Below, one piece after another: positions 1 to 64,000 of a DNA stretch of 64,000 bases. Under the pieces are notes generated by a model that was not told where the DNA came from, did no database searches, and saw only the letters and a list, made by a program, of their open reading frames with translations. The DNA lies in the NCBI RefSeq assembly GCF_009931435.1, contig NZ_CP043414.1, one strand, 5' to 3'. This stretch comes from Escherichia coli (GTDB taxonomy: Bacteria > Pseudomonadota > Gammaproteobacteria > Enterobacterales > Enterobacteriaceae). A program made the translations under genes and the position numbers. How positions within the stretch are numbered: position 1 is the stretch's first letter; each line of letters opens with the position of its first letter.

Positions 1-9783: not shown

Positions 9784-10177
9784 CAAAATTTTAACACATC
9801 AGAGATCTATCATAATTCAGTAAAATAACAAAATATTATCAGGAACGAGTTAACGCTGCTCATAACAGTCAAACCGATACTATAAAACCCAATAATTGAA
9901 ACCTTTTCATCATGTCAGTAAGATAGTCATCCTTATGATCTTTATATAAAAAAGCCAACCATGGTGGTTGGCAAAGTGGCACAAACCAGCATAAAAGCTA
10001 TGCTTTGTTTAAAAACCTTCTTTAAATTAAATATATATCGTCCTGACTAAACAGAACTAAAACGGAATGAATTATTTAATCATGTTACTAAATTTGATTT
10101 TGTTTAGCCTCTGTTGAGATCCCTTGTTTTAAATTTCATTTGGATAAAATTCTTAATTAAATCCTTGGGAGTCAATT

Positions 10178-10438
10178 ATGTCTATGCAAAGTCAAGGAAT
10201 GAACTTTGAAATGAACCTATACGCATATTTGAATAAATATGATAGTCGGCTTTCAGAAGAAAAACTTGCAATTGATAAGGCAGTTAGAGATTTATATCTT
10301 TGCAACGAACGCGTGGATAACAAGAGAATTATACTGAAATTGCTCTCATTTTTATCATCTGCTGATGACATTGTTGAAAAAGATATTATCAGGAATGCTT
10401 TGGAAGTGGTGCTTCTTTTTACATTAGACGATATTTAA
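10178..10438 (+). CDS. AriR/YmgB-family paralog (86 aa)
   Basis: Clear similarity visible between …RVDNKRIILKLLSFLSSADDIVEKDIIRNALEVVLLFTLDDI and AriR …[44 protein letters not shown]-rich context. Confidence 0.55.
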   Translation: MSMQSQGMNFEMNLYAYLNKYDSRLSEEKLAIDKAVRDLYLCNERVDNKRIILKLLSFLSSADDIVEKDIIRNALEVVLLFTLDDI

Positions 10439-10686
10439 GTCATCTCAGGAGTTTTAATACACGAAGAGTGCCCGGATACTAGCGATTATATTCATATTTA
10501 ATTATGAGTGCGGGGAAAGAGATTATGCATTGGCATATTTCTCTAACGTCCGCGATAGAAAAACAACTTTAAATATAAATAAAGAACAAACCACCTTTGC
10601 ATTCAACCTCATCTGAGCTGACTATAGTACAAATTATATTGATATTCTTTATCAACATCATTGGAACAGAAGAATAAGGCGAAGAA

Positions 10687-11010
10687 ATGAAGTGTATAGT
10701 AATTGATACTGTAATACAACCTTCGTGTGGTATATATTTTTCAGTCATATGGAGCGATATAAAAATGATCATTTGGTATCGTTCAAATATCTTTCTCCCA
10801 CCTGGCAGCATATTTACAGTTATTAAGTCAGGTATTATACTCGAGGATAAAGAATATCCGATCAGTATTTTTAACGTGGCGCTATTCAACAAAAATTTAT
10901 GGAATTTAATCAAAAATAGTCAAGAGTGTCCTACAGAATCAAACAAAATTACGAATAAATGCCTGCATAAGCATTGCATTATGCAAATATGTCCACATGG
11001 TCTCAAGTAA
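10687..11010 (+). CDS. iraM: RssB anti-adaptor IraM (107 aa)
   Basis: 107-aa [25 protein letters not shown]…KICPHGLK matches my recollection of IraM in sequence and length. Confidence 0.75.
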
Positions 11011-11061
11011 TGGGGGTTATTTAACCTTCCCTATATGCTATAGATAAATCTACCAAAAACT

Positions 11062-11099
11062 GCCCCTTCGTAGAGGGGCTCTATGATTTTGTTTTATTT
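11062..11099 (+). terminator. Intrinsic terminator downstream of iraM
   Basis: Hairpin GCCCCT-tcgtag-AGGGGC followed by a T-rich tract tctatgattttgttttattt. Confidence 0.6.
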
Positions 11100-11606
11100 G
11101 AAGGCATGGTGCTGAATGTATTCGTTGAATCCAGATTCAACACCTGAAGCTGCACTTAACCCATAATACTTGTTTCTGGTTCCTCTACCGAGTGGTCAAA
11201 CAATGATATGTATGTGACGTCAGAGTTTATTTTTTTAGTGTTTAATGCTATTAATTTAACGTAGTTACCTATCTTTTTTCTACCTTCTGAACTAACCTTA
11301 GGTTTCAACGTATCCGGCAGGAGGGGCTATCCCCAATCTTAAATTTTGCTTCCCGATTTGCTCAAGCCAAAGTTTTAATTTTACAACCTATAAACCTGAG
11401 TTAAATCAACCTCATGGTGCTGTCTGTTCCCGCTGTGGAACAAGACTCACTGCAACATCTTGCATTCCTAAACTTCGCAGAAGGCGATGGGCAAAAACTG
11501 TACTGTAATGTTATTTCGATGTCTCTTATGGTAAATAGGAGGCGTCGAGGCTAAGTGAGTAGCCTGCTTGCTTCTCAAGCCTGGATACTATCAGCATTCA
11601 CGTCAG

Positions 11607-11645
11607 ATGAAATGATGATATTTCGCGTAAGAAAGAGGCATTTTT
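11607..11645. repeat. 39-bp repeat, copy 2 (iraM to trkG-like intergenic region)
   Basis: ATGAAATGATGATATTTCGCGTAAGAAAGAGGCATTTTT; 37 of 39 identical to 1961..1999. Confidence 0.7.
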
Positions 11646-11744
11646 TTATCAACTTCACATCGGAGATGGTAATAATCCTATGGGTCCAGTCCATATGAGG
11701 GGGTCAACATACTATAAAATTCACAATCATAAATTAACTATATA

Positions 11745-13220
11745 TCAAGAACGCCAAAAAAATCCTGAAAATAGTATAATAACAGGGTAAATTTCAAGTC
11801 GACCAAGAATCATAGCAATACACATGAGATATTTTGCAATATCATTAAGAACACCGAATGAGGATGCGGTAGCCCCAAAACCCAGCCCCATATTATTAAT
11901 GCATGCAGCGACTGTCGCAAATGATGTAAGGAAATCATATCCCATACCGTTTAGCACCAGTATAAAAAACACTGTAAAGAAAGTATAAAGAAAAAAGAAA
12001 CTCCATACAGACCTCATTACGCGGTCTGTAACAATCTTCCCTCCTACATTTACACTAAGCAATGCTCTGGGATGAGAAAGCTGATTTATTTCGTGTTTAC
12101 TTTGTTTAAAAAGTATAAGAAATCTAAGTGATTTAATTCCGCCGCACGTTGAGCCTATACATCCCCCAAAAAAACTTGACAGCAGCAAAAAAACTATCGT
12201 ATGTGTGGGCCAGTTTGAATAATCCTGCGTAGCTAAACCATTATCAGTGAGCATGGAGCTAGCAAGAAAAAACGAATGAACAACACTTCCAGTTAAGTCA
12301 TACATACCTATATGCCAGACCTGGAAAGAGGTAACAATGATAACACCTGAAGCTATTAACAAAAAGAAACGAAGTTCAACATCTCTGAGTAAGGGTTTTA
12401 TTGTTTTCCTGCTTATAACAACATACCAAAGAGTGAAGTTGAAAGCCGATAACAGAGAAAAAGAGCCCGCCACCAGTTCAATCAAATAATTATTGAAATA
12501 ACCGATACTCTCACTATGAGTTGAAAAACCGCCAAGAGAAACTGTAGAAAGTCCATGACAAATAGCATCAAACAACGGCATTCCTGCAAGTCGATAACAA
12601 ACAATACAAGCAATGCCTAATAAAGAATAAGTTATCCAAAGTGTCCGCGACGTATCAGCCAGGCGTGGAGTCAGTTTGTCATCCTTAAATGGTCCTGGCA
12701 TTTCTGACTGATAAAGTTTTGCACCACCAATACCCAATAATGGCAACACAGCAACTGCCAGAACAATAACCCCTAAACCGCCTATAAAATTTAATTGTGA
12801 CCGGTAGAACAAATATGCCCGAGATAATGAACTGACATCATCAATTACTGTTGCTCCTGTTGTTGTTATTCCGGAAACCCCTTCAAACAGCGCGTCAGCA
12901 AACGTTAAATTAAGCTCTGAATCAATCCATAATGGAAATGCGCTAATAATAGAAAATAAAATCCAAAACATTACAATTATAATAAACCCATCACGGGTGC
13001 GTAATTGAATGCCAGATTTTTTAGTGGTATACCACGCTCCGCCACCAATACAAAAAAATATAACAAAAGTAATAAAAAAAACGAACAAGCTTTTTTCTTT
13101 ATAAAACAATGCTACAACCATTGGTGGTAACATTGAAAGACTATAGAGCCAGACCAAGAACCCACACATATGAGTTACAACTCTTACATGAGATGTATTC
13201 ATATCCAAATGTTCTTTCAA
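11745..13220 (-). CDS. trkG: TrkH/TrkG-family potassium uptake membrane protein (491 aa), TrkG-like
   Basis: Polytopic membrane ORF with glycine-rich selectivity-type motifs (SGITTTGATV, IGGLG, GGFSTH, GCIGSTCGG); clearly not the housekeeping TrkH sequence; markedly AT-rich gene. Confidence 0.65.
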   Translation of the reverse strand: MKEHLDMNTSHVRVVTHMCGFLVWLYSLSMLPPMVVALFYKEKSLFVFFITFVIFFCIGGGAWYTTKKSGIQLRTRDGFIIIVMFWILFSIISAFPLWIDSELNLTFADALFEGVSGITTTGATVIDDVSSLSRAYLFYRSQLNFIGGLGVIVLAVAVLPLLGIGGAKLYQSEMPGPFKDDKLTPRLADTSRTLWITYSLLGIACIVCYRLAGMPLFDAICHGLSTVSLGGFSTHSESIGYFNNYLIELVAGSFSLLSAFNFTLWYVVISRKTIKPLLRDVELRFFLLIASGVIIVTSFQVWHIGMYDLTGSVVHSFFLASSMLTDNGLATQDYSNWPTHTIVFLLLSSFFGGCIGSTCGGIKSLRFLILFKQSKHEINQLSHPRALLSVNVGGKIVTDRVMRSVWSFFFLYTFFTVFFILVLNGMGYDFLTSFATVAACINNMGLGFGATASSFGVLNDIAKYLMCIAMILGRLEIYPVIILFSGFFWRS

Positions 13221-13629
13221 TTATAACCACCTTACTGCAATGTCATGATTATACTGTATAAATTTTAACTCTTCTTAGATCTTACTTCACTGGTCCTTAT
13301 GAAACAATCAGCAAAATGAATCTTATTATAACACTGTTCGGTTATGTATTGTTGAGCCTTCCCGCTGGGCCTGCATCATTACAAGTCGCTCCCTATGGGG
13401 CTTTGTCGAATAAATAATTTTTCGGTAAGTGTCCCCTGAGCAGGTTGTATCTTCAGGCAGTATGAACACTTTCTGGTATACCTACCTTCGTCATTATGTT
13501 CAGCGTATGCACCATGACCAAAGCCTCTGCAACCGGCCTATCATAATCTAGCAGCATCAGAGAACCTCAGAATAACTGTTTTACCCTGTACATTGCCGTT
13601 TCCGCTATTGAGCAACGATTGTAATCTTT

Positions 13630-15617
<1,988 letters not shown>

Positions 15618-16113
15618 TCAATCGCTGATACGCGACTGCACAGTTACGGTCGGCATACTCACCGGGCCAGTAACCCGCTCCTTTTTGGGGTGGGATGAGC
15701 GCGCTGATTTTCACACGGCGCAGCTGCTCGTAACAGAGCCGAGAGGCGTAAACTCCGTCTGCTGCTGTCCTGATTTTTTGATGGGTTTGCCGGATTAATC
15801 CGGCTACACCTCTACATCCGTTACGCTGAATGCTGAGGTCGCCCTTGGGAAGAAGGCATTGCTGACTTATACCAATCCGAAATCACCTACTCGTCCAACC
15901 AGACAGGGAGGGGCCTCGGTTGATAAGAGCTCTGTTATTGATGTGCCAGTTGGTGATTCTAACTTTTGCTTTGTAACGGGACGAGCCGTGTTGGCAGATG
16001 ATGTGTGGTCTGATCCTTAAACTCAGTAAAAGTACGATTTATTCAAAAAAGCCCCTCCACTATGATTTCGATTTAAGGGGCTGATGATTATGTAACGCGA
16101 ATTTACCGGATCC

Positions 16114-17499
<1,386 letters not shown>

Positions 17500-17810
17500 T
17501 CAGGGGGGTTGATATTCCGGATCGTGCCGTGTTTGCCCACGGCTCCCCCTGGAGAGCTGCAGACCTGTTTATTTAACTCGCACAGCGCCGGGGCCTGTCA
17601 GTAAACAGGGAGCATAACCGTCGTGCCATTAAACGCCAGACGGGAGATCATTATTATTTTATTAATACAGATCCGTTGCATTCCGGTCTTTACCGCAGTT
17701 TAAAAGAAAAGAGAATAGGGACTTAGGCAGTAGAGCAGTCATTGGACAGACCACACTACCCCAAACTAGCAGGGGAGTTTTGATAAAATTTTAATAACCG
17801 TTAGCAGGCT

Positions 17811-17844
17811 AACAAAAAAACAACGGGCGTGTTATACGCCCGTT
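17811..17844 (-). terminator. Intrinsic terminator of icd
   Basis: On the minus strand, hairpin AACGGGCG-tataaca-CGCCCGTT followed by a U-run (plus-strand A7 at 17814-17820), just after the icd stop. Confidence 0.7.
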
Positions 17845-17867
17845 TCAATATTTAACACATGTAGTGA

Positions 17868-19118
17868 TTACATATTCTTGATGATCGCGTCACCAAACTC
17901 TGAACATTTCAGCAGTTTAGCGCCTTCCATCAGACGTTCGAAGTCATAGGTTACGGTCTTGGCATTGATTGCGCCTTCCATACCTTTAACAATCAGGTCA
18001 GCCGCTTCAGTCCAACCCATATGGCGCAGCATCATCTCAGCGGAGAGGATGATAGAGCCTGGGTTAACTTTGTCCTGACCAGCATACTTCGGCGCAGTAC
18101 CGTGGGTGGCTTCAAACAGCGCGCATTCGTCACCGATGTTTGCGCCTGGGGCGATACCGATACCGCCAACCTGCGCTGCCAGAGCATCAGAAATGTAGTC
18201 ACCGTTGAGGTTCATACAGGCGATAACGTCGTATTCAGCCGGACGCAGCAGGATCTGTTGCAGGAATGCGTCAGCAATCACGTCTTTAATAACGATCTCT
18301 TTGCCGGTGTTCGGGTTTTTGACTTTCAGCCACGGCCCGCCGTCGATCAGTTCACCGCCAAACTCTTCACGCGCCAGCTGGTAACCCCAGTCTTTAAACG
18401 CGCCTTCGGTGAACTTCATGATGTTGCCTTTGTGCACCAGGGTCACAGAGTCACGGTCGTTAGCAATTGCGTATTCGATCGCGGCACGAACCAGACGTTT
18501 GGTGCCTTCTTCCGAACACGGCTTGATACCGATACCGCAATGTTCCGGGAAGCGAATTTTCTTCACGCCCATCTCTTCACGCAGGAATTTAATCACTTTC
18601 TCAGCGTCGGCAGAATCAGCTTTCCATTCGATACCCGCATAAATGTCTTCCGAGTTTTCACGGAAGATAACCATATCGGTCAGTTCAGGATGTTTAACCG
18701 GGCTTGGGGTGCCCTGATAGTAACGTACCGGACGCAGGCAGATGTAGAGATCCAGTTCCTGACGCAGAGCTACGTTGAGAGAACGAATACCGCCGCCAAC
18801 CGGAGTGGTCAGAGGGCCTTTAATGGCAACGCGATATTCACGAATCAGATCAAGGGTTTCAGCAGGCAGCCAGACGTCCTGACCATAAACCTGTGTGGAT
18901 TTTTCACCGGTGTAAATTTCCATCCAGGAGATTTTACGCTCGCCTTTATAGGCTTTCTCGACTGCAGCGTCGACCACTTTCAGCATGGCTGGGGTTACAT
19001 CTACACCGATTCCATCACCTTCAATGTAAGGGATAATCGGATTTTCAGGAACGTTGAGTTTGCCGTTTTGCAGGGTGATCTTCTTGCCTTGTGCCGGAAC
19101 AACTACTTTACTTTCCAT
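17868..19118 (-). CDS. icd: Isocitrate dehydrogenase (NADP), 416 aa
   Basis: Full-length 416-aa ORF with characteristic IDH sequence (…[13 protein letters not shown]…); synteny with rluE. Confidence 0.95.
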
Positions 19119-19289
19119 TCACCTCTCCTTCGAGCGCTACTGGTTTGCTCGTCTGCCACCACGTTGCATATGCGTTTGCGTCCTGCGATACGGATGCGTT
19201 AGAGCAATTTTTTGTTAATGATTTGTAATTAGCTTGTCAATACTACCCTATTGTTTGCCGTCATGAAAGATGCGCGTTATTAGGCTATA

Positions 19290-19943
19290 ATGCGGCACTT
19301 CATAATCTCTGAAAATACCATGCAAAAAACTTCTTTTAGAAATCACCAGGTTAAGCGATTCAGCTCGCAACGTTCTACCAGGCGAAAACCTGAAAACCAG
19401 CCCACGCGTGTGATCCTGTTCAATAAACCCTACGATGTTCTTCCGCAGTTCACCGATGAAGCCGGACGCAAAACATTAAAAGAATTCATCCCGATTCAGG
19501 GGGTGTATGCGGCAGGTCGTCTCGACCGCGACAGCGAAGGGTTACTGGTGCTGACCAATAACGGCGCTTTGCAGGCGCGTTTAACCCAGCCGGGTAAACG
19601 TACCGGGAAAATCTATTATGTACAGGTAGAAGGTATTCCCACGGAAGACGCCCTTGAAGCGTTGCGCAATGGCGTAACCTTAAATGATGGCCCTACCCTG
19701 CCCGCAGGTGCGGAGATGGTTGAGGAGCCGGAATGGTTATGGCCCCGTAATCCGCCAATTCGTGAACGAAAAAGTATTCCCACCAGCTGGCTTAAGATCA
19801 CCTTATATGAAGGACGTAATCGCCAGGTGCGCCGCATGACCGCCCATGTTGGTTTCCCCACGCTGCGACTGATTCGCTATGCGATGGGGGATTACTCTTT
19901 GGATAATCTTGCCAATGGCGAATGGCGAGACGCGACAGATTAA
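19290..19943 (+). CDS. rluE: 23S rRNA pseudouridine synthase RluE (217 aa)
   Basis: RsuA/RluE family motif ([16 protein letters not shown]); 217 aa. Confidence 0.85.
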
Positions 19944-19952
19944 GGATGCAAA

Positions 19953-21574
<1,622 letters not shown>

Positions 21575-21609
21575 TTATTGTCTTTAATTACAACAAGGAA
21601 GCAGTGAAC

Positions 21610-22251
21610 GTGGCAAAGAATTACTATGACATCACCCTCGCCCTGGCCGGAATTTGTCAGTCGGCACGCCTGGTGCAACAACTCGCTCACCAGGGGCATT
21701 GTGATGCCGATGCGCTACACGTCTCACTCAACAGTATTATTGATATGAACCCCAGCTCGACGCTGGCGGTTTTTGGCGGTAGCGAAGCCAACCTGCGCGT
21801 CGGGCTGGAAACCTTGCTCGGCGTGCTCAACGCCAGCAGTCGCCAGGGCTTAAACGCTGAGTTAACCCGCTACACCCTTAGCCTGATGGTGCTTGAGCGC
21901 AAACTCTCCTCAGCGAAAGGCGCGCTCGACACTCTGGGCAACCGGATCAACGGCCTGCAACGACAGCTCGAACACTTCGATTTACAGTCCGAAACGCTGA
22001 TGAGCGCGATGGCCGCCATCTATGTTGATGTTATCAGCCCGCTAGGCCCGCGCATTCAGGTCACCGGTTCCCCTGCTGTACTGCAAAGCCCACAGGTGCA
22101 GGCGAAAGTCCGCGCCACCCTGCTGGCAGGCATTCGCGCCGCCGTGCTCTGGCACCAGGTCGGCGGCGGACGTCTACAACTGATGTTTTCTCGTAATCGC
22201 CTGACCACTCAGGCAAAACAAATTCTTGCTCATTTAACCCCGGAGTTGTGA
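21610..22251 (+). CDS. hflD: Lysogenization regulator HflD (about 213 aa)
   Basis: ORF 21604..22251; sequence [22 protein letters not shown]; probable GTG start. Confidence 0.8.
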
Positions 22252-23625
<1,374 letters not shown>

Positions 23626-23648
23626 GCCTCAAATCAGTGCCGGATGGC

Positions 23649-23680
23649 GATGCTGTCCGGCCTGCTTATTAAGATTATCC
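23649..23680 (+). terminator. Hairpin (REP-like) downstream of purB
   Basis: GCCGGA-11 nt-TCCGGC stem followed by a weak T tract; could be a REP-type element rather than a strong terminator. Confidence 0.35.
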
Positions 23681-23716
23681 GCTTTTTATTTTTTCACTTT
23701 ACCTCCCCTCCCCGCT

Positions 23717-23733
23717 GGTTTATTTAATGTTTA
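23717..23733 (+). promoter_or_regulatory. PhoP box (direct repeat GGTTTA-N5-TGTTTA) in the phoPQ promoter
   Basis: Sequence GGTTTAtttaaTGTTTA about 60 bp upstream of the phoP start matches the (T/G)GTTTA-N5-(T/G)GTTTA consensus. Confidence 0.8.
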
Positions 23734-23793
23734 CCCCCATAACGACATAATCGCGTTACACTATTTTAATAATTAAAACAGGGAGAATGAAAA

Positions 23794-24465
23794 ATGCGCG
23801 TACTGGTTGTTGAAGACAATGCGTTGTTACGTCACCATCTTAAAGTTCAGATTCAGGATGCTGGTCATCAGGTCGATGACGCAGAAGATGCCAAAGAAGC
23901 CGATTATTATCTCAATGAGCATTTACCGGATATTGCGATTGTCGATCTCGGTTTGCCTGACGAGGACGGTCTGTCACTGATTCGCCGCTGGCGTAGCAAT
24001 GATGTTTCACTGCCGATTCTGGTATTAACCGCCCGTGAAAGCTGGCAGGACAAAGTCGAAGTATTAAGTGCTGGCGCTGATGATTACGTGACTAAACCGT
24101 TTCATATTGAAGAGGTGATGGCGCGAATGCAGGCATTAATGCGGCGTAATAGCGGTCTGGCTTCACAGGTCATTTCGCTACCACCGTTTCAGGTTGATCT
24201 CTCCCGCCGTGAATTATCTATTAATGACGAAGTGATCAAACTGACCGCGTTCGAATACACCATTATGGAAACGTTGATACGCAATAATGGCAAAGTGGTC
24301 AGCAAAGATTCGTTAATGCTACAACTCTACCCGGATGCGGAGCTGCGGGAAAGCCATACCATTGATGTACTGATGGGACGTCTGCGCAAAAAAATTCAGG
24401 CACAATATCCGCAAGAAGTGATTACCACCGTTCGCGGCCAGGGCTATCTGTTCGAATTGCGCTGA
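23794..24465 (+). CDS. phoP: Response regulator PhoP (223 aa)
   Basis: Receiver domain (MRVLVVEDN…D…) plus OmpR-type winged helix; 223 aa; overlaps the phoQ start. Confidence 0.95.
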
Positions 24466-25925
24466 TGAAAAAATTACTGCGTCTTTTTTTCCCGCTCTCG
24501 CTGCGGGTACGTTTTCTGTTAGCAACGGCAGCAGTAGTATTGGTGCTTTCGCTTGCCTACGGAATGGTTGCGCTGATCGGTTATAGCGTCAGTTTCGATA
24601 AAACCACGTTTCGGCTGTTACGTGGCGAGAGCAATCTGTTCTATACCCTTGCGAAGTGGGAAAATAATAAATTGCATGTCGAGTTACCCGAAAATATCGA
24701 CAAGCAAAGCCCCACCATGACGCTAATTTATGATGAGAACGGGCAGCTTTTATGGGCGCAACGTGACGTGCCCTGGCTGATGAAAATGATCCAGCCTGAC
24801 TGGCTGAAATCGAATGGTTTTCATGAAATTGAAGCGGATGTTAACGACACCAGCCTGTTACTGAGTGGAGATCATTCAATACAGCAACAGTTGCAGGAAG
24901 TGCGGGAAGATGATGACGACGCGGAGATGACCCACTCGGTGGCGGTAAACGTCTACCCGGCAACATCGCGGATGCCAAAGTTAACCATTGTGGTGGTGGA
25001 TACCATTCCGGTGGAGCTAAAAAGTTCCTATATGGTCTGGAGCTGGTTTATCTATGTGCTCTCAGCCAATCTGCTGTTAGTGATCCCGCTGCTGTGGGTC
25101 GCCGCCTGGTGGAGTTTACGCCCCATCGAAGCCCTGGCAAAAGAAGTCCGCGAACTGGAAGAACATAACCGCGAATTGCTCAATCCAGCCACAACGCGAG
25201 AACTGACCAGTCTGGTACGAAACCTGAACCGACTGTTAAAAAGTGAACGCGAACGTTACGACAAATATCGTACGACGCTCACCGACCTGACCCATAGTCT
25301 GAAAACGCCACTGGCGGTGCTGCAAAGTACGCTGCGTTCTCTGCGTAGTGAGAAGATGAGCGTCAGTGATGCTGAGCCGGTGATGCTGGAGCAAATCAGC
25401 CGCATTTCACAGCAAATTGGCTACTACCTGCATCGTGCCAGTATGCGCGGTGGGACATTGCTTAGCCGCGAGCTGCATCCGGTCGCCCCTCTGTTGGACA
25501 ATCTCACCTCGGCGCTGAACAAAGTGTATCAACGCAAAGGGGTCAATATCTCTCTCGATATTTCACCAGAGATCAGCTTTGTTGGTGAGCAGAACGATTT
25601 TGTCGAGGTGATGGGCAACGTGCTGGATAACGCCTGTAAATATTGCCTCGAGTTTGTCGAAATTTCTGCAAGGCAAACCGACGAGCATCTCTATATTGTG
25701 GTCGAGGATGATGGCCCCGGTATTCCATTAAGCAAGCGAGAGGTCATTTTCGACCGTGGTCAACGGGTTGATACTTTACGCCCTGGGCAAGGTGTAGGGC
25801 TGGCGGTAGCCCGCGAAATCACCGAGCAGTATGAGGGTAAAATCGTCGCCGGAGAGAGCATGCTGGGCGGTGCGCGGATGGAGGTGATTTTTGGCCGCCA
25901 GCATTCTGCGCCGAAAGATGAATAA
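24465..25925 (+). CDS. phoQ: Sensor histidine kinase PhoQ (486 aa)
   Basis: Two TM segments, periplasmic sensor domain, H-box ([12 protein letters not shown]), HATPase; 486 aa. Confidence 0.95.
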
Positions 25926-26000
25926 ATATGTCCATACTTCACGCATTACGTTAAGCATCCGTTATAATCGGTTGCAGATACCAGCCTGTGGATGCTTAAC

Positions 26001-27122
26001 ATGGAATACCAACTCACTCTTAACTGGCCCGATTTTCTTGAACGTCACTGGCAGAAACGCCCGGTGGTGTTAAAACGCGGCTTTAATAATTTTATTGACC
26101 CGATCTCTCCAGACGAGTTGGCGGGTCTGGCGATGGAAAGCGAAGTCGACAGTCGACTGGTCAGTCACCAGGATGGCAAATGGCAGGTCAGCCACGGCCC
26201 GTTCGAAAGCTACGATCATCTCGGTGAAACCAACTGGTCGTTACTGGTACAGGCAGTGAACCACTGGCATGAGCCGAGCGCCTCGCTGATGCGGCCGTTC
26301 CGTGAACTGCCGGACTGGCGTATTGATGACCTGATGATCTCTTTTTCCGTACCTGGCGGCGGCGTCGGCCCACATCTCGATCAGTACGACGTGTTTATCA
26401 TTCAGGGTACCGGACGTCGTCGCTGGCGAGTGGGCGAAAAGCTGCAAATGAAACAGCACTGCCCGCACCCGGATCTGTTACAGGTCGATCCGTTCGAAGC
26501 CATCATTGATGAAGAACTGGAGCCAGGCGATATTCTTTATATTCCGCCAGGATTCCCCCATGAAGGCTACGCGCTGGAAAATGCGATGAACTATTCCGTG
26601 GGTTTTCGCGCGCCAAATACGCGGGAACTGATTAGCGGATTTGCCGATTATGTGCTGCAACGTGAACTGGGCGGCAACTACTACAGCGATCCTGATGTTC
26701 CACCTCGCGCTCATCCTGCGGACGTTCTGCCGCAAGAGATGGATAAACTGCGTGAGATGATGCTCGAATTGATCAACCAGCCGGAACACTTTAAGCAATG
26801 GTTTGGCGAGTTTATATCCCAGTCACGTCATGAACTGGATATCGCGCCGCCAGAGCCGCCTTATCAGCCGGATGAAATCTACGATGCGCTGAAACAAGGT
26901 GATGTGCTGGTGCGTCTGGGTGGTCTGCGCGTATTGCGCATTGGCGACGACGTGTATGCCAATGGTGAGAAGATCGATTCCCCGCACCGTCCGGCACTGG
27001 ATGCGCTCGCCAGCAACATTGCGCTGACCGCGGAGAATTTTGGCGATGCGCTGGAAGATCCGTCATTCCTCGCGATGCTCGCGGCGCTGGTCAATAGCGG
27101 GTATTGGTTCTTCGAAGGGTAA
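26001..27122 (+). CDS. roxA: Ribosomal oxygenase RoxA/YcfD, cupin/JmjC family (373 aa)
   Basis: ORF 25992..27122; HxD…H cupin motif region (GPHLDQYDVFIIQGTGRRRW); length and synteny. Confidence 0.85.
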   Translation: MEYQLTLNWPDFLERHWQKRPVVLKRGFNNFIDPISPDELAGLAMESEVDSRLVSHQDGKWQVSHGPFESYDHLGETNWSLLVQAVNHWHEPSASLMRPFRELPDWRIDDLMISFSVPGGGVGPHLDQYDVFIIQGTGRRRWRVGEKLQMKQHCPHPDLLQVDPFEAIIDEELEPGDILYIPPGFPHEGYALENAMNYSVGFRAPNTRELISGFADYVLQRELGGNYYSDPDVPPRAHPADVLPQEMDKLREMMLELINQPEHFKQWFGEFISQSRHELDIAPPEPPYQPDEIYDALKQGDVLVRLGGLRVLRIGDDVYANGEKIDSPHRPALDALASNIALTAENFGDALEDPSFLAMLAALVNSGYWFFEG

Positions 27123-27137
27123 GTTTGAAGTTAAGCT

Positions 27138-27167
27138 GGATGCGGCATCACATGCCGCATCCCTTTT
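27138..27167. terminator. Bidirectional hairpin between convergent roxA and pepT
   Basis: Perfect inverted repeat GGATGCGGCAT-cac-ATGCCGCATCC followed by CTTTTC. Confidence 0.6.
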
Positions 27168-27169
27168 CG

Positions 27170-28396
27170 CTACTTCCGTTGCGCCGTTAACTCGGCAATA
27201 CGGACGATCACCTGCACCGCTTTTTCCATACCTTCCAGAGTCACAAATTCATGCTTACCATGGTAGTTGTAACCGCCAGTGAACAGGTTCGGACACGGTA
27301 ATCCCATAAACGACAACTGCGCGCCGTCGGTACCACCGCGGATCGGTTTCAGTTCCGGCTCAATATCGCAGTCACGCATCGCCTGCTGAGCGATATCGAG
27401 AATATGCGGATGCTCAACCACTTTCTCGCGCATATTGTAGTAACTGTCTTCAATCACCAGTTCAATGTAGCAATCAGGATGTAACCCTTTGCCCACTTTT
27501 TTGGCGATCTCCATCATTTTACGTTTACGCGCTTCAAACTGTTTACGGTCGAAATCACGAATGATGTAGTGCATATCGGCCCGTTCAACGGTGCCTTTCA
27601 TGCTCGCCAGGTGATAGAAACCTTCATAGCCTTCTGTCATTTCCGGGCTTTCATTTGCCGGAACTTCCGCATGAATACGTGCCGCCAGCGAAAGCGCATT
27701 TACCATCACTCCTTTCGCCGTGCCCGGGTGAACATTGTTACCGACAATTTTGATATTGACCGACGCGGCGTTGAAGTTTTCAAACTCCAGTTCGCCTACG
27801 CCACCACCATCAACGGTGTAAGCCCAGCGGGCATCGAAGGCGTCAACATCAAAATGTTTCGCCCCTTTGCCCACTTCTTCATCCGGGGTAAAGGCGACAC
27901 GAATATCACCATGCGGAATGTTTTTTTGTTGTAATACCGCCAGCGCGGTCATGATTTCTGCAATACCAGCTTTATCATCGGCACCTAACAAGGTTTTACC
28001 ATCGGTGGTAATCAGCGTCTGACCCAGTAGCTGATGCAGCACCGGGAACATAACCGGTGATAAAACTTCATCGCCGATACCCAGCGCAATATCGCCACCG
28101 CGATAGTTTTCAACGATTTGCGGATTCACATTTTTGCCGCTGCAATCCGGTGAGGTATCCACATGAGAAATAAAGCCAATCGCGGGGATATCGCCAGGGA
28201 CGTTAGCCGGTAACGTCGCCATCAACGTGCCCTTCTCACTTAAGGTCACATTGATAAGCCCCATCTCTTCGAGCTGCTCTTTCAGCAGATGCAATAACTT
28301 CCATTGGCCTTCCGTGCTGGGAACCTGTCTCACCCCGGCTTTTGATTGGGTATCCAGAGACACGTAGTTCAAAAATCGCTCAAGTAGTTTATCCAT
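27170..28396 (-). CDS. pepT: Peptidase T (tripeptidase) PepT (408 aa)
   Basis: M20 metallopeptidase family; ORF 27170..28438 trimmed to MDKLLERFL… giving 408 aa. Confidence 0.9.
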
Positions 28397-28645
28397 GTAG
28401 TCACCCTCACTTTTTGTGACAACATTATTAAGAAGCAAGAAAAGACAAATATTGCGTCAGGTCACTTTTAGCCCTGCAAGCGGGAATATTTATCAGCATT
28501 ACCTTAATGAATATAAAGCTAAGCCAGTAATTCACAACAAAGATTGGCGATTCAAGCGGTTTGCCGTAGAATTACCGCCCTCATTAAGAGTCACCAAGGT
28601 GGTTAACCACAAACCCCGCATCGGTAAGCCATCCGTTGCGTTTAC

Positions 28646-29782
28646 ATGGGACAGAGTAAAAAATTGAATAAACAATCGAGTTCGCTTTCACCGCTGGTGC
28701 AATTGGCGGGAATTCGCAAATGCTTTGATGGTAAAGAGGTCATTCCCCAGCTTGATCTCACTATTAATAATGGCGAGTTCCTCACGCTGCTTGGCCCTTC
28801 TGGCTGCGGTAAAACAACCGTTCTTCGCCTGATTGCCGGTCTGGAAACTGTTGATTCCGGACGCATCATGCTGGATAACGAGGACATCACCCATGTTCCG
28901 GCGGAAAACCGCTATGTGAACACTGTTTTCCAAAGCTACGCACTTTTCCCCCACATGACCGTGTTCGAAAATGTGGCCTTTGGGTTGCGCATGCAAAAAA
29001 CCCCCGCTGCTGAAATTACGCCCCGCGTGATGGAAGCCCTGCGGATGGTGCAGCTGGAAACCTTCGCTCAACGTAAACCGCATCAGCTTTCTGGTGGTCA
29101 ACAGCAACGCGTCGCCATTGCTCGCGCGGTGGTTAACAAGCCTCGTCTGTTGTTGCTGGATGAGTCGCTCTCAGCGCTGGATTACAAACTGCGTAAACAG
29201 ATGCAGAACGAGCTGAAAGCGCTACAGCGTAAGCTTGGCATTACATTCGTCTTCGTGACTCACGACCAGGAAGAAGCACTCACCATGTCGGACAGGATTG
29301 TGGTGATGCGCGATGGTCGCATTGAGCAAGACGGCACGCCGCGTGAAATCTACGAAGAGCCGAAAAACCTGTTTGTTGCTGGGTTTATCGGTGAAATCAA
29401 TATGTTTAATGCCACGGTCATCGAACGTCTCGACGAGCAGCGCGTACGCGCCAACGTTGAAGGCCGCGAGTGTAATATCTACGTTAACTTCGGCGTTGAA
29501 CCGGGGCAAAAACTGCATGTTCTGCTGCGCCCGGAAGACTTACGTGTTGAAGAGATTAACGACGACAACCACGCTGAAGGGCTGATTGGTTACGTTCGCG
29601 AGCGTAACTACAAAGGCATGACGCTGGAGTCGGTTGTTGAACTGGAAAATGGCAAGATGGTGATGGTCAGCGAATTCTTCAATGAAGACGATCCTGACTT
29701 TGACCACTCTCTCGACCAAAAAATGGCCATTAATTGGGTAGAAAGCTGGGAGGTCGTACTGGCTGATGAAGAACACAAGTAA
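28646..29782 (+). CDS. potA: Spermidine/putrescine ABC transporter ATPase PotA (378 aa)
   Basis: Walker [10 protein letters not shown], signature [14 protein letters not shown], Walker B LLLLDE; 378 aa. Confidence 0.95.
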
Positions 29783-30623
29783 GTTCCAGAATGTAGTGAT
29801 TGTCACTATTGTCGGTTGGCTTGTGTTGTTTGTCTTTCTGCCCAACCTGATGATCATTGGCACCAGCTTTTTGACCCGCGACGACGCCAGTTTCGTCAAA
29901 ATGGTCTTTACGCTGGATAACTACACGCGTCTGCTCGATCCGCTTTATTTTGAAGTGCTATTGCACTCGCTGAATATGGCGCTGATCGCCACCCTCGCCT
30001 GCCTGGTGCTGGGCTATCCTTTTGCCTGGTTTCTGGCGAAGCTGCCACACAAGGTGCGTCCGCTGCTGCTGTTTCTGCTGATTGTTCCGTTCTGGACCAA
30101 CTCATTGATTCGTATCTATGGGCTGAAAATTTTCCTCAGTACCAAAGGCTATCTCAACGAGTTTTTGCTCTGGTTGGGTATTATCGATACACCAATTCGC
30201 ATTATGTTCACACCCAGTGCGGTGATTATCGGTCTGGTTTACATTCTGCTGCCGTTTATGGTGATGCCGCTGTACTCCAGTATCGAAAAACTGGATAAGC
30301 CGTTGCTGGAGGCGGCGCGCGATCTCGGTGCCAGCAAGTTGCAGACCTTTATCCGCATCATTATCCCACTGACGATGCCGGGAATTATTGCCGGATGTCT
30401 GCTGGTGATGCTGCCAGCGATGGGCCTGTTCTACGTGTCTGACCTGATGGGCGGTGCGAAAAACCTGCTGATTGGTAACGTCATCAAGGTCCAGTTCCTC
30501 AATATTCGTGACTGGCCGTTTGGTGCTGCCACCAGCATTACGCTGACTATCGTAATGGGCCTGATGTTGCTGGTTTACTGGCGCGCTTCTCGTTTGCTGA
30601 ATAAGAAGGTGGAACTCGAATGA
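29766..30623 (+). CDS. potB: Spermidine/putrescine ABC permease PotB
   Basis: Polytopic permease overlapping the potA 3' end; the true start may lie about 30 nt downstream of the ORF-track start. Confidence 0.9.
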
Positions 30624-31414
30624 TCGGTCGACTGCTTCGCGGCGGTTTTATGACCGCTATCTACGCGTACCTGTATATCCCAATCATTATTTTGATTGTG
30701 AACTCTTTCAACAGCTCGCGCTTTGGCATCAACTGGCAGGGTTTTACCACCAAATGGTATAGCCTGCTGATGAACAACGACAGTCTGTTGCAGGCAGCTC
30801 AGCATTCACTGACGATGGCGGTGTTTTCGGCGACGTTTGCTACGCTTATCGGTTCACTGACGGCAGTTGCGTTGTACCGTTATCGCTTTCGTGGTAAGCC
30901 GTTCGTTAGCGGAATGCTGTTTGTGGTGATGATGTCACCAGATATCGTAATGGCGATTTCGCTGCTGGTGCTGTTTATGCTGCTGGGTATTCAGCTTGGC
31001 TTCTGGTCGCTGCTGTTCTCGCATATCACCTTTTGCCTGCCGTTTGTGGTGGTGACGGTGTATTCGCGCCTGAAAGGTTTTGATGTGCGAATGCTGGAAG
31101 CGGCGAAAGATCTCGGTGCCAGCGAATTTACCATTCTGCGAAAAATCATTCTGCCACTGGCAATGCCAGCGGTAGCGGCGGGCTGGGTGTTAAGCTTTAC
31201 CCTGTCGATGGACGACGTGGTGGTTTCTTCGTTTGTCACCGGGCCGAGTTATGAAATTCTGCCGTTAAAAATTTATTCGATGGTCAAAGTCGGCGTATCG
31301 CCGGAAGTTAACGCGCTGGCAACCATATTACTGGTGCTGTCGCTGGTGATGGTAATTGCCAGCCAGCTTATTGCTCGTGATAAAACGAAAGGTAACACAG
31401 GGGACGTTAAATGA
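30620..31414 (+). CDS. potC: Spermidine/putrescine ABC permease PotC (264 aa)
   Basis: Permease with 4-bp overlaps to potB and potD. Confidence 0.9.
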   Translation: MIGRLLRGGFMTAIYAYLYIPIIILIVNSFNSSRFGINWQGFTTKWYSLLMNNDSLLQAAQHSLTMAVFSATFATLIGSLTAVALYRYRFRGKPFVSGMLFVVMMSPDIVMAISLLVLFMLLGIQLGFWSLLFSHITFCLPFVVVTVYSRLKGFDVRMLEAAKDLGASEFTILRKIILPLAMPAVAAGWVLSFTLSMDDVVVSSFVTGPSYEILPLKIYSMVKVGVSPEVNALATILLVLSLVMVIASQLIARDKTKGNTGDVK

Positions 31415-32457
31415 AAAAATGGTCACGCCACCTGCTCGCGGCGGGTGCTCTGGCACTGGGCATGAGCGCCGCTCACGCCGATGACAACAACACGCTGTAT
31501 TTCTACAACTGGACCGAGTACGTGCCGCCAGGACTGCTTGAACAGTTCACCAAAGAAACAGGTATTAAGGTTATCTATTCGACTTACGAGTCGAACGAAA
31601 CCATGTACGCGAAGCTGAAAACGTACAAAGACGGTGCCTATGACCTGGTGGTTCCTTCAACCTATTACGTCGATAAAATGCGTAAAGAAGGGATGATCCA
31701 GAAGATCGACAAGTCGAAGTTAAGCAATTTCAGCAACCTCGATCCAGACATGCTCAACAAGCCGTTTGACCCGAATAACGACTATTCCATTCCGTATATC
31801 TGGGGTGCGACGGCGATTGGCGTTAACGGTGATGCGGTGGATCCGAAATCTGTCACCAGCTGGGCCGATCTGTGGAAACCTGAGTACAAAGGCAGCCTGC
31901 TGCTGACCGACGATGCCCGTGAAGTGTTCCAGATGGCGCTGCGTAAGCTGGGCTACTCCGGTAACACCACCGATCCGAAAGAGATTGAAGCTGCATACAA
32001 CGAGCTGAAAAAACTGATGCCAAACGTCGCGGCGTTTAACTCCGATAACCCAGCTAACCCGTATATGGAAGGCGAAGTTAACCTCGGCATGATCTGGAAC
32101 GGTTCTGCTTTCGTTGCACGCCAGGCGGGTACGCCAATTGACGTGGTGTGGCCGAAAGAAGGCGGCATTTTCTGGATGGACAGTCTGGCAATTCCGGCAA
32201 ATGCCAAAAACAAAGAAGGCGCGCTGAAATTGATTAACTTCCTGCTGCGCCCGGATGTGGCAAAACAGGTTGCTGAAACTATCGGTTATCCAACGCCAAA
32301 CCTCGCCGCGCGTAAGCTGTTAAGCCCGGAAATAGCGAACGATAAAACGCTCTACCCGGATGCTGAAACCATTAAAAATGGCGAATGGCAGAATGACGTT
32401 GGCGCAGCCAGCAGCATTTATGAAGAGTATTATCAGAAGCTGAAAGCAGGACGTTAA
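31411..32457 (+). CDS. potD: Spermidine/putrescine periplasmic binding protein PotD (348 aa)
   Basis: Signal peptide plus substrate-binding protein; 348 aa. Confidence 0.95.
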   Translation: MKKWSRHLLAAGALALGMSAAHADDNNTLYFYNWTEYVPPGLLEQFTKETGIKVIYSTYESNETMYAKLKTYKDGAYDLVVPSTYYVDKMRKEGMIQKIDKSKLSNFSNLDPDMLNKPFDPNNDYSIPYIWGATAIGVNGDAVDPKSVTSWADLWKPEYKGSLLLTDDAREVFQMALRKLGYSGNTTDPKEIEAAYNELKKLMPNVAAFNSDNPANPYMEGEVNLGMIWNGSAFVARQAGTPIDVVWPKEGGIFWMDSLAIPANAKNKEGALKLINFLLRPDVAKQVAETIGYPTPNLAARKLLSPEIANDKTLYPDAETIKNGEWQNDVGAASSIYEEYYQKLKAGR

Positions 32458-32465
32458 TTCAGCAA

Positions 32466-32497
32466 GCGGGCGGTGGTATTACCGCCCGTTTTTTATT
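32466..32497 (+). terminator. Intrinsic terminator of the potABCD operon
   Basis: Hairpin CGGGCGG-tggtatta-CCGCCCG followed by TTTTTTATT. Confidence 0.75.
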
Positions 32498-32560
32498 TAG
32501 CAAGGATGTGGCTAATGTTGCTGTTATGGACGAGTAAACGCTAAAAGAGGCAGTAAATAT

Positions 32561-32657
32561 GCCAGATGCGGCGTCAACGCCTTCTCTGGTCTACGACACC
32601 CGGAAATTCAATTCATTGCGCCCCATCGCAGGCCTGATAAGCGTAGCGCATCAGGCC
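32561..32657. repeat. REP/BIME-type palindromic elements (two units)
   Basis: GCCAGATGCGGCGTCAACGCCTTCTCTGGTCTAC and GGCCTGATAAGCGTAGCGCATCAGGCC; REP-like imperfect palindromes. Confidence 0.65.
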
Positions 32658-32669
32658 ATTACTCCTGAT

Positions 32670-33491
32670 TTATAATCCTTTCAGCAATTTCTCAACAAAC
32701 TCTGGTACCACCTGGCTTGCCGGGCCGTAATATTTCTCGGCAAATTCATTACCGACCTGACTCGGTTCAAGATTGAGTTCGACAGTGTGCGCACCATGCA
32801 GTTTCGCTTCGTGAACAAACCCAGCCGCCGGATAAACATGCCCTGATGTACCAATGGCAATGAAAATATCGGCCATCGACAACGCCATATAAATTTCATC
32901 CATGCCGAGTGGCATTTCGCCAAACCAAACGACGTGCGGGCGCAAGGGTGCCGGGAACTGGCAACAATGGCATTTATCGTCTGACGTAACGTCTCCGGTC
33001 CAGTCGAGAATCTGACCACTTTGCGAACAACGTACTTTCAGCAATTCCCCATGCATATGAATCACATTGGTATTACCTGCGCGTTCGTGCAGATTGTCGA
33101 TATTCTGCGTCACCAGCAAAAAGCGATCGCCGAGAGCATCTTGCAGTTTAGCCAGCGCAAGATGCGCGGCGTTAGGCTGAATTTCTGGCTGCTGCAGCTG
33201 TCGACGGCGGGCGTTATAAAACGCTTGTACCAGTTCAGGATCGCGATCGAAACCTTCCGGCGTTGCCACATCTTCAACCCGATGTTCTTCCCACAGGCCA
33301 TCTGCGGCGCGAAAGGTACGAATACCTGATTCCGCAGAAATACCTGCCCCAGTCAGTACGAGTACTCTTGGTTTTTCCATTGCTTCCGGCACCACTTTAT
33401 CTCTGAAAAAAATACGCTGACGCAAACGCTCGCGCAGGCGGCGTTTATTTTTACGAAAACGACTTAACCGATGACCCCGACGCGACAGCAT
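32670..33491 (-). CDS. cobB: NAD-dependent protein deacylase (sirtuin) CobB
   Basis: Sir2 motifs ([12 protein letters not shown]…C…C… zinc ribbon); 273-aa ORF. Confidence 0.9.
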
Positions 33492-33506
33492 AGCAACCTC
33501 TGTTGT

Positions 33507-34418
33507 TTACTCGGTTAGATGTAGGAAAGCCGCACCACGCATTCCTCCCGCATCACCGTGGCGCGCGCGTTCAATGCGCGGAACACGAGCTACAGGTAAG
33601 AGATGACGAGGCAGCCTGTCCGCCAGTTGCGTTGTGATTGCCGGGAAATTCGATAAGCCACCACCAATGACGACCAGGTCAGGGTCAACAATGGTCAGGA
33701 TATTTCCCAGACAAACCGCTAATAAATCCAGATAACGCTCAACGTGCGCCCTTGCCTGCTCATCGCCTTGATCATAAAGCGCAATAATTTCGGGAGCCTG
33801 CAACGGTTGATGATAATAGTGTTGATACAGCCACGCAAAACCGCGACCAGACAGATAATTTTCAATGCAGCCATGCTGACCACAGCCGCAGCGGCGTAAC
33901 GGGAAATCCAGCCCCATCATGGTTAACGCATCAACCGGCAGACGCATATGGCCAAACTCGCCGGTAATATAGCTTTTACCGGTAATTGGTTTACCGTTGA
34001 AAATCAGCCCGCCGCCAACGCCGGTGCCGAGAATCAACCCCATCACCAGTGGATATTGAGTAAATTCATCATCCCAGGCTTCTGAAAGGGCAAAACAGTT
34101 GGCATCGTTATCAAGGCGGACATCGCGATCAAGACGTGCGCTCAGATCTGCACGCAGCGATTTACCGCTGGCAGCGGGGACATTGGCGGCATACAGCGTA
34201 CCATCTTCTGTTTCCGGCATTCCCGGAATACCGATGCCGACAGAACCTTTACAGCCAAAACGTTGGTCAGCTTCGGCTACCAGCTCGCACACTGCATCTA
34301 AAAATGCGTCATAGCTGTCACGCGGTGTCGGCACCCGCTTTTCCCACTGCAACTGCCGACCGCTATCAAACACGCCAAGCGCAATTTTTGTTCCACCAAT
34401 ATCAAACCCGTAATACAT
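33507..34418 (-). CDS. nagK: N-acetyl-D-glucosamine kinase NagK (303 aa)
   Basis: ROK-family kinase ([11 protein letters not shown]…); ORF trimmed to 303 aa. Confidence 0.85.
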
Positions 34419-34446
34419 TGCCGCTCCTTGTTTTAATGTACTGCCT

Positions 34447-37704
<3,258 letters not shown>

Positions 37705-37846
37705 CTAAATTGCCATGTTTTATCATCAATCTTGCCGCCTGATCTTAATCTGAAAAATCATCCAATACAGACAGATACCCATTACACCTCGGGTCATAAC
37801 CCGCAGGATCAACCGCATGTAAATTAAAAAAGAGCGTGTTGTCCTG

Positions 37847-38920
37847 ATGAAACAAAAAGAGCTATGGATTAACCAGATCAAAGGGTTATGTATTTGTCTT
37901 GTAGTGATTTATCACTCGGTCATTACCTTTTATCCGCATCTGACCACTTTTCAGCATCCGTTATCGGAAGTCCTGAGCAAATGCTGGATCTATTTCAATC
38001 TTTACCTTGCCCCCTTTCGTATGCCGGTTTTTTTCTTTATTTCTGGCTATTTGATTCGCCGCTATATCGATAGCGTGCCATGGGGAAATTGTCTCGATAA
38101 ACGCATCTGGAGCATCTTCTGGGTGCTGGCACTTTGGGGCGTAGTGCAGTGGCTGGCGATAAGTGCACTAAATCAGTGGCTGGCACCTGAGCGCAATTTA
38201 AGTAATGCCTCCAATGCCGCTTATGCCGATTCTACCGATGAGTTCCTGCACGGAATGATCACCGCCAGCACCAGCTTGTGGTATCTGTATGCTTTAATTG
38301 TCTATTTCGTGATATGTAAAATTTTTAACCGCCTGGCCCTGCCGTTATTTGTTCTGTTTGTACTGATGAGTGTGGCGGTTAATTTCGTACCCACACCGTG
38401 GTGGGGAATGAACAGTGTGATCCGCAATTTGCCTTATTACAGCCTTGGCGCATGGTTTGGCGCAACATTAATGACCTGTGTTAAAGAGGTGCCGTTGCGC
38501 CGCCATCTGCTGATGGCTTCTTTGCTGGCTGTTCTGGCGGTCGGTGCCTGGTTGTTTACTATCTCGCTGCTGTTGTCGCTGGTATCGATTGTGGTGATCA
38601 TGAAACTGTTTTATCAGTACGAGCAACGTTTCGGTATGCGCCCCACCAGCCTGCTGAATGTGATTGGCTCCAACACCATTGCTATCTACACCACCCATCG
38701 CATACTGGTAGAAATATTCAGCTTAAGCCTGATTCCGCAAATGAACGCGGCACGCTGGTCGCCGCAAGTCGAACTGACGCTCCTGCTGGTTTACCCCTTT
38801 GTCAGTTTGTTGATTTGTACTGTTGCGGGCTTGCTGGTAAGAAAACTTTCACAGCGCGCATTCAGCGATCTGTTGTTCTCCCCGCCTTCTCTGCCCGCTG
38901 CCGTCAGTTACTCCCGCTAA
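37847..38920 (+). CDS. ycfT: Inner-membrane acyltransferase-3 family protein YcfT (357 aa)
   Basis: Polytopic membrane protein; length and synteny with K-12 ycfT. Confidence 0.7.
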   Translation: MKQKELWINQIKGLCICLVVIYHSVITFYPHLTTFQHPLSEVLSKCWIYFNLYLAPFRMPVFFFISGYLIRRYIDSVPWGNCLDKRIWSIFWVLALWGVVQWLAISALNQWLAPERNLSNASNAAYADSTDEFLHGMITASTSLWYLYALIVYFVICKIFNRLALPLFVLFVLMSVAVNFVPTPWWGMNSVIRNLPYYSLGAWFGATLMTCVKEVPLRRHLLMASLLAVLAVGAWLFTISLLLSLVSIVVIMKLFYQYEQRFGMRPTSLLNVIGSNTIAIYTTHRILVEIFSLSLIPQMNAARWSPQVELTLLLVYPFVSLLICTVAGLLVRKLSQRAFSDLLFSPPSLPAAVSYSR

Positions 38921-39047
38921 GCCATCGCCCCAGCCGGGGCGATTCAATTTGCTAAACCATGTCGATTACGGATAATGAACAGCATTGCTTATCAGAGATA
39001 TGCCCCCATATGTTGAGGCATATCCTAACGAGAATCTGACAACCGTT

Positions 39048-42000
39048 ATGCCTGAACAATATCGTTATACGCTGCCCGTCAAAGCGGGTGAGCAGCGTCT
39101 GCTGGGCGAGTTAACTGGCGCTGCCTGCGCGACGCTGGTAGCGGAAATTGCCGAACGTCACGCCGGTCCGGTGGTACTTATTGCACCAGATATGCAAAAT
39201 GCCCTGCGTTTGCATGATGAAATCAGCCAGTTTACCGATCAGATGGTGATGAATCTGGCGGACTGGGAAACCCTTCCCTACGACAGTTTTTCGCCTCATC
39301 AGGACATTATCTCCTCACGCCTTTCCACTCTTTACCAGCTACCAACGATGCAGCGTGGCGTACTGATTGTTCCGGTGAATACGCTTATGCAGCGCGTTTG
39401 CCCGCACAGTTTCCTCCACGGCCACGCGCTGATGATGAAAAAAGGTCAGCGGTTATCTCGTGATGCCTTACGTACGCAACTGGACAGTGCCGGTTATCGC
39501 CATGTTGACCAGGTTATGGAGCACGGCGAATACGCCACGCGCGGCGCGTTGCTGGATCTTTTCCCGATGGGCAGCGACTTGCCTTATCGTCTTGATTTTT
39601 TTGATGATGAAATCGATAGCCTGCGCGTATTTGACGTTGACAGCCAGCGTACGCTGGAGGAAGTAGAAGCCATCAATCTGCTGCCCGCGCACGAATTTCC
39701 GACAGATAAAGCGGCAATTGAACTGTTCCGCAGCCAGTGGCGCGATACCTTCGAAGTGAAGCGCGACCCGGAACATATTTATCAGCAAGTGAGTAAAGGC
39801 ACATTACCTGCCGGGATCGAGTACTGGCAGCCGCTATTCTTCAGCGAACCGCTGCCGCCACTGTTCAGTTATTTCCCTGCCAATACGCTGTTGGTGAATA
39901 CTGGCGATCTGGAAAACAGTGCCGAACGTTTCCAGGCTGACACGCTGGCGCGTTTTGAAAATCGCGGCGTCGATCCGATGCGTCCACTGTTGCCACCACA
40001 ATCGCTCTGGCTGCGGGTAGACGAGCTCTTTTCAGAGCTAAAAAACTGGCCGCGTGTGCAGCTAAAAACTGAACATTTACCGACAAAAGCAGCGAATGCC
40101 AATTTAGGTTTCCAGAAGCTGCCAGACCTGGCCGTTCAGGCACAACAAAAAGCGCCGCTGGATGCGCTGCGTAAGTTCCTCGAGTCTTTCGACGGTCCGG
40201 TGGTGTTCTCGGTAGAAAGTGAAGGTCGCCGTGAAGCGCTGGGTGAACTGCTCGCGCGAATTAAAATTGCTCCTCAACGCATTATGCGTCTTGATGAAGC
40301 CAACGACCGTGGGCGTTATCTGATGATTGGCGCTGCCGAACATGGTTTTGTCGATACGGTACGTAATCTGGCGCTGATTTGCGAAAGCGATCTGCTCGGT
40401 GAACGCGTTGCCCGTCGTCGTCAGGATTCTCGCCGCGCCATCAACCCCGATACACTGATCCGTAACCTTGCGGAGCTGCATATTGGTCAGCCGGTGGTCC
40501 ATCTGGAGCACGGCGTCGGGCGCTATGCAGGAATGACCACGCTGGAAGCGGGCGGCATTACTGGCGAGTACCTGATGCTCACCTATGCCAACGACGCCAA
40601 ACTGTATGTTCCGGTGTCATCACTGCATCTGATTAGCCGTTACGCCGGTGGCGCGGAAGAAAACGCCCCGCTGCATAAACTTGGCGGTGATGCGTGGTCG
40701 CGGGCGCGGCAGAAAGCGGCGGAAAAAGTGCGTGATGTGGCGGCGGAATTGCTGGATATCTACGCGCAACGCGCCGCCAAAGAGGGCTTCGCGTTTAAAC
40801 ACGATCGTGAACAATATCAATTGTTCTGCGACAGCTTCCCGTTTGAAACCACGCCGGATCAGGCGCAAGCCATTAATGCAGTGCTTAGCGATATGTGTCA
40901 GCCGCTGGCGATGGATCGTCTGGTGTGCGGTGATGTTGGCTTTGGTAAAACTGAAGTCGCGATGCGCGCCGCGTTCCTGGCGGTAGATAACCACAAGCAG
41001 GTGGCGGTGCTGGTGCCTACCACCCTTCTCGCGCAGCAGCATTACGACAACTTCCGCGACCGTTTCGCCAACTGGCCGGTACGCATCGAAATGATCTCCC
41101 GTTTCCGCAGCGCCAAAGAGCAGACGCAAATCCTTGCGGAAGTGGCGGAAGGGAAAATCGATATTCTGATCGGTACGCACAAACTGCTGCAAAATGACGT
41201 CAAGTTTAAAGATTTAGGTCTGCTGATTGTCGATGAAGAACACCGCTTCGGGGTGCGTCATAAAGAGCGCATCAAAGCGATGCGGGCGAACGTGGATATT
41301 CTGACACTTACCGCAACGCCGATCCCACGTACGCTGAATATGGCAATGAGCGGAATGCGCGATCTGTCGATTATCGCTACGCCGCCTGCCCGTCGTCTGG
41401 CAGTTAAAACCTTTGTCCGTGAGTATGACAGTCTGGTGGTCCGGGAGGCGATCCTGCGTGAAATTTTGCGCGGGGGACAGGTTTATTATCTCTACAATGA
41501 TGTGGAAAACATCCAGAAAGCTGCCGAACGACTGGCGGAGCTGGTGCCAGAGGCGCGGATCGCCATCGGTCACGGGCAGATGCGCGAGCGCGAACTGGAA
41601 CGGGTGATGAATGATTTCCATCATCAACGTTTCAACGTGCTGGTTTGTACCACCATTATCGAAACCGGGATCGATATCCCGACTGCCAACACCATTATCA
41701 TCGAGCGGGCGGATCACTTCGGTCTGGCGCAGCTGCATCAGTTGCGCGGTCGCGTCGGACGTTCGCATCATCAGGCATATGCATGGCTGCTGACGCCGCA
41801 TCCAAAAGCGATGACTACCGATGCGCAAAAACGTCTTGAAGCGATTGCCTCGCTGGAAGATCTCGGTGCAGGTTTTGCGCTGGCAACGCACGATCTGGAG
41901 ATTCGCGGCGCGGGTGAACTGCTTGGCGAAGAACAAAGCGGCTCAATGGAAACTATCGGTTTCTCGCTGTATATGGAGTTGCTGGAAAACGCCGTCGATG

Positions 42001-42494
42001 CGCTGAAAGCCGGACGCGAGCCGTCGCTGGAAGATCTCACTAGCCAGCAAACGGAAGTCGAGCTGCGGATGCCGTCGCTATTACCAGATGATTTCATTCC
42101 TGACGTGAATACGCGTTTGTCGTTCTATAAACGTATTGCCAGCGCCAAAACGGAAAACGAACTGGAAGAGATCAAAGTCGAGCTTATCGATCGCTTCGGC
42201 CTGCTGCCGGATCCGGCGCGTACCCTGCTGGATATTGCCCGTCTGCGTCAGCAAGCGCAGAAACTGGGGATCAGGAAGCTGGAAGGTAATGAGAAAGGTG
42301 GGGTGATCGAATTTGCCGAGAAGAATCACGTTAATCCGGCCTGGTTGATTGGTTTGCTGCAAAAACAGCCACAGCATTACCGCCTTGATGGTCCGACGCG
42401 CCTGAAGTTTATTCAGGATTTGAGCGAGCGGAAAACGCGTATCGAATGGATTCGCCAGTTTATGCGTGAACTGGAAGAGAACGCGATCGCTTAA
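39048..42494 (+). CDS. mfd: Transcription-repair coupling factor Mfd (1148 aa)
   Basis: UvrB-homology N-terminus, superfamily-2 helicase motifs (GDVGFGKTEVA, DEEHRFG), TRG motif; trimmed to Met giving 1148 aa. Confidence 0.95.
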   Translation: MPEQYRYTLPVKAGEQRLLGELTGAACATLVAEIAERHAGPVVLIAPDMQNALRLHDEISQFTDQMVMNLADWETLPYDSFSPHQDIISSRLSTLYQLPTMQRGVLIVPVNTLMQRVCPHSFLHGHALMMKKGQRLSRDALRTQLDSAGYRHVDQVMEHGEYATRGALLDLFPMGSDLPYRLDFFDDEIDSLRVFDVDSQRTLEEVEAINLLPAHEFPTDKAAIELFRSQWRDTFEVKRDPEHIYQQVSKGTLPAGIEYWQPLFFSEPLPPLFSYFPANTLLVNTGDLENSAERFQADTLARFENRGVDPMRPLLPPQSLWLRVDELFSELKNWPRVQLKTEHLPTKAANANLGFQKLPDLAVQAQQKAPLDALRKFLESFDGPVVFSVESEGRREALGELLARIKIAPQRIMRLDEANDRGRYLMIGAAEHGFVDTVRNLALICESDLLGERVARRRQDSRRAINPDTLIRNLAELHIGQPVVHLEHGVGRYAGMTTLEAGGITGEYLMLTYANDAKLYVPVSSLHLISRYAGGAEENAPLHKLGGDAWSRARQKAAEKVRDVAAELLDIYAQRAAKEGFAFKHDREQYQLFCDSFPFETTPDQAQAINAVLSDMCQPLAMDRLVCGDVGFGKTEVAMRAAFLAVDNHKQVAVLVPTTLLAQQHYDNFRDRFANWPVRIEMISRFRSAKEQTQILAEVAEGKIDILIGTHKLLQNDVKFKDLGLLIVDEEHRFGVRHKERIKAMRANVDILTLTATPIPRTLNMAMSGMRDLSIIATPPARRLAVKTFVREYDSLVVREAILREILRGGQVYYLYNDVENIQKAAERLAELVPEARIAIGHGQMRERELERVMNDFHHQRFNVLVCTTIIETGIDIPTANTIIIERADHFGLAQLHQLRGRVGRSHHQAYAWLLTPHPKAMTTDAQKRLEAIASLEDLGAGFALATHDLEIRGAGELLGEEQSGSMETIGFSLYMELLENAVDALKAGREPSLEDLTSQQTEVELRMPSLLPDDFIPDVNTRLSFYKRIASAKTENELEEIKVELIDRFGLLPDPARTLLDIARLRQQAQKLGIRKLEGNEKGGVIEFAEKNHVNPAWLIGLLQKQPQHYRLDGPTRLKFIQDLSERKTRIEWIRQFMRELEENAIA

Positions 42495-42634
42495 TGGTAA
42501 ATCGGGGGCGTTTCTGCGCCCCCATATCCAACATTTACAAATTATTTGCACTTCCCTGCACTATCCGACACTGTCACCATCCATAATTCAGGCTTATCTG
42601 TTTATTACAATAACCTTATATTTATTATGGATTT

Positions 42635-43600
42635 TTGGTGATGATCAAAACGCGTTTTTCTCGCTGGCTAACGTTTTTTACGTTCGCCGCTGCCGTGGCG
42701 CTGGCGCTACCGGTAAAAGCCAACACCTGGCCGCTGCCGCCAGCAGGCAGTCGTCTGGTTGGCGAAAACAAATTTCATGTGGTGGAAAATGACGGTGGTT
42801 CTCTGGAAGCCATCGCCAAAAAATATAATGTCGGCTTTCTCGCTCTGTTACAGGCCAACCCCGGCGTTGATCCTTACGTGCCGCGCGCGGGTAGCGTGTT
42901 AACGATCCCGTTGCAAACCCTACTTCCAGATGCGCCGCGCGAAGGCATTGTGATCAATATTGCGGAACTGCGTCTCTATTACTACCCGCCGGGTAAAAAT
43001 TCGGTAACCGTGTATCCCATCGGCATTGGTCAGTTGGGTGGTGACACGCTGACACCGACAATGGTGACCACCGTTTCTGACAAGCGTGCAAACCCAACCT
43101 GGACGCCAACGGCAAACATTCGCGCGCGGTATAAGGCACAGGGAATTGAGTTGCCTGCGGTAGTTCCGGCTGGACCGGATAACCCAATGGGCCATCATGC
43201 GATTCGTCTGGCGGCCTATGGCGGTGTTTATTTGCTTCACGGTACGAACGCCGATTTCGGCATTGGCATGCGGGTAAGTTCTGGCTGTATTCGTCTGCGG
43301 GATGACGATATCAAAACACTCTTTAGCCAGGTCACCCCAGGTACCAAAGTGAATATCATCAACACCCCGATTAAAGTCTCTGCCGAACCAGACGGTGCGC
43401 GTCTGGTTGAAGTACATCAACCGCTGTCAGAGAAGATTGATGACGATCCGCAGCTGCTGCCAATTACACTGAATAGCGCAATGCAATCATTTAAAGATGC
43501 AGCGCAAACTGACGCTGAAGTGATGCAGCATGTGATGGATGTCCGTTCCGGGATGCCGGTGGATGTCCGCCGTCATCAAGTGAGCCCACAAACTTTGTAA
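42635..43600 (+). CDS. ldtC: L,D-transpeptidase LdtC/YcfS (LysM + YkuD)
   Basis: Signal peptide, LysM-like region, YkuD catalytic motif HGT…SSGCIRL. Confidence 0.85.
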   Translation: MVMIKTRFSRWLTFFTFAAAVALALPVKANTWPLPPAGSRLVGENKFHVVENDGGSLEAIAKKYNVGFLALLQANPGVDPYVPRAGSVLTIPLQTLLPDAPREGIVINIAELRLYYYPPGKNSVTVYPIGIGQLGGDTLTPTMVTTVSDKRANPTWTPTANIRARYKAQGIELPAVVPAGPDNPMGHHAIRLAAYGGVYLLHGTNADFGIGMRVSSGCIRLRDDDIKTLFSQVTPGTKVNIINTPIKVSAEPDGARLVEVHQPLSEKIDDDPQLLPITLNSAMQSFKDAAQTDAEVMQHVMDVRSGMPVDVRRHQVSPQTL

Positions 43601-43609
43601 ATCCTGGAT

Positions 43610-43650
43610 AAAAAAATCCCCGCGACACGGCATGTCGCGGGGAAAAAAAT
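43610..43650. terminator. Bidirectional terminator between convergent ldtC and bhsA
   Basis: Perfect stem CCCCGCGACA-cggca-TGTCGCGGGG flanked by A7/T7 runs on both sides. Confidence 0.75.
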
Positions 43651-43682
43651 CAGCAGTAGCAGGCATTAATGAGGGTTAATGC

Positions 43683-43940
43683 TTATTTATAAATTACTGC
43701 TGTTCCATGGAGGGTATTCGGACCGGTTACAGAAGTAATACGGAAAGATTTTGCGCCCATCTCATCCGCTTTTTGCGCCAGCTGCTCTTCCAGCGATCCC
43801 AGATTTGTCCCCGCGTTAGCACTGATAGTACCGACTTTTTGTTGGCCTTCTGGCGTTGACTGAACTTCGACAGCCGCAAAGCTGGCAAATGACATTGAGC
43901 TTAAAATCGCCGCAGCGATGAGGGTTTTTACGTTTTTCAT
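43683..43940 (-). CDS. bhsA: Multiple-stress resistance outer-membrane protein BhsA/YcfR (85 aa)
   Basis: YhcN-family small secreted protein with signal peptide; 85 aa; divergent from comR. Confidence 0.8.
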   Translation of the reverse strand: MKNVKTLIAAAILSSMSFASFAAVEVQSTPEGQQKVGTISANAGTNLGSLEEQLAQKADEMGAKSFRITSVTGPNTLHGTAVIYK

Positions 43941-44180
43941 AATAGTGGCCTTATGCAGATGAATGACGTCGCAAGCAATTACTTAACGATCGATAACTAA
44001 ATGATAGATGTGATCTGGATCACATACAAGATATTTTTTATAACAATCATTAATTAATTTAAAAATCTTTAAATTTCAGTTAAATAGAAAGCAATTATTT
44101 TTATGGTTTGTGGACTGGTGAACGGAGGTGATTATTTTTATAATAACCTTTCATTCACAGTCACCAGGTACAACGGCATC

Positions 44181-44813
44181 ATGGCAACTGACTCAACACA
44201 ATGTGTAAAAAAAAGCCGTGGCCGCCCAAAAGTGTTCGACAGGGATGCCGCGCTTGATAAGGCCATGAAATTGTTCTGGCAGCACGGTTATGAAGCGACT
44301 TCTCTTGCGGACCTCGTCGAAGCGACCGGAGCCAAAGCGCCCACGCTATACGCGGAATTTACCAACAAAGAGGGGTTATTCCGCGCCGTACTCGACCGCT
44401 ATATCGATCGTTTTGCCGCTAAGCATGAAGCACAGCTGTTTTGTGAAGAGAAAAGCGTGGAGTCTGCGCTGGCTGACTATTTTGCTGCCATCGCCAACTG
44501 CTTTACCAGCAAAGACACCCCGGCTGGCTGCTTTATGATCAACAACTGCACCACCCTCTCCCCGGATTCCGGAGATATCGCCAATACGCTGAAATCACGC
44601 CATGCGATGCAAGAGCGCACTTTGCAGCAGTTTTTATGTCAACGACAAGCGCGCGGGGAAATCCCGACCCACTGTGATGTGACGCATCTGGCTGAATTCC
44701 TTAATTGTATTATTCAGGGGATGTCGATCAGCGCACGCGAAGGTGCATCGCTGGAAAAACTGATGCAGATTGCCCGAACGACTTTGCGTTTATGGCCCGA
44801 ACTGGTGAAATAA
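44181..44813 (+). CDS. comR: TetR-family copper-responsive repressor ComR/YcfQ (210 aa)
   Basis: TetR N-terminal HTH (KAMKLFWQHGYEATSLADLVEATG); trimmed to 210 aa. Confidence 0.8.
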   Translation: MATDSTQCVKKSRGRPKVFDRDAALDKAMKLFWQHGYEATSLADLVEATGAKAPTLYAEFTNKEGLFRAVLDRYIDRFAAKHEAQLFCEEKSVESALADYFAAIANCFTSKDTPAGCFMINNCTTLSPDSGDIANTLKSRHAMQERTLQQFLCQRQARGEIPTHCDVTHLAEFLNCIIQGMSISAREGASLEKLMQIARTTLRLWPELVK

Positions 44814-44875
44814 GGCGCAAAAAAAAGCCCCTCAGCCTGAGCGAATGGGGGGCTAAATTGCAGAATACAGCCTTG

Positions 44876-45415
44876 TTATACTTTGTTATTCAAAATCAGT
44901 TGCCCGTTGCCATCTAACGGGATCTGCGTACCCGGATCGCGGTCCATGCGGATTTTGCCCTGCTGATCGCCAATCTTATAGGTCACATCATAACCGAGCA
45001 TTTTTTCTGACTTGTCATACACCGTTTTACAACGCTGTTGCGTAGTCGTGTAAGTATCGCTTTCCTGGAGAGAGCCCTGGATCTGGTTACCGGCATAGCC
45101 ACCTCCCAGCGCCCCCACAACAGTGGCGACATCTTTACCGCGACCACCGCCAAACTGATGCCCTATCACGCCGCCAGCAACAGCGCCGAGCACCGACCCG
45201 GTAATGCGATTTTCATCCTGCACCGGTCGACGATGGGTCACTGTGACGTTGCGACACTCCTGACGCGGTGTTTTAACCGTTTCCTTGATTGGGGTTGCAG
45301 AAACAACCTGAGCGTATTGCGGGCCACGTTCAAACACGTTCAGACTGGCCACTGCCGCTACGCCCAACGCAGCTGCGACACCAATCCCCATACCCGCCAA
45401 CATTGATTTATTCAC
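44876..45415 (-). CDS. ycfJ: YcfJ, glycine-zipper membrane/periplasmic protein (about 179 aa)
   Basis: Glycine-rich zipper (GAVAGGVIGHQFGGGRGKD); start assigned at an in-frame GTG. Confidence 0.7.
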   Translation of the reverse strand: MNKSMLAGMGIGVAAALGVAAVASLNVFERGPQYAQVVSATPIKETVKTPRQECRNVTVTHRRPVQDENRITGSVLGAVAGGVIGHQFGGGRGKDVATVVGALGGGYAGNQIQGSLQESDTYTTTQQRCKTVYDKSEKMLGYDVTYKIGDQQGKIRMDRDPGTQIPLDGNGQLILNNKV

Positions 45416-45542
45416 GGGAACACCTCCTTCTTTGCTGTTATGCCAATCATGCAAGTGAAGGAGAAAAGCAGCTATCAGACAGAAGATGAAAAGCGCGGGA
45501 ATGGCTGGAAATACTTAGGGATTCGGAGGAGTCTGAAGGAAT

Positions 45543-45631
<89 letters not shown>

Positions 45632-45641
45632 TACAAGCCGA

Positions 45642-46946
45642 TTAATGCAACTTCAAACGTGGACGGATAACGCGGTTAATACTCCCCACCAGCATCATTA
45701 ATCCGGTTTTAAAGTAACCATGCAGCGCAATCTGATGCATTCTGTATAGCGAGATGTATACAAAGCGCGCAATTCGTCCTTCAATCATCATTGAGCCGCG
45801 CGTCAGGTTACCCATCAGGCTACCGACGGTGGAGAAGTTCGACAGCGATACCAGAGAACCGTGATCTTTATACTGATAATTTTTCAGCGGCTTACCGTTC
45901 ATCTGCGCCAGAATGTTGTTCATTGCGCAGGTTGCCATCTGGTGTGCGGCCTGCGCACGCGGCGGAACAAAGCCCCCTTCCGGACGCGGGCATGACGCGC
46001 AGTCGCCAATAGCGTATATGTCTGGATCGCGAGTGGTTTGCAGCGTCGGTTCCACCACCAGCTGGTTGATACGGTTGGTTTCAAGACCACCGATATCTTT
46101 CAGGAAGTCTGGCGCTTTGATCCCGGCTGCCCACACCATCAGATCAGCCTCAATATATTCACCATCTTTAGTGTGCAGGCCGCCTTCATCAGCACTGGTG
46201 ACCATGGTTTGCGTCAGCACGCGAACGCCAAGTTTCGTTAACTCATTATGGGCCGCAGCAGAGATACGTGGCGGTAATGCAGGCAAAATACGTTCGCCCG
46301 CTTCTACCAGTGTTACGTTCAGGGCTTCGTTGGTCAGGCCTTTGTAACCATAGCTGTGCAGTTGCTTGACCGCGTTGTGCAATTCTGCGGAGAGTTCTAC
46401 ACCCGTCGCGCCGCCGCCGACAATCGCAATGTTCACTTTACCATTCGCGCCCAGGTTGGCGGAGTATTTCAGGAACAGATTCAGCATCTCCTGATGGAAA
46501 CGACGCGCCTGATGCGGGTTATCGAGGAAAATGCAGTTCTCTTTGACTCCTGGCGTATTGAAATCGTTAGAGGTGCTGCCCAACGCCATTACCAGGGTGT
46601 CATAGGCGATTTTACGTTCCGGAACCAGCAGTTCACCTTTCTCGTCGCGCAGTTCTGCAATAGTGATTGTTTTCGCTTCACGATCGATATCAATGACGGA
46701 ACCCAGCTGGAACTGGAAACCATGATTGCGCGCATGGGCCAGATAGCTCAACGCATCGACGCCTTCATCAAGCGAGCCAGTCGCCACTTCGTGCAGCAGC
46801 GGTTTCCACAAGTGGCTGTGGTTACGATCGACCAGCGTAATTTTGGCTTTTTTCTTGCGTCCCAGCTTATGTCCCAGCTGTGTCGCCATTTCCAGCCCAC
46901 CAGCACCGCCGCCGACAATCACAATTTTTTTCAATGGCGTAGTCAA
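45642..46946 (-). CDS. ndh: Type II NADH dehydrogenase (NDH-2), 434 aa
   Basis: FAD/NAD Rossmann motifs ([24 protein letters not shown]); start probably the TTG before TTPLKK. Confidence 0.9.
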
Positions 46947-47207
46947 CGTGACCCCCTTAAATTTATTAACCAATTGTTAACTAATGGTTATTAATATAGC
47001 TCTTAATTAACAACAGGTTACAGCAATGAAAATGTTCTTCGTTATTGAGAATAACATGAATGGTGCATTGGTCATACCAAAATTGATGTTAATCAAGTTT
47101 TGTTGCTGAAAAGATAGGCTGATTTACCGGATGAGATCAAAAAATACAGCTTATTGTTTATTATTTAAACGAATTCAGGAGGGTGAGACGTATATGGAGG
47201 GCGTTTG

Positions 47208-47290
47208 GTAGGCCTGATAAGACGCGAGCGGCGTCGCATCAGGCACATTGCCAGTGTCGGATGCGGCGTGAACGCCCTATCCGACCTACA
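47208..47290. repeat. REP/BIME elements (two units) between ycfP and ndh
   Basis: GTAGGCCTGATAAGACGCGAGCGGCGTCGCATCAGGC and TGCCAGTGTCGGATGCGGCGTGAACGCCCTATCCGACCTACA. Confidence 0.8.
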
Positions 47291-47351
47291 GAATTTACAG
47301 AATCTGGAACGCATCAGGTATCAGCAAGGTTACCTGATGCGACGAGGGCAT

Positions 47352-47894
47352 TTAACCGAGGGTTTTGAACGCTTTAATGCGCTGCAAATGCGGGGAGATA
47401 TTCTTGAATTTGTGCGTCTGCTCTTCGTCCCAGACAATCTCGTAATAATGATGCAACTCTTCAGATGTCCGCTGGCTGTTAAGCGCTTCATCGTTACGCG
47501 ACAAAATCACCAGACAGCGATCGCGATTCTTCTCGCGGAAGTTGGTCACACACTTAGTGGTAATATCGGCATACTCTTCCGGGCGATCAATCTTGCCTTC
47601 CATGTTCTCATAAGGGAACAAATTAGGATTGAAGATCACCTGGCGGATATCGCAAAGAAAACCAATTCGCTCCGCCCAGTATCCGCCCAGACCAACGCCG
47701 CATATCAGCGGACGCTCATCGACGTTTAGTTGCAGCATTTTGTCCACTTCTTTGAGCAGATGCTGCATATCATGTTTCGGATGCCGCGTACTGTAGCTTA
47801 TCAAGCGTACATCCGGGTCAATAAACTGCAATTGTAAGACTTTCTCGTGGTTACCCGGACTGTTAGAGTCAAAACCGTGTAAATAGATAATCAT
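47352..47894 (-). CDS. ycfP: UPF0227 alpha/beta-hydrolase-like protein YcfP (180 aa)
   Basis: ORF 47352..47951 trimmed to [18 protein letters not shown]… giving 180 aa. Confidence 0.8.
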
Positions 47895-47916
47895 CGCTTC
47901 CTCACATAAGCCAGGG

Positions 47917-49757
<1,841 letters not shown>

Positions 49758-49777
<20 letters not shown>

Positions 49778-50402
49778 CTTTACCTGACCAGATAATTTCG
49801 CCCGTCTGCACCAGCATTAGCTGCATTTGTAGGGTCGGAGCGTTAACGTTGCCAGAGGCGCTGGAGTACAGCACGTAATGAGCACCGACGTTGCGGGCAA
49901 TGCCTATGGCTTTACTACGGGTGCCTAAACTGTCCTGCGGCGACAAACCTAACTGTTGCTTAGCCATCGACAGTTGCTGGGCGGAAACCAGGGTAAATTT
50001 ACCGTTATTAGCCAGCGCATTTCGCAGCGTTTCGGTCGCTTCTGCGGCATTCAGCGAACCGTTAGTACGGTTGTTGACGCTATCAACCAGCAGGACGCTA
50101 CCCGCAGTCACGCCGTCAGCCCCAAGCATCTTACTGACCATCGGCTGCATTGCGCCATTCCAGTCATAATGGCGAATATGCGGCGCAGGCGGTGCGGTTT
50201 GATCTTCATGCTCAATTGGCCCTGGCTGCTGCGGGATCGTCGGCACCGAGGGCACTGTGGGCACAGGCTGTTGTGGCTCGGCAGGTTGTTCCGGCGCTGG
50301 TTTCACTTCTTCTACCGGTGCAGGTTCACGTTGCCCCACACACCCGGCGAGAAACATCGCCAGCGCGGCAATCAAAGCGTAGCGACTCATTTTTATCATC
50401 AA
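49758..50402 (-). CDS. lpoB: PBP1b activator lipoprotein LpoB (about 213 aa)
   Basis: Lipobox (LAGC), Pro/Gln-rich linker, C-terminal globular domain. Confidence 0.85.
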
Positions 50403-50412
50403 GATTCACCCC

Positions 50413-50790
50413 TTACAAATATAGATAAAGTCTGACTTTGTGCGCCCCCAGAAAATTGGCGCTGCCGTATAGCGTTACCGCCGAATGTGCGGGAATGGTA
50501 ACGCTGCGTGGCGTTTCCAGAGGATGCATCTCAAGTCCTCTGGCGTCATACCAGTAAAAACGATAATGAACGGTAACGGGTTCTTGCCTTTCGTTATAAA
50601 GCGTTGAGGATGCTGAAGGTTGAATATCAGACGTTGAAAGGACGGGCTTTTCTGCACTGATGCCCGCAGCCAATAAAGATGACTCCATCACCAGCGATTG
50701 CTCATCATTCACCGGAATTTCCGGATGTGAACGACAGCCCACCAGCACTAACAACGCCAGAGACACCAGCCCAAAGCATCCTTTTCTCAT
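50413..50790 (-). CDS. ycfL: Lipoprotein YcfL (125 aa)
   Basis: Lipobox (LVGC); length and synteny. Confidence 0.7.
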   Translation of the reverse strand: MRKGCFGLVSLALLVLVGCRSHPEIPVNDEQSLVMESSLLAAGISAEKPVLSTSDIQPSASSTLYNERQEPVTVHYRFYWYDARGLEMHPLETPRSVTIPAHSAVTLYGSANFLGAHKVRLYLYL

Positions 50791-50792
50791 CG

Positions 50793-51152
50793 TTACAGAC
50801 CTTTATGCGCCAGCATTGGTCCCAGCGGACGGCCACCCAACAAGTGCATATGGATGTGATACACCTCTTGTCCGCCATGGCGATTGGTGTTCATGATCAG
50901 ACGATAGCCATCTTCGGCAATACCTTCTTGCTCAGCAATTTTTGCCGCTACGGTGATCATGCGTCCCAGCGCCTGCTCATGCTCAGCAGACACGTCGTTC
51001 ACAGTCGGAATGAGGATATTTGGAATGATCAGAATATGCGTTGGCGCTTGCGGCGAAATATCGCGAAACGCCGTTACCAGATCATCCTGGTAGACGATAT
51101 CGGAGGGGATCTCACGACGAATAATTTTGCTAAATATAGTTTCTTCTGCCAC
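50793..51152 (-). CDS. hinT: Purine nucleoside phosphoramidase HinT (HIT family, 119 aa)
   Basis: HIT motif HIHMHLLGG; start assigned at GTG. Confidence 0.85.
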
Positions 51153-51364
51153 GACATTTTCCTTTTTCAAATAGCCATGCGTTGCGCCATGCTACGCCGC
51201 GCCATACTGCGAGTATAGAGTATGGTCGAGTTAAACCTGCTCTTTCAACCTTAACTCACGATTTCTTAAGCAAAAAATCGTTTTACTGCCGTATATATCG
51301 TCATTATTCCCATTTCTGCCTGCGAATTCGCTGAAAAGACATTCTCTGTTTGGTTTACACGCCA

Positions 51365-51416
51365 AATATGAATGCGTATATTTCTCATTTGCATTTACAT
51401 GCAAAATTATTCGCAC
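51365..51416 (+). promoter_or_regulatory. Candidate Fur-regulated promoter region of fhuE
   Basis: AT-rich stretch with imperfect Fur-box-like hexamers (AATATGAATGCGTATATTTCTCATT…TGCAAAATTATTCGCA) 70-120 bp upstream of fhuE; match not verified. Confidence 0.3.
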
Positions 51417-51485
51417 ACTATATATAACCGCTCATCATCCTCCTCCGGCATGAGCCTGACGACAACATAAACCAAGAGATTTCAA

Positions 51486-53675
51486 ATGCTTTCAACACAA
51501 TTTAACAGGGATAATCAACATCAAACCACCTCCAAACCGTCACTACTCGCCGGTTGCATAGCACTGGCACTCTTACCTTCCGCCGCTTTTGCTGCACCAG
51601 CCACTGAAGAAACGGTGATTGTTGAGGGTTCCGCCACTACTCCAGTTGATGACGAAAATGATTACAGCGTAACGTCTACCTCTGCGGGTACCAAAATGCA
51701 GATGACTCAACGTGATATTCCTCAGTCGGTCACTATTGTTAGTCAGCAGCGGATGGAAGATCAGCAGTTACAAACGCTGGGCGAAGTGATGGAAAACACG
51801 CTGGGGATCAGCAAAAGTCAGGCGGATTCCGATCGTGCTCTTTATTATTCCCGCGGATTCCAGATCGATAACTATATGGTTGATGGTATCCCCACCTATT
51901 TTGAATCGCGCTGGAATCTGGGCGACGCACTTTCTGATATGGCACTGTTTGAACGCGTAGAAGTAGTGCGTGGCGCGACAGGACTCATGACCGGTACGGG
52001 TAATCCATCTGCGGCAATTAATATGGTTCGAAAACACGCGACCAGTCGTGAATTTAAAGGCGATGTCTCGGCAGAATACGGTAGCTGGAACAAAGAACGG
52101 TATGTAGCGGATTTACAAAGTCCACTCACCGAAGATGGTAAAATCCGCGCGCGAATTGTCGGCGGCTACCAGAATAACGACTCATGGCTGGACCGCTACA
52201 ACAGTGAAAAGACCTTCTTCTCCGGCATTGTCGATGCTGATTTAGGCGATCTTACGACGCTTTCAGGCGGTTACGAATATCAGCGCATTGATGTTAATAG
52301 CCCAACCTGGGGCGGTTTACCGCGCTGGAATACTGATGGCAGCAGCAACAGTTACGATCGCGCACGCAGTACCGCACCTGACTGGGCGTACAACGATAAA
52401 GAGATCAACAAGGTCTTTATGACCCTGAAGCAGCGGTTTGCTGATACCTGGCAAGCGACACTGAATGCCACCCACTCCGAAGTCGAATTTGACAGCAAAA
52501 TGATGTATGTCGATGCCTATGTAAACAAAGCGGATGGTATGCTGGTTGGGCCATACAGTAATTATGGACCTGGCTTTGATTATGTCGGCGGCACCGGTTG
52601 GAACAGCGGCAAACGTAAAGTTGATGCGCTGGATTTGTTCGCTGACGGTAGTTATGAATTGTTTGGTCGTCAGCACAATCTCATGTTTGGTGGCAGTTAC
52701 AGCAAACAAAACAATCGTTACTTCAGTTCATGGGCCAACATCTTCCCGGATGAAATTGGCAGTTTCTACAACTTTAATGGCAATTTCCCACAAACCGACT
52801 GGTCACCACAGAGTCTGGCGCAGGACGATACCACACATATGAAATCGTTATATGCTGCCACTCGTGTCACCCTTGCCGATCCGCTGCATCTGATCCTTGG
52901 CGCACGTTATACCAACTGGCGGGTTGATACGCTGACTTACAGCATGGAGAAAAACCACACCACGCCTTATGCTGGTCTGGTGTTTGACATTAATGACAAC
53001 TGGTCGACCTACGCCAGCTATACCTCTATTTTCCAGCCGCAAAATGATCGTGACAGTTCAGGCAAATATCTGGCTCCAATCACCGGTAACAACTACGAGC
53101 TGGGTCTGAAATCGGACTGGATGAATAGCCGTCTGACCACCACGTTAGCCATCTTCCGTATTGAGCAGGATAATGTCGCTCAGTCCACCGGTACACCTAT
53201 CCCCGGCAGCAACGGCGAAACCGCCTATAAAGCGGTGGATGGGACAGTCAGTAAAGGTGTGGAATTTGAACTCAACGGCGCAATTACCGACAACTGGCAG
53301 CTGACGTTTGGCGCAACGCGCTATATTGCAGAAGATAACGAAGGAAACGCCGTTAATCCTAATCTGCCACGCACCACGGTTAAAATGTTCACCAGCTATC
53401 GGTTACCTGTCATGCCAGAGTTGACGGTCGGCGGTGGTGTTAACTGGCAAAATCGCGTGTATACCGACACCGTGACACCGTATGGCACCTTCCGCGCCGA
53501 GCAAGGTAGCTACGCGCTGGTGGATCTCTTCACCCGCTACCAGGTGACGAAAAACTTCTCGTTACAGGGGAACGTCAATAACCTGTTCGACAAAACCTAC
53601 GATACCAACGTGGAAGGTTCTATCGTCTACGGCGCACCGCGTAATTTCAGCATTACCGGCACGTATCAATTCTGA
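51486..53675 (+). CDS. fhuE: TonB-dependent outer-membrane siderophore receptor FhuE (729 aa)
   Basis: Signal peptide, TonB box region (ETVIVEG), plug and beta-barrel, C-terminal F. Confidence 0.9.
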   Translation: MLSTQFNRDNQHQTTSKPSLLAGCIALALLPSAAFAAPATEETVIVEGSATTPVDDENDYSVTSTSAGTKMQMTQRDIPQSVTIVSQQRMEDQQLQTLGEVMENTLGISKSQADSDRALYYSRGFQIDNYMVDGIPTYFESRWNLGDALSDMALFERVEVVRGATGLMTGTGNPSAAINMVRKHATSREFKGDVSAEYGSWNKERYVADLQSPLTEDGKIRARIVGGYQNNDSWLDRYNSEKTFFSGIVDADLGDLTTLSGGYEYQRIDVNSPTWGGLPRWNTDGSSNSYDRARSTAPDWAYNDKEINKVFMTLKQRFADTWQATLNATHSEVEFDSKMMYVDAYVNKADGMLVGPYSNYGPGFDYVGGTGWNSGKRKVDALDLFADGSYELFGRQHNLMFGGSYSKQNNRYFSSWANIFPDEIGSFYNFNGNFPQTDWSPQSLAQDDTTHMKSLYAATRVTLADPLHLILGARYTNWRVDTLTYSMEKNHTTPYAGLVFDINDNWSTYASYTSIFQPQNDRDSSGKYLAPITGNNYELGLKSDWMNSRLTTTLAIFRIEQDNVAQSTGTPIPGSNGETAYKAVDGTVSKGVEFELNGAITDNWQLTFGATRYIAEDNEGNAVNPNLPRTTVKMFTSYRLPVMPELTVGGGVNWQNRVYTDTVTPYGTFRAEQGSYALVDLFTRYQVTKNFSLQGNVNNLFDKTYDTNVEGSIVYGAPRNFSITGTYQF

Positions 53676-53734
53676 ATAACACCTGTAAAAAAGGCAGCCA
53701 TCTGGCTGCCTTAGTCTCCCCAACGTCTTACGGA

Positions 53735-55168
53735 TTAGTGGTTACGGATGTACTCATCCATCTCGGTTTTCAGGTTATCGGATTTAGTACCGAAAATCGC
53801 CTGAACACCAGAACCAGCAACCACTACGCCCGCTGCGCCCAGTTTCTTCAGGCCAGCCTGATCCACTTTAGACACATCAGCAACGCTGACGCGCAGACGG
53901 GTAATACATGCGTCGAGGTTAGTGATGTTTTCTTTACCACCAAACGCAGCAACCAGAGCCGGTGCCATTTCGCTGGTACCTGTCGCTTTTGCATCATCAG
54001 TCGCGTCTTCACGACCCGGCGTTTTCAGATCCAGTGCTTTAATCAGCACGCGGAAGATGGTGTAGTAAACAATTGCATAACCGATACCGACGATCGGGAA
54101 CAGCCACAGTTTGCTGCTGTTACCAGACAGAACGATGAAGTCGATCAGACCGTGCGAGAACGACGTACCGTCACGCATCCCCAGAAGAATACAGATAGGG
54201 AATGCCAGGCCTGCCAGAATCGCGTGGATGATGTACAGGATCGGCGCAACGAACATGAAGGAGAACTCGATAGGCTCGGTGATACCGGTCAGGAACGAGG
54301 TCAGCGCCGCGGAGATCATGATACCGCCCACTTTCGCGCGGTTTTCCGGTTTAGCAGAGTGCCAGATAGCAATTGCGGCAGCTGGCAGACCGTACATTTT
54401 GAACAGGAAGCCGCCAGACAGTTTACCCGCAGTCGGGTCACCCGCCATATAACGCGGAATGTCGCCGTGGAAAACCTGACCTGCAGCGTTGGTGTATTCA
54501 CCAATCTGCATCTGGAAAGGTACGTTCCAGATGTGGTGCAGACCAAACGGTACCAGGCAACGTTCGATGAAACCGTAAATGCCAAACGCAACTACCGGGT
54601 TCTGGTAAGCAGCCCACTGAGAGAAGGTCTGGATTGCAGAACCAATAGGCGGCCAAATGAAGGACAGCACAACGCCAGTAAAGATGGCAGCCAGGCCTGA
54701 AATGATCGGCACAAAGCGTTTACCGGCAAAGAAGCCAAGATACTCAGGCAGCTTAATACGGTAGAAACGGTTAAACATGTACGCTGCGATCGCACCGGAG
54801 ATGATCCCCCCGAGTACGCCAGTATCCGCCAGGTGTTTAGAGGCGATTTCTTCAGCAGGTAAATGCAGTACCAGTGGCGCAACCACGGCCATGGTTTTAA
54901 CCATGATGCCATAGGCAACAACTGCGGCCAGCGCGGATACGCCATCGTTATTGGTAAAGCCGAGGGCGACACCGATCGCAAAAATCAGTGGCATGTTTGC
55001 AAAGACGGAACCGCCTGCTTCTGCCATAACATGCGATACAACGGCGGGCAGCCAGCTGAAATTCGCGGAACCGACGCCCAGCAGAATACCTGCGATAGGC
55101 AGTACGGATACCGGCAGCATCAGCGATTTACCGACCTTTTGCAGGTTAGCAAATGCATTCTTAAACAT
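53735..55168 (-). CDS. ptsG: Glucose-specific PTS enzyme IICB, PtsG (477 aa)
   Basis: EIIC membrane domain plus EIIB domain ([10 protein letters not shown]); 477 aa. Confidence 0.95.
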
Positions 55169-55200
55169 AATTGAGAGTGCTCCTGAGTATGGGTGCTTTT
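55169..55200 (-). promoter_or_regulatory. ptsG 5'-UTR/SD region, the known SgrS sRNA pairing site
   Basis: Minus-strand sequence AAAAGCACCCATACTCAGGAGCACTCTCAATT immediately precedes the ATG and matches the ptsG leader. Confidence 0.6.
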
Positions 55201-55461
55201 TTACGTTCTCACGCGTGGCAAGGGGGGAGAGCCTCGCCGTGTACAGGGCATCTAAGCGCCCTTTATTTATTACACAGAGTAAAATAATTCAGTGCCGATT
55301 TGTTTGACGGCTATCACGTTTCAACTTCAGATCATTGGAGAAGTTGCACATTTTGACAAAACATATGTCACAATATTTCAAACGTGGTTATTCACCGCCC
55401 AATTTTCGGCGGTGAACTTTACTCGTTTTAGCCATTAATTACGAGCTTTAAAAAAACTCAT

Positions 55462-56259
55462 TCAAAGGATGGATTGAAGGCGGGAAGCGTCGATGTGAAA
55501 CAGACGGGCGAAGTTATCGGTGGTTACCTGCGCCAGTTCTTCAACGGCAACACCTTTCAACACAGCCATGTATTCTGCAACGTCACGAACCATCGCAGGT
55601 TGATTCTCTTTTCCTCGATGCGGAACCGGTGCAAGGTAAGGTGAGTCAGTTTCTACCAGTAACCGATCGAGGGGGACATAACGCGCGGCATCGCGCAGTT
55701 GCTCCGCATTACGGAAGGTCACAATGCCGGAAAAGGAGATGTAAAATCCGAGATCCAGTAATTTACCCGCCGTTTCTCTGTCCTCTGTAAAACAGTGTAG
55801 TACGCCACCACAATCCGTCACTTTTTCTTCGCGCAGAATTGCCAGCGTATCGGCGCGGGCGTCACGGGTGTGGACGATAACCGGCTTGTTCAGTTCACGA
55901 CCAATCTGGATATGATGGATGAAGGACTCTTGCTGCCGTACTTTAGTTTCCGGCGTGTAATAATAATCCAACCCGGTTTCACCCAGCGCAACAACGCCCT
56001 CTTCTGCCGCCAGACGGCGTAAATCTTCTACATCGTAGGGATCATTCTGGTTGAGTGGATGCACGCCACAAGAAAATACGACGTTGTCACGTTCGCCTAC
56101 CAGATCCCGCATGTGTAAATAACCCGGTAATGTTGTGGCGACTGCCAGACAAAATTTCACATCGCGTGCGGCGGCTTTCGCCAGAACGTCATCCACGTCC
56201 TTATGCAAAGATTCATAATCCAGACCATCGAGATGGCAGTGTGAGTCGACTAAAAACAT
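55462..56259 (-). CDS. ycfH: TatD-family metal-dependent DNase YcfH (265 aa)
   Basis: TatD signature ([11 protein letters not shown]…); trimmed to 265 aa. Confidence 0.85.
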
Positions 56260-56269
56260 GATGTTTCTC

Positions 56270-64000: not shown

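What the first reader, a model, noticed from the sequence alone, without database searches (positions are those of the whole stretch)
10178..10438. Second AriR/YmgB-family gene between ycgX and iraM
The 86-aa product is clearly similar to AriR (shared …N(K/R)IIL(S/K)L…DI…D(I/V)IR…LE(I/V)VL…DD motif), giving this locus two members of the connector family that links the blue-light/cold signal to Rcs and acid resistance. It lies beside iraM, another small stress connector, in AT-rich DNA.
Basis: seen in the sequence. Interest (0 to 1): 0.4.

Follow-up and report, generated by a model that had tools for sequence, protein, structure and literature searches.

The report
Rare second AriR-like gene upstream of iraM
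This is a real, intact gene for a second AriR/YmgB-type small stress-signalling protein just upstream of iraM; only about 0.5% of complete E. coli genomes have it, because most strains, K-12 included, carry an old deletion that left only its promoter region and first ten or so codons in front of iraM.

Summary
The ORF at 10178-10438 (+) is real and belongs to the YmgB/AriR family. It scores 51.6 bits on Pfam PF10798 (cut-off 22.3), is 40% identical to the window's own AriR, and its predicted fold superposes on the YmgB crystal structure 2OXL at 1.1 Å. It keeps every invariant family residue, including the arginine AriR needs to bind SpoT.

It is not a fragment. Three deeply diverged alleles (dS 0.6-0.8) give dN/dS of 0.12-0.15.

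It is not a well-known gene. RefSeq gives it only the generic family name, and I found no paper on it.

It sits between ycgX and iraM in 29 of 5426 complete E. coli genomes. In 3884 genomes, including K-12, one shared 443-bp deletion removed it. That deletion left its upstream region, ribosome-binding site and first ~10 codons fused to iraM as a 22-codon ORF overlapping the iraM start.

K-12 iraM transcription depends on PhoP. The intact gene therefore probably sits behind that same PhoP-responsive promoter region, where PhoP-box-like sites are conserved, and not behind a BluR operator (none is present).

Verdict: an uncharacterised, rare member of a known family, with modest interest. The link to PhoP and iraM is inferred, not shown.

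The parts
10178..10438 (+). AriR/YmgB-family paralogue, 86 aa. The start conserved in all alleles is the second ATG at 10184, giving 84 aa.
   Evidence: ORF. Pfam PF10798 51.6 bits. 2OXL E=1.1e-10. 40% identity to AriR. AF2 pLDDT 83.4, with Foldseek top hit 2OXL at TM 0.93 and rmsd 1.1 Å. dN/dS 0.12-0.15.
10168..10172 (+). Shine-Dalgarno-like GGGAG, 6 nt before the ATG at 10178 and 12 nt before the ATG at 10184.
   Evidence: Read directly from the sequence. A G-rich equivalent is present in all haplotypes, including the K-12 relic.
10101..10117 (+). PhoP-box-like direct repeat TGTTTAGCCTCTGTTGA, one mismatch to (T/G)GTTTA-N5-(T/G)GTTTA.
   Evidence: The window holds 5 such matches against 1.1 expected. 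The only exact match is the known box upstream of phoP. The first half-site is invariant in all 9-10 haplotypes. The second is TGTTGA in E. coli genomes with the intact gene, and CATTGA or TATTGA in the deletion haplotypes and in L011. This is an inferred site, not a shown one.
10130..10135 (+). Candidate -10 hexamer TAAATT, 12 nt downstream of the PhoP-like box.
   Evidence: It lies in the block TT(A/T)TAAATTT, which is invariant across all haplotypes aligned. The generic sigma-70 scan did not pick it up, as expected for an activator-dependent promoter that lacks a -35. Inferred.
10048..10064 (-). Second PhoP-box-like repeat, in inverted orientation: CGTTTTAGTTCTGTTTA, two mismatches.
   Evidence: It is conserved in every haplotype, K-12 and the non-coli locus L011 included. 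It could serve the + strand promoter or a minus-strand element.
10439..10686 (+). 248-nt spacer between the paralogue and iraM, with no terminator-like site on the + strand.
   Evidence: Terminator scan. The spacer is 65-80% conserved among intact lineages and contains the conserved block TAAATAAAGAACAAACC. Almost all of it is missing in K-12.
10687..11010 (+). iraM (anti-adaptor of RssB), a divergent allele 72% identical to K-12 IraM.
   Evidence: NCBIfam NF007393, 143.6 bits. BLASTP against K-12 IraM. It is linked to the paralogue in all three intact lineages.
11062..11079 (+). First terminator-like hairpin on the + strand downstream of the paralogue. It lies after iraM.

Best explanation
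The ORF encodes a functional small helical protein of the YmgB/AriR family. It forms an old, separate branch of that family, not a recent copy of ariR. It is an ancestral part of the bluF-bluR-(ycgX)-X-iraM gene block. Most E. coli lost it through a single 443-bp deletion that fused its promoter region, ribosome-binding site and first ~10 codons to iraM. iraM transcription in K-12 depends on PhoQ/PhoP, and in K-12 the only DNA left upstream of iraM is the paralogue's own upstream region. The intact gene is therefore most likely transcribed from a PhoP-responsive promoter and, with no terminator in between, probably on one transcript with iraM. In carrier strains, low Mg2+, acid or osmotic upshift would then induce two connector proteins together. 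IraM stabilises RpoS. The AriR-like protein, by analogy with AriR, would act through protein-protein contacts, activating the Rcs phosphorelay and/or binding SpoT to raise ppGpp. Shown here: gene integrity, family membership, predicted fold, purifying selection, distribution, and the deletion. Inferred: PhoP control and co-transcription. Analogy only: the molecular targets.
For: Family and fold: Pfam 51.6 bits, 2OXL E=1.1e-10, and an AF2 model at pLDDT 83.4 whose only significant PDB match is 2OXL (TM 0.93, rmsd 1.1 Å, 43% identity). All invariant and near-invariant family columns are kept, including R72. This corresponds to AriR R74, whose R74G change abolishes SpoT binding and ppGpp accumulation (PMC10704370).

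Selection: dN/dS is 0.12-0.155 among three lineages with dS 0.6-0.8, and 0.06-0.15 in the C-terminal half. A binomial test against neutrality gives p=4e-7.

Separate branch: AriR is 45-62% identical to its orthologues in other genera but only 40% identical to this protein, which forms its own 50%-identity cluster.

Ancestral and then deleted: both E. coli alleles lie at the same site. K-12 is about 95% identical to the GF4-3 haplotype on both sides of a 443-bp gap, and all four deletion haplotypes read share the same junction. The junction occurs in 3884 of 5426 genomes, against 29 with the intact gene. The paralogue-iraM pair also occurs beside bluR at a different chromosomal site in a genome whose flanks are only ~88% identical to E. 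coli.

PhoP: iraM transcription rises about 20-fold in a PhoQ-dependent way (PMC5740661; review PMC10948607). PhoP-box-like sites at 10101-10117 and 10048-10064 lie in the most conserved blocks of an otherwise ~73% identical region. The same pattern finds the phoP promoter box exactly. No + strand terminator lies before iraM. No BluR motif is present.
Against: No transcript, transcription start site or PhoP-binding data could be obtained for this region. The papers that mapped the K-12 iraM promoter are not held, and the genome-wide start-site supplements did not cover it. The second half-site of the forward PhoP-like box is degenerate in K-12 itself (CATTGA). That weakens it as the K-12 PhoP site, so PhoP control in K-12 could be indirect or act through the inverted site. 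The spacer holds a conserved block that could be an iraM-proximal promoter in intact haplotypes, so the two genes may be separate transcription units. At 40% identity to AriR, shared targets (Rcs, SpoT) are far from assured; a family-typical Glu in 'LE' is Ser here. Loss from more than 99% of genomes shows the gene is dispensable. Within the window-type allele I saw 3 non-synonymous and 0 synonymous differences plus loss of the first ATG in 2013C-4282. Those numbers are too small to interpret.
Confidence: 0.55

Rival explanations
1. The gene is expressed and functional, but as an independent unit that PhoP does not control. For example, it could be silenced by H-NS and induced by RpoS or another signal. 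In that case iraM in intact haplotypes would use its own promoter in the 248-nt spacer, and the K-12 arrangement would be a secondary promoter capture.
For: A conserved block with a PhoP-box-like sequence on the minus strand lies in the spacer, 95-110 nt before iraM (window 10576-10592). The forward PhoP-like box is only a one-mismatch match, and it is degenerate in K-12. The region has 31-33% GC, typical of H-NS-bound DNA.
Against: K-12 lacks the spacer yet still shows PhoQ-dependent iraM transcription. A PhoP-responsive element must therefore lie upstream of the deletion, in DNA homologous to the paralogue's upstream region. No + strand promoter-like site or terminator was found between the two genes.
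Confidence: 0.25
2. The ORF is a dispensable relic that merely remains open in a few lineages, with no present function. It would be on its way to the loss already fixed in most E. coli.
For: It is absent from more than 99% of complete E. coli genomes and from all 100,044 GTDB species-representative genomes. At least one frameshifted or truncated variant exists in the protein database (P0017). The first ATG is lost in 2013C-4282.
Against: dN/dS is 0.12-0.15 over dS 0.6-0.8 in three lineages, p=4e-7. All family-invariant residues are retained. The fold prediction is confident. The upstream region is conserved more strongly than the surrounding non-coding DNA.
Confidence: 0.1
3. The protein modulates AriR itself instead of acting as a parallel connector. 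AriR is a dimer, so the paralogue could form heterodimers with it and titrate or retarget it.
For: AriR crystallises and behaves as a dimer (2OXL; two-hybrid self-interaction in PMC10704370). The paralogue shares the helical core at 1.1 Å rmsd. Every E. coli carrier genome examined also has ariR.
Against: This was not tested in any way here. In PT62 the ariR side of the locus is disrupted by IS1 while the paralogue is kept. That argues the paralogue does not depend on AriR.
Confidence: 0.1

Closest known systems
AriR (YmgB, b1166) of E. coli K-12; PDB 2OXL; Pfam PF10798
   Same: The size is the same (86 vs 88 aa), and the two align collinearly from residue 14/16 to the C-terminus at 40% identity. 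The predicted helical core is the same. All family-invariant residues are conserved, including the SpoT-contact arginine. Both genes lie in the same chromosomal neighbourhood.
   Different: It is a separate, older branch: AriR orthologues in other genera are 45-62% identical to AriR, against 40% for this protein. It lies on the other side of bluF-bluR and stands alone rather than sitting inside ycgZ-ymgA-ariR-ymgC. It has no BluR operator motif. It is rare, while ariR is common. No function has been tested.
IraM / PmrD-type PhoP-activated connector proteins
   Same: This is a resemblance in how it would work, not in family. It is a small stand-alone protein next to iraM, likely induced through PhoQ/PhoP and likely acting by binding a signalling protein rather than DNA.
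   Different: The fold and sequence are unrelated: IraM has a PmrD-like fold and this protein is an all-helical YmgB fold. PhoP control of the paralogue is inferred only.
YcgZ and YmgA (the other small proteins of the ycgZ-ymgABC operon)
   Same: They are small proteins of the same locus, described as modulating the Rcs pathway. YcgZ is a marginal PF10798 member at 24.6 bits.
   Different: There is no detectable pairwise similarity to the new ORF: YmgA gives E=0.18 and YcgZ gives no alignment.

Membership tests
YmgB/AriR family (Pfam PF10798) | Match to the family HMM above the curated cut-off | tested here: met
   51.6 bits against a cut-off of 22.3, E=8.7e-14, covering profile positions 2-59 of 59. 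For comparison, AriR scores 90.3 bits and YcgZ 24.6 bits.
YmgB/AriR family (Pfam PF10798) | Helical fold of the solved YmgB structure (2OXL) | tested here: met
   The AF2 model has pLDDT 83.4 and four helices. The only significant Foldseek PDB hit is 2OXL_A, with TM 0.93 (target-normalised) and rmsd 1.1 Å over 60 columns. This is a predicted structure, not an experimental one.
YmgB/AriR family (Pfam PF10798) | Conserved C-terminal motif NK-II..L…D…D(I/V).R..LE(I/V)V..T.DD, including the Arg equivalent to AriR R74 | tested here: met
   E28, N48, K49, I52, L55, D64, D69, R72, L75, E76, V78, T82 and D84 are all present in a 28-sequence family alignment. The role of R74 is taken from PMC10704370.
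YmgB/AriR family (Pfam PF10798) | Small stand-alone protein of about 80-110 aa, found in Enterobacteriaceae | tested here: met
   It is 86 or 84 aa. The family's 36 cluster representatives range from 63 to 118 aa, and those with names come from Cedecea, Salmonella, Enterobacter, Yokenella and Silvania.
AriR orthologue (the ariR gene proper) | Position inside the ycgZ-ymgA-ariR-ymgC operon under the BluR-repressed ycgZ promoter | tested here: not met
   It lies between ycgX and iraM, on the opposite side of bluF-bluR. No GTACA/TGTAC BluR motif lies upstream, while the motif is found at 6753-6771 in the bluF-ycgZ intergenic region. It is therefore a paralogue, not ariR.
AriR orthologue (the ariR gene proper) | Activates the Rcs phosphorelay, binds SpoT, and forms a homodimer | not testable with these tools
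   This needs genetics or biochemistry. Only conservation of the SpoT-contact arginine and of helix 3 could be checked.
PhoP regulon (E. coli) | PhoP box (T/G)GTTTA-N5-(T/G)GTTTA suitably placed at the promoter | tested here: inconclusive
   A one-mismatch box lies at 10101-10117, 12 nt before a conserved TAAATT. A two-mismatch inverted box lies at 10048-10064. Both are conserved across lineages. The second half-site is degenerate in K-12, and no binding data exist.
PhoP regulon (E. coli) | PhoP/PhoQ-dependent transcription | not testable with these tools
   This is shown in the literature only for K-12 iraM. For the paralogue it is inferred from the deletion geometry.

The most novel reading that the evidence does not exclude
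The ancestral arrangement was a PhoP-controlled two-connector operon, AriR-like gene then iraM. Through it, one envelope/Mg2+ signal fed both RpoS stabilisation (IraM) and an AriR-type output (Rcs and/or SpoT-ppGpp). The familiar K-12 iraM promoter and leader would then be the paralogue's promoter plus a 22-codon relic ORF, translationally coupled to iraM through an overlapping ATGA. Rare carrier strains would retain a PhoP-to-Rcs/ppGpp branch that K-12 studies cannot see.
Probability: 0.35. Interest if true: 0.55.

Novelty: new member of a known kind. Interest (0 to 1): 0.32.

Why it matters
AriR/YmgB is one of the few small proteins shown to influence both the Rcs phosphorelay and SpoT-dependent ppGpp synthesis. 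The natural signal that triggers it is still unclear; the authors of PMC10704370 say so themselves. A second, diverged family member placed behind what looks like the PhoP-responsive iraM promoter would give a concrete, testable route from PhoQ/PhoP to those outputs in some natural isolates.

It also changes how the K-12 iraM regulatory region should be read. The leader of a well-studied RpoS regulator appears to be the stump of a deleted gene, including a conserved 22-codon upstream ORF that overlaps the iraM start codon. That ORF could affect IraM translation.

If the gene proves to be silent or redundant, the finding is just one more rare accessory paralogue in a variable, AT-rich, prophage-flanked region.

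Tried and rejected
- **Relation to YmgA or YcgZ.** No pairwise similarity was found. NCBIfam has no model that hits the ORF.
- **Control by BluR.** This is rejected, because the GTACA/TGTAC motif is absent upstream but found at the ycgZ promoter as a positive control.
- **Conserved pairing with other IraM-family genes.** iraL sits as a moron in a lambdoid prophage with no YmgB-family neighbour, so the pairing is specific to the iraM locus.
- **Mobile-element origin.** There is no match in 50,697 phage records. Plasmid records gave only distant AriR homologues below 40% identity.
- **Presence in other species' reference genomes.** Two degenerate DNA patterns, one a full back-translation of EKDIIRN(A/T)LEVVLLFT, found nothing in 100,044 GTDB species representatives. 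The only non-coli occurrence I found is in Logan assemblies ERR3970404 and ERR3970605, whose species I could not name.
- **Experimental start site and PhoP site for K-12 iraM.** Bougdour 2008, Battesti 2012, Minagawa 2003 and Zwir 2005 are not held. The Cappable-seq table is truncated before 1.21 Mb. The SMRT-Cappable-seq supplements do not mention iraM.
- **First alignment against K-12.** Alignment A1 placed the deletion around the whole gene. I rejected that placement after aligning K-12 with the closer GF4-3-type haplotype, which shows that K-12 keeps the ribosome-binding site and about 10 codons.
- **Rfam.** There were only sub-threshold hits.
- **Pfam PmrD hit for the neighbouring IraM-like gene.** The hit listed was not reproduced with the Pfam copy used here.

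Full report
An 86-codon ATG ORF lies at 10178-10438 on the + strand, with GGGAG 6 nt before the ATG. The gene order in the window is pdeG, ymgC, ariR (5850-6116), ymgA and ycgZ on the minus strand. bluF (from 6932), bluR (8426-9157), ycgX (9379-9783), the ORF and iraM (10687-11010) follow on the plus strand. This rests, Pfam and NCBIfam, and the RefSeq annotation of a 99.9% identical genome. GC is 0.31-0.33 around the ORF and 0.49 for the window as a whole.

**2. It is a true YmgB/AriR-family protein.**
- Pfam PF10798 scores 51.6 bits against a cut-off of 22.3, E=8.7e-14.
- Among solved structures the only real hit is YmgB, 2OXL, at E=1.1e-10.
- Identity to the window's own AriR is 40% over 73 residues, collinear to the C-terminus, E=5e-17.
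- An exhaustive HMMER scan of 1.84 billion representatives found a small family: 36 representatives at E≤1e-3. The named ones are from Enterobacteriaceae.
- In a 28-sequence alignment the ORF keeps every invariant and near-invariant column.
- An AlphaFold2 model built on that alignment is confident (pLDDT 83.4, four helices). Its only significant PDB match is 2OXL, with target-normalised TM 0.93 and rmsd 1.1 Å.
- R72 corresponds to AriR R74. The R74G change abolishes SpoT binding and ppGpp accumulation but not Rcs activation (PMC10704370).
- The ORF shows no similarity to YmgA or YcgZ. YcgZ is itself a marginal PF10798 member.

**3. It is a gene under selection, not a fragment.** I found three deep allelic lineages:
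- the window type (86 aa);
- an 84-aa type in GF4-3, UTME-7 and PT62, 74% identical in protein and about 75% in DNA;
- an 86-aa type in Logan assemblies ERR3970404 and ERR3970605, 83% identical in protein.

Nei-Gojobori dN/dS between them is 0.12-0.155 at dS 0.6-0.8, and 0.06-0.15 in the C-terminal half. The excess of synonymous change has p=4e-7. The start codon conserved in all lineages is the second ATG, at 10184. PGAP's three different start calls (86, 84 and 75 aa) reflect this uncertainty.

**4. It is an old, separate branch.** AriR is 45-62% identical to its orthologues in Enterobacter, Yokenella, Cedecea and Salmonella, but only 40% identical to this protein. The protein forms its own cluster at 50% identity and sits on its own long branch. 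The neighbour-joining tree rests on only 73 columns, so I rely on the identity values more than on the topology.

**5. Distribution and the K-12 deletion.** Only 29 of 5426 complete E. coli genomes carry the gene: 18 with the window-type allele and 11 with the 84-aa allele. It is always found between ycgX and iraM. K-12 instead has ymgL and ymgK annotated in the ycgX-iraM gap.

- Aligned with the GF4-3-type haplotype, K-12 is about 95% identical on both sides of a 443-bp gap.
- The gap runs from about codon 10 of the gene to 26 nt before the iraM ATG.
- All four deletion haplotypes I read (K-12, O157:H7 LSU61, EC11, 98232) share the same junction, although they differ from each other by up to about 10%. 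I read this as a single old event.
- The junction is present in 3884 of 5426 genomes. Most of the remaining genomes gave no match to the iraM-containing junction query, in line with the report that strains such as CFT073 lack iraM (PMC4045071).
- What remains in K-12 is the paralogue's upstream region, its G-rich ribosome-binding site, and a 22-codon ORF, MQNQEINILMNHIKYRGIRHNK (NC_000913.3 1212068 to 1212000, minus strand). Its TGA overlaps the iraM ATG. It is intact in all four deletion haplotypes.

**6. The gene pair travels with the blu module.** In ERR3970404/605 the flanking core genes (gapC, cybB, ydcI, hglS, opgD) are only about 88% identical to any E. coli genome. There the order is ariR, ycgZ, bluF, bluR, the paralogue, then a 106-aa IraM homologue, inserted at a different chromosomal site and without ycgX. 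About 330 nt upstream of the paralogue is homologous to the window. So the paralogue-iraM linkage is conserved in three lineages and two chromosomal contexts. The paralogue is absent from phage records, and plasmid records hold no close copy. It is also absent from all GTDB species-representative genomes.

**7. Regulation (inferred).** iraM transcription in K-12 depends on PhoQ/PhoP (PMC5740661; PMC10948607). The K-12 deletion removed nearly all DNA between the paralogue's tenth codon and iraM. The PhoP-responsive element in K-12 must therefore lie in DNA homologous to the region upstream of the intact gene.

- A PhoP-box search finds TGTTTAGCCTCTGTTGA at 10101-10117, one mismatch. The window holds 5 such matches against 1.1 expected, and the only exact match is the autoregulated phoP promoter at 23717-23733.
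- It sits 12 nt before an invariant TAAATT.
- A second, inverted, two-mismatch box lies at 10048-10064.
- Both boxes fall in the best-conserved blocks of a region that is otherwise about 73% identical.
- The second half-site of the forward box is degenerate in the deletion haplotypes and in L011.
- There is no + strand terminator between the ORF and iraM; the first one follows iraM at 11062-11079.
- No BluR motif is present upstream.
- A conserved block in the spacer (10576-10592) could be a second, iraM-proximal promoter, so co-transcription is likely but not certain.
- I could not obtain any mapped start site for K-12 iraM.

**8. Mechanism.** By homology the protein should act as AriR does, through protein contacts rather than enzymatic activity. 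AriR activates the Rcs phosphorelay (PMC3509220). [quoted passage not shown] Helix 3 carries most of the SpoT-contact substitutions in AriR, and it is the most conserved part of the paralogue. At 40% identity, I hold target conservation as plausible and no more than that.

**9. Novelty and score.** RefSeq already labels the gene with the family name. No paper in the library describes an AriR-like or YmgB-like paralogue or the relic peptide. It is a new, uncharacterised member of a known family. The more interesting by-product is the reinterpretation of the K-12 iraM leader. Interest 0.32.

Noticed in passing
K-12 NC_000913.3 1212068-1212000 (minus strand); equivalent to window 10184 to about 10215 fused to 10661-10689: In K-12 and the other deletion haplotypes, a 22-codon ORF (MQNQEINILMNHIKYRGIRHNK) begins at the paralogue's start codon and ends in a TGA that overlaps the iraM ATG (ATGA). 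It is intact in 4 of 4 haplotypes read, is not annotated in K-12, and was not found in the literature searched. It may couple IraM translation to an upstream ORF.
   Followed up: partly
window 9944-10064, minus strand: A terminator-like hairpin (GCCAACCACCAUGGUUGGC followed by a U-run, 9972..9954) ends a 93-nt stretch that folds with z=-2.4. The stretch gives a weak full-length RprA (RF00034) hit of 29.3 bits against a gathering score of 70. An inverted PhoP-like box and a TATATA lie just upstream on that strand. The hairpin is intact in every haplotype that keeps the paralogue and degraded in all four deletion haplotypes, where the ymgK start codon appears instead. It could be a small RNA, but this remains unexplained.
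   Followed up: partly
window 10687-11010: The window's IraM is only 72% identical to K-12 IraM (dS about 0.65-0.8). That places it between K-12 IraM and the IraL of CFT073, which the IraL paper reports as 58.9% identical. The same paper reported all iraM matches as at least 95% conserved.
   Followed up: partly
window 11745-17490: Between iraM and icd lie trkG (11745-13220, -), an IS21-type istB/istA pair (13697-15498, -) and a 458-aa ORF (16114-17490, -). In K-12 this position holds prophage e14, and trkG, from my recollection of the K-12 map, lies in the Rac prophage. The 18 window-type genomes share trkG and the 458-aa ORF, but none has the IS21 insertion.
   Followed up: partly
window about 9831 (between ycgX and the conserved upstream block): The window and strain 2020CK-00188 lack about 437 bp that the other window-type carriers have. 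Part of it is homologous to the K-12 ymgL region. The conserved promoter-proximal blocks are untouched.
   Followed up: partly
window 23717-23733 and 23794-25925: phoP and phoQ lie only 13 kb from the locus. The phoP promoter carries the window's single exact PhoP box (GGTTTATTTAATGTTTA), which served as a positive control for the pattern search.
   Followed up: yes
L011 1-12261 (Logan ERR3970404) and L012: In a genome whose core flanks are about 88% identical to E. coli, the whole module ariR, ycgZ, bluF, bluR, paralogue and iraM is inserted between cybB and ydcI. That is where E. coli has trg, going by the features under the E. coli matches. ycgX is absent. The species was not identified. 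This suggests the module moves as a block.
   Followed up: partly
window 22255-25925 (purB-phoPQ): Core genes of the window are at best 99.0% identical to any of 5426 complete E. coli genomes and about 97.4-98% identical to most of them. The bluF-ycgX stretch is about 93.5% identical to K-12. The source strain therefore belongs to a rarely sequenced E. coli lineage.
   Followed up: no
window 9963-10052 (+): The ymgK reading frame validated in K-12 (14 aa, PMC6001520) is not conserved as such here. In the window the homologous ATG opens a 29-codon ORF inside the hairpin region.
   Followed up: no

Follow-up and report, generated by a model that had tools for sequence, protein, structure and literature searches.

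The interval between ycgX and icd

The window, by which we mean the whole analysed stretch of 64,000 nucleotides from Escherichia coli (contig NZ_CP043414.1), carries between ycgX and icd a lineage-specific block (9824-17817) with an AriR-like gene, a divergent iraM, trkG, a remnant of an IS5-family element and an open reading frame of 455 amino acids (ORF455). Apart from its IS100 copy, this block is confined to one set of 18 genomes among the 5426 complete ones of E. coli. In K-12 the interval from icd to iraM holds prophage e14, then icdC and then iraM. The features, in order of position, are as follows.

9379-9783: ycgX
10178-10438 (+): extra gene of the YmgB/AriR family (PF10798), in the place of which K-12 has ymgK/ymgL
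10687-11010 (+): divergent allele of iraM, encoding an anti-adaptor (NF007393, 143.6 bits against a cut-off of 121)
11048-11694 (no strand): lineage-specific non-coding spacer of about 650 bp between trkG and iraM, matched at full length in the same 18 genomes only
11695-13393: trkG cassette as a whole
11695-11744 (-): 3' tail of the trkG cassette, about 50 bp, homologous to Rac-type phages
11745-13202 (-): trkG coding sequence, 485 aa, ATG start and TGA stop, for a TrkH-family membrane subunit of the Trk K+ uptake system
13203-13330 (-): 5' region of trkG, which presumably holds the promoter and leader and travels with the cassette, nearly invariant in the window, Rac-type and E. albertii alleles
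13331-13394 (-): relic of the 3' end of an Rz spanin gene of a lambdoid phage, 63 bp, the last 24 codons or so
13453-13630 (-): C-terminal part of an IS5/IS1182-family transposase remnant, abutting the Rz relic and common to 18 of 18 relatives
13631-15584 (-): IS100-type element of the IS21 family, 1954 bp, with istB at 13697-14479 and istA at 14476-15498
15585-15801 (-): other part of the IS5/IS1182-family remnant
16114-17481 (-): ORF455, with internal repeats of about 150 aa and a distinct C-terminus
17725-17820 (-): e14-like left-end (attL-side) scar of about 96 bp, directly after the icd terminator
17868-19118 (-): icd, the integration target of e14/phage-21-type prophages

An earlier note on this DNA had described a strongly AT-rich, horizontally acquired TrkG-like paralog of TrkH standing next to IS100 and iraM at the icd locus, and its account of the neighbourhood is accurate: iraM lies 735 bp away from trkG and converges with it, IS100 lies 430 bp upstream, and icd occupies the position listed above. 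The extent which the note gave to the gene needs one correction. Its lower end (11745) and its strand are right, and its upper end, 13220, belongs to a frame of 491 aa with a TTG start that spans 11745-13220 (-) in the list of open reading frames. Translation starts, by conservation, with the ATG at 13202 (N-terminus MNTSHVRV...), and since length and N-terminus then match K-12 TrkG and WP_001360580.1, the upper coordinate was 18 nt too high.

The product is identical to WP_001360580.1 (also in L001), which carries the RefSeq name 'Trk system potassium transporter TrkG'. In pairwise alignments it shares 468 of 485 residues with K-12 TrkG (96%) and 195 of 482 with K-12 TrkH (40%). The TrkH domain of Pfam (PF02386) covers residues 40-483 with 477.5 bits, and the TrkH-family subfamily model TIGR00933 is passed (406 bits, cut-off 331), whereas the NCBIfam model of the TrkH equivalog, NF008020, is failed by a wide interval (448 bits, cut-off 866). 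The Vibrio (V. parahaemolyticus) TrkH structures 4J9U and 3PJZ align at full length with TrkG residues 7-485 (E about 1e-118). There are 17 substitutions relative to K-12 TrkG, and G116, D121, G225, E231, G322, D327 and G439 are all unchanged; for the roles of the pore glycines and of D121, E231 and D327 we follow the study of K-12 TrkG, in which D327 is tied to activation by Na+ (PMC9898762). In the same work K-12 TrkG was described as a protein that takes up K+ in a Na+-dependent manner together with TrkA, takes up some Na+ as well and can replace TrkH, and its gene as partly repressed by H-NS, not silenced, and able to support growth (PMC9898762).

Judged by these alignments and model scores, the window ORF belongs, as an intact gene, to the TrkG lineage and is not a TrkH ortholog. 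Its composition (GC 37.4%, GC3 29.2%) is clearly foreign when compared with icd (50.8% and 54.2%) or with K-12 trkH (53.1% and 62.6%). The note had named, as the finding that would speak against it, a vertically inherited TrkH ortholog as the only such gene of the strain; this fails both on the equivalog score and on the locus, which is icd-iraM and not the yigZ-hemG interval where K-12 trkH is located (pepQ-yigZ-trkH-hemG). Moreover, 5425 of the 5426 complete E. coli genomes have trkH; among the 18 carriers of the window-type gene, then, no fewer than 17 must have it. Two copies of trkG occur in at most 2 of 1554 trkG-positive records. With trkH nearly universal and two-copy records that rare, trkG is to be regarded as an accessory paralog, and as the sole trkG in nearly all of its carriers.

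Downstream of the gene, the spacer contains no ORF longer than 50 aa that could be a remnant of ynaK or of other coding sequence, and beyond the 18 genomes no DNA similarity to it was found except for a 40-bp motif, which also occurs near ymgJ. A terminator-like, bidirectional hairpin at 11062-11079 is the nearest such structure on the sense strand of trkG, 670 bp downstream of it.

Phage-derived and IS-derived scars

That TrkG belongs to the Rac prophage is textbook knowledge, and the K-12 gene is indeed inside Rac at ttcA, a locus different from the present one, as the earlier note had stated. Our comparison took in K-12 Rac, a complete Rac-like prophage, two remnants integrated at icd, 49 IMG/VR contigs and plasmids. 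In Rac, in the complete Rac-like prophage, in the icd-integrated remnants and in all 49 contigs, trkG always lies between Rz and ynaK. Copies of the Rac type are also carried by plasmids, and 14 genomes have them in prophages integrated at icd, so the note was right to suggest that one cargo gene moves in more than one mobile context. By its fixed position and its GC of 37-38%, unlike that of the neighbouring genes, trkG resembles a phage cargo cassette of the moron type. What is new here, as read from the gene orders compared, is that this cassette has a fixed slot between Rz and ynaK in lambdoid phages with at least two integration sites, ttcA and icd. The protein had already been named TrkG in RefSeq; new are also its locus between icd and iraM and the scars that accompany it there.

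Those scars are two. The first concerns the borders of the cassette: in BLASTN comparisons, homology to every phage-borne trkG context has one and the same pair of limits, 13393 and 11695. On the upstream side the homologous part includes the Rz relic, which encodes RERLVMMQAQREG, then, after a 2-bp frameshift, AQQYITEQC, and has lost the region of the stop codon; the Rac-type Rz protein ends in RERLVMMQAQLEGAQQYITEQCLK followed by the stop. On the downstream side the phage gene ynaK, which follows trkG in phages, is absent from the window. An Rz relic placed 5' of trkG indicates that the gene once stood directly downstream of a lambdoid lysis cassette, as it does in Rac, and in this respect the derivation of the islet from a Rac-like element, proposed by the note, finds its trace in the frameshifted Rz 3' end. 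We considered whether an Rz-like stretch may be a native part of TrkG-like loci in general, and rejected this, as it is absent at the Morganella and Buttiauxella loci, where homologues with 61-68% amino acid identity stand amid housekeeping genes and have a host-like GC. The region between the relic and the start codon holds two TATAAT hexamers, and the promoter scan called no full sigma-70 consensus upstream of trkG.

The order and orientation of the window, icd, Rz, trkG and iraM, are those of trkG prophages integrated at icd; two such remnants (L003 and L004), with holin, lysozyme, Rz, trkG and ynaK in succession, are collinear with the islet. The second scar lies at the other end of the islet, about 4.5 kb from trkG (2.6 kb before IS100 was inserted), and matches the left end of K-12 e14, not the native flank of icdC. 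Polymorphisms of native type and of phage type are mixed in mosaic fashion at the 3' end of icd itself. In a relative, L071, icd is occupied by a more recent e14-like prophage, and beyond the attR and icdC of that prophage come the same scar, ORF455 and trkG. Since the scar is found outside the newer prophage as well, it stems from an older integration. A search with Rfam returned a sub-threshold match to STnc150 beside icd and nothing else.

Between ycgX and icd we found no integrase, no second copy of the icd 3' end (icdC) and no att repeats, and in the islet no phage lysis, replication or structural genes beyond the 63-bp Rz relic and the e14-like scar of about 96 bp. The lack of integrase, icdC and structural genes points to a decayed relic, and on the two short scars and the gene order the islet is best described as a prophage relic rather than a prophage. 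It should be added that the e14-like scar and the Rac-like junction of Rz and trkG could come from two different elements joined by deletion.

Of the two IS-derived sequences, the IS5-family remnant (a pseudogene at 17454-17843 in the PGAP annotation of L001) has no nucleotide similarity to K-12 IS5. Its contact with the Rz relic makes an IS-mediated adjacent deletion a likely route of decay, as we infer. IS100 was inserted into this remnant with a target duplication of 5 bp (CTTTT). It is missing from 18 of 18 related complete genomes, whose coverage of 81% corresponds to everything except IS100, and its absence there together with its own duplication indicates a late, strain-specific insertion that had no role in the arrival of trkG. 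A composite-transposon bracket is likewise absent: one IS5-family remnant and one IS100 stand on the same side of trkG, and no IS pair or shared target duplication flanking the gene was found.

ORF455 has no match in Pfam, NCBIfam or PADLOC, its C-terminus gives only weak PHROG matches, and its AlphaFold2 model (mean pLDDT 44) is unusable. Its homologues are hypothetical proteins of Escherichia only, found elsewhere between ygjK and fadH, and this other site is not a phage one, which counts against the explanation of the islet as a prophage relic.

Age, distribution and selection of the window-type allele

Among the 5426 complete E. coli genomes, trkG is present in 1550 and absent from 71%. 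The window-type allele, at 99% identity or above, is confined to 18 of them, and all other copies are at most 90.7% identical to it. Between the window-type and the Rac-type gene the nucleotide divergence is 9.3%, with dS 0.45 and dN/dS 0.04; the former value of dS marks a distinct old allele and not a recent transfer from a Rac of the K-12 type. Either of these E. coli alleles differs from the trkG of E. albertii by a dS of about 0.9 (dN/dS 0.04-0.05), the E. albertii allele having 85% nucleotide and 93% amino acid identity to that of the window. For the flanking core genes, window against K-12, dS is 0.09-0.22 and dN/dS 0.00-0.08. With E. albertii as outgroup the two E. coli branches are of equal length (6 amino acid changes on the window branch vs 8 on the Rac branch, 56 vs 63 nucleotide changes), from which it follows that selection on the window-type copy was not relaxed. 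By these substitution rates, the window-type trkG is an old allele under strong purifying selection.

It also follows from the divergence of the sequences that trkG has at least three deep allele groups, a further new point, and two of these, that of the window and that of E. albertii, are known only as orphan relics. No phage, viral contig or plasmid record searched has the window-type allele, and two 26-mers specific to it had no match in IMG/VR; the Rac-type allele alone is present at the 49 IMG/VR loci, in the INPHARED phages and on the plasmids, without exception. Two records whose proteins seemed divergent (L055 and L058) were discarded as frameshifted or ambiguous copies of the Rac type.

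The index of the assembly collection lists the exact TrkG protein of the window in 1066 blocks, and the protein is present, identical across diverged carriers, on at least 1000 contigs; in 24 of 24 long contigs that were read for it the context is icd-ORF455-trkG-iraM. Two of the carriers, 2013C-4282 and 3057, are documented strains of cryptic clade I (PMC10100065), and clade I strains that were deposited under 'Escherichia sp.' also occur in the clusters of iraM and of ORF455. Across 46 kb of core sequence the window itself is 96.9% identical to K-12, and in the purB-phoQ region its identity to any complete genome is 99.0% at best. The strain of the window is thus not one of the complete genomes compared, and its own state with regard to trkH and Rac is presumed from that of its relatives. 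The lineage of the window is probably cryptic clade I.

These data bear on how trkG came to its place. Prophage DNA is commonly reshuffled by IS elements, and two IS-derived sequences directly upstream of trkG could prompt the thought that the gene was moved recently from a resident Rac to icd by IS100 and the IS5-family element acting as a composite transposon. We hold this to be very improbable, because the gene differs by the above 9.3% (dS 0.45) from all Rac-type copies, IS100, with its own duplication, came later than the islet, and the single IS5-family remnant lies on one side, with neither a flanking pair nor a target duplication at trkG.

Nor is a native, vertically inherited gene, whether as the TrkH ortholog of the lineage or as an ancestral Escherichia trkG kept in place here and lost elsewhere, anything but highly unlikely in our opinion, even if the relationships of the hosts are reflected in the tree of the alleles, ((window, Rac-type), E. 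albertii), the divergence scales roughly with that of the hosts at about 2-3 times the core dS, and the islet is inherited stably within a diverse lineage. Against such a descent stand the 40% identity to TrkH with an equivalog score below the cut-off in genomes that have trkH itself (5425 of 5426), the GC of 37% in flanks of 51%, the Rz scar, the absence of trkG from 71% of E. coli genomes, and the position of the three alleles at three loci (icd-iraM, ttcA/Rac and the yebZ-pphA region).

It may be asked further whether the gene, however it arrived, does anything. One could see in it an inert fossil, intact in appearance, silenced and without function, whose decay is still to come: its DNA is AT-rich as is DNA repressed by H-NS, K-12 trkG is partly repressed by H-NS (PMC9898762), a consensus promoter was not detected, and everything around it has decayed. 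Silencing of the window trkG by H-NS could indeed occur. A functionless gene is nevertheless unlikely, given a dN/dS of 0.04 over a dS of 0.45 with no excess of amino acid changes on the window branch, a protein identical across diverged carriers on at least 1000 contigs with all functional residues kept, an upstream region of 130 bp conserved in three alleles, and the fact that K-12 trkG, repressed and not silenced, supports growth.

Less easily set aside, though still rather unlikely, is a history in which the whole block was imported from a different clade or species of Escherichia through homologous recombination, its decay having taken place in the donor. The iraM allele has only about 80% nucleotide identity to that of K-12, the borders of the block fall in the conserved ycgX and icd, the 3' end of icd is mosaic, and the dS of icd and rluE is 0.21 compared with 0.09-0.15 in genes further away. 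On the other side, no donor was found among GTDB genomes, with one genome per species, and an import of this kind would leave the identity of the islet, as a prophage relic with a trkG that is functional by analogy, unchanged and shift only the site of its decay.

A probable retained cargo gene and its relation to known systems

From the analysis above, we consider it likely that a prophage once lay between icd and iraM and has decayed to a remnant, of which an accessory trkG, functional by analogy with the K-12 gene, is the principal part to survive. In an ancestor of this minor Escherichia lineage, which may correspond at least in part to cryptic clade I, a temperate phage would have entered the icd hotspot; its cargo, trkG, would have stood immediately after the lysis cassette. 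Deletions, probably brought about by an IS5-family element, would then have removed the phage genes on both sides, attR included, while trkG with its own upstream region may have been retained through a benefit to the host. By analogy with the K-12 allele, the TrkG of the window would form the pore subunit together with the TrkA of the host, take up K+ in dependence on Na+ along with some Na+, and complement TrkH, its transcription being damped by H-NS through the AT-richness of the gene (PMC9898762).

We may suggest, tentatively and with less assurance than for the relic itself, that trkG has been domesticated repeatedly, at three or more independent sites (Rac, icd-iraM and yebZ-pphA), each time outliving its prophage with its upstream region and an Rz scar and under strong purifying selection. 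If so, the copy between icd and iraM would be an old and nearly fixed marker of clade I, and clade I would have gained a second, Na+-coupled route of K+ uptake. Taken together, the trkG allele, the variant of iraM and ORF455 may make the islet useful as a mark of Escherichia cryptic clade I. By analogy, a Na+-dependent route for K+ is suggested in the carrier lineage, trkG being missing from about 70% of E. coli.

In a broader sense, the locus offers an example, at the level of sequence, of phage cargo turning into a host gene: the scars mark the phage site, and the age of the allele with its dN/dS suggests that the cargo, unlike the phage, was retained by selection. It would also be more appropriate to see trkG not simply as 'the Rac gene' but as a cassette that occupies a fixed lambdoid slot in phages with differing integration sites. 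Current understanding is not overturned by this; the case is one of phage cargo outliving its phage and presents no new kind of system.

The closest known system is K-12 TrkG itself (b1363, in Rac), with which the window gene shares the length of 485 aa, the pore glycines, D121, E231 and D327, the upstream region, the junction with Rz and the low GC. It differs in standing at icd-iraM instead of ttcA, in the loss of the other Rac genes, and in its separate allele group, which, unlike the Rac type, is known only as a chromosomal relic. TrkH (b3849) has in common with it PF02386, the class of fold and presumably the TrkA partner (PMC9898762), and is set apart by the 40% identity, another locus and another composition; in K-12, TrkG is Na+-dependent and modulated by H-NS, and TrkH is neither.

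With regard to the site, the lambdoid remnants integrated at icd in DY612 and 2018-11-1BCC have the same hotspot, order and orientation as the window (icd...Rz, trkG...iraM). Remnants of this type, however, keep int/xis, holin, lysozyme, a full Rz, ynaK, mcrBC and icdC, all of which the window islet is without, carry the Rac-type allele (99.9% to K-12) and have a flank on the attL side that is not e14-like. e14 of K-12 uses the 3' end of icd as its att site, and about 96 bp like its left end follow icd in the window; e14 itself has no trkG, and the rest of it is missing from the window. The nearest parallel in outcome is the islet of E. albertii NBRC 107761, where an orphan trkG with GC 38%, with no phage genes within 10 kb, likewise stands beside a conserved upstream region and a degenerate Rz-like stretch. 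There, however, the allele is the third of those compared and the locus, too, is a third one, with yebZ/copD on one side and an NleF-like gene, pphA and rsmF on the other.

Lineage and the icd attachment site

The core genes of the window are 96.9% identical to those of K-12, and no complete E. coli genome in RefSeq matches them at more than about 99%. Strains 2013C-4282 and 3057, both documented members of Escherichia cryptic clade I, are among its nearest relatives (compare L001, a relative with identical TrkG, and locus L076), which makes a clade I origin of the window probable. Two features lie beside icd.

17725-17820: e14-like left-end sequence, about 96 bp, after the icd terminator
17655-17854, plus strand: STnc150-like match, Rfam, sub-threshold

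The 3' end of icd (17868-18060) is a mosaic in which native (icdC-type) and phage-type polymorphisms are mixed; this mosaic and the e14-like sequence record that prophages have come and gone repeatedly at the attachment site. STnc150 is an Hfq-binding sRNA of Salmonella; its match here (31.7 bits, below the gathering score of 60; E 0.001) is situated in the intergenic region between icd and ORF455 and overlaps the e14-like scar.

Genes and insertions between ycgX and icd

9824-11047: iraM allele and an extra YmgB/AriR-family gene
13631-15584: IS100-type element of the IS21 family, with terminal inverted repeats and target duplication
16114-17481, minus strand: ORF455, 455 aa

The iraM allele shares only about 80% identity with its K-12 counterpart and is preceded by the extra YmgB/AriR-family gene (10178-10438) at the place where K-12 has ymgK/ymgL. 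Because both IraM and YcgX match PHROG families, everything from ycgX to icd may, in all E. coli, derive from old phage DNA.

The IS100-type element, with both istA and istB intact, is inserted in an older IS5/IS1182-family transposase remnant, where it is flanked by a 5-bp target duplication (CTTTT), and it was found in none of the 18 related complete genomes. ORF455 gave no match to Pfam, NCBIfam or PADLOC, and its AlphaFold2 model was too poor for use (pLDDT 44). It has internal repeats of roughly 150 aa, whose copy number differs between homologues, and a C-terminus with two HTH-like repeats; homologues of 54-61% identity occur in other E. coli as single-gene insertions between ygjK and fadH.

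The trkG spacer and trkG homologues elsewhere

11606-11645: 40-bp motif in the trkG-iraM spacer
L008 (E. albertii NBRC 107761), 9819-13043: third trkG allele, 85% nucleotide identity

Copies of the spacer motif, 93-95% identical, lie close to ymgJ and to other hypothetical genes across thousands of E. coli genomes. The E. albertii allele has a non-phage setting, with yebZ/copD-side genes on one side and an NleF-like effector gene, pphA, rsmF and letB on the other; a degenerate Rz-like stretch lies upstream of it, and the locus looks like another orphan prophage relic. TrkG-like proteins of 61-68% amino acid identity are encoded in Buttiauxella and Morganella (L009-L014) by chromosomal, apparently native genes of host-like GC content. 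Plasmids of Cronobacter, Pluralibacter and Raoultella (H135-H144) carry homologues of about 66-69% nucleotide identity. These chromosomal and plasmid genes are possible relatives of the pre-phage source of trkG.
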